Shown here: positions 1 to 64,000 of the stretch, piece by piece
Layout of the letters: every line of letters begins with the position of its first letter
Position numbering within the stretch: the stretch's first letter is position 1
Assembly: GCA_963823665.1 (NCBI GenBank)
Contig: CAWGMQ010000011.1
Span: 192,001 to 256,000 of the forward strand
Direction of reading: 5' to 3'
Source of the DNA: an uncultured Planctomycetota bacterium
Lineage (GTDB): Bacteria > Planctomycetota > Planctomycetia > Isosphaerales > Isosphaeraceae
Length of the DNA stretch: 64,000 nucleotides
The notes under the pieces: model-generated
Database searches by the model: none
Told to the model about the DNA's origin: nothing
The model's input: the letters and a program-made list of their open reading frames with translations, nothing else
Translations under genes and position numbers: made by a program

Positions 1-46
1 TTTGACTCGTCAGCGGAATTTGCGGAACGGACGGTACGGGTTGATC

Positions 47-94
47 CTGCGGAGAATAGCGGGTATTATCTCCGCAGAACGTGCGGAGAATAAT
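47..94. promoter_or_regulatory. Three TGCGGAGA(A)TA half-sites (direct and inverted) upstream of fic; putative operator
   Basis: ctgcggagaata 47-58, attatctccgca 65-76, tgcggagaataat 82-94; the last two form an imperfect inverted repeat abutting the start codon. Confidence 0.55.
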
Positions 95-98
95 CAGC

Positions 99-1252
99 GT
101 GTACATCCACCGCAGATCCGGTTGGCCCCGATTTCACTGGGACCAGATTGCCCTGGCCGACAAGCTTGCTGCGGTGCGGCACAGGCAGGGGCGGCTTGTC
201 GGCAGGATGGAGGCGCTCGGGTTTCGCCTTCGCGAGGAGGCGGTGCTCGCCACGCTCACGCAGGACGTGCTCAAGTCGAGCGAGATCGAGGGGGAGATTC
301 TGGACAGCGATCAGGTGCGGTCGTCGATCGGCGCCGGCTGGGGTTGGATCTCGGGGGGCTCACACCGGCCGACCGGTATGTCGAGGGCATCGTCGAGATG
401 ATGCTCGACGCGACTCAGAATTATCAAGAGCCACTGACGGTGGAACGGCTGTTCGGCTGGCATGCCGCGCTGTTTCCCACGGGGCGGAGTACCCTGCATC
501 GGATCCGGGTGGGCGCATGGCGGGATGATCGCACCGGCCCCATGCAGGTCGTCTCGGGGCCGATTGGCAGGCAGCGGGTGCACTTCGAGGCGCCTGCGGC
601 TGAGCGGCTGGACAAAGAAATGGGGTTGTTCCTTGACTGGTTCAACGGGCCGGTTGCAACCGACCAGGTTCTGTTTGCCGCTCAGGCCCATCTCTGGTTC
701 GTGACCATTCACGCGTTCGACGACGGCAACGGGCGGATTGCCCGCGGCATCGCCGATATGGCCCTGGCGCGCTCCGAGCAGAGCCCGAAGCGGTTTTACA
801 GCATGTCGGCGCAGATTCAGCTCGAGCGAAACGATTACTACAACATTTTGGAGCGGACACAGAAGGCCGGGCTCGAGGTCACGCCTTGGATGCACTGGTT
901 CCTGGACTGTCTGGACCGGGCGTTTCTGGGCGCGGAAACCACACTGGCGAGCGTGCTGCGGAAGGCCCGGTTCTGGGATGCACACGCTGGAGAGTCGTTC
1001 GACGAACGGCAGCGGAAGGTTTTGGGGCGGTTGCTCGATGGGTTCGAGCGGAAGCTCACGTCCACGAAATGGGCCGAGCTCGGCAGTTGTTCGCAGGACA
1101 CGGCCGGGCGCGATATTGCGGATCTGGTCGGGCGCGGCATTTTGAGGAAGGATTCGGCGGGTGGTCGGAGTACGAGCTATTCGTTGATCGAACCAGTCGG
1201 GGAGCTCGAGCGCTCGCGAGGTTGGAGATCGGGTGGGAAGCGCAGCGGGTGA
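99..1252 (+). CDS. Fic family protein with DUF4172-like N-terminus and C-terminal winged helix; one frameshift near 330
   Basis: YIHRRSGWPRFHWD...KSSEIEGE (ORF 81..401) joins the ORF 2..1252 frame; Fic motif HAFDDGNGRIAR; C-terminal GGRSTSY. Confidence 0.9.
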
Positions 1253-1267
1253 CGGGAGTGAAGGGGG

Positions 1268-1299
1268 GACGCACTTTCGCGGAGCGAAAGGCGACTCTG
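1268..1299. repeat. REP-like palindrome family 1 (CTTTCGC-GGA-GCGAAAG), copy 1
   Basis: 32 bp identical to 37916-37947; degenerate copy at 34053-34080. Confidence 0.85.
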
Positions 1300-1337
1300 C
1301 TGGGAGTCTGCGGGGATACGACGGGCGATCGCGCCGG

Positions 1338-2417
1338 TCACAGGCAGGCACCGTGGCCGAGGGCGTTCAAGAGCAGGAGCAGGAAGTTGGCAACGTCCCG
1401 CTCGCCGTCGGGCTTTTCTGTTGCGATCGAGATGTCCACGATTCCCGGGCCTTCTTGCTGGATTTTGCGGGTGAATCGTGTTTCGGGGTGGTCCCAATAT
1501 CCTCGTACCATGGCGAGGGCGTTCTCATTCGCCGAGAGGCATTTGATCTTCGCGTTGTTGCGATTGGCTGGATCGACCCAGAAGACAAGGCCGGTCGGTT
1601 CGTTGTCCGGAGAGCCGGTCCCGGTCTTGGCGTTCAATTGGGGCGGACGACCGTGTCCGGCCTGTTTGACGTCCAAGCAGCGGATCGCCCAGGCTTTGGC
1701 GGTCGGGTCAAGGTGACGCCATTCGGGGCGGCTGGCGGGGAACGCGCGGGTTTCGGGCCGCTTTCCCATCCGCATGAGGACGGTGGTGAGATAAGCGTGA
1801 TCGGTGGCGAGGATGAGCGTGTTTGTGCCGGGAAGCGCGACGCAGAGAGGATAGGGCTCGCGCCCGGTCTTTTCGCCGGGAAGATCCCAGAAGACGTCCC
1901 ATTCGCTGCGCACCAGTTTGCCGTCGAATGTCGCGACCGAGACGCCGGAGAGGATCTCTGTCTTCGTGGCATGCTTGCTGAGTGACTGCTCGAGAGCCTT
2001 GCCGTCAGCACCAAAGTCGTTCTGGAAGATGACGATGAGGGCACCCTCGTATCGCATCATTCCGAATCCGTTCGGGGCACGAAAACGGCGGCTGCCGTGG
2101 ACGGCAAGCGCGATCGGCCGCGTGCGCAAGGTCTTCGCAAGCTCGGGGTCGAAGTGATCGTCGCCGATCGACAGGGTCATCAGTTGGGCGGTGCGCTCGA
2201 GTCCAAGGGCATCGACGTCGACTCCGCGAGGCTCGGCGCCAAGGGCGAATGGGCCTTGCGCGACCATGAGCGTCTCGGTGTCTTCCGGTAGCCACCATAA
2301 GACGTCATCGACGGCTTTGCTTAGCTTGAAGTGGTGGGGCTGAGCCTGGGACGACGGCGCAAGCGCGATGGTGGAAACGACGCCAAGCCAGCATGCGAGA
2401 GCAGTCGTTCGTGTCAT
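1338..2417 (-). CDS. Hypothetical secreted protein
   Basis: Signal-peptide-like N-terminus MTRTTALACWLGVVSTIALAPSSQA; GAGGA upstream; globular composition. Confidence 0.7.
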   Translation of the reverse strand: MTRTTALACWLGVVSTIALAPSSQAQPHHFKLSKAVDDVLWWLPEDTETLMVAQGPFALGAEPRGVDVDALGLERTAQLMTLSIGDDHFDPELAKTLRTRPIALAVHGSRRFRAPNGFGMMRYEGALIVIFQNDFGADGKALEQSLSKHATKTEILSGVSVATFDGKLVRSEWDVFWDLPGEKTGREPYPLCVALPGTNTLILATDHAYLTTVLMRMGKRPETRAFPASRPEWRHLDPTAKAWAIRCLDVKQAGHGRPPQLNAKTGTGSPDNEPTGLVFWVDPANRNNAKIKCLSANENALAMVRGYWDHPETRFTRKIQQEGPGIVDISIATEKPDGERDVANFLLLLLNALGHGACL

Positions 2418-2545
2418 TGCGTTCATCCTCTAGCGTCCATGTTGTTCTGGCGGAAGCGTGGCGGTTTGGACAGAATCTGTCAAGCCGAGGAATAGATCGA
2501 GGGCTCTGCTGGCGCGGGCATTTTTTGTCACTTGAGGATAGATCG

Positions 2546-4072
2546 ATGCGATCGGTGCTAATGCGGTTCCGCTTGGGCACGATCTGGGCGTTCGCTTGCT
2601 GGGCTTTGGGCTCGTGGCCGTGTGCGGAAGAAGCCGTTTTCGCCGGTGGTCCCGCTGGTGCGCGGCGGCCGAATATCCTCATCGCCATTGCCGACGATTG
2701 GTCGTACGGGCATGCCGGGGTCTATGGCTGCGGGTGGGTACAAACACCGGCGTTCGATCGCGTCGCGCGGGAGGGCGTGCTGTTCAAGAATGCCTTCACG
2801 AATAACCCCAAATGCAGCCCGTGCCGCGCGAGCTTGCTCACCGGGCGAAATACCTGGCAGCTTGACGAGGCGTGCAATCACTTCGGCGTCTTTCCAGCGC
2901 GGTGGCCGGTGTACCCTGACTTGCTCGAGCAGGCGGGGTACCATGTCGGGTTCACCGGCAAGGGCTGGGGGCCGGGCGATTTTCGCGCGGGCGGGTTCAA
3001 ACGCAACCCGGCCGGAGCGGAGTATGGCCGGTATAAGTCCGCGCCGCCTCATCGCAACGTCGCGAGCGTCGACTACGCACGCAACTTCGCCGACTTTTTG
3101 GCAAATCGCAAGGCCGGCCAGCCGTTCTGCTTCTGGTACGGCGGAAATGAGCCGCATCGGGAATACGAGGAGGGCGTCGGGCGGCGGTTGGGCAAAGATC
3201 CCAAGGCTGTCAAGCTTCCCTCGTATTACCCCGATTCGGATCTGATCCGCAATGACATGCTCGATTACGCCGTCGAGGTCGAGTGGTTTGACACGCATCT
3301 CGGGCGGATGATCGCGCTTCTGGAGCAGGCGGGTGAGCTGGATGACACGCTCATTGTTGTCACGTCGGATCATGGGATGCCGTTTCCTCGAGTCAAGGGG
3401 CAGATCTACGAGCACGGCGTGCATCTTCCGTGCGCAGTGCGGTGGGGCAGCCGCGCGGGAAAAGGGCGGGTTGTCGACGACTTCATCAACGTGCGGGATC
3501 TGGCGCCGACGTTCCTCGAGGCTGCGGGAATGGCGATTCCGGCATCCATCACCGGGCGCAGCTTCCTCGACGTGCTGGTGAGCGGGAGGTCGGGGAAGGT
3601 GGATCTGGCGCGGGATCGCGTGCTGCTGGGCAAGGAGCGGCACGACCTGGGCCGGCCGCTGGATCAGGGGTATCCGGTGCGAGCGATCAGAACTGCGGAA
3701 TATTTCTACATTCTCAACTACGAGCCGGACCGCTGGCCGGTGGGTAACCCGGAGACCGGGTACCGCAACTGCGACGACGGACCAAGCAAGACATTCATCC
3801 TTTCGCGATTTGACGCGTTTTACCGGCTCTGTTTCGGCAAGCGGCCGCGCGAGGAGCTGTACCGGGTCGGCGACGACCCGGACTGCGTGAAGAACCTGGC
3901 GGAGCAGCCGGAGCTGCGGCCGGTCAAACAGAAGCTGCGGGAGGAGATGGAGGCGGCGCTGCGGCGGGAAGGAGATCCACGGGCGCTGGGAAACGGGGGG
4001 ATTTTTGACACTTATGAATATGTTGGGCCGCGGCTGCACTCTTGGGATCGATGGCTGAAATACCAGAAGTGA
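2546..4072 (+). CDS. Formylglycine-dependent sulfatase (sulfamidase-like)
   Basis: RPNILIAIADD, CSPCRASLLTG (CxPxR), SDHG motifs; signal peptide; GAGGA RBS. Confidence 0.93.
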   Translation: MRSVLMRFRLGTIWAFACWALGSWPCAEEAVFAGGPAGARRPNILIAIADDWSYGHAGVYGCGWVQTPAFDRVAREGVLFKNAFTNNPKCSPCRASLLTGRNTWQLDEACNHFGVFPARWPVYPDLLEQAGYHVGFTGKGWGPGDFRAGGFKRNPAGAEYGRYKSAPPHRNVASVDYARNFADFLANRKAGQPFCFWYGGNEPHREYEEGVGRRLGKDPKAVKLPSYYPDSDLIRNDMLDYAVEVEWFDTHLGRMIALLEQAGELDDTLIVVTSDHGMPFPRVKGQIYEHGVHLPCAVRWGSRAGKGRVVDDFINVRDLAPTFLEAAGMAIPASITGRSFLDVLVSGRSGKVDLARDRVLLGKERHDLGRPLDQGYPVRAIRTAEYFYILNYEPDRWPVGNPETGYRNCDDGPSKTFILSRFDAFYRLCFGKRPREELYRVGDDPDCVKNLAEQPELRPVKQKLREEMEAALRREGDPRALGNGGIFDTYEYVGPRLHSWDRWLKYQK

Positions 4073-4239
4073 TGACTTGCTGGCCGAGTACGCACGAACT
4101 CAGATGGGCCTGTGGAAGCGGACTCGGGACAACGGGACAGGGCGAATTCAGGGATTTTGAACAGAAGGTAAGCAAGTTAACGAAGAGGAGGCATAGGACA
4201 GGTTGACTTGTGATCAGGCTCCACATAGGATCGGCGGTG
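4025..4239 (+). repeat. Direct repeat A, left copy (sulfatase 3' end, intergenic DNA, promoter)
   Basis: Alignable by eye over ~210 bp to 36266-36471. Confidence 0.92.
4203..4231 (+). promoter_or_regulatory. Sigma70-type promoter
   Basis: TTGACT-17 bp-TAGGAT upstream of GGAGG RBS; both hexamers conserved in the second copy at 36435-36463. Confidence 0.65.
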
Positions 4240-4267
4240 GGCGCGTTCTTTGATGAATGGAGGTATG

Positions 4268-5454
4268 ATGGCCGAGCAACGTAAGATCGTCACTGCCGCG
4301 CCGGAGAATAGCGAGACGCCGATCGATTCGCTGCGCAGTTGGGTCACGCCGACGCGGCTGTTTTTTGTCCGCAATCACTTTCCTGTGCCGGAAATCGACC
4401 TGGCGGACTGGCGCTTGAGTGTTGAAGGTTGTGTCAAGAATCGGCGCGAGTGGACGTGGGATGAATTGATGGAGCTGCCCGAGCACACCGTGTTTGCCAC
4501 GGTTGAGTGCGCGGGGAACGGGCGCTCGTTTCTGGCGCCGGTGCAGGCGGGCGTGCAGTGGGGCGCAGGGGCTGTTGGCCACGCGGAGTGGACCGGGGTG
4601 CCGCTCAAGTTCGTGCTGGAACGATCGGGGCTTGCGCCTGATGCGCTCGAGGTGCTCTTCGAGGGGGTGGATACCGGAACGGAGCATGACCATCCGGAGC
4701 CGATGGCGTTTGAGGCGCAGCTTGCCGCTGGCGAAGGCGCTTCATCCAGATACACTGCTGGCTTCGCGGATGAACGGGGATCTGCTCGAGCCGGCGCACG
4801 GATACCCGCTGCGGCTGATGGTGCCGGGGTGGTACGGGGTGGCCTCGGTGAAGTGGCTGCGGCGGATCGAGGTGGTGAGCACACCGTTTCGCGGCTATTT
4901 CCAGTCGATCAAGTACACGTATCAGCTCAAGACCGAGCGCGGAGTCGAAACAGAAATTGTCGGGCCGATGATGCCGAAGTCGGAGATCGTGCGCCCGCGC
5001 CGGCGAGGTGCTTTCCCTGGGCGATCAGAGGTTCTTCGGCGCGGCGTGGGCGGGCGAAGACAGTGTGAGCCGGGTCGAGGTGAGCACGGACGGCGGCGAG
5101 ACCTGGACCGAAGCGACGATGATGGGCCCGCAGGCCCCGTATTCGTGGACGCTGTGGGAATATCGCTGGCGGGCTGAGTCGGAGGGCGAGCACAAGATTC
5201 TGGCGCGTGCGACTTCGTCGAGCGGCCGGGTGCAGCCGGAGGGGCATGAGTCGCTTAACGGGGGCTACCTGATTCACCATAGCCGGCCGCTTCAGGTGCG
5301 TGTGGAGCGTGTTGCCGCCCATGCGGAGGCGGACGCCACTGCCGTCTCTTCCCATGCGCACACGATCATGTACGACATGAATGCGTATGCCGAGGAGAAT
5401 ATGCGTTTGCCACTCGACGTTGAGATGGAGTTCATGGGTGGTGGGGGGATTTGA
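4268..5454 (+). CDS. Sulfite-oxidase-family molybdopterin oxidoreductase; frameshifts near 4715 and 5005
   Basis: TPTRLFFVRNH, ECAGNGR (Mo-ligand Cys), HGYPLRLMVPGWYGVASVKWL, RVEVSTDGG dimerisation domain spread over three frames. Confidence 0.88.
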
Positions 5455-5499
5455 GCGCGGGCGCGGGTGCTCCGGGGAGACGTTCGAACGCGGCCGGAA

Positions 5500-5611
5500 A
5501 AAGACATCGTTGCTGAGGTTCGGCGAAGGTTGCGGTTACAAACAAAACCGGATACGGCCACTACGGGTCAGGCTATGCGATCATTGCAAACGACCGGAAT
5601 GGGTAGTCGGG
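5500..5611 (+). pseudogene. Internally deleted remnant of the 34223..34777 gene and its downstream flank (repeat B)
   Basis: 5500-5580 matches 34328-34409; 5577-5611 matches 34792-34826; junction at shared GCGA. Confidence 0.8.
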
Positions 5612-5794
5612 AACGCCCTCGCGAGCCAGTGCAGCAGCGCATGCCCTAACCCGCAATTGCACCACGACTTACTCGCTCATTCTCCCGCTCCCGCGGAGAC
5701 GCCTGCCCCCACTCCCGCCTTGCTGATCCGATTTCGCTCACCATAATTGAAAGAATACGCGCCCACGCCTGTGTATTACTGTTGGAGGAACCGC

Positions 5795-6403
5795 ATGACC
5801 GATTCGCCAGCGACCAGGCAGAGTCTTGTGGCTCGGTTGAAAAGCCCGCGGGACGAGCAGGCATGGGGGGAGTTCGTGGAAATCTACACTCCGCTCGTCA
5901 GCAGCCTGGCGCGCGCGAAGGGCTGGCAAGCGGCCGATTCCGCCGACCTGGCCCAGGAGGTGTTTCGATCGGTCGCAGAGGCCATCGACCGATACGACCC
6001 GGACCCCGCACGCGGCTCCTTCCGAAGCTGGCTGTTTCGAATCGCCCGCAACCTCATGATCAACCTGCTCGCGGCCCGTCGCCTCCGCCCCCAAGGCAGC
6101 GGCGACTCGAACGTCCGCGAGATGCTCGAATCGGTCCCCGCGCCCGAAGGTGCTGAAACCGCCCTGTTTGATGTCGAATACCGCCGCCGGATTTTCCTGT
6201 GGGCGACCGATCAGATTCGCGACGAATTCCGCCAGTCAACCTGGCAGGCATTCTGGCTCACCGCGGTCGAGGGGCAAGACCCCGCCACCGCGGCCAGGTC
6301 GTGCGGCATCTCGGTGGGGGCAGTCTACATCGCGCGCAGCCGCGTCATGGCCCGGTTGAGAACCGTGATCGAACAAGCTGAAGGCGAATCCCGTTACTCG
6401 TGA
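5795..6403 (+). CDS. ECF sigma-70 factor, kinase-associated planctomycete type
   Basis: TRQSLVARLK..AWGEFVEIY, DLAQEVF, GSFRSWLFRIARN, AVYIARSRVMARLR; GGAGG RBS. Confidence 0.92.
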   Translation: MTDSPATRQSLVARLKSPRDEQAWGEFVEIYTPLVSSLARAKGWQAADSADLAQEVFRSVAEAIDRYDPDPARGSFRSWLFRIARNLMINLLAARRLRPQGSGDSNVREMLESVPAPEGAETALFDVEYRRRIFLWATDQIRDEFRQSTWQAFWLTAVEGQDPATAARSCGISVGAVYIARSRVMARLRTVIEQAEGESRYS

Positions 6404-6437
6404 TCGATGGCACAGACGAAGTGTCCAGGAGAAATCC

Positions 6438-9400
6438 ATGCCCGCGCCCCAGAACCAAAACGAGTGCAAGCGCCATCGATTGCGCCTCTCCCTCGATGAC
6501 CGGCTCTCCCAAAGCGAGCAGGCCGAGCTGGCCGCTCACCTCGAAGCCTGCCCGGCCTGCCGCCGTGAGCTCGAGGGAATGGCGGCCGCCAGTCACTTCT
6601 GGGGCGATGCGGCGCTGCTCCGCGGCGAGCCTTGGGCCGCGAAGGCAGCCACTGGCGTTCATTCCGATCCGCTCGCGAATTTCGACGACGACGATCGGCC
6701 CGACGCCGCCGGTCTGGATGGCCGCTGGCTCGACTTCCTCGACCCGAGCGATCCGGAGCGCCCGGAAGCACTCGGGCGTCTCGGTCCGTACGACATCCTC
6801 GAGGTGCTCGGGCGCGGCGGCATGGGCATCGTGCTCAAAGGGCGTGACCCGGCGCTGGAGCGCACCGTCGCCATCAAGGTACTCGCCCCCACGCTCGCAC
6901 ACTCCGCCAGCGCACGCCGCCGCTTCGCGCGGGAAGCCCGCGCTGTTGCGGCCGTCGTGCACGAGCACATCATCGCGATTCACGCCGTCGACGAGTTTCA
7001 CGGCCTGCCTTATCTCGTCATGGAATACGTCTCCGGCCGCTCGGTCCAGGATAAGCTCGACGCGTCCGGTCCGCTCGAAATCCGCGAGATCCTCCGCATC
7101 GGCATGCAGGCTGCCCACGCGCTGGCTGCGGCACACGCGCAAGGGGTCGTCCATCGCGATATCAAGCCGGCCAACATCCTGCTCGAAAACTGCGTCGAGC
7201 GCGTCAAGCTCACCGATTTTGGGTTGGCTCGCGCGATCGACGACGCCAGCCTCACCCAGAGCGGTGTGATCGCCGGAACGCCGCAATACATGGCGCCGGA
7301 ACAGGCGCGCGGGGAGCCGGTCGACGCGCGAGCCGACCTCTTCGCACTGGGCGCAGCAATCTACGCCATGGCCTGCGGGCGCTCGCCGTTCCGGGCCGAC
7401 TCGGCGATGGCCGTGCTCAAACGCGTGTGCGACGTCCGCCATGCGTCAATCCGTGAGCTCAACCCGGACGTGCCCCCGTGGCTCGCCGCCATCGTCGATC
7501 GCCTGCTGGCGAAAGAACCGGCCGACCGCTTCCAGACCGCTGCGGAGGTTGCCGACCTGCTCGAAGGCGGACTCGCCCATCTTCAACAGCCGGAGAGCTT
7601 GCCGCCACCCGTCGTTGACGCGGCCGAAGCAATCCTCTCGAAGCCTGATGCATTCGATCTCGAGCTCGACCCGCCCGATCTGCCCCCGGCCCGCCGTCGC
7701 CTTCGCCCCCTGTCCATCGCCGCTGCACTCCTGCTGGTGGCCATTACCGGAATCGGCGTCACCGACGCCGCCGGCTTGACGCAGGTTTCCGACTTCGTCG
7801 CCACCATCCTTCGGATCAAGACAGCCGATGGTGCGCTGATCGTCAAGGTCGAGGACCCTGCGGTGAAAGTTCAAGTCGACGGCGATGAGATTGTCATTGG
7901 CGGCACGGGCCAGCAGGAAGTGCGGCTTCGACCCGGACGCCATCGCGTTCAAGCCACGCGAGACGGCCGGCCAGTCCGTGACGATTTCGTGACCATCAGC
8001 AGAGGTGGAAAGGAAATCGTCAACATCACATTCGAACCTGCAGTCGCGTTCCTTGCGCCGCCCGAAGCACCAAGTCCATACGTTGCGGGCGTAGGTGCGC
8101 TCCCGAGCCCCAATCCGTACGTTGCGCCGGTAGGTGCGCTCCCGAGCCCCAATCCGTATGCGATCGGATCGGCTGCTCCCGCCCCGACATCGGTTCCCGT
8201 ACCCGAGGGGTCAACTCTTCCGCCCGTCGCTCCAGCAGAGCGGGCAGGAACGCCGAGTTCTATCCCTATCACTCCGGCAGATCCATCCGACGCCCCGGTT
8301 CTTCAGCCCGGTGGTCCCGCGCCGGCGCACTCCCTGCCAGCTCCTGCATCCGGCGCGCCACCCGGTGAGCCCGCTCGGTCAGTGAATCCACCCGCGCCTT
8401 CCGCTCTTCCGCAGCCGACAGTTGCGCCTTCGCCCGCGGCGACGACGCCTTCGGCTTCCGGATCCAGTGACGTGCGGCTTCCATCGGTGGTTGCGAAGCG
8501 AGTGTCCACTTACGGCATGGTCTGTGCGCTGGAGTTCTCCCCCGACGGGCGCACGCTCGCGATCGGGCAGCAGTGCGTCGGTAAGCCGGAATCCATTGTG
8601 TCGATCTGGCAGGTTGCCGATCACGGTGCGGTGTTTTGTTTACATCATCCGTTTGGATTCGGAGGCCTGGCGTTTGCGCCCGACGGCCGTGGCCTGGCCA
8701 CGGGACTCAAGGACGGCACGGTCACGATCTTTGACGATATCCATGCGCGAACGATGGGCGAGAGCGAGAATCAGGGGTCGGCTGTGACGTGCGTGGTGTT
8801 TCTGGCGAAAAGCTCGCTGGTCGCTGCCGGGGACCGGAATGGATGGGTTCGATTCCACGGCCCGGCCGGTAAGACCAAGCTCCAACCCATCAGGTATCCG
8901 GGGGCGGTCTTGAGCCTGGCAAGCAGCCCCGATGGCTCGATGCTGGCGGTCGGGGGCGATGCCAAGGTCGTTCATATTTACGACCTGGTGAAGCAAGAGC
9001 TCAAGGCGATCCTGGAAGGGCACACGCGACCGATCGAGTCGCTCGACTTCTCTTCCGACGGGAAGCTGCTCGCCTCAGCCGGCGGGTCAACCGTGCGGTT
9101 GTGGGATACAACTACGTGGAAGAGTAAAGGAGAGCGCTTTCAACTTAATCCGCCAGCGCTTTGCGTTCGCTTTTCGCCGGATGCGAAGACGCTTGCGCTC
9201 TCGGACGGTGACAAGTATTTTCAGCACGAAAAGTCCGAGGCGACGGTGATTATCCTCTGGAATCTCGCCGCCGGCGCCGAAGTCTTGCGGCTGTCCGGTC
9301 ACAAGAACGCGATCTGCGCCCTGGCCTTCTCGCCCGACGGCCGAATTCTCGCCTCGGGAAGCACGGATCAAACTGTGAAGCTCTGGAGCACCCACACCGG

Positions 9401-9461
9401 CGAGCTTCGCGAAACGATCGGGCCCGCCGATACGAACACGTCCCGGCCTCGTGCCGAGTGA
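6438..9461 (+). CDS. Membrane Ser/Thr kinase with N-terminal zinc-finger (HxxxCxxC), TM helix, Pro-rich linker and C-terminal WD40 repeats
   Basis: HLEACPAC; GRGGMG, VAIK, HRDIKPAN, DFG, GTPQYMAPE; FSPDG/GH..WD repeats. Confidence 0.93.
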   Translation: MPAPQNQNECKRHRLRLSLDDRLSQSEQAELAAHLEACPACRRELEGMAAASHFWGDAALLRGEPWAAKAATGVHSDPLANFDDDDRPDAAGLDGRWLDFLDPSDPERPEALGRLGPYDILEVLGRGGMGIVLKGRDPALERTVAIKVLAPTLAHSASARRRFAREARAVAAVVHEHIIAIHAVDEFHGLPYLVMEYVSGRSVQDKLDASGPLEIREILRIGMQAAHALAAAHAQGVVHRDIKPANILLENCVERVKLTDFGLARAIDDASLTQSGVIAGTPQYMAPEQARGEPVDARADLFALGAAIYAMACGRSPFRADSAMAVLKRVCDVRHASIRELNPDVPPWLAAIVDRLLAKEPADRFQTAAEVADLLEGGLAHLQQPESLPPPVVDAAEAILSKPDAFDLELDPPDLPPARRRLRPLSIAAALLLVAITGIGVTDAAGLTQVSDFVATILRIKTADGALIVKVEDPAVKVQVDGDEIVIGGTGQQEVRLRPGRHRVQATRDGRPVRDDFVTISRGGKEIVNITFEPAVAFLAPPEAPSPYVAGVGALPSPNPYVAPVGALPSPNPYAIGSAAPAPTSVPVPEGSTLPPVAPAERAGTPSSIPITPADPSDAPVLQPGGPAPAHSLPAPASGAPPGEPARSVNPPAPSALPQPTVAPSPAATTPSASGSSDVRLPSVVAKRVSTYGMVCALEFSPDGRTLAIGQQCVGKPESIVSIWQVADHGAVFCLHHPFGFGGLAFAPDGRGLATGLKDGTVTIFDDIHARTMGESENQGSAVTCVVFLAKSSLVAAGDRNGWVRFHGPAGKTKLQPIRYPGAVLSLASSPDGSMLAVGGDAKVVHIYDLVKQELKAILEGHTRPIESLDFSSDGKLLASAGGSTVRLWDTTTWKSKGERFQLNPPALCVRFSPDAKTLALSDGDKYFQHEKSEATVIILWNLAAGAEVLRLSGHKNAICALAFSPDGRILASGSTDQTVKLWSTHTGELRETIGPADTNTSRPRAE
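8076..8160 (+). repeat. 39-bp in-frame tandem repeat (PSPNPYVAxVGAL)
   Basis: gtaggtgcgctcccgagccccaatccgta at 8091-8119 and 8130-8158. Confidence 0.85.
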
Positions 9462-9587
9462 CAGTGTGGGATGTCCAAGGATGTGTCCGGACGAGCTGGG
9501 TCCAGGCACGCCCGCCCAGATGCACGTTGTTCTTGCCGATGCCCGCGAGCTTCACCTGACCCGAACCGGTGCCTTTCTCCTTTCAGC

Positions 9588-12500
9588 TCAGTTCAGGCGG
9601 TCTGTCGCCTTCTTGTTCGACGTGGTCTTCGGATAGGTGTAGAAGAACCAGTCGCGACCGCTGCCGGCCTTCAGGGAGTTCGGGTAGCTGGAGTTGTAAA
9701 CCACCTTCAGCCGCTGGTTGACCAACGTCGTGGGGCTTGCGTTCCAGTCGTTCAGGATCTTCCGGAGCGAGTCGCCGGCGTTCACCACCGTCGCCGACCC
9801 GTCGATGAGGATGTTGTTGCCGTTGCCAAGCTGGATGGTGTGCCGCCCGAGGCCCCCCACGACCAGGTTGGCCCCGTTGCCGGCCTGGACGTTGTCGTTG
9901 CCGTTCCCCTCGACGATCACGTTGCTGCCATCGCCGAGCTGGGTGGTGTCGTTGCCATTGCCGACGGTCACGGTGTTGTTGCCGCCGCCGGCCCATATGC
10001 CGTCGTTGCCATTGCCCAGGCTCACGGTGTTCGACCCGCCGCCGAGCAGGACGTTGTCGTTGCCGTTGCCCAGCGCGATGCTGTTGGCGCCGCCGCCGGC
10101 CGCCACGCCATCGTTGCCATTGCCGGCGGTGACGACATTGTTGCCGCCGCCGAGAACGACGAGGTCGTTTCCGGCGCCTAGGCTGATCGTGTTGTTGCCG
10201 TTGCCCAGCGCGATGCCGACGTTCGCACCGGCGGCATCCGCGGCCGTGATCGTGTTGTTGCCGTTCCCGCCGATGACCAGGTCACTGCCGGTGCCGAGCA
10301 TCACGGTGTTGTTGCCGTTGCCGAGCTGGACCAGGTCGTAACCGTTGCCCGCAGTGATGGCGTTGTTGCCGTTGCCGAGCTGGATGCTGTCGTTGCCGTT
10401 CCCCACCGTCACGGTGTTGTTGCCGCTGCCGGCCTGGACGCTGTCACCACCGTTGCCCAGCGTCACTTTGTTATTGCCGTCACCGAGTTGGACGTTGTCG
10501 TTGCCGGCGCTGCCAGAGACAACCGCGCTCAGTGTCAAGGCGGGGTTGAAGTGCACATTATCATTGCCGTTTTGCAAGGTGATATCCACGGCGGAGAGGG
10601 CCTGGCTGTAATTCGTGGTGGTTGTGCCACCATTGAGCCGAGTTTGGACCTGGACGCCGGTGCTGCCGGTGTTGCTGCTGCCGATCGGGTTGATCTGGAC
10701 CTGGTCGTTGCTCGTGGCGCCATTGCTGCCGATGTACAGGGCCGTTCCCTCGACGCCGATGGACTGCATCACCTGATTCAGCGATGCGCTGCTGGCCGTG
10801 AAGTTGGAGCTTGGAATATAGACCGCCTGTACGCTATGGCTGGCTCCGGTCAGGAAACTGATTGCGGAGCTGAGAGCCTGGCCGCTGGTGTTCAGCGCGA
10901 CCGGCGACCCATAGTTGGCACCATCGACGATGAACTGTACGCTTCCCATCGTGACAGCTCCCGTCGTGCTGGTCACGGCCGCAGTGTAAGTGATCTGCTG
11001 CCCGTAGGCGGCCGGGCTCGCGGAGGATGTGACGCTCGTCTTGGTGGAAACCCCGGCGATCGTGAAGGCAACTGCACCACTGCTGCTGCCGGTATGGTTG
11101 GTATCGCCTGAGTAGGTTGCCGTCACCGTGAACGTGCCGGCGTTGGTGGGGGCGGTCGACGAGGCGGCGTATGTCGTCGAACCGGTGCCGACATAGCTGA
11201 AGGTGAAGTCGGCGAGGTTGGTGTTGTTCAAGCCGCCAGAACCCGTGGCGCTGGCTGCCGTCGCGGGGAAGGGACTGCCGTTGTGTGTGCCGCCAGCGTC
11301 GGTCACCGTGGTGATGGAACCGGCCTTGCTGATCGTAAACGGCGTCGCGAGGCTGCTGCTGCTCGCGTGGGTGGCATTACCCAGGTAGGTGGCAGTGACG
11401 ATGTACGTGCCGGCGTTGGTGGGGGCGGTCGACGAGGCGGCGTATGTCGTCGAACCGGTGCCGACATAGCTGAAGGTGAAATCGGCGAGGTTGGTGTCGT
11501 TCAAGCCGCCAGTCCCCGTGGCGCTGGCTGCGGTCGCGGGGAACGAGCTGCCGTTGTACACGCCGCCGGCATCGGTGACGGTGACGAGGGCCTCGGACTG
11601 ATAGGCGCCGATATCCGGACCGCTGGCCGGCCGAGGGAAGCCCCGTTGGTCCGTGGTGATGCCGTTAATCGACGCCCCCGCGCCGATTGCCGGGCTGCCG
11701 GAAAGAAGGGCCATGGTCGGGGTTGGGCCGCCATTGTTGCCCAGGGACGCCAGCAGCGGGTTGAGAGGCGTAGCCACGGTGCCGGTCAGGTCCGAGCTGA
11801 CCCAACCGCTGCTGCCGTCGGTGGCTCCGATGAGGTTGTTTCCCTGCGAGGTGACGGCGTTGCTGACATTGGGGCCGGAGCTTGCGGAGTTTCCTGCGAC
11901 GATGGAATCACCGATTGTCAGGGTGTATGCGTTGCCGCTGTTGTCGATAGCGCCGCCGCTCCCGCTGCCGCCGGTGCCGGCTTGATTCGCCGACAGCGTG
12001 CTGTCGAGCACGGTTACGGAACCCACATTTTCAATAGCGCCCCCGGAACCAGCGGCACTATTCGAAGCCAGCGTGCTGTTCACAACAGTCAGGCTGCCTG
12101 TGACCACGACAGCCCCGCCCAGGCCGGTGGTGGTATTGCCGCTAAGCGTGCTGCTCGTGATCGTCAGCGTGCCTTGGTCGACGATTGCTCCGCCGCTACT
12201 GGACTTCCCGTCAATGAGGCTCAGATCGGAAAGCGTGGCGGTGACGCCGGCTTTCACGTCGAACAGGCCGACGCTGATTCCGCCGCTGAGGATCACGCCT
12301 GCGGCGGGTCCGGTGATGATCGTCGTTCCGCTCGAGTCGCTGAGCGTCAGCGGGCTGTTCAGAGTGATGGTTTGCGACGTCGCGAAGACCGTCGGGTCAA
12401 AGGTGATGGCATGCGTGCCGGCACCAAGCGTGTTGGCGTAGGCGACCGCATCACGGAGGGTGTTGCCGGTGGAGACCATCACCGGTGCTATTGACGACCA

Positions 12501-15500
12501 TGCTGCCGCTGACGGTGACCGAGTTGGCGCTCGCGACGCTCGTGGCCGGGTTGTTGGCCGCGTCGCCACAGTAGGTGGCGACCCAGTAATCGGTGCCGAG
12601 CGACGCCGCGGTGGTGATGAAGCCTTTGGAGGTCGCGCTTCCGTTGATCAGTGGTTCCGTGTCGGTGAACAACGCCGGGGCGGTGGCGGTGGCGTTGTTG
12701 TAGAGGCTGAACGTCACGACGCCGGTCGGATTGTTGCCAGTGACCGTGACTTTGTCGGCGATGGATGAGCCGAGGGTTGCGGTTGCCGGTTGGGCGGCGG
12801 TGGTGATGGTCGGGTTCACCGGTCCTGGGGGGGTATAGATCGCAAAGCCCGTGACAGCGGCTCCGACTGCATAGTTGCCGCTCGCCGCGTATGAACCAAC
12901 GACAACGTACCTGCCCAGGGCGCTGGCGCACCGGAGAGCGGATTGGTGAAGTTCACGTCAGTGGCGGCAAAGTAGGTGAACGTCGGCGTGCCGAGATTCG
13001 CACCGCCCACTCCAGTGACGGTCCCGGTCGCCGGGAACGGGTTGCCGGTGACAGCACCGCCTGAGTCGGTGACGGTCACGGTCGGCATCGCCTGCGCAAC
13101 GTTGACTGTCACGCTTGACGTGGCGGTCGTGTAATCGGCTGCGTCTAAGGGCGTGAATGTGACGGCTACGCTCTGGCCGTTGCCAGCGTTCAGCAAATTG
13201 CCGGCGGCGCTGGTGTAAGCAAAGGTGCCAGGGACGGCAATCGTGCTTCCTCCAAGTGTGTACGAGGCGGTGCCGCTGAGCTGAGTGCTCACCAGGGCCG
13301 TGCCGTAGGTGATACTCACCGCGTTCAAGCTGGTTACTGTCGGCGTTGCCTGCGAGACGCTGACGGACGCATTCGAGGACGCCGTGGTGTAGTCCTCCGT
13401 ATCGAGAGGCGTGAACGTGACGGCCTCACTCTGTCCGCTGCCTGCATCGGGCACGCTGCCGGTGGCGCTCGTGTAGCTAAACGTACCGGGAACGCTCACC
13501 GTGCTTCCGTTGACCACGTAACTCGCGCTACCGTCAAGTTGGATGCTTGCCAGCGCGGTGCCGTAGGGGATGTTGACGGCGCTCACGCTCGTCACCGTTG
13601 GCGTGGCCTGGGCGACGTTGACGGTGACGGTCAACGACACCGGCGCGTAATTCGCCGTATCGTCGGGCGTGAAGATGACCGCTTCACTTTGCCCAGTGCC
13701 TGCATTGAGCACAAGGCCCGCGGCAGTGGTGTAGGCGAAGCTGCCGGGGATGGTCGTGGGAGTGCCGCCGATGGGATACGTCGCGGTCCCGCTGATCTGG
13801 CCGTTGGCCAGGGCGGTGCCGTAGGTGATGTTGACCGGGTTCAGGGAAACGGTGGACGCAACCGGCGAGCTCTGGGCGACGTTCACGGTCACCGACGTAT
13901 CCACTGTCTCAAAGTCCGTGGTGTCGTTCGGTGTGAACGTGACGTTTTCAATTTGTCCATTTCCAGCATTGAGCACAACGCCGGCATTGGTGGTGTATGT
14001 GAAGGTGCCCTGGACGGCTACCGTGCTTCCGTTGACGGTGCTTGTCGCGGTGCCGGCAAGCTGATTGTTATCCAGCTCGGTGCCGGGGATGAGGTTGACT
14101 GGGTTCACCGTCACTATCGGCTCGACCTGGGCGACGTTCACGGTCACAGTCGAGGATATCTCCGCGTAATCGGTTGGGTCGGCGGGAATGAAGGTGACCG
14201 GTTCGGTCTGCCCATTGCCCGCGTGCGGCACGCTGCCGGCGCCATTGGTATAAACGAGCGTGCCCGGCAGCGTGTTTTCGCCATCGGTGATCGTTCCGCT
14301 CAACTGGCTGTCGGCCAGGGCCGTGCCGTAAGTGAGGTTGACGGAGGACAGGCTCACGATCACGGGCGTGACCTTGGCAACGTTCACGACCACGGTTGAC
14401 GATTCCGGCGCGTAAGCCATGAGGTTAGAGGGCGTGAAGGTGACCGCTTCGGTCTGCCCCGAGCCCGCGTGCAAGCTAGTCCCTGCGGCGCTGGTAAACG
14501 TGAAGCTGCCGGGGATGCTGACCAGGGTGCTGCCCACGGTCGCCAACGCGACACCCTGGAGCTGCAAGTTGCTCAGCGGGGTGCCATAGGTGATGTTGAT
14601 CGGGTCGACCAGCAACGGCGCCAACGTGGTGATCGTAATTCCGGACGTGTCAAGATAGACCGGAGTGGTGTCGGTGGAAGTTGTTGTCGTTCCGGGCCCA
14701 CTATCGGATGCGACCAGATCAGTCTCCGTCACCGTGCGACTGGCCGCAGCCACGAAGCCCTGGTAGCCGTTGGTGTCGACGACAACCGGCCCAGCAACGA
14801 CCAGATCATTGGTAACGACAGGCAAATCTGACTGTAAGATGATGACGTTCCCCGTCGGCCCGCTCAGGTTGGGCGCAAACGCGATGTTATGCAAACCGGG
14901 CTCCGAGTTGGCCAGCAGGATCGCATCTCGCAGAGTGCCGGCGGCGCCTGGAGCATCGGAGTCTGACGTCACGATGATCGGCGGGTTGTTTTCGTTGATG
15001 ATTGCATTGATGAGCGTTTCATCAACGGTCGTGCCATCACCCAGGTTTGCCGTGGTATCTCCGTTCTCTACCACGGTGGGATCATCCATCCCCACGATGC
15101 CCGTGGTGCGCGAGACTTTCACCCCGGTAAAGTATTGCTGCGCGATCCCATCCACGGTGTCGCCCAGCCCGACCGGCACCGCCGACGTCGAATAAACAGT
15201 TGAACCATTGACCATGTCCGGTACAAAGTCCTGGTTCAGATTGTTTCGGTACAGCGTGCTGGGATTGCCCAGGTCCGTTGGGATCAATCCATTGTCGTTA
15301 GCCCCGTTGTCATTCTCCGCATAGTTCCATCGCGTATTGGGGTCGGTGATGGTGTGCGAATTCTGATCCACTTCGGCCGGTTGCCAGCCAGGTGTGAGCC
15401 CCGTTTGGGGATCGGCGGCGGGAGTCCAGCTCTGGTCGGCATTGGGAACAAATACAATTTTTCCCCGAACTTCGCCCAATGTGGGAGTGATAGCCGGGTT

Positions 15501-18500
15501 AGAAGAGTAGTAGACGAAATCCTTGTAGTTGGTGCCCGGAACTGCCGTGTCAGGCGAGTCGAGCAGCGTGTTGAGGTCGGTGTTGAAGCTATTGGAACTG
15601 TTCACCGGGGTGGCGTCGTTGCTCAAGGAAACCACGATGGTTTCCGTGGGCTCGGACTGCAGGAACGAGGTCATCTCGTTCAGCGCGCCTTGCATGGTGT
15701 AGCCGGTAAAATCCTGGCCGGCGTTGAGGTTGATGGTGTCGTTGACCAGACCCGCTTGCAAATCCAGCGAGCGAACCCCCGTATCGAGCTGGTCGGCGAT
15801 GCTCAGCGTTTGCGTTTGCTCCGTGGTCTCATGGTTTTGCAGCGTCGTCAGTTCGGCCGTGAAATTAACATCCGCGGTCGCCGCCAAAAAGCCTGCCGCA
15901 TCTGCGGCCTTGGCCGCGTTGGCGGCCAGGCCATCGGCTTTCTCTGCCGCTGCATTTGCAAGGTCCGCGGCGGTGTCTACTTTTGTTTCAGTTAAGTTGG
16001 CCGCAGCCGCCGACTGATCCGCTGTAGTTGCGTCGGCATTGGCCGTAACTGCCGTGGCATCCGCATCCGCCGCCATTTCGTCAGCGGTAACGGCCAACCC
16101 ATCTTCGCCCGCCGCCGTCTCATCCAGAGGCGTCGCCGCTGCATCGATGCCAGCCGAAACGCCGTCGGTGGCGACGTCCGTGACATCGGCGCCAAGCGAG
16201 ACTTCATCCAGGGCAACCGCCACGGCTTCGCCGACCGCGGCGGCCGCAGCCGTGCCAATATCCACAAAGATGATTTCGGCCGTGGCCGCGGCAATGGCAT
16301 CCAAGGCAATTGCAGCGATGTCCGCGGCCCCCGCCGCAGTATCCGCGGCCGCCGTGACGCCATTGTCGGTCGCCGCCGCAATATCCGCGCCGTCGGCTGC
16401 TGAATCGGCCCCCAGCGCCGCTGAATTCTCGGGAGTTGCCGCCTCATCCAACGCAGCCGCCTTCTCATCCAACAAAGTCGCCTCCGCGTCATCGGCCGCG
16501 GCTGTTGAGTTGGCCTCTTCCGCCGCCGTGTCCATGGCGGTCGCTTCCGTCGCCGCGCTGGCCTCGGCCTGATCCGCAGCCGCAGCCACGCTATCCAAGA
16601 CGGCTGCATTGCTGGCCAAGACGCCCTCCGCCGTGAGCGCCGTCGCCGCCGCCGCATGCGTGCTGGCCTCCGTCAAGGCAAGCCCATAGACCGTATTCTG
16701 GTCCGTAACGTTGTTGCTGTTGTTGCCCGTCGTGTTGGGGGTGCTCATCCCAGCGGCGAACGTGCCATAAAAACTTGCCGCCAGCGCATTCGCAGCCGCC
16801 CCGGTAAAAGCCGCAGTCGCTGCGAGCGCGTTCGTTACCGCCGACGTCGTACGTTTGGCGGCGTCCGCGGCATAGTCAGTCGTCGCTGCCGAGTTGGCGG
16901 TTGCCGCGGCCGGATCGGACCCATTGGCCGCCAGACCCGCCCCGGACGCCGTTGCATTGACGCCCCCAACCGCGTTATCCAGGCCACTGGCAGGCCCATT
17001 GGTGGCATCGGCCGCCGCGTCGGCGGCGTCCGCCGCAGTATCTCCGCTGACCGCGGCCGCATCCGCCGCCGCTGCGGTTCCATCGAGTCCGGCTGCGATC
17101 TCATCCGCGACCGGATCAATTCCATCCTCCGCCCCCGCCACGACATCGGCGGTGGCCGCGGAAGCGTCGGTCGTCGCAGCGGTTGCGTCCTCTCCCCCGG
17201 CGATCCCGTCCGTAAGCCCCGCCGCGGCATCCGTGCCCGCTGCCGCCGTGTCTGCGCCACCCGCCTCTCCATCCGCAGTCCCCGCGGCCGAATCGGCACC
17301 AGCGGCCGTTTCGTGATCGGTTGCCGCCGTCGTATCAGCCGCTTGGGCTGCGGGATCGTCGAGGGCCGCCGCTTTATCGGCCGCCTGGGCTGCGCTGCTC
17401 GCTGTTGAGGCAGCAAGAGACGCGCTGTCCGACGCCACAGCGGCGATGTCTGCTGTCAGACCGACGGCCAAACCGGCCCCCGTGCTGGTCTGCGTGATTC
17501 CCGCGGTAGCGTCCGCTGAAAACGCCAGACCGTCCGCGACGACCGCCTGCGCATTCAACGGCACGCTCGGCGGATCGGCAGCCAGCGCGGCTGCCACCGC
17601 GGCAGAATCCGCTAGATGCAATGCCAGCGCTGAGTTATTCACGCCGACGGCCGTCACCGTCGTTGGGGCGAGCACGGTCGACGACCCGCTGCCGATCAAT
17701 GCATCCGACAAGCTCGGGCCCGCCGCCGAGTTGACCGTGCCCGGCAGGGAGACATCCGTCAGTGGAACGCCGTCGGGTTCCGCGGCCATCCAGTCGCCCG
17801 GACCGCTGATGACAACCACCGGATCCGACCCGCTGTTGCTGGTGGCTGCGACGTTGTTGCTGTCGCCGCTGTAGGTGGCTACCCAGTAATAGGTGCCGGG
17901 GTTTGTGGGGCTGGCGTACCCCGATGTGGCAACGCCGCCCGACACCGTTTCGGGGGGGTTGGTAATATACAAGGGCGTGCCGCTGGCGTTGGGGTTGTCG
18001 TAGAGACTGAACGTGACGGTGCCGCTGGGATTGAAGCCGGTGACGGTGGCTTTATCGTCAATTCCCAGGCCGACCTCCCCAATAGCGTTAACGGCCGTGG
18101 TGGTAATGGAGGCAGGGTAGGGCTTGACAACCACCGGGTCGGCCCCGCTGATGCTCGTCGCGGTGCCGTTATCGGGGTCGCCGTTGTAGGTGGCAACCCA
18201 GTAATCGGTGCCGGCATTCAAGGTGCTGTAGTTCTTTGCTGTGGCAACGCCGCCGGAGAGAGTTTCGGTATCCGTGTACAAGGGCGTGCCGGTGGCGGTT
18301 GCGTTGGCGTAAAGGTTGAACGTGACGGTGCCGGTGGGGTTGAGACCCGTGACGGTCACTTTGTCCGCAATGGGGGTGCCGACTATCGCGCTGGGCGGCT
18401 GGGCCACGGTGGCAACGCCCGGCAGGTAGGCAATGTTCACCATGCCGTTGCCGGTTTCGGTGACCTGGGCGGTGGTACTGGCGACTGAGGGGTCGAAGTA

Positions 18501-19397
18501 CGACCCGCCGCCGCCCCCCTGATTTAGTGCATCTGACCCAGCCCCGCCACCGCCCCCCGAATAACCGCCACCGCCGCCGCCGCCGCCGTAACTAGCATCC
18601 TCCCCGCCGCCGCCACCACCGCCGAAGCCGCCACTGCCGATGCCGCCACCGTCGATGATGACCACGTTGGTGCTGGCCCCATCGCCGCCACGAAAGGACG
18701 GTGCGCCAGAGCCCGAGCTCCCGGCTCCCACCGGGGGAAATTCAGGTCCTCCTCCACCTGAGAACCACCCGCCCCCACCGCCACCCTCGCCGGTTCCCTC
18801 GGGGTCGCCGCCGCCGGGAAAGCCGCCCGAGCCGTCGACCCCGCCCTGTCCAAAAGAGTAGAAGGGATTGGCTACAGCCTCTGCATCGGCACCCCCGTTT
18901 ACTCCGGTCTGCGCGTTGCCACCGGTGCCACCGGCACCGCCGCCGCCACCACCGGCAGCGATCAAAGGTTGGCTTGCGGGTTGGCCGTCACTGGTTTGGA
19001 ACACAAAGCTGCCGCCGCCCCCTCCTCCACTCAACAGGCCCAAACTACCTTGGCCGCCTACCAAAACGTCCAGCGTCGTTCCCGCAGTCAGCAGGACATT
19101 GCCGCTCAGCACGGCGCCCAGGCCGCCTGGAGCGCCGACATATCCCTCGCCTGGTACATATGCGTCGGGGCTGCTGCTGCCTCCCTGCGCCCCATCCACT
19201 GTGATCTCATAAACCCCCGTCCGAGGCACGGTATAGGTCTGGATCGCTCCGGTGTAGGCGAAGCCCGTCAGCATCAGCCGCGGCTCCATCGCCTCGATCG
19301 CAACCCTCGCGGCTTGTTGTCGACGACGGCTGGACTTCGGCCGACCCTGCGACCCACCAACGACTTTGCGGCGACGATTGAATGGAAGTGGCTTCAA
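9588..19397 (-). CDS. Giant (~3,270 aa) secreted multidomain protein: planctomycete signal, Gly-rich domain, Ig-like repeats, split PI-PLC-like domain, MBG/Ig-like repeats, beta-helix with DQRG..DIGAY motif, RTX-like GNGND repeats; frameshifts near 12920 and 12470
   Basis: ORFs 12816..19574, 12451..12819 and 9588..12569 continue one another; TTG start with GGAG RBS; EAMEPRLML motif; ITYGT..QLSGTA repeats; C-terminal GSGRDWFF. Confidence 0.88.
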
Positions 19398-19778
19398 CGG
19401 AGGTTGCTCCCTGGTGAGTATCGTGGGATGCGGAACAGGGTTCAGGCAAAGGGGGTCGCGGCCCCGCGACGCCGGATCGGGTGGGCGATCGTCTCGCCTC
19501 GGCGCGCGCAGGTCTGCTCTTCCTCGGCCAGCCGCTCGGTGATCAGGAGACCGCTCTAAACAGCGCTCTCGCACACCGGCGACAATCCAAGATCACCGTG
19601 CGGGCCGAAAACCCTTCACCGCCGCACGATGGTTTTTTTCAACGCCCGCGGCCTGTCCGCTCCGCACCTCACTGTTCTAGGCCGACACCGGTTTGGAATC
19701 GCATCGGCGTTGTGCTAGACTCGGTCCCGGTCTAAGCCCGGCCTGACCACAGACTTCCAGGGCGGAGGGGACGCGTAG

Positions 19779-20381
19779 GTGAGCGATGGGGAGGGTTCCG
19801 TCTCACGTTGGGTCAGGGGTCTGAAGGCCGGCGATCCCGAGGCCGCCAGGCAGATCTGGCAGCGCTACTTCGTCGACCTGGTGAGGCTCGCCCGGCCACG
19901 GCTTCGCGAGATCTCCCGCGCCCCGGCCGACGAGGAAGACGTCGCCTTGAGCGCCTTCGACAGCCTCTGCCGCGGCGCGGGCGAGGGGCGATTTCCCAGG
20001 CTCGAGGATCGCAACGACCTCTGGCGGGTCCTGGTCACGATAACCGCGTGCAAGGCCGCCAACCAGGTCCGGCACCAGACGCGGCTCAAGCGGGGCGGCG
20101 GTCAGGTCGTGGCCGAGGCCGACCTCGCCGCCAGCGCCCTGGCGGCCGGCGGGCTGGCCCAGGCCCCCGCGGCCGAGCCGAGCCCCGAGCTGGCGGCCCT
20201 CCTCGCCGAGCAGTGCCGCCGCCTCTTCGACCTGCTCCCCGACGAGCCGCTCCGCCAGGTTGCGGCGCTCAAGCTGGAGGGATACACCGACCGCGAGGTC
20301 GCCGCGCGGCTTTGCTGCGGCCTGAGCACCGTCGAGCGGCGGCTCAGGACCGTCCGCACCTGCTGGGCGGCGTGGGGTTGA
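19779..20381 (+). CDS. ECF sigma factor, kinase-associated, divergent from the giant gene
   Basis: GSVSRWVRGLKAGD..AARQIWQRYF, DEEDVALSAFDS, DLWRVLVTIT, LEGYT..STVERRL. Confidence 0.92.
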   Translation: MSDGEGSVSRWVRGLKAGDPEAARQIWQRYFVDLVRLARPRLREISRAPADEEDVALSAFDSLCRGAGEGRFPRLEDRNDLWRVLVTITACKAANQVRHQTRLKRGGGQVVAEADLAASALAAGGLAQAPAAEPSPELAALLAEQCRRLFDLLPDEPLRQVAALKLEGYTDREVAARLCCGLSTVERRLRTVRTCWAAWG

Positions 20382-20409
20382 GACTCGATTCACGGCATGG
20401 GAGCGAATC

Positions 20410-23400
20410 ATGAGCGCCGGCGACCGCCCGGATGATGACTATTCCCTGGGTGCAATACGGATGGTGGAGATCGACCGGGCGTGCCACCGCTTCGAGGCCG
20501 ACTGGCGCGCTGGCCGCCGGCCGGCCATCGAGGACTGCCTGGCCGGCACCGCCGGACCGGACCGCGCGGCCCTGCTCCGGGAGCTGCTGGCGGTGGAGCT
20601 GGAGTACCGCGCCTCGGCCGGAGAGCGACCCGACCCGGCGGAGTATCGCGCCCGGTTCCCGGTCGAAACCGGGCTGGTCGATGCCGCCCTGGCTCGGATG
20701 GAGGTCCCGTCGACCGAGGCCGTCGGCAGTGCGGCCGACGACGGCCGCCGCTTCCGCGCCCTGCGGCCCCACGCCCAGGGCGGGCTGGGTGCCGTCTTTG
20801 TCGCCCTGGATCGCGAGCTGAACCGGGAAGTCGCCCTCAAGCAGATCCTCGATCACCACGCCGACGACCTGGTCAGCCGCAAGCGGTTCCTCGTCGAGGC
20901 CGAGATAACAGGGCGACTCGAGCACCCCGGCATCGTGCCCGTGTATAGCCTGGGCACGTACGGCGACGGCCGGCCGTACTACGCCACGCGGTTCGTGCAT
21001 GGGGAAAGCCTGAAGGAGGCGATCGAGCGCTTCCACACCGATCCGGCCCTGAAGAACGGCCCCGGCCGCCGCTCGCTGGAGCTGCGCAAGCTGCTCCGCC
21101 GGTTCGTTGATGTCTGCAACACCATCGAGTACGCCCACTCCCGCGGCGTGCTGCACCGGGACATCAAGCCGGCCAACGTGATGGTGGGCAAGTACGGCGA
21201 GACCCTGGTCGTCGACTGGGGGCTGGCCAAGCCGATGAAGAGCACCGAGCCCGGCAGCGGCTCGGGCGAGCAGGCGCTCTTGCCGTCCTCGGCCAGCGGC
21301 TCGGCCGAGACGCTGCCTGGATCGGCCGTGGGAACCCCCGCGTACATGAGCCCCGAGCAGGCCGCCGGCGACCTGGAGCGGCTCGGCCCGCAGGCGGACG
21401 TCTACGCGCTCGGCGCCACCCTGTATTGCCTACTGACCGGCAAGCCGCCGTTCGAGGGGGAGGCCGCCGCGGTGCTCCCCAAGGTACGGACGGGCGACTT
21501 CCCACCGCCGCGGCAGCGTGACCCGGCGCTCGACCCGGCGCTGGAAGCCGTCTGCCTGAAGGCGATGGCGGTGCCGCCGGAGGAGCGCTATCCGACGAGC
21601 CGGGCGCTGGCCGACGACATCGAGCGGTGGATGGCCGACGAGCCGGTGTCGAGCTGGCGCGAGCCGTTCAGCCGGCGGGCGCGGCGATGGGCCAGCCGCC
21701 ACCGGACCTGGGTGGCCGCAGCGGCGGTGGGGCTGGTCGCGGGGGTGGTCGGGCTGGCCGCCGTACTGGCGGTGCAGACCAAGGCCAACGCCGAAATGGG
21801 CCGCTCCCGGGCCGCCGTGCAGGCGCGGTACGACCTGGCCTTCATGGCGATCAAGACGTTCCACACCGGGGTGAGCAAGGATTTCCTGCTCCAGCAGGAC
21901 CAGTTCAAGGAGCTGCGCGACCGGCTTCTGACGTCGGCGGCGGACTTCTACGGCAAGCTGTCGGCGATGCTTGGCAAGGAGACCGACCCCGCCTCGCGGC
22001 AGGCGCTGGCGCGTTCGAAATTCGAGCTGGCGGTGCTGACCAGCAGCGTCGGCCGCAAGCAGGACGCCCTGGCGGCGCACCAGGCCGTACTGGCGGCGCG
22101 GGAGGCTCTGGCGGCCGAGCCGGGGGCGGGCGCCGCGGCGACGGTCGAGGTCGGCCAGAGCCTCACCGAGGTCGCCACGCTGCTCCAGGCGACCGGCAAG
22201 CGGGACGACGCGGTGGCGGCATACCGCCGATCCGAGTCTCTGCTGGCGGGCCGAACGGAGACGGACCCCGCGGCGCGGGCAGCGCTGGCGGCCAGCCGGT
22301 CGAGGCTGGGCCTCCTCCTGCAGAACGCGGGCATGACCGCCGACGCGGTGCCCGTTTACCGGCGAGCGCGGGCCGACCGGGAAGTGCTCGCAAACGCCCC
22401 CGGGGCCTTGAACGACGCCCGCAGCGACCTTGCGGAGACGGTCATGTTCATCGGCCGCCTGCTCTACGGAGACCGACAAGTTGCCGGAGGCGGAGGCCGA
22501 GACCCGCGTCGCACTGGCGATCATGGAGAGCGTCGTCGCCGAGAATCCCGCCAGCATTGAGTTCCGCGGACTACTGGCGGCCATCCACAACAATCTCGGC
22601 CTCGTGCTGCTCGCGTCGGGCAATCTGTCCGGGGCGGAGGTCGCGCACCGCAAGGCGCTCGCGATCCGGGAGAAGTTGGTCGCCAACCACCCTGCCGTCA
22701 CGAACTTTCGCAACAAAGTCGCGATCAGCGAGAACAACCTCGGCAACGTGTTTGCGACGAGCCGACCGGCGGAGGCGGAGGCCCCGTACCGCAGGGCGCT
22801 GGCGATCTGGGAACGGCTGGCCGACGACCACCCCACCGTCACCGACTTTCGCACCGGCCGGGCCCTCGTCCACCACAACCTCGGGTCCATGCTGTTTGAT
22901 ACGAGCCGGCTGGCGGAGGCGGAAGCCGAGTACCGCAAGGCGCTGGCGATCTGGGAACGGCTGGCCGACGACCACCCCACCGCCATCAACTTCCGCGACA
23001 GCGTGTCGGACATCCACTTCAGACTCGGCAACGTGCTATCTGCGGCGAGCCGGCCGACGGAGGCGGAGGCTTCGTACCGCAAGGCACTGGCGATCCTGGA
23101 AAAGCTGACCACCGAAGCCCCCGCCGTCGCCCCGTACCGCGACAGACTGGAAGACAGCCACGACGCCCTCGGCCGCCTGCTGTCTGCGACGGGCCGGCTG
23201 CCGGACGCGGAAGCCCAGTTCCGCCAGGCGCTGATGATCTATCAGAAGTGGGCCGGCGACCATCCGGAGGTCCCGGCGGATCCAAGCCGATGCGCGAATT
23301 ACGCCAGTCACCTCTCGATCGTACGTCGCTGGCTGGGCCGCCCGATCAAGGCCCGCGACGACTTCCGGCTGCTAATGCTCGACCTGGCCATGCCCGCCGA

Positions 23401-23422
23401 CCCGTTCGCCCCGGCACGCTGA
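20410..23422 (+). CDS. Ser/Thr kinase with TM helix and TPR repeats; frameshift near 22465
   Basis: IDRACHRFEADW N-terminus; HRDIKPAN, DWG, GTPAYMSPEQ; 144-bp TPR duplications; C-terminal DLAMPADPFA. Confidence 0.9.
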
Positions 23423-23527
23423 GCGGTGGCTCGGACTGGGGTGATCGGCTGGTGCGGAAGCCGCCATCGTCCCCGTTGAGCCGGTCCTCGTGTACACAAC
23501 CTCTCGTGACATTGGGTGCGCCGCACT

Positions 23528-23556
23528 TTGCCGCTCTTCGAGCGGTTCAGTAGAAT
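23528..23556 (+). promoter_or_regulatory. Sigma70-type promoter overlapped by a short palindrome
   Basis: TTGCCG-17 bp-TAGAAT; ccgctc-ttc-gagcgg within it. Confidence 0.5.
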
Positions 23557-23690
23557 GAGTCGATCAGCCGGCCTGTCGGTGCAACAGATGGAGGTGTCAT
23601 TCTTCCCTAGTGTTTCGGATGGTTCCCGCGACGACCGGACCGAGTTATTAGCTGTGGCAAGGGACCAGGGAATTACGGAAGGACTGAGCC

Positions 23691-23909
23691 ATGTCGATTT
23701 TGAACTCGAATCGGACTGAGCCGATGCCGGTGGTGCACTACGATGCGGCCGGCGAACCGGTGCCGCCCTGGCCCTCTCCAGTCGAACTTCGCAAGCTGCC
23801 GCTCCACGTACAAGAGACCATCCTGGCTGCTTCCGCCGAACTGGCCGAACACGAGTACCGAACCAACAAGGCTCTCACTGAATTCGAGGCGTTCGCGGAG
23901 GAGCCCTGA
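23691..23909 (+). CDS. Small acidic protein, probable antitoxin
   Basis: 72 aa, ELRKLP..ILAASAELAEHEYR..LTEFEAF; AAGGA RBS; TGATG coupling to a toxin-like stub. Confidence 0.55.
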   Translation: MSILNSNRTEPMPVVHYDAAGEPVPPWPSPVELRKLPLHVQETILAASAELAEHEYRTNKALTEFEAFAEEP

Positions 23910-23932
23910 TGCCGACGCCGAAACGGGGCGAG
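23909..23932 (+). pseudogene. 8-codon stub resembling a PemK/MazF N-terminus (MPTPKRGE)
   Basis: ATG overlaps the upstream stop; PKRGE resembles the MazF start; similarity ends where the convergent kinase gene ends. Confidence 0.4.
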
Positions 23933-23942
23933 GGCCTGCCCG

Positions 23943-26875
23943 TCACTGCTTCCCCGGCGTTTTGTTCTTGCCGCTCGGATACTTCGCCCGCTCGGCCCGC
24001 CACTTCTTCGCCTCCGCCGGGTTGTTGATCGCGGTGTCGATCTCGATGAGCCGGTCGAGTGCTTCGGGGATGCGCAACTCTCAGCCACTGAATTGCGGGA
24101 TGGTCTTCTCACGGGTCTTCATCCCTTCGTAGCCGCTTTTGAGCAGCAGCTTGGCCTCGGAGTACTTCTTCTGACCGAGTAGCGCCCCGCCCAGCAGAGA
24201 CTGGGTGTTGAACGTCTTCCAGTCATTCGGTGCGGTGCGTTGCCGGGTGACCAGGCACTGACCCAAGAGCCCGGTCGTGAATGCCACGATTGCATCATTC
24301 GGATCCCGGTCATTCATTCCCTTCAGAACCTCCACAAGTGCCAGCTCCGCGTCGTCGAGCCGGCCAGTTGATATGTACATCTGAGCCACGTCTCGGCGTG
24401 CGAGAAGGGTGTCGATGTGGTTCGGCCCTCGCTCGGCCAGTTTAGCCCGGTACCGACTCTCCGTTGTCTGCATGGCGCGCAACACGTCGAGGTATTTCTT
24501 CGCTCGCAGCGTTTCGGGGTGGTTCGGGCCGAGCCTGGCTGTCCGCTTCTCGAGCGTCTCTTCGAACAACGGCGCGGCCTTGGCGAGCTGGCCGCTGCTC
24601 CCGTACGCCACGGCCAAGTTGCCCAGGCTCATCAGCGTGTCGGGGTGGTCGGGGCCGAGCCTGGATTTCCGCTTCACGAGCGTCTCTTCGAGCAACGGCA
24701 CGGCCTTGGCGGGCTGGCCGCTGGCAACGTACGCCGCAGCCAGGTTATTCACGTTGGCGAGTGTGTTGGGATCGTCGGGACCGACGCTGGCTTTCCACTT
24801 GGCCAGCGCCGCTTCGTACAGCGGCACGGCCTTCTCGAGCTGGCCGCTGCCATGGTACGCCATGGCAAGGTTGTGCAAGGTCTTGAACGTGTCGGGGTGG
24901 TCGGGGCCGAGCTTGATTTTCTGCATCACCAGCGTCTCCTCGAGCATTGGCACGGCCTTGGCGGGGTGGCCGCTGGCATGGTACGCGAGCGCCAGGTTGT
25001 TCATGATCTTAAGCGTGTCGGGGTGGTCGGGGCCGATCCTGGCTTTCATCTTCTCGAGCGTTTCTTCGTACCGCGACACAGCCTCGGCAAGTTGGCCGCC
25101 CGCCCGGTAGGCCTCAGCAAGGTTGCCCATGCCGGCGAGCGTCGTGGCGTGGTCGGGGCCGAGCTCACCCTTCAAAATAGTCAGGGCCTTCTCGAAGCGC
25201 TCGACCGCCAGGGACGTGTCGCCCAATCCCAGAAGCGCCAGGCCCAACCTGCTCTGCATCGCGGCGACGTCCAGCCGCTCGCCGACGTCCGATCTCTCCA
25301 GATCCTTCGCGGCCTTGCTCAGATTGTCGCGTAGTGCGTTGCGCAGCTCGGCCACGGTGGCGTAGTTCGCGCTCGGGTTCAAGCCCTCGAACACCGAGCC
25401 GAGGATCTCGTTCCCCTTTTTTGCGAAGGCCAGGTTCCGCTCGGCCTCCTGCCGCTTCGTGTCCGCCTCGAGCTTCGCCTTGCGTCCCGCTTGCATCAGC
25501 TCGCCCAGTTGCTGGTTCTGTGCCTTGACCGTGGCCTGCTGCGCGGCCAGCTCGACGTTCTTCGCCGCCAGGCCGGTATTCGCCCGCTTCGTCTGCCCTT
25601 CGGCGTCGATCGCCCGGAACATCTGCCAGAGGCTGGCGCTTGAGCCCGCCAACAACACCACGGCAATGGCGCCGCCCGCCACCTGGACCGTCCGGCGACG
25701 CTTCCGCTGTTCGGCCTCGCGGACCAGAGACTCGGCCCGTTCGGTCTCGGCCTGCTTCAGCCGTGCTTCGACGCCCGTCCGATAGGCCACGAGCTCTGCG
25801 GCAACGGCTTGCCCGTCCGCGGGGCGATCAGTGGGGGCCGGGCTCAGGCAGCGCCGGCACAAGGCCAAAAGCTCCACGTCCGCACCGCAGCCGTCCAGCC
25901 GCACATTCGCCTCGGCCAGGTCCGCCGCGGCAGCACGCCGAATCAGCTCCACGTTCGTCTCGCCGACAAAGGGCGGCTGCCCGGTCAGGATCGCGCAGAG
26001 GATGCCGCCGAGCGCAAAACGTCCGCGCGGGCGGCAGTCGGTTCGCCTCGCGCTTGCTCCGGGGCCATGTACGCCGGCGTGCCCAGCACCGTTCCCGCTT
26101 GCGTTTGCTCTTCCGTCGATTCCCCGAGAGCGCCGTAATCGATGGTTTCGTTCGCGTCAGTCTGGAAGGGTGAACGACGAGGGATGCAGGATGAGGAAGA
26201 TTGCTCGCCGGCTTGTTTCTCATCCGTCACTCCTCCTCCTTCATCGTGTTGCAATTCCTTGGCCAGCCCCCAGTCCATGACCTGCACCTCGCCAAACTCA
26301 CCCACCATGACGTTGCTTGGCTTCAAATCGCGGTGGATGACGCCGCGGCTGTGGGCGAAGCCGACAGCCTGGCACACTTGCAAGAACGCCTGCAACAGCC
26401 GCGGCCGGTCCGCGATCTTCATCTCCTGGGCCGGGGTTTGCCCCGCGATGAGCTTCATGGCCAGGAAGGGAGAGCCATCGGCAAGCGTCCCCAGCGCGTA
26501 CACCGGCGGGATGCCCGGATGTGGCAACCTCGCGGTGATCTTCGATTCGCGCACGAAGCGTTCGCTGCTGGCGCGAGGCAGCAGCAGCTTGATGGCCACG
26601 TCCCGCTCGAGGGTGAGGTCATACGCCGCCAGCACCCGGCCCATGCCGCCGCGAGCGATTTCGCCCCGCACCCGGTAGCCGGGCACTGTCGGCAAGTCGC
26701 CCTCCTCATCAACACCCCCGGGCACAGATGAGCCGGCGATGGCATCCAGACAAGACTGATTGCTCGTGGCCGCGCCAGCGGCATGCTCGGTGGTGGGAAG
26801 CGAGTCGGCCATTTCGCGGAATTCCGCGGTCGCCGGCGCACGATCAGTCGTCACATTCGGATCAGGCTCTTTCAT
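23943..26875 (-). CDS. Ser/Thr kinase with TM helix and kinesin-light-chain-type TPR repeats; frameshifts near 26010 and 24080
   Basis: ARGGMG, HRDLKPSN, DWG, GTPAYMAPEQ; 42-aa LGPDHPDTL repeats; C-terminus EAKKWRAERAKY in another frame ending at 23943. Confidence 0.88.
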
Positions 26876-27103
26876 GACATGCCCTCCATCGCGGCAGTCC
26901 CCTTCACCCTTCGAAGGTTTGGTACGAGCGACACAGGCGTGTCTAGCGGTCCTGGTGGAGGCTGCCTGGCTGTGAACATCCCGGATGACGGCCCTTTCTC
27001 GGTCCCATGTAGCGACAGCGTGTTGGAGAAGAGAAGGGCGACGCGTGCCGTGGTTGCGTCCGTCGCTCTCATTCTCGTGTTTGTGTCTAGCTTTCTCCCC
27101 GTT

Positions 27104-30100
27104 TCATTCGCCCTCGGCCCGTTTGAGCAGGTCGGCGATGCCGGCCCAGAACGTGCGCCATTCCGCGCGCTCGGCTTCGGGCAAAGTGGTCAGCGCGTCG
27201 GCGTCGCGAATGCCGGCCAGGTCGCGCTCGGTCAGCCAGCCCCGTAGCCGCGCGGCAACGTGTTCCCGCTCGAATGGGCCGATCGCGAGAAACGTCCTGC
27301 ACGCGTTGAGCTCGGCAGTGAGCCAATCGCGGGCACGACGACGCAACCGCGTTCTTGCCTGTGGGTCGGAGGGGGCGTCCTTGCCTCGGCCGGCACCGGC
27401 CAGGGCGGCCGCGCGGGCGGCCAGGTCACGGAAGAGCGGCTTGCGGGACTCGGCCAATCTGGGCTCGGCCGCGAAGGCCGCGGCCCAGAGCTCGGCCGCC
27501 GCGCCGTGGCGGCCGGCCTCGAAACAGAACTGCGCGAGCTCCAGTTGGTCGTCGGCGGCTTGGGGCATGGCCGGCAGCCGGCCAATGGCCTGCTCCAGCC
27601 GTCGGGCCTGGGCCTTGCTGTCCGCGACGATCCGTTCGAGCTTCTTAGCGACCCCGGCGTCGCCGGGCGCGAGCCGATTTGCGCGGCGAAACGCTTTCTC
27701 GGCCCGCTCGTACTCTCTTCGTTCCTGAAGCGCCACCCCCAGGAGCGAGTAACCGCGAGCCAGTTCCGCGGGAAACCTGACCTGCTTTGGTGATTCCTGA
27801 TCATCCCCTTTGCCGTCACCCAGACCGGAGCTGGTGCCGATCAATTGCTCGGATTCACGCAAGAGCAGTCTGAGGTGCAGGATGTCGTGCCAGTCGCTCG
27901 GCAGCGCAATTTCGTCGACGGCCGGGCCGTGTGCTTCGAGGCGCCCTCGCGCCAGTTCGAGCCACAGCCGGGCCTCATCGGCTCGGCCCTCGCGGTAGAC
28001 GGCCATTGCAATCACGAACTCGGCAATGATCCCAGGGTGGTACCACGATCCATCAGGCGTCGCCAGGGCCCACTTGACCGCGTCGTCCCGGTCGCCCGCT
28101 CGGTAGTCCGCAAGTGCTCGGGTCGCGCACTGCCATCCTTCCTTCCACTTCTCGGCGTTCGGTGCCAACGACCGCTCCGCAAGATGGACCGCCCGGGCGC
28201 GGATGTCGCTGGGTGGGGAGCCGAGCAGGCAGACTTTTGACACGATCTCGGCAACCACCGAATCGGTCGTTGATTCGAACCGTTCGAGTAGTGCGCGGCA
28301 GCGGCGTCCGTAAGACTCGTGGTCGCGCAGCCAAAGGTCAACCGTAAGCGCCTGGTACCAGAAAAAGTGATCCGCCGGGTCCAATTCGATGGCGCGGCTG
28401 AGGTCATCCCGGGCCTCGCGCCAGCGGCGCAGCCGGGCCATCATGCCTCCTCGGCTGCTCCACATCCAGACGCTGTCGCCGTGAGCACGCACGGCGATGG
28501 TGATTTGATCAAGCGCGTCCTGGAACCGTCCCAGGTCCAGCAAGAGCCAGGCGATCTCGTTTTTCGGTCCGGCGTTCTCCGGCGCAAGCCGGGCCGCCTC
28601 GCGGTATTCGACCAGGGCTTGGTCGAGCATCCCGTGCGATTTCAAGAACCCGCCGAGCATTTCGTGGGCCCTGGCGCCGTCGATCGGGATCTGGCCGTCG
28701 GCGCCTCTGGCCACGAGCCGTCTCGCCTCGCGAAATTCGCTGGCGGCTTCTTCGTTCCAGCCCTGCCGATCGAGGGCGACTGCCAGTCGAGCGCGTGCTT
28801 CGGCATTGTCAGGAACCTTCGCCACGATCACCCGGAAGTGATGAACCGTCTCATCCGGGCGCCCCAATTTTTTCAAGAGCTTCTCGAGGCGGCCGATGGC
28901 CCAGCCGCCCACGCTTGCCACCAGCTCGTCCAGGATCGCAGTCGCACGATATTCGACGATCGCACCTTCAAGATCGCCCCGCTTTTCCAGCAGCGGAGCC
29001 AGCAAGAAATGCGTGTTTAAATTGTGCGGATTGCAACGAATCGCCGCGCGGTACTCGGTGATCGCCTGGTCAGTCTGGCCCGAATCTTGCAGCGCGAGGG
29101 CCAGGGAATAATGCGCTCGATCGTTGCCCGGCTCGAGCTCGGCCACCGCGCGGCAGAGAGCGATGGCTAACTCGCGATCGCCTGCTTCCCGAAGTTTATC
29201 GGCGAGGTCCAGATGGGCCCACAGGTTCGCCGGACTCAGCCGGACAATCTCGCGGTACTCCGCGGCGGCCAGGTCCCGTTTACCGGTCTCCTTCAAGAGC
29301 TCGGCAAGGCGCCGCGCGCCGGCACGTTGCCGGGCTCGCTCCGGATCGCCTCACGGTACACGAGCTCGGCCTGGTCGCGCTTGCCCAGATCCTTGAAGAT
29401 CGTGCCGATCTCGATGCGGGTCTTGATGTCGTTTCCCAGGAGCGAGAGCGCGACGTTGTATTCGGGCATCGCCTGGTCGCGAAATCCCGCCGCGCCCAGG
29501 GCCTTTGCCAGCTGGAAATGAGCCGGGCCGTCGTTGGGCGCCAACCTGACGACTTCGCGAAACTCGGCGAGCGCCTTCTCGAACTTTCCCTGGTCAAAAT
29601 AAGTCCAGGCCAGCCGATTGCGCACCTTGGTGTTTTTGGGCTCCATGGCGAGGTAGGCAAGCTGGTGCGCGACGATGGCGTCGTCGGGACGACGACCGAG
29701 CTGCACGACCAGGTACCCTTTAAGGTCGCCGATGGCGGCTCCGAATTGCCCAGCGACAAGATCGAGGCGGGCGGCTTCACGATATTCCGCGATGGCACTC
29801 TCGACCTCGCCACGTTCCCGGTAGGTCCACGCGAGCTCGAAGTGAATCACCGCCGAGCCCGGCTTGAGCCGAATTGCCTCTCGGTACTGGGCGATCGCCT
29901 CGTCGAGCTTTCCGGTTTGCCTGAGGCTATAGGCGAGCATGTGATGAGCCCCCGCGTTCGCCGGACGGACCGCGAGTGCGGCCATGAGATGAGCCTGCTC
30001 TGGCGCCCGCTGGTCGGCCTCGCGGTAGCGATGGGCGAGCGCGATATTGACCCAGTAATCGGCGGGAAATCGCCGCCACGCCGCGTCCAGCACCGTTTTG

Positions 30101-32180
30101 GCGAGCGATTCGTCCTTTTCGTCCAGCGCATTTGCGAGCAAGCACAGGCCGACCGCCGGCTGACGGTCGAGGGCCGCGCGGTCGGAGGCCAGTTGACGAA
30201 GAGGGCCCGCGCGCTCGGGCCTCGGCCTCGACCGCACCGAACGAAGCTCGTTGCGCCACGGGTCCGGGTCGACGGCGCGCGCCGCCGCCGCAATGCGCTC
30301 TCCCGACTTCGATTGGTGCCCATCGCTCGTGGTGGTGCGGATCACGAACCAATCGTCCATGCCGGCCGCCACCTCGCCAGCGATGGCCCGTCCCGCGAAC
30401 ACTTCGCCAAATCGGCCCGGGGGCACTTCGTCGGGATCGAGGCCGAGCGAGCGAAACGCGGACGAAAACTGCGCGTCGGCCAGGTCGATGTCGTCCTTTC
30501 CCCCATAGTGGATGCGCGCCTCTTGCAGACGGCTGATCAGCGTGCGAATGCCGTTGTCGAGCTCGACGCGCTCTCGCAGCGCCCGAAGCCGTCCGCGGCG
30601 CGTCTGGTCCACCGCGGCGCCGGCGGACTCTTCGGCCCGCGCGGCCGCGACCTTCGCTTCATCCCAGATCACATCGGCCTCGGCCCCGGCGGCGTGCTCG
30701 GCGCGCTCGAGCGCCGCGCTTGCCCGCGCGATCAAACCGTCGAGCTGCGACCTGCGGGCCTGCCGCTCCCACAAGACGACCCCTCCCCATAGCCCGCCCA
30801 GGGCCAGGAGCGAGACGACCGATGCGGCCAGTGCCAGCATCGCCCGGCGTCGTTGCCGCTCGGCCCGCCACCTGCGGGCCTCGGCCTCGGCCCGAGCAAC
30901 CGCCTCCGCAGCCGCCAGCTCTGCCCCCCGCAGCCGGCTCTGCACGCCGGCCAGGTAGGCCGCCAGCCCCTCGGAAACGACCCCTGCGTCGCGCGGACGG
31001 TGCTCCCGTTCGGCCGCCAGGCAACGAGCGCACAAGGCGCACAACTCAGAATCGGCCCCGCACGCTTCGAGCCGCGCCAGTGCGTCGCCGATCTCGCCTC
31101 GACTCGACTTCCGCAAGATTTCCGCCGATGAGCCGCCGACAAACGCCGGCTGCCCCGTCAGGACCTCGCAGAGCATCGACCCCAGCGCGAAGACGTCGGA
31201 CCGCGCATCGACCGCATCAACCTCGCCGCGCGACTGCTCGGGCGCCATGTAGGGAGGCGTGCCGAGCACCGACCCGGCCCGTGACAAGTCGCTGTCCGAC
31301 TCGCTGCGGGCCGTGGCGATCACCGTGTCGATCTTCGGCGCCTTTGCGGCGGGGGCACCATTGGCGACGACGCACCGCGGCAACACCTTGGCGAGTCCCC
31401 AGTCCATCACCTGGACCTCGCCGAAGCTGCCGACCATCACGTTCGATGGCTTCAAGTCTCGGTGAATGACCCCCCGAGAGTGAGCGTAGGCGATCGTCTG
31501 CGCCACCTGCTCGAAAATGCCGAGAATCCGCGGCCGATCATCCACCGCGTCGGCACGGCCTGCGAGCAGCTCGGCCAGCGTATGCCCCTTCACCAGCTTC
31601 ATCGAAAAGTACGGGCGGCGATCCTCGAACTGTCCTAGCTCGTAAACCGGGATCACCCCGGGATGCTGCAGTTGCCCGGCGATCTGCGCCTCCTCGACGA
31701 AGCGACGAATCATTTCGGGGTCGTCGCGCAAGTCGTCGCGCAACACCTTGATCGCCAGGTCGCGCCCGAGGTCCGGGTCGCGCCCCTGAGCACGACTCCC
31801 ATGCCCCCGCGGGCAATCTCGCCCAGGAACTGCAACCGACCCGGCCCGCCGGTCGTGCGAGGCATCTCGGTGGAACCCGACACCACGAGCGGTCCCGATG
31901 GTTCGTCCGGGCCCGAGTCGCGGAGCAACACCCGCGGAACCGGCCCGATCGTCCCCTCGATCGAGTCGAGCACACCTGGCTCTTTCGCCCCCGGCGCCTC
32001 ATCCTGGGCCTGCGACGGCAGCGGCCACGAGGCATCCAGAGTATCCCGTTCCCGGCCGGCGTCGAGCAGACAGCGCGGACAGATGTCGTGCGCGGTCCCT
32101 GACGGACGCTCGAAGCCGCAGATCGGGCACGTGAGTCGGTCTGACACGGCCGCAGCCTCCGTTCGTGGAAGAGTGCGCAT
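27104..32180 (-). CDS. Large Ser/Thr kinase with N-terminal CxxC..CxxC, TM helix and extended TPR region; frameshifts near 31785 and 29300
   Basis: CPIC..CPRCLL; EIARGGMG, HRDLKPSN, DWG, GTPPYMAPEQ; TPRs; C-terminal LPEAERAEWRTFW. Confidence 0.88.
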
Positions 32181-32351
32181 CTTACGAAATGGCGGCCCGA
32201 CATTCCAATACAGCGCACCGCGTCACGAACGAGGCGGTCTGCTTCTCTTCTTGATAGACGGCCGACTTCCCTCACCAACGTGACCGGGTGATCGGCCGGC
32301 GCGGATCGGACCTGTGGCACATTTATTCTCCCAGACGATGAGGATACAGAC

Positions 32352-32579
32352 ATGTTGTGCGCGCGAACCAAAGAGCGACGCGTCTCCCGTCGAACCACGG
32401 CCGCCCTCCCCATGCTCGAGCGCTGCGAGCCGCGGCAGCTCCTCTCGACGGTCCAGCCGACAGCCGACCTGACTGTTCTCAGGAAGCACGCTCCCGCCGA
32501 TGCGCCGGCCGAGGTCAGCGTCATCTCGACCACGGCCTTGGTTTCCTCGGTGAACACCGCGATCAAACACGGCGCGTAA
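32352..32579 (+). CDS. 75-aa ORF with planctomycete-type signal motif; possibly truncated
   Basis: Arg-rich start then LERCEPRQLLS; GAGGA RBS. Confidence 0.55.
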   Translation: MLCARTKERRVSRRTTAALPMLERCEPRQLLSTVQPTADLTVLRKHAPADAPAEVSVISTTALVSSVNTAIKHGA

Positions 32580-32630
32580 CGAACGATCGACGTGAGAGGG
32601 GACCGGCGACCGTCAACACGAAGCGGGGAT

Positions 32631-32741
32631 CCAGTTCTGGTCGTTGACGGCCGGCCGCTCTCTATGTTCGACGTCAAGCGCATCCTCCGCAGTTTTGAGG
32701 CGTGGCAGATGGAGCTTCGGATGTCGAACCGACCGAGTGAA
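32631..32741 (+). pseudogene. 3'-part remnant of the 33471..33893 gene
   Basis: PVLVVDGRPLSMFD..ccgaccgagtgaa matches 33783-33894. Confidence 0.85.
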
Positions 32742-33016
32742 TGGGCTCTCAGGGTGTCGCAGCCGTTGCCCCTTCCGTGCTCAATGGGGGCAGGTTATCA
32801 ATTCAACGGTTCTCTTCGTATGATTGCTGCAATAACTGTAGCAGCTCGGAATCGGGGAGATGCGAATGCGAAATGCTGGTTAACCACGGACGACACGGAA
32901 CTACACGGAAGGAATTCGGGGGAAGGGAAGGAGCGGGCGACTGTGGGTTCGAGTGCGGCTGGAAGCGCTTGCGCGTCCCGGCTATACTCAAACTGACCGC
33001 TTGCAAGGAGCAAGAA

Positions 33017-33397
33017 ATGACCACAGCTACTTTACCCACCGAACCGCTCATGTCGTTTGGCCGAAATCGCCCAGATTTCTGCCGACCCGAACGATCCGCC
33101 TGACGAGGAATGGATGCGAGGTATTGACGAGATGAGGCCGTATCGGCCGCTCTTCAAAGAGGGTTGTCCTATCTTCCCGTAACGACCGCAGGATGGCGCG
33201 AAGCTGCTTTGCTTTGGGCCGACGCCCGTCGGCGGGGTGTTCCGACGGCCGCGGCACATGCACTCGATGCCGACGTCATCCTGGCGGACTGTGCAACGAC
33301 GGTCGGTCAAGTGGGCGATCAAGTTATCGTGGCGACGGTCAACGTCGCGCATCTCGCACGCTACTGCGACGCGCGATTGTGGACGACCATTGTCTAG
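33017..33397 (+). pseudogene. Degraded antitoxin-like gene fused to the C-terminal half of a PIN-domain toxin
   Basis: AAGGAG-ATG at 33017; PPDEEWMRGIDEMRPYRPLF fragment; YLPVTT..AALLWADAR..LDADVIL..VIVATVNVAHL PIN-like C-terminus without N-terminus. Confidence 0.6.
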
Positions 33398-33470
33398 GCC
33401 CAGACTCGTTTCAGCAACGGGTCCGTCAAGGCGAACGCCGGTGCTCTGGACCGGGGCGGCTACCTGGCAA

Positions 33471-33893
33471 GTGAACACGCCTCATGACATTCCCAAGAGC
33501 GAAGCAAACGTCGACTGCTCGGGCAGACAGCGTATTTTCTCACTCGAGTGCCACCAAGTTCCTACCGGCTGGGCCGTAATGGCGACCAAGGTCACCGATG
33601 ACGACTTCGGCTATCGGTTCGAAAGCTTTTCGCCTTCAAAGCCTTGCTTCGCACTCGGTGAAGTCCGCGCGAAGATTCGGGCAGGCCTCGCCACCCGATA
33701 TGTATCGGCCGTTGAAGCCGAGCCCACTCTGAGCCACGACGTTATTTGTGGTCACATTGCCTGGGATCGAACGACAGACCGTCCCGTTCTCGTCGTTGAC
33801 GGCCGTCCGCTCTCCATGTTCGACCTCGAGCGCATCCTCAGTAGTCATGAGGGGTGGCAGGTGGAGCTTCGGATCGTCGATCCGACCGAGTGA
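33471..33893 (+). CDS. Hypothetical protein (resembles DUF7713-type C-terminus)
   Basis: GYRF..KIRAGLATRY..PVLVVDGR..EGWQVELRIVD; start uncertain; two partial copies nearby. Confidence 0.6.
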   Translation: MNTPHDIPKSEANVDCSGRQRIFSLECHQVPTGWAVMATKVTDDDFGYRFESFSPSKPCFALGEVRAKIRAGLATRYVSAVEAEPTLSHDVICGHIAWDRTTDRPVLVVDGRPLSMFDLERILSSHEGWQVELRIVDPTE

Positions 33894-34052
33894 AGAGCCC
33901 GTTTGGCCTTCCGCGGTCCACACGCGGAACCGAAAACGGAAGAGCGTCGGAGATTTTGGCGACGGATGAGACGCGGACAATACGAGAAAACGTCGTCGTG
34001 TTGAAAGTGAGGCGCAGGCACGGGGGCTGCGCGGAGGGGGAATGGATCGGAC

Positions 34053-34080
34053 ACGCACTTTCGCGGACCCAAAGGCGACT
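34053..34080. repeat. REP-like family 1, degenerate copy
   Basis: acgcactttcgcggacccaaaggcgact, two mismatches to 1269-1296. Confidence 0.75.
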
Positions 34081-34222
34081 TTGGGCTTTTGTTACGATCC
34101 TGGTTGTGCGCGTGTGAGACCGAGAGCCGGATGGCGGGCTCGGGCGGCATTCACGGTTCCAACCTTGCCGTGTTACAGTAGGCTAGAATCGGCATGAGAA
34201 TCACAAGTTCGTCGGCTGTCGA

Positions 34223-34777
34223 ATGCGCTTGACTGATACCGAAATCGACCTGCTGCTCAAACAACAAGCCATCTCAGTCCAATGGCCATGGTCAACCAAC
34301 GACGAAAGAGTGATCGACAATAACATCAAAGACATCGTTGCTGAGGTTCGGCGGAGGTTGCGGTTAGAAGACAAAACCGAATACGGCCATTACGGTTCAG
34401 GCTATGCGAGCTTTGTCGACTGCTGGCTGTATCGTCCGGATGATGACTTTCGATATCGTCCCGGTGCGCATTACAAAGGGCTGGTTGTGCTCTTCAGCCG
34501 ATTATCGCGCTTCTACGTACTCGGACAGGGTTTCAAGTCTTGGCACGTGACAGGTGGAACTTCCTATCTTCCAGAATTCGAATTCGTTGACAGTTTTGAC
34601 CATCAGGCTGTCTTGAGCCTTGTTCCGCGCGTTACAAGCATCTTGACGGATCGTGGGCTCACGCGACTATACAAATCTGATTTAGAGATCGTATTAGCAC
34701 GTCACATATGCGTTCCGACGATCATGACCGACCGTGTGTTTCGTCACTTCGACGCCCTGTTTTATTGGGAAGACTGA
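34223..34777 (+). CDS. Hypothetical protein, 184 aa, visibly lower GC than flanks
   Basis: Clean ORF; HYGSGYASFVD and FDALFYWED motifs; remnant copy at 5500. Confidence 0.75.
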   Translation: MRLTDTEIDLLLKQQAISVQWPWSTNDERVIDNNIKDIVAEVRRRLRLEDKTEYGHYGSGYASFVDCWLYRPDDDFRYRPGAHYKGLVVLFSRLSRFYVLGQGFKSWHVTGGTSYLPEFEFVDSFDHQAVLSLVPRVTSILTDRGLTRLYKSDLEIVLARHICVPTIMTDRVFRHFDALFYWED

Positions 34778-35052
34778 CTTAGTGGGACGAAGCGATCGTT
34801 GGGAACGACTGGAGTGGGTGGCCGGGCTGTTGCATAACATCAACGTCAGTCATACCCGTTTGGCTGATAACCGGCTTTGCTGTCGAGTTTTGTTCCAAGC
34901 GCAAGTCTTGCTGAACGAGCGTGGTGCTGCGCCTGCTGCGCGGTGTCGGCCGGGAGGCTCCGGGAATTGCGGGACGCGAACCGGTGCGCGAGTCACGTAC
35001 GTCTGACTTCTACGGAACGCACTCCAACGGTTGGGTGTGGGGCTCCTCCATC

Positions 35053-35481
35053 CTACTGGGCTGGCGCGTCGATGAAGACGCCTGGATCGATCCGGAAGTA
35101 GCGGGCCAGGATGCCGATGTGCCGGGTGTTAAGCCGGCGTCTGCCCAGGAGGATCTCCGACAGCGTCGACTCGGGCAGCCCTGCCCCCGCGGCGACGGTC
35201 GCCTGCGTCTTGCCGCTCGACTCGACCAGGTGCCGCAGAGCGTCGAGGCCAGAGACCGGCTGAATCGGGTAGTGCTGGTCCTCGTACTTCTCTACCAAGT
35301 CAGAGAGCACGTCGAGGTAATCCTCCTCATCCCGCGCGAACCCACCCCGGGCCAGGAGCCGATCGATCATTGCCACGGCCCGATCCAGTTCCCTGTCGGA
35401 ACGGAGCGGCGCAGAGGAAACTCCTGGATCAGAACGAAATAGCGGTCGCTCGTCCGATCTGGGCGCCGGACCTCAGTCGTC
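35053..35481 (-). CDS. higA: HigA-family antitoxin (HTH); frameshift near 35408, start uncertain
   Basis: FPLR(P)LRSDRELDRA..DYLDVLSDLVEKYE..STLSEILLGRRRLN; downstream of higB. Confidence 0.8.
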
Positions 35482-35763
35482 TTTCCACGTGCCACGGTCG
35501 TACTCCTTGTGGGTCAGCACATGCTGGATGTAGACCTTCCCCTTCGGGTAACTGACGATCGCAATCAGCCGATACTTGTTTCCGCCGACGTTGAACAGGA
35601 CGTATTCTTCGACCTTATCGGCGCTACCGTAGGTCATTTTCAGGTCGGCCCAATCCCGCCAATCGGCCCGTTTGACGACGGCTTCCCACTGGCGAAGCGG
35701 CGACTCCGCGTCCGAATGTGTCTCCCAGAATTCCCGCAGCGCCTTCCGCGAAATGATGTGCAT
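35473..35763 (-). CDS. higB: HigB-family toxin
   Basis: MHIISRKALREFW..FNVGGNKYRLI..VLTHKEYD. Confidence 0.93.
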   Translation of the reverse strand: MHIISRKALREFWETHSDAESPLRQWEAVVKRADWRDWADLKMTYGSADKVEEYVLFNVGGNKYRLIAIVSYPKGKVYIQHVLTHKEYDRGTWKDD

Positions 35764-35793
35764 GGTCGTTGCGCGGGCTACTCTCGTACTAGC

Positions 35794-35847
35794 ATCGCGA
35801 TAATCGCGATATCGGAAGTCAAGATAACGATTCGCAATATCGGAATC
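35794..35847. promoter_or_regulatory. Palindromic operators upstream of higBA
   Basis: atcgcga-taa-tcgcgat 35794-35810; imperfect gattcgcaatatcggaatc 35829-35847. Confidence 0.55.
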
Positions 35848-35898
35848 AAGCCCAGTTGGCGTTTATGGTTTTTCTTCGGGATCGCTCCATCGCTCCTT

Positions 35899-36047
35899 TC
35901 GGTTCGAGAGCTTTTCGCCTTCAAACCCGTCCCTCGCACGGGTCAATCTCGCGCAAAGATCCGGGCAGGCCTCGCCACAAAAGACCTCTCGGCCGCCGAA
36001 CCCGAGCCCACTCCAAGTCACGATATTCTTCGCGGTCATGCGGATCG
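35899..36047 (+). pseudogene. 5'/middle remnant of the 33471..33893 gene
   Basis: Matches 33614-33769 (RFESFSPS..AKIRAGLAT..SHD..GH). Confidence 0.85.
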
Positions 36048-36265
36048 GCGCGTTCGGACGTTCGGGGAGTTGTGGCCTTGCCGGCGGCAGTGCCGAGCTG
36101 ACTGTGATGAGTAGCAGGACGGGTAACCACGTGGCAGCCCTCCACACACCTAGCCACATCTCGACTCTACGAATCCCCTGGGTTGAAGGCAAGGTCGCGG
36201 AGGCCGACAGGGAGGGGGGGCGGGGGCTGGTGGGTGTCGCGGCGACCTGTACGTCGCCCTCGAGC

Positions 36266-36471
36266 GGGCCGCGGCTGCACTCTTGGGATAGGTGGCTGAA
36301 ATACCGGAAATGATGACTTGCTGGCGGAGTACGCACGGACTCAGATGGGCCTGTGGAAGCGGACTTGGGAGGACGTGGCGGGGCGAATTCACGGATCTTG
36401 AACAGAAGGTAACCACGAAGAGGCACAGGGCAGGTTGACTTGTGGTCAAGCTCCACATAGGATCGGCGGTG
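36266..36471 (+). repeat. Direct repeat A, right copy (orphan sulfatase tail GPRLHSWDRWLKYRK* plus promoter 36435-36463)
   Basis: Diverged copy of 4025-4239. Confidence 0.92.
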
Positions 36472-36513
36472 ATCCCGATGCTCTCTTTTGGGCTTTGCTT
36501 CGCTGGGAATGCC

Positions 36514-37098
36514 ATGACGCGTGCGGCCGGTCTCTGGGAACGCTATGTGATGGCGCTCGACGATGTAACGGATCGGCTGCATCGAATTGTGAATGCCTTG
36601 GAGCGCGAGGGCGTCGCCTACGCGCTCGTGGGCGGGCAGGCGGTTGCGCTCTGGGTCGCGACCAAGGATCCGGCGGCGGTGCGCACGACGAAGGACGTGG
36701 ATATTCTGCTGCGCCGCGAAGATCTCCCAATGGCGCGGGCCGCTGCGGCTTCGGTGGATATGGACTATTTTGAGGTCCTGGGAGTTGGGATGCTTCTCGA
36801 GCGATCGGATCCCAATCCGCGGAAGGCGGTTCATCTGCTGTGGGCGGGGCAAAAGGTTCAACCCGATAGCGCGCTGCCGTCACCGACCATTGATGAGCGC
36901 GAACTCCTCGAACCCAACACGCACGTGGTATCGCTCGCTGGTCTTGTACGAATGAAGCTGGTGGCGAACCGCGATCAAGATCGGGTTCATTTGCGCGACC
37001 TGATCGATGTTGGTCTGGTTACACGGGAGATGGTTCAAACTCTCCCGGTCGATCTGGCGGGCCGCCTTGATGCGTTGCTCCGCGAGTTTGGTCGATGA
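36514..37098 (+). CDS. Nucleotidyltransferase-superfamily protein
   Basis: YALVGGQAVALW..RTTKDVDILL (GG..DxD); LVRMKLVANRDQDRVHLRD. Confidence 0.82.
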   Translation: MTRAAGLWERYVMALDDVTDRLHRIVNALEREGVAYALVGGQAVALWVATKDPAAVRTTKDVDILLRREDLPMARAAAASVDMDYFEVLGVGMLLERSDPNPRKAVHLLWAGQKVQPDSALPSPTIDERELLEPNTHVVSLAGLVRMKLVANRDQDRVHLRDLIDVGLVTREMVQTLPVDLAGRLDALLREFGR

Positions 37099-37107
37099 GG
37101 AAGGCAA

Positions 37108-37529
37108 ATGAATCGCGCCTGTCTCGGCCAGAATGTGTTCTCGAGGTGGTTGCCGCCGGTGGCTGTACTGATAGTCGCTCTCGGCCTTTTCGTTTGCGCG
37201 AACGACAAGCGTACATCAGTGCTCAGCCGCCGCGGTCGAGATGCACGCTTACCGAGCTCGCTGAGAGGGTCCCGAAGCCCGCGCGCCTCGCTGTGATTTC
37301 AGCGTCCGGTTCCAAGCGATTGATTTGGATCGGACGGGTTCCCCATTTTACGTTGAATTCTGGTCCGCCTTGTTATGTCTTCGACGCGCACGGCGTTTTA
37401 GTTGACTGGTGTGCCAACACGGGAGAGGGCTGGTCTGGGGACTCATTTATGGGGGATGCGTACAAAGCGCCGCCAATCTCTTTAGAGGAGGCGATCCGCT
37501 GGTGCACGGAAAGGAATTCGACGAGATGA
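37108..37529 (+). CDS. Hypothetical membrane-anchored protein; probable frameshift near 37200
   Basis: Hydrophobic N-terminus (ORF 37108..37296) continuing into SGPPCYVFDAHGVLVDW (ORF 37095..37529). Confidence 0.5.
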
Positions 37530-37776
37530 CGAGCGGAAGGAAGTCCGAGGTTTTAGCCACGGATGGAACACTGATGAAACACGGATAATATAAGAAGTCA
37601 TCGGAAATTGGGTGAGTTGTATGGAGCTCACGCATAGGCGCAGAGGCGGCAAAGGTGGGGAGACGCGAACGAAGGGGATGGGAAGGGATCGATCGCTGGC
37701 GGTTTGTACGGGCGTGGAGAAGTGAAGATGGGCGCACGCAAATGGGTATCGTGCTCCGGAAACTCAGTCATGTCTG

Positions 37777-37865
37777 ATTCGTGAGATTTGTGAGATTCGT
37801 GGTCGAGCGTGTTGTTTTGCACGGCGGGGGGAAAGCGGACCACGAATCTCACGAATTACACGAAT
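37777..37865. repeat. 28-bp inverted repeat built from three CACGAAT iterations
   Basis: attcgtgagatttgtgagattcgtggtc / gaccacgaatctcacgaattacacgaat, 33-bp loop. Confidence 0.85.
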
Positions 37866-37915
37866 AGGCGGAGAGAAAGGCGTAGATAGTCATTCGCCAG
37901 GGTTGCGAGCGAGAA

Positions 37916-37947
37916 GACGCACTTTCGCGGAGCGAAAGGCGACTCTG
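37916..37947. repeat. REP-like family 1, copy identical to 1268-1299
   Basis: gacgcactttcgcggagcgaaaggcgactctg. Confidence 0.85.
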
Positions 37948-38494
37948 AAAATGGCGCGGGGGGCTTTCGCGCCGTGTCGCCTGATGAGTCGGGATTCTGT
38001 CGTACGAATACGGCAGTTTTTATTCTTTTGTCTGTTGACGGCAGGCAAAAGGGAGGAGCGCTTCGAGTGTCCATGAGCGGCGTCTTTTTACGGCGCGTGC
38101 GCATCATCGGCGACGTAATGCTGCCGAATTTGACGGTTGGCGCGATTGCGAGGTTTGGCGTGGCGTTTCCGGGAGAGGGATTTGCGGAGAACTGGAAACT
38201 ATTTGCAATTGGGTGTTTTGTGTCCCATATACTGGATTGATGTGTATGATCGGGCCCCTACGTGAGTCAGCACGATTGTTCGTGCTGGGGCGTGGGGGTT
38301 ATCGATCGTGTTCCTCATCCCGGGCGCATTGCAATGAGTTTTCGATGCCACTTGGGTTGGAATCAGCTCGATGGCGGGTCAGTCAACGGGCGGTGCGCCC
38401 GGGCGGATGAAAAGCGCGCTGTATTGGCGAATTTCGAGGTGCGCAATCCGGCGTTTTCTGCTGCGCGACGGTTTTGTGATGACGGTCGCCGGGA

Positions 38495-38532
38495 CGGACC
38501 CCCCCTGGCCCGCCCTTCTCAAGGGGGGGAAA
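38495..38532. repeat. REP-like family 2 (C-run-TGG-C-run-TT-NNN-AA-G-run hairpin)
   Basis: Also at 44183-44217, 45982-46028, 46062-46106. Confidence 0.8.
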
Positions 38533-38712
38533 CTTGGCGCAACATTCCCGCCGGGAAATCTCCGCTCCCTCGAGTGCAAATCATCGACTGCCCAGGGTGC
38601 GCCCCTCGCTTGCGGTCGTGTTGTTTATGCAAAGCTGGATTGCGTATCGGGGATGGTCTTGGACGCGGGCCGGGCACGGCGCGCGGGGGGAGGTGGGTAT
38701 AGCACTACGGCC

Positions 38713-38734
38713 GGTGGGTTTCACCCACCCTACG
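38713..38734 (-). repeat. GTAG-type REP-like palindrome
   Basis: Minus strand cGTAGGGTGGGTGAAACCCACC; single copy in window. Confidence 0.55.
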
Positions 38735-39060
38735 AGGTGCGGACCATCGAGGGAGTAATCTCACCCTCGCCTTCGTCGAAGCAGGCCCCCGATTGGCCTT
38801 GAACGTGCGCGTGGCGTGGCCGATGCCACGCGTGTAGCCAAGACGATGGTCTGTCGGCGCCGGTTCATGTCTTGATCGGCAAGCGTTGGCGGGTGTTGTC
38901 GCGGCCGCGCGATCGGTCGAAGCGCGGTGTCGTCGTCGGAAACGAGCCGCGTGCAAACCCGCTGCGCGCACGGGGCGGTATCTATTTTTTCTAAATCAAT
39001 CAAGTCGTCGCTCGCGGGCGGAATTTCTGGAGCCGCGGGGGAGAGGATCATGGTGAGGCG

Positions 39061-41180
39061 ATGAGTGAGCAGCGTGGCGGAGTGGTTATCGGAATGAATG
39101 ATCAGCGAGCCTCGACTCGCAATGGGTCGCGGTTCAATGCGCTCAAGCATGGGCTGACAGCCAAGACGCCGGTTTTGCCGGGCGAGGATCCGGCGGAGCT
39201 TCAGGCGAAGATTGATGCTTATAAGGCCAAGTATCAGACGAGAGACGAGGTCGAGGGAGACCTGATGGAGATGGCGGCGATCGCTTGCTGGCAGTTCAAG
39301 CGGGCCAATCGAATCGAGGCCCACAGGGTGACACGCGATATTGTGATGCGAACGGAGGCCGAAAAGGTTCGCGCGGGGAAGGATGTCGCGGGGCTCGGGC
39401 GTCGCTTGTTGTTTGACCGCCGCGGGCCCTGGCAGCTTTTTCCGTCGCGAGACTATGAGAACAAGCAGCCGCGGACCTCGGATTCGGGGGAACCTGTTGA
39501 CCCTGATCAGCCGGTGGTGATCGTGCGCGAGCTTGAATCGACCCCCGAGGGCTGCGGCTGGCTGCTGGACCGGTGGTTCGAGCTGCGGAAGCCGATCGAG
39601 AACGAGAGCGAGGACGGATCGGGCTGGCTTTCGTGTCAGAAATTCACGGCCATTCGCCTGCTGGGCAAGCAGCCGCTTGATGCCATTTGTGATCCCGAGG
39701 TGGCCATGGTGTTCCTCGCGAGCCACGCCATTTGTCCGAATTTTGCGACGGCTTTTCACGAGCTTCGGTGCGAGATCCACTATGATCAGGTTGAGATGCA
39801 TGAGGGCGACCTCGGGCGAGACGAGTGGGAGGCAATCACTCCGGCGGATACCGCGGCCGGGCGGAAGGCGCTGCTGGAGATCGTCGACAAATCGATTGAC
39901 CGGCTGCTGAGGCTGCAAGCCGAGCGGGGAGAAGTCGCCGCCTTCCTCGAGGAGGTTCAGTGCAATATCCCGAGCGACGAGGAGAGCAAGACGATGGCAC
40001 AGATTCAGCGCCATCGGGAGAAAGCCAATCGACTGGTGGTGCGGAACATTGAGATGATTGAAAGGAAGCGACGGTATGAGGCGGAAGGGTGGGGGAAGGC
40101 CCGGCGGGAACGCGAGAAACTGAAAGAGCAAGCACGACGCGGGCAGATGACCGATCTGCGGTTTGTGATCGACGAGCGTGGGACCATTCACGATGCCCAG
40201 GGCTATGATGGCGATCTCGACGCGGGCCTGGCCCGCTGGGAGGCGACGCACGGGAAGCAGCCGTTCGAGTATACCGATGCGCAGCGCGAGGAGGATGATC
40301 GCAGGCGGCGGGCCATTGCGGATTATGAGCGGTGGGTGGCTGGGGAGCGTGGGAATGCTGCGGGTGATCGGAGAGCAGATGGGGTGCACGGAGTGGTGGC
40401 TGATGGTGGGATGAAGCCGAGGGACGAGGCATTTTCGGGGCATGGAACTGCGGTTGTTGAGCCCAACGGTTCTGTTCCCTTAAGCCTTATGGGGAATGAG
40501 CCAGCGACGAAAATACAAAACGAAATTGAGGGGGGTGGTGGGAGCAGTGTCGAGCTGGAAGTTGGAGGCGGAGAGGAGACCGTCGGTCAGGGAGACGGCG
40601 GCGACCCATCGGGTGCCCGAGAACCCGCGCCGAACTGTAGAGCAAGGGGACGCCGGTGACCCTTTGGGTGCCCGAGAACCCGCGTCGAACTTGCGGAGAA
40701 GGCGGAGAGGAGACCGTCGGTCGTGGGGAGACCGGGAATGGTGAGGCGTGCGGTCTTGTTCCCTTAAGCCTTGTGGAGAAAGGGCCAGCGACGAAAATAC
40801 AAAACGAGATTGGTGGGGATGGTGCGAGTGGTTGCGAACGAGAGGGTGGTGGGGGAGTGGAAACCTGCGGTCGGGGAGACGGCGGCGACCCATCGGGTGC
40901 CCGAGACCCGCGCCGAACGGGCGATGGAGTGGAGACGTGCGGTCGGCTGGAGCCGGGTTGTGCCGTTCCCTTAAGCCTTGTGCAGAAAGGGCCAGCGACG
41001 AAAATACAAAACGAAACTGATGGAAGTGGCGTGGAGACTTGCGGTTTGCGGGACGGCGGCAAGCGAGCGGGTGGCGGAGACCTGTGCCGAACAGAACTGG
41101 AGACCTGCGGTCGCGCGGACGTCGGCGACCCTGCTGGTGCCCGAAACCCGCGCCGAACGGGCGATGGAGACACTTCCTAG
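39061..41180 (+). CDS. Hypothetical protein with NALKHGL motif and repeat-derived C-terminal tail; frame change near 40620-40680
   Basis: SRFNALKHGLTAKTPVLPGED; VPLSL..PATKIQNE occurs in both ORF 39061..40659 and ORF 40656..41180. Confidence 0.7.
40474..41165 (+). repeat. Composite repeat: three 50-bp units interleaved with four or more GGTGCCCGAGA(A)CCCGCGCCGAAC units
   Basis: gttcccttaagcctt..gccagcgacgaaaatacaaaacga at 40474, 40758, 40965; second unit ends at about 40635, 40690, 40918, 41158. Confidence 0.9.
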
Positions 41181-41474
41181 TGGTGAGCGGTCCGAATGTT
41201 CGCTCGGGCACGATTCAGGCCTCACCTTTTTGCGAGCGCTCTTGTGATGGGTCACCCAGGCCTTTGCTGCTTCAACCTCGTCGAACGAGGTGCAGAAAAC
41301 GTCGGCGATTCCTTGGCTGACAAGATTTGCCGGGCCTACGGTTTTCGTCCATTCGTGGTTGTGAGGAGATCGTCAGGCTGAAGCCTGACCTACTGGACGT
41401 TTTTGGTTACTCCGGACGACGTCACGTTTACGAACTGAACAAAACACTGACACGGGAGCTGGGCTGCAAGGCCT

Positions 41475-41756
41475 TTGAATGTGATGGGAATTGATGTCGA
41501 TGGCGAGAGGGCTGGCGAGAGCGGAAACTCGGACGCTGGAGAATCGGGACCCGAAACTTGCAATGTGGCGGCGGAATGCGCGGACGCAGAATCTCTGGTC
41601 GTCGCACCCGTCGCGGGAGGATCGCCGGAATCGCCGGAGCAAACTACGACGGAAAAGGAAAACGCGGACGGGGACGCTGACACAGCGGCCGACCACCCTG
41701 CGATCAGCCTCGACTCGCTCATCGAAATCGCACTTCAGAACCTCGACGGAGATTGA
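41475..41756 (+). CDS. Small acidic hypothetical protein
   Basis: ORF with amphipathic C-terminus ISLDSLIEIALQNL; no recognised family. Confidence 0.3.
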   Translation: MNVMGIDVDGERAGESGNSDAGESGPETCNVAAECADAESLVVAPVAGGSPESPEQTTTEKENADGDADTAADHPAISLDSLIEIALQNLDGD

Positions 41757-41900
41757 ACGAGCCGGAGCACGCGAACACGCGTCACGAATTGGCGGGTGAG
41801 GCGGGCGGAGCTGCCAAAACGACAGTTTGCAGCGGCAGCGGGATTTGGGCCGTTTTCCCGAATCTATTGTCTATCAATGACTAACGCAATTCTTTGGCCG

Positions 41901-41916
41901 TGGTACATGACTTGCA
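41901..41916 (+). promoter_or_regulatory. Sigma54 (-24/-12) promoter of the chaperone operon
   Basis: TGGTAC-ATGAC-TTGCA, GG-N10-GC spacing, about 125 bp upstream of groEL. Confidence 0.7.
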
Positions 41917-42040
41917 TTCTGCCACTGCGACGAAACTGTAGGGCAGCCCGCCGAGGCAGACGAAGCGAGATGGTTGAGGACATGGCGGCGGGTGAGTGGT
42001 GCCCCGCGGTAGTGAAGACAAAGTTTCAAGGAGAACCAAC

Positions 42041-43729
42041 GTGGCGAAGATCTTGGCCTACAGCGACGAGGCCCGACAGAAGCTGGCCAGTGGCGTGACG
42101 AAGCTGGCGCGGGCTGTCCGTTGCACGCTTGGCCCGCGCGGCCGGAACGCGGTGATTGATAAGGGTTGGGGCAGCCCCACCGTGACCAAGGACGGCGTGA
42201 CCGTGGCCGAGGAGATCGAGCTCACCGATCCGTACGAGAACATGGGTGCTCAGCTCGTGAAGGAGGCGGCGTCCAAAACTTCCGACGCAGCCGGGGACGG
42301 CACGACGACTGCGACTGTTCTGGCCGAGGCCATCTACAAGGAAGGGATCAAGACCCTTTCCGCCGGCGCCGACCCGATGGCGCTCAAGAGAGGGATCGAC
42401 GCGGCTGTAATCGCGCTGGTCGAGGAGATCAAGAAGCAATCCAAGAAAGTCTCCGGCAAGAAGGAGATCACCGAGGTTGCATCGATCGCCGCGAACAACG
42501 ACCGCTCGATCGGCGAGAAGCTAGCGGATGCCTTCGAGAAGGTCGGCACCGACGGCGTGATCACGGTCGAGGAAGGGAAGGCGTTCGAGACGACGGTCGA
42601 CGTTGTCGAAGGCATGCAGTTCGACCGCGGGTATTTGAGCCCTCATTTCGTCACCGACCAGGAGCGAATGGAAGTCGTCCTCGAAGATGTGTTCATCCTG
42701 ATTCACGAGGAAAAGGTCAGCTCGCCGACCAAGCTGATTCCGTTGCTCGAGAAGCTGGCGAAGTCGGGTAAGCCGCTGCTCATCATCGCCGAGGATATCG
42801 AAGGGGAAGCGCTGGCGACCCTGGTGGTGAACAAGCTGCGCGGGATTCTGAAGGTGGCGGCCGTGAAGGCGCCTGGTTATGGTGACCGCCGCAAGGCCAT
42901 GCTGGGCGATATTGCCGTGTTGACCGGCGGCAAGCCGATCTTCAAAGACCTGGGGATCGACCTGGAGAACATTCCGCTTTCCGACTTGGGCCGGGCCAAG
43001 AAGGTGACGATCGACAGCGAGAACACGACGATCGTGGAAGGGCACGGCACGGCGGCGGACATCAAGGGCCGCACCGAGATGATCCGCCGGGAGATCGGCG
43101 AGACCGACAGTGAATACGACCGCGAGAAGCTGCAAGAGCGGCTGGCGAAGCTGGCCGGGGGCATCGCCCAGATCAACGTCGGGGCGGCCACCGAGACCGA
43201 GATGAAAGAGCGGAAAGCATTGGTTGAAGACGCATTGCACGCCACTCGCGCGGCGATCGAGGAAGGCGTGGTTCCGGGAGGCGGCACCGCACTCATCCGC
43301 GCGGCCGCGGCCATCAACCTGAAGCTCCCGGGCGACGAGCAGTTCGGGGCGGACATCGTGAAGCGCGCCGCCGAGCAGCCCGCACGATACATCGCCGAGA
43401 ACGCGGGCATCGACGGAGCGGTTGTGGTAAACCGCATCAAGAAGAGCACCGATCCCAAGTTCGGGTATGACGCCGAGAGCGGGAAGTTCGGCGATATGTT
43501 TGCGGCTGGAATCGTGGATCCGACCAAGGTGACGCGATCGGCCCTCCAGAACGGCGCGTCCGTTGCCGGCTTGCTGCTCACGACCGAAGCCCTGGTGGCG
43601 GAACCTCCCAAGAAAAAGGAGCCAGCCGGCCATCACGATCCGCATCACGGTGGCGGTGGCATGGGTGGCATGGGTGGCATGGGTGGCATGGGCGGGATGG
43701 GTGGCATGGGAGACATGGGGATGATGTGA
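42041..43729 (+). CDS. groL: Chaperonin GroEL, copy 1, with GGM tail
   Basis: [45 protein letters not shown] with GTG start. Confidence 0.98.
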
Positions 43730-43833
43730 TTCTCCCAGGGTGGTGAGTAATTGTTGATTACGAGGATTCAAGGGCAGATGACATGCGGCCGCGGAGCCGC
43801 GGGGAATTCCAGAGAACGAAGGGCATTTACTCC

Positions 43834-44133
43834 ATGGCGAAGCAGACAATTCGTCCTCTCGAGGACCGTGTGGTGATTCAGCAGATTGAGGCCGAGGAGA
43901 AGACGGCTGGTGGTATTGTGCTTCCTGACACGGCGAAGGAGAAGCCGCAGCGTGGGAAGGTGCTGGCGGTGGGGCCGGGCAAGCTACTGGACTCGGGCGA
44001 TCGGGCACCGATCGGCGTTGTCGAGGGGGATGAAGTGCTGTTCGGGAAGTATTCGGGGACGGAGATCAAGGTCGACGGGCAGGAGATCAAGATCCTGCGG
44101 GAGTCGGACATCCTGGCGAAGATTTTGAAGTGA
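43834..44133 (+). CDS. groS: Co-chaperonin GroES
   Basis: [30 protein letters not shown]. Confidence 0.98.
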
Positions 44134-44182
44134 ACGGGAATGGCCGGCGGCGTTCGCTGCCGAGGGGCGGGTGACGCCCTTC

Positions 44183-44217
44183 ACCCCCCCTGGCCCCCCC
44201 TTTGCAAGGGGGGGAAA
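44183..44217. repeat. REP-like family 2 copy between groES and groEL2
   Basis: accccccctggccccccctttgcaagggggggaaa. Confidence 0.8.
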
Positions 44218-44335
44218 TGTGGGCGGGGGCTTTCGCTTGCGAGTGGCGGGTCGATCGGATCACTGGCGGGTGGCGTGGCGACCCGCTCAAAACAGGGGTT
44301 TGGTGGCATTTTTTTGATTAGTGGAGTAACCGTCC

Positions 44336-45962
44336 GTGCCTAAACAATTGCTTTTCTCTGAGACGGCTCGCCGCAAGATGATGGAAGGCGTCGACATTCT
44401 GGCGCACGCGGTGGGCTCGACGCTTGGCCCGACGGGCCGGAACGTCATTTTGAGCAAGTCGTTCGGTGGTCCGACCGTGACCAAGGACGGGGTGACCGTG
44501 TCCAAGGAGATCGAGCTGGCCGACCCGTTCGAGAACATGGGTGCGAAGCTGGTGAACGTGGTGGCGTCGAAGACTTCCGACGTAGCGGGCGATGGCACGA
44601 CCACGGCGACGATTCTGGCCCGCGCGATTTTTCGCGAGGGGCTCAAGAACATCACGTCGGGGGCCAATCCGACCGCGGTGCGCCGGGGGATCGAGAAGGC
44701 TGTCGAGGCCGCCGTCAGTGAGCTTTCGAGCAATGTGTCGCGGCCGGTGTCGAAGAAGGAGGAGATTGCCCAGGTCGGATCGATTTCGGCGAACAACGAT
44801 CCGACGATCGGGGCCATGCTTGCGGATGCGGTCGAGCGGGTTGGCCGGGATGGGGTGATCACGGTCGAGGAAGGGAAGACGGCGACGACGGTGCTCGAGT
44901 TTGTCGAGGGGATGCAGTTTGACAAGGGCTACGCGAGCCCGTATTTCGTGACCAACCCGACCACGATGGAGGTCGTATTCGAGGACCCGCTGATCTTGCT
45001 GCACGAGAAGAAGATCAGCAATCTCCGAGAAATGGTGCCTCTTCTCGAGAAGGTGGCGCAGACGGGCAGCCCGTTGCTCATCGTGGCCGAGGACGTGGAA
45101 GGGGAGGCGCTGGCGACTTTGGTGGTCAACAAGCTGCGCGGGGTGCTGAACGTGTGCACGGTCAAGGCGCCGGGGTTCGGCGATCGCCGCAAGGCGATGC
45201 TGGGCGACATGGCGGTGCTGACCGGAGGGACGGTGATCAGCGAGGATCTGGGGCTCAAGCTCGAGAATCTTCAGATCAGCCAGCTTGGGAAGGCCAAGCA
45301 GATCAAGGTGAACAAGGACAGCACGACGATCATTCAGGGTGCGGGCAAGAAGGCCGACATTCAGCGGCGGATCGACCAGCTTCGCCGGCAGATCGAGGAA
45401 ACCGAGAGCGAATACGATAAGGAGAAGTTCCAGGAGCGGCTTGCCAAGCTCTCCGGGGGCGTCGCCTTGATTCGCGTCGGTGCACCGACCGAACTCGACA
45501 TGAAGCAGACGAAGGCACGCATCGAAGATGCGCTGCACGCGACGAGGGCCGCGGCCGAGGAGGGGATTGTACCGGGGGGCGGAGTGGCGCTTCTGCGGGT
45601 GATTCCGGCCGTTGCCAAGCTTCACGACAGCTTGAGCGACGACGAGAGGATCGGATCGGCCATTATGCTTGCGGGCGCTCGAAGAGCCGGTGCGCTACAT
45701 CGCGGCCAACTCGGGCTATGACGGAGGCGTGGTTGCCGAAGAGGTGAAGTCGCGAACGGGGGCTGTCGGCTTTGACGCCAATTCCGGAGACTTTGTCGAC
45801 ATGTTCAAAGCGGGCATCGTCGATCCGACGAAGGTCACGCGGTCGGCCTTGCAGAATGCGGCGTCGATCGCGGGGCTGATGCTCACGACCGAAGCGATGA
45901 TCACCAGCATCAAGGATGACGAGAAGGAGACGGGAGGTCGGGTCGAGGGAGCGGTGAGGTGA
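44336..45962 (+). CDS. groL: Chaperonin GroEL, copy 2, no GGM tail; frameshift near 45670
   Basis: GroEL motifs in 44336..45721 continue as [22 protein letters not shown] in 45669..45962. Confidence 0.95.
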
Positions 45963-45981
45963 TCGATCCGGGGAGCGGCGC

Positions 45982-46106
45982 CCGCCCGTGCGGACCCCCC
46001 CTGGCCCCCCCTTCGTAAGGGGGGGAAAGATGGAGTGGCCCCGCTTTTCTGGGAGGGGCATCCGCCCGTGCGGACCCCCCCTGGCCCCCCTTCTTAAGGG
46101 GGGGAA
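45982..46106. repeat. Two tandem REP-like family 2 copies
   Basis: ccgcccgtgcggaccccccctggcccccc..aaggggggga at 45982 and 46062 (80-bp period). Confidence 0.85.
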
Positions 46107-46380
46107 GGGAATCGGTTAACCCAGTGCGCCGTCGCCCTCAGCGACCGCGCAGTGCCCGTCTCTTCAACCGGGGGTGCGGGTCTTCGAAGGGCGTCGTCGG
46201 GCGTGAGTTGAAGCGGGGTGACTGGAGCGTAATCCAGTCATCTCTGCATGGAGCCGGCGGATTCGATGTGACGAATGGCGGGCTTATGCTATTCTAGAAG
46301 AGGCCTGGACCGGCGTCTGACGCGGATTGCGCCGGCGAGAGAATGCTGCCGCTCCGCGTGCCTTAACCGATCGAGAAGCC

Positions 46381-47533
46381 ATGCCGATGGCCGTCACGAA
46401 GCGAGATTTTTACGAAGTGCTGGGGATTGTTCGCGAGGCCCCGGCGGACGAGATCAAGAAAGCCTATCGCCAGTTGGCCCTCAAGTTTCATCCGGACCGC
46501 AATCCGGGTGACGAGGAGGCGACACGGAAGTTCAAGGAAGCCGCCGAAGCGTACGAGATCCTCTCTGATCCCGAGAAGCGCAAACGGTACGACCGGTACG
46601 GGCACGCCGGACTGAACGGTACGGCGATGCACGATTTTCGCTCGACGGACGACATCATGTCGGCCTTCAGCGACATATTCGGCGGCGGGTTGTTCGGCGA
46701 TCTCTTCGGCGAGCGCCGGCGGGGGCCGAGGGCGGGCGCCGACCTGCTGATGAAGCTGGAGATCGAGCTGGTTGAGGCGGCGCGGGACGACCCGCACGAT
46801 CGAGGTGACCCGGCAAGAGTTTTGCGGCGAGTGTCGTGGATCAGGCGCGAGGAAAGGGACATCGCCGACGACGTGCAACTACTGCGGAGGCCGGGGTCAA
46901 ATCGTTCAGGCCAGGGGGTTCTTCCAGGTGGCGACCACGTGCCCGGCATGCGGCGGCGAAGGCGCTCGGATCACCGATCCTTGCGGTCAATGTCGCGGGG
47001 CGGGACGAATTCCGAACACGGTGCAGCTTCCGGTGCCCGTGCCGCCCGGCGTCGAGAGCGGAATGTGGCTGCAACTGCGAAATCAGGGCGAGCTGGGAGA
47101 CGTGGGGGGACAACGAGGTAATTTACGTATTCAGATTGTGGTGAAGAAGCATCCATTCTTCGAGCGGCGTCGGAACGATTTGATTTGCCAGGTGCCGATC
47201 AGTTTTGCGCAGGCCGCTCTGGGGGCGGTGATCGAGGTACCGACCCTGGACGGACCTGAGGATCTGGAGATTCCGCGGGGGACGCAGAGTGGGGAGACGC
47301 TGCGGATTCGTGGGCGTGGGATGCCTGATATTGGTGGTCGAGCGCGGGGCGATGAGCTTGTGGAGGTGAGCGTGGAGACGCCGAAGCATTTGACTGCGCG
47401 TCAGGAGGAGCTGTTGCGAGAATTCGCCGACATCGAGCACGAGCAGGTGAGCCCGCGGCGCCGGAGTTTCTTCGACAAGCTGCGTGATTATTTCACAGAA
47501 GAGGTTGAGCCTGGAGGCGAGGACGAGTCTTGA
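46381..47533 (+). CDS. dnaJ: Chaperone DnaJ; frameshift near 46785
   Basis: J domain with HPD; four CxxCxGxG repeats; [10 protein letters not shown]. Confidence 0.96.
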
Positions 47534-47585
47534 GTGGATCGGCATTGTTCACCGGAGGATTTGAACGAGGCAGGAGTGGGGGACT

Positions 47586-48191
47586 ATGAGCGAGAAGTCG
47601 CGAGGCGCACACAATTCGGCAGCAGCGGGCGCGGATGCCGCGGTCGATTCAGAAATCGACGATGTTTCCAGGGCCGGTGGTGGGTCAAGCGCCGGAGCGA
47701 AAGGGAATTCGGGTGCGGAAGCGGGCGTCGTCGAGTCGGCGGCGCAGATCAAGCAGGAGCGCGACGAGTATAAAGAGCAGGTGCTACGGGTGCGGGCGGA
47801 GTTTGCGAACTATCAGAAGCGGGCCAAGCAGCAGGCGGAGTCGGATCGAGAGTACGCGATCGGAACGCTGGCGCGGGACCTGCTCGAGCCGCTGGACAAC
47901 CTGGATCGAGCGATCGAGGTACTGCGGGCGTCGGGCGCGGAGGGTGTGACGGCGGGGCTGGACATGGTTACGCGGCAGTTGCACGAGATCCTGGCCAAGC
48001 ATGGCGTGGCGCCGATCGAGGCTCAAGGGCGTCCGTTCGATCCAAACCTTCACGATGCGGTGATCCATCAGCCGTCGCGGGAGCACCCGGAAGGGACCGT
48101 AGTCTCCGAGCTTTCGAAAGGCTATACCATCCGCGAGCGGGTGCTGCGCCCGAGCAAGGTGGCGGTTTCGGCAAAGCCGCCCGCGGAATGA
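47586..48191 (+). CDS. grpE: Nucleotide exchange factor GrpE
   Basis: RAEFANYQKR, FDPNLHDAV, GYTIRERVLRP. Confidence 0.96.
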   Translation: MSEKSRGAHNSAAAGADAAVDSEIDDVSRAGGGSSAGAKGNSGAEAGVVESAAQIKQERDEYKEQVLRVRAEFANYQKRAKQQAESDREYAIGTLARDLLEPLDNLDRAIEVLRASGAEGVTAGLDMVTRQLHEILAKHGVAPIEAQGRPFDPNLHDAVIHQPSREHPEGTVVSELSKGYTIRERVLRPSKVAVSAKPPAE

Positions 48192-48283
48192 TCAACGAAC
48201 TCGGCGGCTGCGTTGGCTCGCCTGAGGGCTTTCTTGAGAGCGGTGCATGCGAGGGCATGCCAACCAAGTGAGCGCAACTAATT

Positions 48284-48625
48284 ATGCCGACGTATGACTA
48301 CATCTGCGATGCCTGCGGGCACGAGTTCGAGATTTTCGAGCCGATCACCTCAACGCCGCGGACAGATTGTCCAGAGTGCAAGGAGATCAAGCTGCGAAGA
48401 AAGATTGGTGCCGGAGCGGCGATCATTTTCAAGGGGTCTGGTTTCTACCAGACCGACTACCGCAGCGAGTCTTACAAGAAAGCCGCGCAGGCCGACAAGA
48501 CCGCGAGCGAGCCAGCCAAGGGAGCAGGCGATTCGAATACCAGCTCGAGCTCGAAGCCGGCAGAGTCAACGGGCACAGCGAAGAGCGAGCCTGCGAAGCC
48601 GAGTCCTGCGCCCAAGGGGGACTGA
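48284..48625 (+). CDS. FmdB-family zinc-ribbon protein
   Basis: MPTYDYICDACGHEFE..CPEC..FKGSGFYQTDY. Confidence 0.92.
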   Translation: MPTYDYICDACGHEFEIFEPITSTPRTDCPECKEIKLRRKIGAGAAIIFKGSGFYQTDYRSESYKKAAQADKTASEPAKGAGDSNTSSSSKPAESTGTAKSEPAKPSPAPKGD

Positions 48626-48628
48626 CTC

Positions 48629-48865
48629 ATGATGAAGGTGACCTGCCCTGTTTGTTCGAAGACGCTGCAGATCGAAAAGATGCAAGATCTTCCTTCGTTT
48701 CCGTTCTGTAGCGATCGCTGCAGATTGGTCGATCTGGGCCGGTGGATTGACGGGGCTTATGCGATACCGGGTCGGGAGGCGGGCAAGCCCGGCGGTGGTG
48801 GGCCGGGTGAGGCGCACGACGGCAACGGGGTGGCTGCGATTGAGGAGGACGACGCGGAGGATTAG
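48629..48865 (+). CDS. yacG: DNA gyrase inhibitor YacG
   Basis: [23 protein letters not shown]. Confidence 0.9.
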
Positions 48866-50103
48866 GCCTGGCCAAGTTCGCGATCGGCGCGGTGGAGGAG
48901 CTCGACGACCTGGAGGCCGTGGGGGCAGGCGGCCTGGGCGGCGGCGAGATCGGCGGTGGCGAGGTTGCGGGCGTCGGGGCTCAAGGCTTGGTAGAGCTCG
49001 CGGGCTCGCTGGCGCTTGCCGTAAACCTCGTGGTAGCGGAGGTAGCGCATGATGTCAGCGACGGCGACTCCGCCGGAGGCCGGCTCGCAGTTGTGGCCGC
49101 AGCCGTGGCAGTAGAGGTGTGCGGTGGCCAGGCGGTATTCTTCGAGGAGCTTCTGGTCGCGTTGGCTCAGGGCGTGGTCGCGGCTGGCGGCCATGTTCTG
49201 TTTGAGCATGTCGCGATTGGTCATCTCGCTGACAATGCAATGAACTCGCTCGTCGGAGAAGACGGTCTTGATTGCAGACGCATGCTTGTCCAATCCCTTG
49301 TCCATGAATTCCTTGAACTTCGGAGCAGCGCCGGCTTCTCTGAAGTCGCCGGCACCGCCCTGAGTTTTCATGGCGACGATGGCGAGCTTCGCTTTGGCGG
49401 CGGCGTCCAAGGCGCGACGGACCGCGTCGGTGCCCATCGTGCGATAGTTGTACTGGATCATGATCTGATCCGTCCAGCCGTTTTCAGCCGCGGCGGTGAC
49501 GATCTCCGGGAGGCTTCGATCGTGACACGAGAGCCCGCAGAATTTGATTTTGCCCGATTTCTTGAGCTTCTCGAAGGCGGCCTTGACGTCGGGATCGGAG
49601 AGGAGCTTGATCTCGCGGCCGCCGACACCGTGAAGGTAGTAGCAGTCGACATAGTCCGTTTTCAGACGCTCGAGGCTTGCGTTCAGCCGCTTCTCGTATG
49701 CCTCGAACGCGCCGGGCCCACCGACTTTCGAGCGGCCGTTTTTGGTGACGAGGTAAACATCCTTCCGCATCCCTGTTCGTTCGAGTACCTTGCCGATTGT
49801 CAGCTCGCAGTTGCCGCCTTCGTAGTTCTCGGACGTGTCGATATAACGAACGCCAGCGAAGATGGCAGCCTGGACGAAGCTCTCCTGGAGCACCCAGCTC
49901 GTGCCCATTCCGAGCACGGAGACCTTTCGTCCGGTTTTGCCGAGCGTGATCTCAGGGAGGCCCTGCTGTGGCTTCTCGGGCTCTTGAGCCCGGGTCGACA
50001 TGCAGGGTGCCACAGCCGCAGCGGCACCGCCGGCGGCGGCCGATTTCAGGAACGCACGCCGGTTATCAACATCGCCAGAACCACTGCGAGTGTCCGCCGC
50101 CAT
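48862..50103 (-). CDS. Aldo/keto reductase with Tat signal and C-terminal Cys cluster
   Basis: [38 protein letters not shown]. Confidence 0.9.
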
Positions 50104-50251
50104 AGGTGTGTTCCCCTCGAAGTCGAGAACGGGCTAGAGAGGGCGTCTCGGCACATGCGAGCGCACCTGGGCTCTCTACGCTCGGTCGCCTAATATTGTT
50201 GTGATGGGGTTTGGCGATGGTCAACAAAGATTTGACGAATTTGAACCGAGG

Positions 50252-52768
50252 TCAATTCTGTGGCAGCGGAGGCAGGTCGATCGGCGGCAGCTCGGGAAGG
50301 TCGTCCGCGGCCGGGGCGCTGCGACTGCCGGCGCCGGCAGCGGACGTGGTCGTTTGTGGCGGGGCCGTTTGCGTGCGCACCGGATTCGCCAGGGAGCCGC
50401 CGCCTGGATTGGGCGAAACCGAGGGTCGTCCCAGTGATTCCGCGACGCTTGATCGCCCCATTCCGGGGACAGTCGGGTCGATGAGCGAAGCCGTTCGCGC
50501 TGTGTTCGGAGAGCCGGGCGGGCCGCCGGTCAGCCGGACGTCGGCGGCGGCACCGGCACCCTGCGGCGGCTGTGCTGCTGCCCTGGCTCCGGCGCCGGCT
50601 CCGGGCTGGGTCTGGGAGAGGGTTGGCAGGATGTGTGCCGGACTGTATGGGGGCAGCGGCGAGGGGTCAGGTCCGAGTGGGCCGGCGGGCGCTGGTAGGG
50701 GCGGACCTTCGGGGGCCCCAACGCCCGGAGGCGCCTGGGGATCGACTGGATCAGGGTTAAGCGGGCCGACTTGTCGCTGGGGAACCTGGGGACCGTCTTG
50801 GCCGAAGATGCTGATCCGGCGATGGGCGCCCTGGATGTCGGCGGCCTGCCTGTAGGCCTTGGCCGGATGCGGCCCTTCGGCGACGGCGATATTGTCGTAA
50901 GCGAGCAGGGTTCCCTTCGCTTCTTCGAGGGCGACGATCGAGATGTTGTAAGTGGTCTTGTACTGGGCTTCGGTGGCAACGGCCGTGGCGTACTGGCTGA
51001 CCGCATCCAGGAAGCGGTCGATGGTGATCCGGCCTTCCTCGTAGTAGGCACGCTGTGATTCGAGCCGAAGCGCGGCGGCGGCCCGGAGCCGAGAGGCTGT
51101 TTTGAATTGCTTGTAGTTGGCGTCGATCTCCAGGAAGAATCGAGCGAGAGAATGGGTGGTCTGGTGGACAATTTGTTGCATATAAGCACGTGCTCGCAGC
51201 AAGGCATACTGCGCGGACCGGGTGTTGGCGAGTGGCGCCCGCATGCCGATCGGGACCTGGAAGGTCAAGCCGATCTGCCATTGCGTGAAGTTGCTGTAGT
51301 TGCCGGGCTGCGAGTTGAGGCCGGCTTCGCGCTGGAGGTTAGCGATGACCGGGTTCAAGGCCTTCAAGGTGGCTCCGGTCATGGTCGCCTCGGCGGAGTC
51401 GAGCTGCTGGCCCAAGCCGTTGAGCTGATAGAGGGCTTGCAAGCTCAACTGCGGAAGCAACTGATTTCGTGCGATCAGGAGCTGGAGCTCGGCGACGCGG
51501 ACCAGGAGTTGCTGCTGCACGATGTCGGGCTGGAAGTTGAGCATCTGGGCGAGGCTGCTTTCCCAATCGGGCTCGAGGCGAGCTTCGGTTGGGGGTGTGA
51601 CGGGAATGATGCGCCGATTGTCAGCTGGGGGGAGGCCGAGGATGTTGCGGAGCTGTCGCTCGGTGGTGATGACGTCGGAGGTTCGGGTGACCAGGTCGAG
51701 ATTGAACTGTTCGAGCCGCTGGGCGGCTTCAGCGACATCGGCGATGGTACCGCGGCCGACGACGAGCTCGGCTTGCTCGCGGTTCAAGATTTCTTGAGCG
51801 AGGCTGACGGCGCGGTCGGAGCTCCAGAGCTGGACGTGGGCCTGGGCGAGGTTCCAGTACTGCTGCTCGACGGAGCGAACGTGGGCCATCACCTCAGCCT
51901 TGAATCGCCAGACTGCTGCGTCGGCGTTCAATCGCTGAATGACGATGTTGGCGCGATTGGCTTCGAGGCCGACGGGTCTGGGGGTGGCCTGTCCCGGAAG
52001 AGGGGCAGAGCCCAAGAGGGGCTGAGTCAAGGTGAGCTGAAGATTGGTGGTATAGGCCGAGGGCCAGACGAGGAACGAGCTGTTCTGGTAGGACCAGGCG
52101 ACGTTGTGGACGATGCCGATCGTGCCACCGTACTCGGTTTGCTTCGAGAGTCCGGCCTGAAAACTGAGCGAATCGTTGACCGAGATGATGGGGAACTTGG
52201 TTCCGGTCAAGGAGAGCGATCCGCCCTGCACACCGTTGTTGAAGGGCTGAACGGTATCACCCCAGAGGACGCTGGTGGTGAAGGCGGTGTCGAACTGGGA
52301 GAGTGCCGAGGCGATCTGGGTTTCCTGGATGGCCGGGTCATACACCGATTGGAGCGTGCCGGCACCGAGGGAGCTGGCGACACCAGCCGAGGCACCGGTG
52401 TTCAAGGGGGTGGGCTCGAAGCCGCCGATGGGGATGCCCTGAGCGCCGAAGGCGATGACGCGGACGATTTCGGAATTATCCAGACCGATGCGGATGGCCT
52501 CCTGCAGCTTGAGCGGCCAGATCTCCTGCGCCTCGGGGTCATTCGTCGTGCGCGGCTTGGAGAGCCTCGGCACCTGGAGGGGCATGGTCGCGCTCAGGAG
52601 ATCGGCCCTCTTGATCTCCTTGTCCTCGAGCGCGACGCGCCCGAGATTGTCATGCGGGACAGGCTTGGCCTGATCGAGGTAGGGGAGCCTCTGGCACCCG
52701 GATGAGATCATCCAGGCCGCAAGCACCGCTACCTGAATCGACCGATTCCTGCATTGGCTCAATCGCAT
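50252..52768 (-). CDS. TolC-family outer-membrane protein (lipoprotein, Pro-rich tail)
   Basis: ISSGC lipobox; LQEAIRIGLDN, VEQQYWNL, ARNQLLPQL. Confidence 0.85.
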   Translation of the reverse strand: MRLSQCRNRSIQVAVLAAWMISSGCQRLPYLDQAKPVPHDNLGRVALEDKEIKRADLLSATMPLQVPRLSKPRTTNDPEAQEIWPLKLQEAIRIGLDNSEIVRVIAFGAQGIPIGGFEPTPLNTGASAGVASSLGAGTLQSVYDPAIQETQIASALSQFDTAFTTSVLWGDTVQPFNNGVQGGSLSLTGTKFPIISVNDSLSFQAGLSKQTEYGGTIGIVHNVAWSYQNSSFLVWPSAYTTNLQLTLTQPLLGSAPLPGQATPRPVGLEANRANIVIQRLNADAAVWRFKAEVMAHVRSVEQQYWNLAQAHVQLWSSDRAVSLAQEILNREQAELVVGRGTIADVAEAAQRLEQFNLDLVTRTSDVITTERQLRNILGLPPADNRRIIPVTPPTEARLEPDWESSLAQMLNFQPDIVQQQLLVRVAELQLLIARNQLLPQLSLQALYQLNGLGQQLDSAEATMTGATLKALNPVIANLQREAGLNSQPGNYSNFTQWQIGLTFQVPIGMRAPLANTRSAQYALLRARAYMQQIVHQTTHSLARFFLEIDANYKQFKTASRLRAAAALRLESQRAYYEEGRITIDRFLDAVSQYATAVATEAQYKTTYNISIVALEEAKGTLLAYDNIAVAEGPHPAKAYRQAADIQGAHRRISIFGQDGPQVPQRQVGPLNPDPVDPQAPPGVGAPEGPPLPAPAGPLGPDPSPLPPYSPAHILPTLSQTQPGAGAGARAAAQPPQGAGAAADVRLTGGPPGSPNTARTASLIDPTVPGMGRSSVAESLGRPSVSPNPGGGSLANPVRTQTAPPQTTTSAAGAGSRSAPAADDLPELPPIDLPPLPQN

Positions 52769-53233
52769 GGCCAGCCGTCCTTGACTAAGATCGCCATGTG
52801 ACGATGTGTTCGATCCGTGGCACCCGCCGCGCCATCCTTGGCTTGGCTTCGAGTTTTTGCCACCCACTTCGCGATGCCGGGGCTCTAAGTGCCCCGGCTC
52901 TGGTCTCACGGCGGGAGAGTCTGACATGCCGCAAGGATCTCGTCTCAAACAGAAAGGTCTTTGTCCGGGCACCCGTACCGGGCACCGCACTTTTTCGAGT
53001 CAACCGGGTGGCGCAGGCGCCTTCGTTGGGTCTACGCGATCGACTCGTCGGATTGAATCGGACTTTAACGACGTGCGACTTGAAGCGATCGGGCGGATTT
53101 TATCGATTTTGTCGATTTTGCTCCGGCAGAGGCGGAGCGGCGCCCGCAGGTTGAATACCATGTTGGGAGCGGACCGGCAAGCTCAGAGGGCCCAGAAATT
53201 GGGCGATGGCTCGGTGCGGAGGATGTGGTTCAG

Positions 53234-54790
53234 TCAAGCGGTGTGTGTGGCGACCTCTTCCTGGAGGGCGAGGACCATCCGGTGGAACACCTCCTCCCAC
53301 GCACCCATCGTGGTTTGCCGGAAAAGCCGGAGGCTGGAGTACCAAGGGGAATGGTCGCCGTCGACCATCCACCGCCAGTCTCCGGCGCGGCAGAGGGCGA
53401 CCCAACACTTGACGGCGAGTGCGCCGGCCAAGTGGGCGACGGCCGTCTCGGGAGTGATGACCAGGTCCAGGAGGCTCATCACGGCGGCGGTGTCGAGGAA
53501 ATCGCGGCGAGGCTCGAGCCCCGCGATCGGTTGATCGAGCTCGGTGACGGGAAATCGCCCATTGAGAGCGCTCAGTTGCTCGGTTCCCGGACCCTTCTGC
53601 AGGCTGATCAGACGCACCCCGGGAATCATGGCCAGTGGAGCCAGCAAATGAAGCGGGAAAGAGCGCCAGCGATCGATCCTGTTTTCGGGATTTCCCTGCC
53701 AGGCGATTCCGATCTTGTAAACGGAGGTGAGATCAGCGAGGCCGAGTGCTTGCGAGAGCACACGGCGCCAGTGTTCGATGGTGGCGGCGTCGGCCGAGAG
53801 ATAAGGCGCTTGCGGAAGAGACGAAAGAGTTGTGCCGATGATGGCGGGGATGCTCATGAGCGGAGCGTGCACATCGAATGGGGGAGGGGGCGTTGTGCCA
53901 TCGAAGACGCGCTCGACTCCATTGCAGCGAGCGACGAGGCGGACGAGCGACGGCTGGGAGAGGACCCAGACGCGGCCACCGCGCTGGGCGACCTGGGGGG
54001 CGAACCGAATGAACTGAAGGGTGTCTCCGAGGCCTTGTTCCCAGTGGAGCAAGATCGTTTTCCTGTCGATATGTTCACCTGTCCATCGCGGTTTAGCGAC
54101 ACGGAATCCGGGTGGGTTACGGCACTTGAGGCGCCACTCGGCTTCGGGCCAGCCCCGTTCGAAGTCGCCGTGAGCGAGCCAGCCCAGGGCGCGATTGCGG
54201 TGGGCCTCACCGAAGTCTGGGCGGAGCTCGATGGCCTTCTCGTAATGATCCATGGCCTCGGGCCAGAGGTTTTTGCGGGCGAGTGTCATTCCGAGATTGT
54301 CCCAGGCGTCGGCGGAATCGGGGCGCAAGGCCAGCGCGGAGTGAAGCCACTCAATGGCGTCGTCAAATTGACCCATGTCGGAGAGGGAGACACCCAGATT
54401 CATCTGTGTGTCGAACGCATGGGGCTCGAGCGCGAGCGATTTTCGGTAGAACGTGATGGCGCGATCGGGGCGGCCCTGCTCCCAGAGCACGATTCCCAAG
54501 TTGTTCAGGATTCCGAAGTCGTTCGGTTTCAATTGGTGGGCGCGGAGGTAATAGGCCATTGCTTCGGAGGCGCGACCTTGTTCCCAGACGGCGGTGCCGA
54601 GGTTATTGAGGACGTCCGCGTCATCGGGATTCAAAGTAAGGGCTTCGCGAAAAACGGGTTCCGCTTCGGCGTACCGCTTTTGGCCGAGCAACCAAGTGCC
54701 GTGACTGAAGAGGGTTCTGGAGGCCGAGTTGGCGCTTGCTGGCGGTCGAGCGGCAGTCTGGGGTATGCGGACCTGGATGAGCCCGTTCAT
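53234..54790 (-). CDS. TPR-containing glycosyltransferase (GT9-like C-terminus)
   Basis: N-terminal TPRs; EQGLGDTLQFIRF, IGIAWQGNP, DTAAVMSLLDLVI..AHLAGAL, SPWYSSLRLFRQ. Confidence 0.9.
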   Translation of the reverse strand: MNGLIQVRIPQTAARPPASANSASRTLFSHGTWLLGQKRYAEAEPVFREALTLNPDDADVLNNLGTAVWEQGRASEAMAYYLRAHQLKPNDFGILNNLGIVLWEQGRPDRAITFYRKSLALEPHAFDTQMNLGVSLSDMGQFDDAIEWLHSALALRPDSADAWDNLGMTLARKNLWPEAMDHYEKAIELRPDFGEAHRNRALGWLAHGDFERGWPEAEWRLKCRNPPGFRVAKPRWTGEHIDRKTILLHWEQGLGDTLQFIRFAPQVAQRGGRVWVLSQPSLVRLVARCNGVERVFDGTTPPPPFDVHAPLMSIPAIIGTTLSSLPQAPYLSADAATIEHWRRVLSQALGLADLTSVYKIGIAWQGNPENRIDRWRSFPLHLLAPLAMIPGVRLISLQKGPGTEQLSALNGRFPVTELDQPIAGLEPRRDFLDTAAVMSLLDLVITPETAVAHLAGALAVKCWVALCRAGDWRWMVDGDHSPWYSSLRLFRQTTMGAWEEVFHRMVLALQEEVATHTA

Positions 54791-54919
54791 GGGATAGCTC
54801 CGTCAGGCCGGTCACCCGGCCGGAGGCTCATGAAACGCGAGAGGGAGGTCGGCCGGAGACGCCGGCCAGTCGATGTGGGTTGTGCCAGAGTAAAGCGTTA
54901 TTCTCAGAGTCTTCCAAGA

Positions 54920-55267
54920 TCAGTTTGGCCGAGACCGTCGTGAGCGGTCGGGTTCAGGCTTACCGGGCCGCTGCGGGGGAAACTCGACATACGGAAGTCC
55001 CAGTTTTCGTTTGAAGTAGATGATCTCGCCGGGATCCGTGCCTTCGAGTACATGCCCAGCGAACTGGAGGATATATCCGCCGACGAACAGCGCCAGAGCC
55101 AGAAGAAAGATCGGGAATGAGAGCAAGCAGAGATAGATTGGCACGAACAAGACGCCCAGGATGGTGGGAGGAATGCCGATCATGTGCAAGATGAAGCTGG
55201 CGGGGCTCAAGTGCCTCTCGAGCCAATGCTGGACCAGCGGATGTGAGGGTATTGGCGGATCGATCAT
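54920..55267 (-). CDS. Mpo1/DUF962-like membrane protein
   Basis: [22 protein letters not shown]. Confidence 0.82.
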
Positions 55268-55459
55268 TGGGCTGGCGAGTCGTGCTCGTGCGTGAGGACC
55301 ACACCGCGCGGGCTAAATCTGCTCTGCTTGACGGGGCGAGCGGGGCAAGTTAGCCTGGCGAACACATGGAATCACCAGCATACCGACGGAATTGCCGTTG
55401 GCAACGGCCTTGCGCACCATCAAGCCAACTCACGCAAGCTCAGGGGAGATCGTCGACAG

Positions 55460-56554
55460 ATGGCATATGAAGTAACGTTGATTCTTGGAGACGGTGTTGG
55501 GCCTGAGCTGGCCGAGGCCGCCAAGATGTGCATCGAAGCGACCGGCGTCTCGATCAAGTGGGATGAGCAGGAAGCGGGTGTGGATGTGATGGCCAAGCTG
55601 GGCACGCCGCTCCCGGACAGTGTGATTGAATCTTGCCGGCGGACCAAGGTTGCGCTCAAGGCGCCGGTAACCACTCCGGTCGGAACGGGTTTTCGAAGCG
55701 TGAACGTGCACTTGCGCCACGCACTGGACCTCTACGCGTGCGTTCGACCGTGCAAGCTGTTCAAGGGGGTGCGCAGCTACTTTTCCAATGCGGACGTTGA
55801 CCTGGTAATTGTGCGTGAGAACACCGAAAGCCTGTACTTCGGCTGCGAGTTCGAGCAGGGCAAGCCCGAGACGGCCGAGTTCATCGCAGACATTAAGCGA
55901 TTAAACGGCAAGACGATCCGGCCCGACTCGGGTATCACGATCAAGGCGATCTCGATCACCGGAACTCGCAGGATTGTGAAGTACGCGCTTGAATATGCTC
56001 GGAAGCACGGTCGCAAGAAGGTGACAGCGGTGCACAAGGCCAACATACTCAAGTACAGCGACGGTCTATTTCTGCAAGTGGCGCGTGACGTCGCCAAGGA
56101 CTACCCCGATATTGAGTTCGAAGATCGTATTGTTGATAATATGTGTATGCAACTTGTACAGAAGCCCGAGCTGTATGATGTGATGGTGCTTCCCAACCTT
56201 TACGGCGACATCGTGTCAGACTTGTGTGCGGGGCTGGTGGGGGGCTTAGGGGTGGCGCCCGGGGCGAACATCGGGGAGTCGGGAGCTGTCTTCGAGGCAA
56301 CGCACGGCTCGGCACCCAAGTACAAAGGTCTGTACAAAATGAACCCTACGGCGCTTATTCTCTCCGGGGTGTTGATGCTCGATCATCTGGGAGAAGCGAG
56401 GGCTGCGCGGAAGCTGGAGAGAGCGGTAGCGACGGTGATCGAAGAGGGCAAGGACGTTACGTACGACCTGAAGCAAGATCGCAACGATCCGACGGCCGTG
56501 GGGACGCTCGAGATGGCGAAGGCGATCATTCGCGCGATGGAAGCCGATGATTGA
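55460..56554 (+). CDS. Isocitrate/isopropylmalate dehydrogenase family, likely NAD-IDH
   Basis: [42 protein letters not shown]. Confidence 0.93.
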
Positions 56555-57627
56555 TTCGACTGGACCGTGAACAGTATTTGCGACTGGTTCGAGGAGAATC
56601 GAGCGGCGTCCTGGCGGAGCTGGCGCGCGGAGCTACGGGCGCGGCTGCGCTCGCGTATGGAGCGGTGGTCGCGGCGCGCAACTGGGGTTACGACCGTGGC
56701 TGGTTGCGCAGTCATGCGGCGACAGTTCCGGTTGTTTCGGTGGGCAACTTGACGCTCGGCGGAACGGGAAAAACGCCGATGATCGAGTGGCTTGCCCGCT
56801 GGTTTCGTCGACACGAGGTTCGGGTTGCGATTCTGAGCCGTGGTTATGGCCATACTGGCGGACTCAACGATGAGGGGCGGGTGCTGGAGGAGAATTTGCC
56901 GGATGTTCCCCATCTTCAAAGTCCGGATCGTGTGGCGCAGTCGAGGGTGGCTGTCGTTGAGCTCGAGACAGAGGTGATCTTGCTGGACGATGGTTTTCAA
57001 CATCGCCGTTTGAGGCGGGATCTGGATGTGGTCTTGCTCGACGCGCTCGAGCCGTTCGGCCGGGCCCGGCTCTTCCCGAGGGGCCTGCTCCGCGAGCCGG
57101 TTCGGTCGCTAAGGCGCGCGGGGGTCGTCGTCTTGTCGCGTGCGGACCTGATCTGCGCCGCCGAGCGCGAGGCGATCAGGGTCGAGGCCCAGCGCAGAGC
57201 CGGGCCGCTGAAATGGGTCGAGGCACGGCATGGAACCGTCGATCTGATTGATGAAGAGGGCCGCTCATTTTCGCTGGATGAAATCGGCGGTAAGTCTGTG
57301 GCGGCGTTTTGTGGCATTGGCAATCCGGAGGGCTTTCGCCGCACGCTGCTCGAGCTCGGCGGCGATCTGATCGGGTTCCGCGTGTTTCCGGACCACCACC
57401 CGTATACCGCTGCAGACGTCCGCGTGCTTGAGGGTTGGGTTCGCGACAGCGGCGCCAATCTCGTCTTGACCACACAAAAGGATTCGGTCAAGCTGCGCGC
57501 TGGCTCGCTGGGGCCGACTCCGCTTCGAGCCGTACGGATTGGGCTCGAGATCACGGCGGGGTATGAGATCATGGACGACCTGCTCGCCTCGCTGCTTCCG
57601 GGACGACACCGGAGTGAGCCGCGGTAA
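56551..57627 (+). CDS. lpxK: Tetraacyldisaccharide 4'-kinase
   Basis: [37 protein letters not shown]. Confidence 0.95.
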
Positions 57628-57638
57628 AAGGATTTCCC

Positions 57639-58670
57639 GTGAGCTGGAACGGATCAGCCGATGATCGGCCGGCGGTTGCCGCTGCTGAGCTTGACTTTCA
57701 CGCCCTGCGCTATGAACCGCTCGACGAGCGTCCGAGCAAGGTCTCGCTCGCCAACCTGGGACGTCCCGGGCCGAGCGAGCCGTGGATGGCGGATTGGCTT
57801 GATCGACTTCCCAGGGTCTTGGGCGCGGATGCACTACGGCGGCTGTGTGATGCGATTGTTTGCGCCGCCGGGGCCGGGCGCCCGGTAGTCGCGGCACTGG
57901 GCGGTCACGTTGTGAAGACTGGCTGTGGAGTCTATCTGGTCGATTGGATGAGTCGAGGAATTCTCACCGGGCTCGCTCTCAATGGTTCCGCCGCCATCCA
58001 TGACCTCGAGCTGGCGATTGCCGGCAAGACAAGCGAGGACGTCGGCAGCCGGCTGATGGCGGGCAACTTCGGGTTTGCCCGCGAGACGTCGGATCTCTTC
58101 GCGCTGGCGTGCAAACGCGCGGTGTCGAAGTCGATCGGACTGGGGGCTGCTCTGGGGGACATAGTCCTCGAACGAGGTGGGCCCGGTGTCGATCAATCAC
58201 TCCTCGTGGCGGCGCGTCGGTTTGATCTTCCGCTCACCGTCCACGTCGCCATCGGCACCGACATCGTGCACATGACTCCGGCGCTCGACGGGGCCGCGCT
58301 AGGTAAGGCCGCTCTTGACGATTTCCGTGGCCTGTGCGGACTCGTGGCACGGTTATCAGGGGGCGTCTGGCTTAACATCGGCAGCGCGGTCGTGATGCCC
58401 GAAGTGTTCTTGAAGGCGGTCTCGATTGCGCGGAACCTCGGGCATTCGCTCGACGGCTTGACGACAGCGAACCTTGATTTTGATCAGAAATACCGTGGCT
58501 TGCTCAACGTGCTCGAGCGGCCGGGTGCTCAGGGCATTGCTCTCACCGGACATCATGAAATCTTGATTCCATTGCTCCATGCCGTCGTGTTATCGAGGAT
58601 TGCTCAGACCGGGGAGGACGGTATCTCCGGCCTTCATTCTGCCGCAATCGCCAGCGCCGAGGCACGATGA
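57639..58670 (+). CDS. Conserved hypothetical protein, deoxyhypusine-synthase-like fold suspected
   Basis: LGGHVVK.G, NGSAAIHD.E, TVHVAIGTDIVH, NIGSAVVMPEVFLKA, GHHEILIP. Confidence 0.7.
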   Translation: MSWNGSADDRPAVAAAELDFHALRYEPLDERPSKVSLANLGRPGPSEPWMADWLDRLPRVLGADALRRLCDAIVCAAGAGRPVVAALGGHVVKTGCGVYLVDWMSRGILTGLALNGSAAIHDLELAIAGKTSEDVGSRLMAGNFGFARETSDLFALACKRAVSKSIGLGAALGDIVLERGGPGVDQSLLVAARRFDLPLTVHVAIGTDIVHMTPALDGAALGKAALDDFRGLCGLVARLSGGVWLNIGSAVVMPEVFLKAVSIARNLGHSLDGLTTANLDFDQKYRGLLNVLERPGAQGIALTGHHEILIPLLHAVVLSRIAQTGEDGISGLHSAAIASAEAR

Positions 58671-59740
58671 AGATTGCTGTATTCTGCCCCAACTTGATCG
58701 GCGATACGGTAATGGCGACGCCGGCATTCCGTGCGTTGCGCCAAGGTTTCCCAAACGCGAAGCTGACGCTCGTGATCAAACCGGGAGTCTGGCCTACTCT
58801 AGAAGGTACGACCTGGTTCGACGAGATCATTCGATTTGACCCACACTCCCTGGATCGGGAGGAGCGGACGATACGAGTTGTGAGACGGCTTCGGCGAGAG
58901 CGATTCGACGTAGCGGTGCTGTTCCCGAACTCGATCCGTTCGGCGTGGATTGCGTGGTTGGCGGGAATCCCGCGTCGGGTTGGCTTCGTGCGCCACGGCC
59001 GCGGCTGGCTGCTCTCTGAAGGCTTGCATTATCCTCGCGACGCAATGGGGCGGCGGCTTCCGACGCCGATTGTCGAATCGTATCTGAAGCTGGCTCGTCA
59101 GTTGGGCTGTCGAGTCGACTCGGTCCGAACGGAGCTCGCGACGACCTGCGATGACGAGGTGGCCGCCGATCTAGCCTGGTCGGAGCTTGGTCTGGATTCC
59201 TGCGACCGAGTCGTATGCTTCAACACGGGAGGTGCATTTGGTCCAGCCAAGAGCTGGCCCAGCACGCATTTCGCCGAGCTGGCGCGGCGACTCGCGAGTG
59301 AGGCCGACGTGGCCGTGCTCGTGCTCTGCGGACCGGATGAACGTGCTTCGGCGCAGGAGATCGTACGTTTGGCTTCCCACCCGCGGATCGTCAGTCTGGC
59401 CGATCGATCTCTGGGTATCGGCCTGACCAAGGCATGTGTGCGACGGTCGACGTTGTTGATCACCACTGATTCCGGTCCGCGCCATTTCGCAGCTTCGTTC
59501 AACACACCGGTCATCACCTTGTTTGGCCCGACTCATGTGGCCTGGACGCGTACGCATCATCCGGGTGCATTGCACCTTTTCCATCCTGTTCCCTGCGGCC
59601 CCTGCCAGCGCGCGGTTTGCCCTGAGGGCCATCACCGTTGTATGCGCGAACTCGCGCCAGAAAGGGTTTACCGGGTGGCGCTGCGCCTTCTCGTGGGTAT
59701 ATCGAACGAAACGTCTTCTCTCGTCAGGTGTGCGGAGTGA
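58667..59740 (+). CDS. waaF: LPS heptosyltransferase II (GT9)
   Basis: PNLIGDTVMATP, PNSIRSAW, GGAFGPAKSWP, DSGPRH, LFGPT. Confidence 0.9.
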   Translation: MKIAVFCPNLIGDTVMATPAFRALRQGFPNAKLTLVIKPGVWPTLEGTTWFDEIIRFDPHSLDREERTIRVVRRLRRERFDVAVLFPNSIRSAWIAWLAGIPRRVGFVRHGRGWLLSEGLHYPRDAMGRRLPTPIVESYLKLARQLGCRVDSVRTELATTCDDEVAADLAWSELGLDSCDRVVCFNTGGAFGPAKSWPSTHFAELARRLASEADVAVLVLCGPDERASAQEIVRLASHPRIVSLADRSLGIGLTKACVRRSTLLITTDSGPRHFAASFNTPVITLFGPTHVAWTRTHHPGALHLFHPVPCGPCQRAVCPEGHHRCMRELAPERVYRVALRLLVGISNETSSLVRCAE

Positions 59741-59743
59741 ATC

Positions 59744-60706
59744 ATGGCGGTTTGGCTGGTTACGGGAGCGACGGGATTCGTCGGACGCCACGTTCTCAAG
59801 GCGCTCCTTGACGGATCGCCCAGACCCGCGATTCGCAGCGAAACGGTAGTCCTTGGACGCCGATGTCCTGCAGGCTGGCCGGAAAATGCGTTCGCCGCGG
59901 CCGACCTGGAGGACGCGGCTCAGACTCGGATCGCCATCGAGCGAATCGCACCAGATGTGGTGATTCACACTGCAGGTCGCACGCCACCGGCATCTGACGA
60001 CGAAATGTACCGCATCAACTTCTGGGGAACGCAACATCTCTTGAGCGCTCTTCGCTCGCTGCGAAAGAAGGTTCGCGTCGTGATCTCCGGCTCGGCGGCT
60101 GAGCTAGGGCCGGTGGACGTGGATTGCTTACCGGTGGTGGAGTCCTACCCGTGCGAACCCTGGAACGCTTACGGGCGTAGCAAGTGGCTGGCCACGAAAA
60201 GCGCGTTGTCAGAGCGGTCGCCGCTGGAATTGGTGGTTGCCCGATTATTCAACCCGATGGGTCCGGGAACTCCGACCAGCCAGGCACTGGGACTGTTCGC
60301 CAGCCGGCTCATCGAAGCCGAGCATGACCCGCTCGAACTGACCGTTGGCGATCTGGACAGTCGGCGCGATTTCATCGACGTTCGAGACGTCGCCCGGGCG
60401 ATGGTGGCTCTCGCCACACGGGCGCAGGCGGGCATGGTCTACAATGTCGGCACCGGCAAGTCCCAGCGGGTGGGCGACGGGCTAGACCGGCTCATCAAGT
60501 TGAGCGGCCGTTCGGTTCGACTCCGCATTGATCTGGTACGCCGTGACCGAAGCGGCCCAGTGGACTCGCGTGCAGATATCAATCGGATCATCACACACAC
60601 GGGTTGGCATCCGCAAGTTTCCTGGGAGGAGAGTCTCTTGGATCTCTGGCGCGCCGCGAACGAACGCCGGCCGCTGCATCAGTCGGGCAGAATCACGGCA
60701 GCTTGA
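59744..60706 (+). CDS. NAD-dependent epimerase/dehydratase (Rmd-like)
   Basis: TGATGFVG, YGRSK, RDFIDVRDV, YNVGTG. Confidence 0.9.
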   Translation: MAVWLVTGATGFVGRHVLKALLDGSPRPAIRSETVVLGRRCPAGWPENAFAAADLEDAAQTRIAIERIAPDVVIHTAGRTPPASDDEMYRINFWGTQHLLSALRSLRKKVRVVISGSAAELGPVDVDCLPVVESYPCEPWNAYGRSKWLATKSALSERSPLELVVARLFNPMGPGTPTSQALGLFASRLIEAEHDPLELTVGDLDSRRDFIDVRDVARAMVALATRAQAGMVYNVGTGKSQRVGDGLDRLIKLSGRSVRLRIDLVRRDRSGPVDSRADINRIITHTGWHPQVSWEESLLDLWRAANERRPLHQSGRITAA

Positions 60707-60777
60707 ACGTGGAAATCACAAAGCCGCGCACTTGGGCGCTGGCGAATAATCGGCATCTCCGCCGCGGTCTCCGGGAC

Positions 60778-62545
60778 CTATTTGGGGGGCGTCTGGCGGT
60801 ACGCCGTTTGGCGGCGGTAGAGCTCGAGACGCTCGCCGAAGGCCTCTCGCTCGTTTTCGGCGCCGAGCAATCCAATTGCCTTGATCTGGCACTTCACGGC
60901 CGAAGCGAAGTCGCGTGCCTCGGCGTAGGAGGCGGCAAGCGTGCCGAGGGAATGCGCGTTTCTCCATCCGGAGAGCGCACAAGCCCTGATCGCGGATTCG
61001 AGCGCCTTGTTCGCGTCACGAAATTCTGCGACAGGGCAGGTTGCCCGCAGCCACGCACGATCGTTATACGCTGCGGCGTTCCGCGGCTCGAGCATGACTG
61101 CCTTGTCGTAGTCGGCGATTGCCTTGTTGTATTCCCGCTTGTTGGACAACGCGAATGCTCGATGAATGTATGCATCAGGACACCCAGGCTCGAGTCGAAT
61201 CGCTTCATTGAATTCGGCGAGCGCCTTGCCGAATTCTTTCTGGGCGATCCAAGCACATCCCTGGTCGATGTGACCAGCGATTCGAGGGTTGGTCCGCGAG
61301 GATTCATTTCCTGCTTCGAGGGTCGGGTGCTGCTTCTCTTCGTTGGCGATTTTGACCACGACGCCTGGCCTGGCCGCAATCGGCCGCGGAAGATTGTGGA
61401 TCGCTGCGCGAAACGCGGCCAGAGCCTCGTCTTTGCCACGATCGATGGGTATGTTGTCTGGCGCGTCAATGAGGACGGGATTGAGCCGAATCGCCTCTCG
61501 AAATGCCGCGACGGCTTCGTCCTTGCGTCCCTGGCTGGCCAGAGCAACGCCGAGAGAGAAGTGGGCATCGTGGGAGCCAGGCCTGATTTTGATCGCAAGC
61601 TCCAGCGTCGCGATCGCCTCGGCAGTCCGTCCCTGCAAGAGCAAGGCTTCGCCAAGGTCGAGGTACGTATCTGGATCGTCGGGGTTCAGCTTGATCGCGA
61701 CGCGGAACTCCGTTATTGCGTCATCGTACTTCTTCTGGTCGACCAAGGCATTGGCAAGGTTCTCGTGGCGCAGCGCGGCTCAGAGGACGCAAGGCGATCG
61801 CACGCGAAAAGTAACGTGCCGCCTCGACGGGGTCCGCAAGGGGCGCGTCCACCATGTTCAGGTTTCCCTGCTCGATGCAGACCCAAAAATCATCTGGAAA
61901 CCGGCGCTCTGCGATGTTGAGAACGGGCATGGACGTTGCCGGCTCCCCGGCATCCCAGAGCATTCGAACCAGCAGCACGAGGCTTCGGGCAGGCTGCGTG
62001 TTCATCGCCTCGACTTCGGCTGCACGAGCTCGCAGCGAAGTGATTGTTTCGGCTGACGGTCGGTCGAACTGATCCCGAATCGCATTTCGCCAGGGATCCG
62101 CGTCGACCGCGCGAGCCACCTCCCTCAGCCGCCGCCACGACTGCGCCCCGAGCTCGCGCCGCCGCACATTACACCAGTCGTCGATCGCCGCAACGACCTC
62201 GATCGTCGACCGCGTAGCCGCCAGCTTCGCTGCCGCCACCTTGGTTTCGACCCGGTCGAGATCCAATCCGTACGCAAGAAATGCCGCGCCCATGTCGCGG
62301 TCGAATCGCGCTGGATTCAAATCTTCGGTGGCCGCGTGCTGCACCCTCCCGAGGTCAGCCAACAACAACCGCTCGTCATCGTCGGCGGTACGATTGGCTT
62401 CTCTGGAATGTGAAGCATCCGTCGGAGCGACGCCTCGCGACTCGACCCACGGCGGGGGAGTGAGAGCCCCCGCAGCGACGATGCTGGCCACCCACCAACA
62501 AGGCTGAAATGAAGATGTGAACACAGCGGCCACTGTGCGGGGCAT
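60778..62545 (-). CDS. Secreted TPR protein sharing a helical module with kinase 27104..32180; frameshift near 61770
   Basis: Hydrophobic N-terminus; AAIDDW..AVDADPWR..FPDDFW; TPRs; NDRAWLRATCP C-terminal domain. Confidence 0.78.
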
Positions 62546-62767
62546 GTGAGGTCCTCCGTGCCAGGTGCAGGTTCTCCGGTGATTCCTGCATTGAAAAGTA
62601 ACAGCATTCGAAACCTTCCGCTACAAGAAAGTTCCGATCGGTCGGCACTGCTTCCAGCCGCCGCGTTTGAACGAGACCCACGGTGAATGAAAGCCCCGAA
62701 ATCGTCCCGTTGTGCAAGCCAAGGCCTTCGTCAGACGCGGCGTTTTCTCATTGATCGTCGCGCCGGA

Positions 62768-64000
62768 TCAATCCGTTGCCGACTGCCGGAACGGCTTCTC
62801 CTGTTGATACAGAACGAGACGCGCGAGGAATTCGTCTCTCTCTAAGTTGTCCGTAAGAACCTCGATCGCTTTGGTCTGCCACTTGACCGCTGAGTTGAAG
62901 TCACCTGTCTCCGCGCTTGCTGCGGCGAGTGTGTCGAGAATCATTGCATCGTTCCAGGCTGTCAGTTCACACGCCTTCTGGGCTGTGTCGCGGGCTTTCT
63001 TGCCGTCGCGATACTGCCCGTCAGGGCACGTCGACCAGAGCCACGCGCGGCCGTTCAAGGCACCGGCATCGTCCGGGTCGAGCCGGATGGCCATCTCGTA
63101 ATCAGCGAGCGCTTTCTCATAGTTTCGCTTCTGGGCCCAAACGTAGCCGCGGCCGGTAAAAGCGCTTGCTCCACCAGGCTCGAGCCGCGCTGCATCGTCG
63201 AAGTCGGCAATTGCCTTGTGAAACTCCTTCTGGCTGGTCCAGGCGTGTCCGCGAGCAACGTAGGCCGCAGCGAACAACGGGTCGCACCGGATCGCATCAT
63301 CGAAGTCGACCTTGGCTTTCTCAAATTCTCTCTTCGCGGACAAGGCAAATCCACGTCCATAGTAGGATCTCGCGTCTTCCGGCGCCATTCGGATCGCCTC
63401 ATTGAAATCGTCGATCGCCGCCGCGAGATTCCTTTTGCCAAGCCACGCAAAACCTCGACCTCGGTATGCGCTGCTCTGACGGTCCAGCCGCAGAGCTTCG
63501 TCGTAGTCTGTAATCGCACGATCGAATTCTTTCCTCATGAGCCAGATTTCGCCGCGGACGAGGTAGGCGCTGGCGAACTTCGGGTCGAGTTTGATCAATT
63601 TGTCGAAGTCGGAGATCGCCTTGCTGTATTCTCTTTCGTGAGCGTACTTGATTCCGCGGTTGTAAAGCCCCGCGGCAGTCTGAGGCGCAGATCGGCGCCG
63701 ATTTGGTTACCGGAGAGAAAACCTCGGCAAGCGCTTCCTTTTCGGGCGTGGTTAGGACCGATTCGGACTGATCAAACGAATGTGCTGGCTCGTGCCCTTG
63801 CCTGGTTTCGACCACGGTCAAGGCTTGGTCCAATTGCTTCGTATCTGTCAATTGAACGTTCGAGTCCTTCTTGAGCCGGTCTGCTTCAAGAAATACGACA
63901 GTCGCCTCGTCCATTTTGCCTTCGTTCGCCAAGGCGCTTCCCAGGTTCGTATGCGCTGCAACACTTCGAGGTCGCAACGCGACGGCTCTGGCAAACGACT
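62768..64000 (-). CDS. TPR protein, 5' end beyond window; frameshift near 63690
   Basis: Tandem TPRs; NGRAWLWSTCP..ACELT.W..LDTLAAA..AVKWQ.KAI, paralogous to the downstream gene. Confidence 0.8.

Follow-up and report, generated by a model that had tools for sequence, protein, structure and literature searches.

A PI-PLC-like barrel split by a 637-residue insert in a putative giant exported protein of a planctomycete

The giant gene and its surroundings

The window, by which we mean the whole stretch of 64,000 nucleotides that was analysed, harbors a minus-strand gene that is best read from its sequence as encoding a giant, putatively exported or surface protein of ca. 3,300 amino acids. One open reading frame (12816..19574, minus strand, 2252 amino acids) contains every motif quoted in the initial annotation. 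The features are:

9588..19574, minus: whole gene, ~3,250-3,330 aa on reading across two one-base frameshifts; start codon uncertain
19266..19322, minus: planctomycete export-type motif RRR...IEAMEPRLMLT, aa 85-103 (pattern read-out; consensus in PMC8567305)
17805..19265, minus: putative Gly-rich domain plus a probable pair of Ig-like repeats N-terminal of the barrel, aa 104-590 (sequence; likeness to a repeat further downstream)
17715..17801, minus: N-terminal piece of the PI-PLC barrel with strand 1, aa 592-620 (profile, alignment, model pLDDT 83-92)
17478..17714, minus: start of the insert with short cap helices, aa 621-699 (model helices 30-36, 40-43, 49-74, 80-99)
16746..17477, minus: predicted helical hairpin 1, aa 700-943, its two arms 116 and 123 residues long (model; heptad Asp period; conserved tip)
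17112-17129, minus: hairpin 1 tip EDGIDP, conserved
16719..16745, minus: predicted hinge joining the hairpins, aa 944-952, running into a GNNSNN motif (model, conservation)
15819..16718, minus: predicted helical hairpin 2, aa 953-1252, its two arms 146 and 147 residues long, ~22 nm (model; arm-length co-variation)
16257-16280, minus: hydrophobic tip of hairpin 2, AEIIFVDI (hydropathy peak 2.11)
14982..15818, minus: remaining PI-PLC barrel, aa 1253-1531 (Pfam, phmmer, profile, alignment, structure match)
12924..14981, minus: conserved post-barrel domain and ~90-aa tandem repeats, probably Ig-like (sequence; conserved in the family consensus)
9588..12923, minus: C-terminal part past the frameshifts, containing RTX repeats as well as Big_3_5 and MBG-like domains (Pfam on 9591-12569)
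19779..20381, plus: divergent ECF-type sigma factor (layout)
20410-22560: Ser/Thr kinase after the sigma factor (layout)

The match of IEAMEPRLMLT to the consensus of the LExLExR-type motif (PMC8567305) is a pattern match only; Pfam PF07595 gave no match to the protein, and similar N-terminal motifs were read out by pattern in 15 of 24 related proteins with long inserts. Pfam also gave no matches in aa 104-590. The extracellular repeat domains of planctomycete giant exported proteins are present (Big_3_5, RTX repeats), and the relative P0153 additionally carries a choice-of-anchor Q domain. The layout makes the ECF-type sigma factor a possible regulator of the giant gene.

The frameshifts, near 12923 and 12471, involve one base each, and tblastn with two relatives that have no interruption, P0152 (3040 aa) and P0153 (3180 aa), crossed three frames. 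One-base indels occur at both sites in near-identical contigs of runs X1, X3 and X4. Both frameshifts, which lie downstream of the barrel, are probably assembly errors. They could be taken, along with a scattered distribution (one of 120 other genomes from this family has a close match), for signs of a decaying gene with neutral low-complexity expansion, but the indels in other runs and the uninterrupted relatives largely refute this scarcely credible reading, as does an insert length held at 633-659 aa in 14 of the 24 long-insert proteins though the arms are only ~40% identical.

A split barrel with substituted active-site residues

The initial annotation had proposed a PI-PLC barrel split by ~640 aa directly after the first active-site strand. 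Profile searches and modelling confirmed this predicted arrangement, with an insert of 637 aa. The N-terminal piece carries WMAAEPDG at aa 595 (17792) and PGTVNS at aa 611-616, the C-terminal piece TQTLSIADQL at aa 1254 (15815) and LINAIINEN at aa 1521 (15014). Pfam PI-PLC-X matches aa 1243-1332 (23.7 bits, cut-off 23.1) and phmmer found a match to Listeria PI-PLC (E 1e-10). A profile from 90 intact relatives aligned to the unjoined protein in two pieces and in order, aa 593-620 corresponding to profile positions 7-34 (10.1 bits) and aa 1247-1536 to positions 36-286 (130.6 bits). A profile of the N-terminal motif alone scored 16.8 bits at aa 594-613, versus a best of 1.6 among 200 shuffles. 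In AlphaFold model 2 (pLDDT 81.7 overall, mostly 80-93 along the insert arms; pTM 0.61), built from an alignment that included 47 short-loop PI-PLCs, both pieces form a complete barrel that matches S. aureus PI-PLC with Z 30.9 and 2.1 Å over 268 residues (model range 1..940). In model 1, built from 11 family rows only, the N-terminal piece was undocked (pLDDT ~30) and hairpin 1 was unfolded too, so the reassembled barrel may owe something to the known fold.

The bacterial PI-PLCs of B. cereus/thuringiensis (1PTD), Listeria (2PLC) and S. aureus (3V18; PF00388) share this barrel (Z ~29-31, 2.0-2.4 Å), the motif order and Asp274. The window protein differs from them in lacking His32, Asp33, Arg69, His82 and the pocket residues, in the replacement of helix B by a predicted 637-aa double hairpin, and in that the barrel is embedded in ca. 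3,300 aa. The structural match to eukaryotic PLC reaches only Z ~14.

Site alignment (A3) agrees with the earlier claim that all three catalytic residues are substituted: His32 corresponds to Val614 (17733-17735), Arg69 to Gln1273 (15756-15758) and His82 to Ala1285 (15720-15722). Asp33 is replaced by Asn615, and Asp274 is retained as Asp1497. Among the 47 short-loop sequences in A3, His32 and Arg69 are each present in 46 and His82 in all 47. The His32 to Val exchange is not a read error, because P0152 and P0153 share the motif and a contig of run X1 spans 17725-17894 with zero differences.

In a phylogenetic tree the 24 long-insert proteins (inserts of 190-849 aa) form one clade (support 98/98), to which intact enzymes are sister. 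Whether histidine loss goes along with the insertion, a question raised with the initial annotation, was answered in this family: His82 is absent from all 24 proteins and His32 from 21, whereas Arg69 is kept in 14, and loss of the arginine is not a trait of the whole family. The three members with 190-aa inserts retain both His32 and Arg69. Profile matches, site alignment and the barrel model support the view that the barrel is a pseudoenzyme with a scaffold role, as first suggested.

It is highly improbable that the barrel remains an enzyme by way of a changed chemistry, along the lines suggested for the Cer-PLCs of Ceratocystis. The Cer-PLCs are also bacterial-type PI-PLCs with substitutions of Arg69, Lys115 and often His82, and according to the accessible part of the preprint (bioRxiv 10.64898/2026.07.28.741319) they are proposed to be active despite losing Arg69 and His82; the 190-aa members (n=3), with their His32 and Arg69, would fit such a scheme. 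However, the proposal made there depends on a retained His32, and the sole histidine of the window barrel (His1407) is shared by only 9 of 18 family rows. The Cer-PLCs are fungal and mostly keep His32 and Asp274, and the same part of the text mentions no stalk insertion.

The inositol pocket appears to be dismantled as well. Lys115 is replaced by Ser1318, and at what we take to be positions 163, 198 and 200 the residues Arg163, Asp198 and Tyr200 correspond to Pro1377/Asn1378, Asn1405 and His1407. Because of these substitutions it is questionable whether the barrel binds lipid, and of the proposed lipid/glycan-binding or scaffold domain we retain the scaffold part. That a lipid headgroup or glycan is still bound by the original pocket of the dead barrel, with the insert as an accessory, is very unlikely: strong barrel conservation with family-specific invariant columns, Arg69 in 14 of 24 proteins and Asp274 in most speak for it, but in addition to the loss of pocket and catalytic residues the His32 site varies freely among the 24 proteins (Tyr 9, Val 7, Ser 3, His 3, Thr 2) and the predicted stalk emerges at the pocket rim.

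The nearest relatives in both trees are intact planctomycete-type PI-PLCs, in which the loop is enlarged at the same site: 42 aa in a paralogue on contig C8 of the same genome, 70 aa in P0030 and 85 aa in P0101. In these, unlike in the window protein, His32, Asp33, Arg69 and His82 are all retained and a heptad stalk is missing. The tree gave no firm order of insert growth, be it in steps from 190 through 350 to 640 aa (AU p 0.34) or relative to the loss of residues within the clade. The long-insert family is small and rare, and a plasmid search returned only ordinary PI-PLCs of <60% identity.

The insert as a predicted helical stalk

The insert extends from His32+3 to the TQ motif, corresponding to approximately residues 36-49 of the Bacillus enzyme. 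Across 94 intact relatives this segment, which includes helix B, has a median length of 12 aa (10th-90th percentile 10-18), versus 637 aa here. Helix B (39-46) and Trp47 of Bacillus PI-PLC enter membranes, according to the available part of PMC9572076. The insert is rich in Ala (226 residues), Thr (73), Asp (66) and Gly (50), is acidic (net charge -85) and is dominated by periods of 3.5 and 7; 31 Asp(i,i+7) pairs were counted, whereas 1000 shuffles averaged 6.6 and gave 14 at most. An 11-residue Thr period of the ice-binding type is absent from the top periods. In the model the segment is ordered and forms two antiparallel hairpins of Ala-rich heptads, along which an Asp stripe runs. Where the initial annotation saw a very large insertion in a binding or scaffold domain, we correct this and read these ordered heptad hairpins at the helix B position as the probable main functional part.

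The two hairpins probably pack as one bundle of 17-22 nm on the active-site face, an arrangement deduced from alignment ranges rather than coordinates: bundle matches extend across both hairpins for 8gl3 (189/189 residues, 2.6 Å, range 179..579) and 8tn1 (146/147 residues, 2.2 Å, range 109..646). The arm lengths of hairpin 2 co-vary among relatives (96/101, 103/111, 144/151, 145/153, 180/185). A complex prediction with three copies of hairpin 2 scored 0.00 with uncertain fold. Identity to eight relatives is 0.63 for the tips and 0.64-0.67 for the strongly conserved barrel, with its family-specific invariant columns, versus 0.35-0.41 for the arms; on non-Ala positions only, the tips reach 0.60-0.62 and the arms 0.23-0.37. 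Both tips contain acidic residues and that of the longer hairpin is hydrophobic, with peak hydropathy of only 1.2-1.8 in six relatives; the tip motif was not recognised in P0003 or P0154.

The stalk could serve as a polyanionic spacer or cation-binding rod, in surface exclusion, anti-fouling or Ca2+/metal binding, with the tips as mere turns. The charge, the strict Asp stripe and the range of insert lengths (190-849 aa) are in line with this, and PrgA was the best match to model 1 (Z 16.8, 7.4 Å over 303). This is nevertheless quite unlikely, since the tips are as conserved as the barrel, at non-Ala positions too, and PrgA drops to Z 11.1 against the better model.

Searches with the insert alone gave no match in Pfam (E <= 10) or NCBIfam, and only chance matches in the PDB by sequence (E >= 0.5). 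The ESM Atlas yielded no usable match for this insert or the 190-aa insert of P0013, which proves neither novelty nor absence. Protein searches with insert regions, in which the top 8000 candidates were scored, gave 3 and 8 matches, all of them barrel-family members or fragments; with a low-complexity query and this scoring depth, a stand-alone hairpin may exist elsewhere. No second copy of the insert was found in the genome itself.

Possible function and relation to known systems

The long helical hairpin with a hydrophobic tip that our models predict recalls, at a generic level, those of the TcA channel and of ClyA-family pore formers. The hairpins could be a membrane-piercing or pore-forming device, which we consider rather unlikely; at low pH the Asp stripe would become protonated and the tip would insert, with neighbouring microbes as targets. 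The conserved hydrophobic tip, descent from a membrane-attacking enzyme and the appearance of TcdA1, AhlB, MakA, colicin Ia and ClyA in the fold lists favor such a device. However, these fold matches are weak and at helical-bundle background (Foldseek E 0.1 or worse, Z ~10-11, amid BAR domains, chemoreceptors and SMC), sequence comparison links the insert neither to TcA/ClyA nor to any Pfam or NCBIfam entry, and no toxin domain was found at the C-terminus. A pH-gated needle of 20-45 nm on the dead barrel, arisen by heptad expansion of the membrane-docking helix, is likewise unlikely. If true, it would be an independently evolved planctomycete pore-forming or membrane-penetrating device with living intermediates (42-85 aa active, 190 aa half-dead, 350-850 aa dead).

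The explanation we tentatively prefer, at somewhat less than an even chance, is that the barrel serves as the structural socket of a stalk that touches membranes or surfaces, within an exported protein of ca. 3,300 aa. The ancestor would have been an active planctomycete PI-PLC with helix B already enlarged to an amphipathic loop of 42-85 aa, which through heptad repetition may have grown into two antiparallel helical hairpins. Catalytic and inositol-binding residues would have decayed while the barrel was kept, holding both stalk ends. The hydrophobic hairpin tip would most likely contact or insert into a lipid membrane or other hydrophobic surface at a distance, and the protein could act as an adhesin or tether. 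With a dead PI-PLC and a stalk in place of helix B, the enzyme seems to have been turned into the base of a membrane-reaching arm.

Enterococcal PrgA (6Z9L), which the accessible part of its description presents as a 40-nm surface-exclusion stalk, and the Streptomyces umbrella toxin UmbC (8W20) are likewise exported proteins in which a globular head is joined to a long coiled-coil stalk. The likeness is one of shape only, whereas the predicted stalk of the window protein grows from a dead enzyme. Homology to UmbC was rejected (Foldseek E 1.7e-6, but TM 0.12 and rmsd 70 Å), and no CAP domain, ALF repeats (insert versus Pfam, E <= 10) or C-terminal toxin were found in the window protein. In place of the variable C-terminal toxin and immunity gene of UmbC-type systems, there is an Ig-like/RTX C-terminus followed by a convergent kinase, not an immunity-like ORF; this also counts against a pore-forming device.

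Eukaryotic PLC-gamma has a large X-Y linker insertion within its barrel, and PRIP/PLCL is a catalytically dead PLC serving another role. The window protein resembles both, in its big insertion and its dead barrel respectively, but the PLC-gamma insertion lies at the X/Y junction and is not known to be a coiled-coil stalk, while the present one follows strand 1. Pseudoenzymes usually lose their chemistry but retain the pocket; here the pocket seems to have been abandoned, and a stalk grown from a peripheral membrane-binding helix is probably the working part. The stalk family offers a graded series and an intact paralogue in the same genome, so that it can be tested directly how an enzyme turns into a scaffold and how a long coiled coil arises; it also gives access to the giant exported proteins of planctomycetes, which are still poorly understood. 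We found no description in print of a split, dead PI-PLC with a stalk in literature searches that covered non-subscription papers; the term 'PI-PLC' is absent from the text of PMC3482391.

Two further observations concern the insert and the barrel. The insert charge, the acidic tips and the modest hydropathy in relatives count against membrane contact. The high conservation of the barrel could also reflect a new ligand site.

The split barrel and its active site

The motifs quoted in the initial annotation lie in a single frame, that of an ORF of 2252 aa (12816..19574, minus strand), with the first PI-PLC piece at aa 595-616 and the second starting at aa 1254; the 637 residues separating them are 35% Ala. 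Pfam PI-PLC-X matches aa 1243-1332, barely above the cut-off, and phmmer matches the Listeria PI-PLC with an E of 1e-10. A profile from 90 intact relatives, applied without joining the halves, aligned its positions 7-34 to aa 593-620 and 36-286 to aa 1247-1536, in unchanged order, and the N-motif profile scored 16.8 bits as compared to at most 1.6 among 200 shuffles. The proposed interruption of a PI-PLC barrel by some 640 aa is thus borne out.

Structure prediction from 11 family rows (model 1) gave a mean pLDDT of 53, with the second hairpin of the insert and part of the barrel folded and the N-terminal piece unfolded and undocked. Model 2, from 65 rows, reached pLDDT 81.7 and pTM 0.61, and its residues 1-940 align to residues 8-303 of S. 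aureus PI-PLC with Z 30.9 (2.1 Å over 268 residues); PI-PLCs also headed the Foldseek and wide structure searches. The reassembly of the barrel in model 2 may depend on the short-loop rows and the known fold.

Alignment A3 comprises the window protein, 17 long-insert and 47 short-loop relatives. At the sites of His32, Asp33, Arg69, His82, Lys115 and Asp274 (Bacillus numbering) the window has Val, Asn, Gln, Ala, Ser and Asp, so that the three substitutions noted initially (His32, Arg69, His82) hold; the short-loop rows carry His32 in 46/47, Arg69 in 46/47 and His82 in 47/47. The QD.Y motif, with Asp in 43/47 and Tyr in 38/47 short-loop rows (presumably Asp198 and Tyr200), is replaced by QNSH in the window. 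Directly after RGKIV, where two positions are most often Arg (which we take to be Arg163), the window has Pro-Asn. His32, Asp33, Arg69, His82 and Asp274 are described as catalytic in PMC9572076. The window protein is homologous to bacterial PI-PLC, but the catalytic set is not preserved and it is therefore not classed as an active member; altered catalysis in this barrel, whose sole His is His1407, deserves very little credence. Judged from these residues, both catalytic machinery and inositol pocket appear dismantled. Of the suggested pseudoenzyme serving lipid or glycan binding or as a scaffold, the loss of catalytic sites stands and a scaffold-like socket is the reading we tentatively prefer, whereas ligand binding by the dead barrel is improbable with the pocket in this state.

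The insert, a predicted stalk

The insert stands in place of the segment from His32+3 to the TQ motif, which in the Bacillus enzyme contains the membrane-inserting helix B (39-46) and Trp47 (PMC9572076). In model 2 the insert is predicted to open with short capping helices and to continue as two helical hairpins joined by a hinge. Hairpin 1 has EDGIDP at its tip and arms 116 and 123 residues long, and hairpin 2 has AEIIFVDI at its tip and arms 146 and 147 residues long; with 1.5 Å per residue they would measure ~17 and ~22 nm. Since alignments to the designed helical bundles 8gl3 (Z 16.3, 189/189, 2.6 Å) and 8tn1 (Z 13.4, 146/147, 2.2 Å) span both hairpins, we infer that these pack side by side. 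Hairpins and bundle are modelled features, and sequence features independent of the models support the hairpins. About 47% of the insert Asp residues repeat at i+7, i+14 and i+21, with 31 Asp i+7 pairs, where 1000 shuffles averaged 6.6 and never exceeded 14; the opposite helix face is Ala (0.49-0.77 at three positions, 19 inserts pooled), and the lengths of both hairpin 2 arms covary among relatives. With its net charge of −85 the stalk might also be an acidic spacer or cation-binding rod, which we consider rather improbable.

Compared with eight relatives of similar length, each tip shows an identity of 0.63, close to that of the barrel (0.64-0.67); for the arms the value is 0.35-0.41. The most hydrophobic 19-residue stretch (2.11) ends at tip 2, and peaks of 1.2-1.8 occur in six relatives. 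Tentatively, at somewhat under an even chance, we favour a barrel that would act as a socket in which the stalk is anchored by its two ends, the stalk having arisen from the membrane-docking helix of PI-PLC and its hydrophobic tip touching a membrane or surface ~20 nm away; such contact, and adhesion through it, would be the putative function. A pore-forming needle is an unlikely alternative to this socketed stalk, as the toxin-like fold matches (TcdA1, AhlB, ClyA, UmbC) do not rise above the background that long helices give. Two types of hairpin 2 tip occur interchangeably, GLDPV (P0011, P0015, P0163) and IPFVD (P0155, P0156, P0164).

Catalytically dead PLCs and X-Y linker insertions are familiar among eukaryotic PLCs. 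Bacterial-type PLCs with substitutions are known from Ceratocystis (bioRxiv 10.64898/2026.07.28.741319), and known exported head-and-stalk proteins include PrgA and UmbC (PMC11062931). Searches of the open-access literature brought up no description of a PI-PLC barrel that bears a stalk in place of helix B, and the architecture is apparently undescribed, in keeping with the initial annotation.

Relatives and distribution

The architecture is real and conserved, with a graded series of relatives. A representative-sequence search gave 434 matches at E ≤ 0.001 (16 at 1e-30) and a homologue search 24. Both halves plus an insert of 190-849 aa are present in 24 sequences including the window, 14 of them with 633-659 aa; matches without one half (such as P0002, P0005, P0006, P0157 and P0162) were excluded, as was locus L006, unparsed by the pattern but showing the same losses by eye. 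His loss accompanies the insertion: His82 is missing in 24/24 and His32 in 21/24, while Arg69 is retained in 14/24, and the three members with a 190-aa insert retain His32 and Arg69. Among distant matches, 94/128 were parsed, all with His32 and Arg69 and a median loop of 12 aa. On contig C8, the window's own genome encodes an intact paralogue whose loop is 42 aa long, a natural positive control.

Trees were built on the post-insert part of the barrel. A quick 73-row tree grouped the 24 long-insert rows with P0030 (70 aa), P0101 (85 aa) and the C8 paralogue (SH-aLRT 96) and placed P0129 (45 aa) elsewhere; a careful 27-row tree supported the 24 rows at 98/98 and neither rejected nor showed monophyly of the 21 His32-less rows (AU p 0.34). 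Two genome matches are MAGs labelled Planctomycetales and Gemmataceae. The N-terminal translation of the former is identical to that of a match in G468, a genome of the window's family, and the host is therefore presumably a planctomycete. The long-insert family is rare, with a close match in 1/120 other genomes of the window's family plus one weak match, and one weak match in 400 genomes phylum-wide.

The giant gene and its surroundings

An N-terminal LExR-type motif resembles the planctomycete cell-surface signal (PMC8567305), although Pfam PF07595 gave no match; the protein is probably exported. Uninterrupted relatives (3040 and 3180 aa) extend over frameshifts near 12923 and 12471 into an ORF with Big_3_5 and RTX repeats. 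Contigs from sequencing runs X1 (240 nt) and X4 (185 nt) are identical to the window save for a one-base indel at the frameshift sites, and the second indel also occurs in run X3 (depth 2-5 across the contigs compared). Assembly error is therefore the likely cause, and gene decay is hardly credible. An ECF sigma gene and a kinase gene form a pair oriented divergently to the giant gene; upstream in L009 and at the C8 paralogue kinase genes face away too, but such pairs are common in the window's genome. The features are:

18420-19265 (−), Gly-rich N-terminal domain without Pfam match, common to P0008, P0152 and P0153
5747-9461 (+), flanking ECF sigma and Ser/Thr kinase pair
19779-22560 (+), second such pair, upstream and divergent
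20410-22560 with 22430-23422, seemingly split gene
25985-26875 with 24081-25952, seemingly split gene
L005:5325-10352 (−), C8 paralogue (1676-aa frame, all catalytic residues, 42-aa helix-B loop, RTX repeats)
L005:2490-4883, TPR and GT41 (OGT/SPINDLY-like) glycosyltransferase near the C8 paralogue
L006:10415-12613 (+), likewise, near a family member

The split-looking genes suggest assembly indel errors, and the giant proteins, being rich in Ser/Thr, might be substrates of the glycosyltransferases. Shuffling has placed the barrel-stalk module beside varied flanking domains (PKD, Big, beta-helix, RTX), and in P0163 Phage_BR0599-like repeats follow the barrel (aa ~2298-2343).
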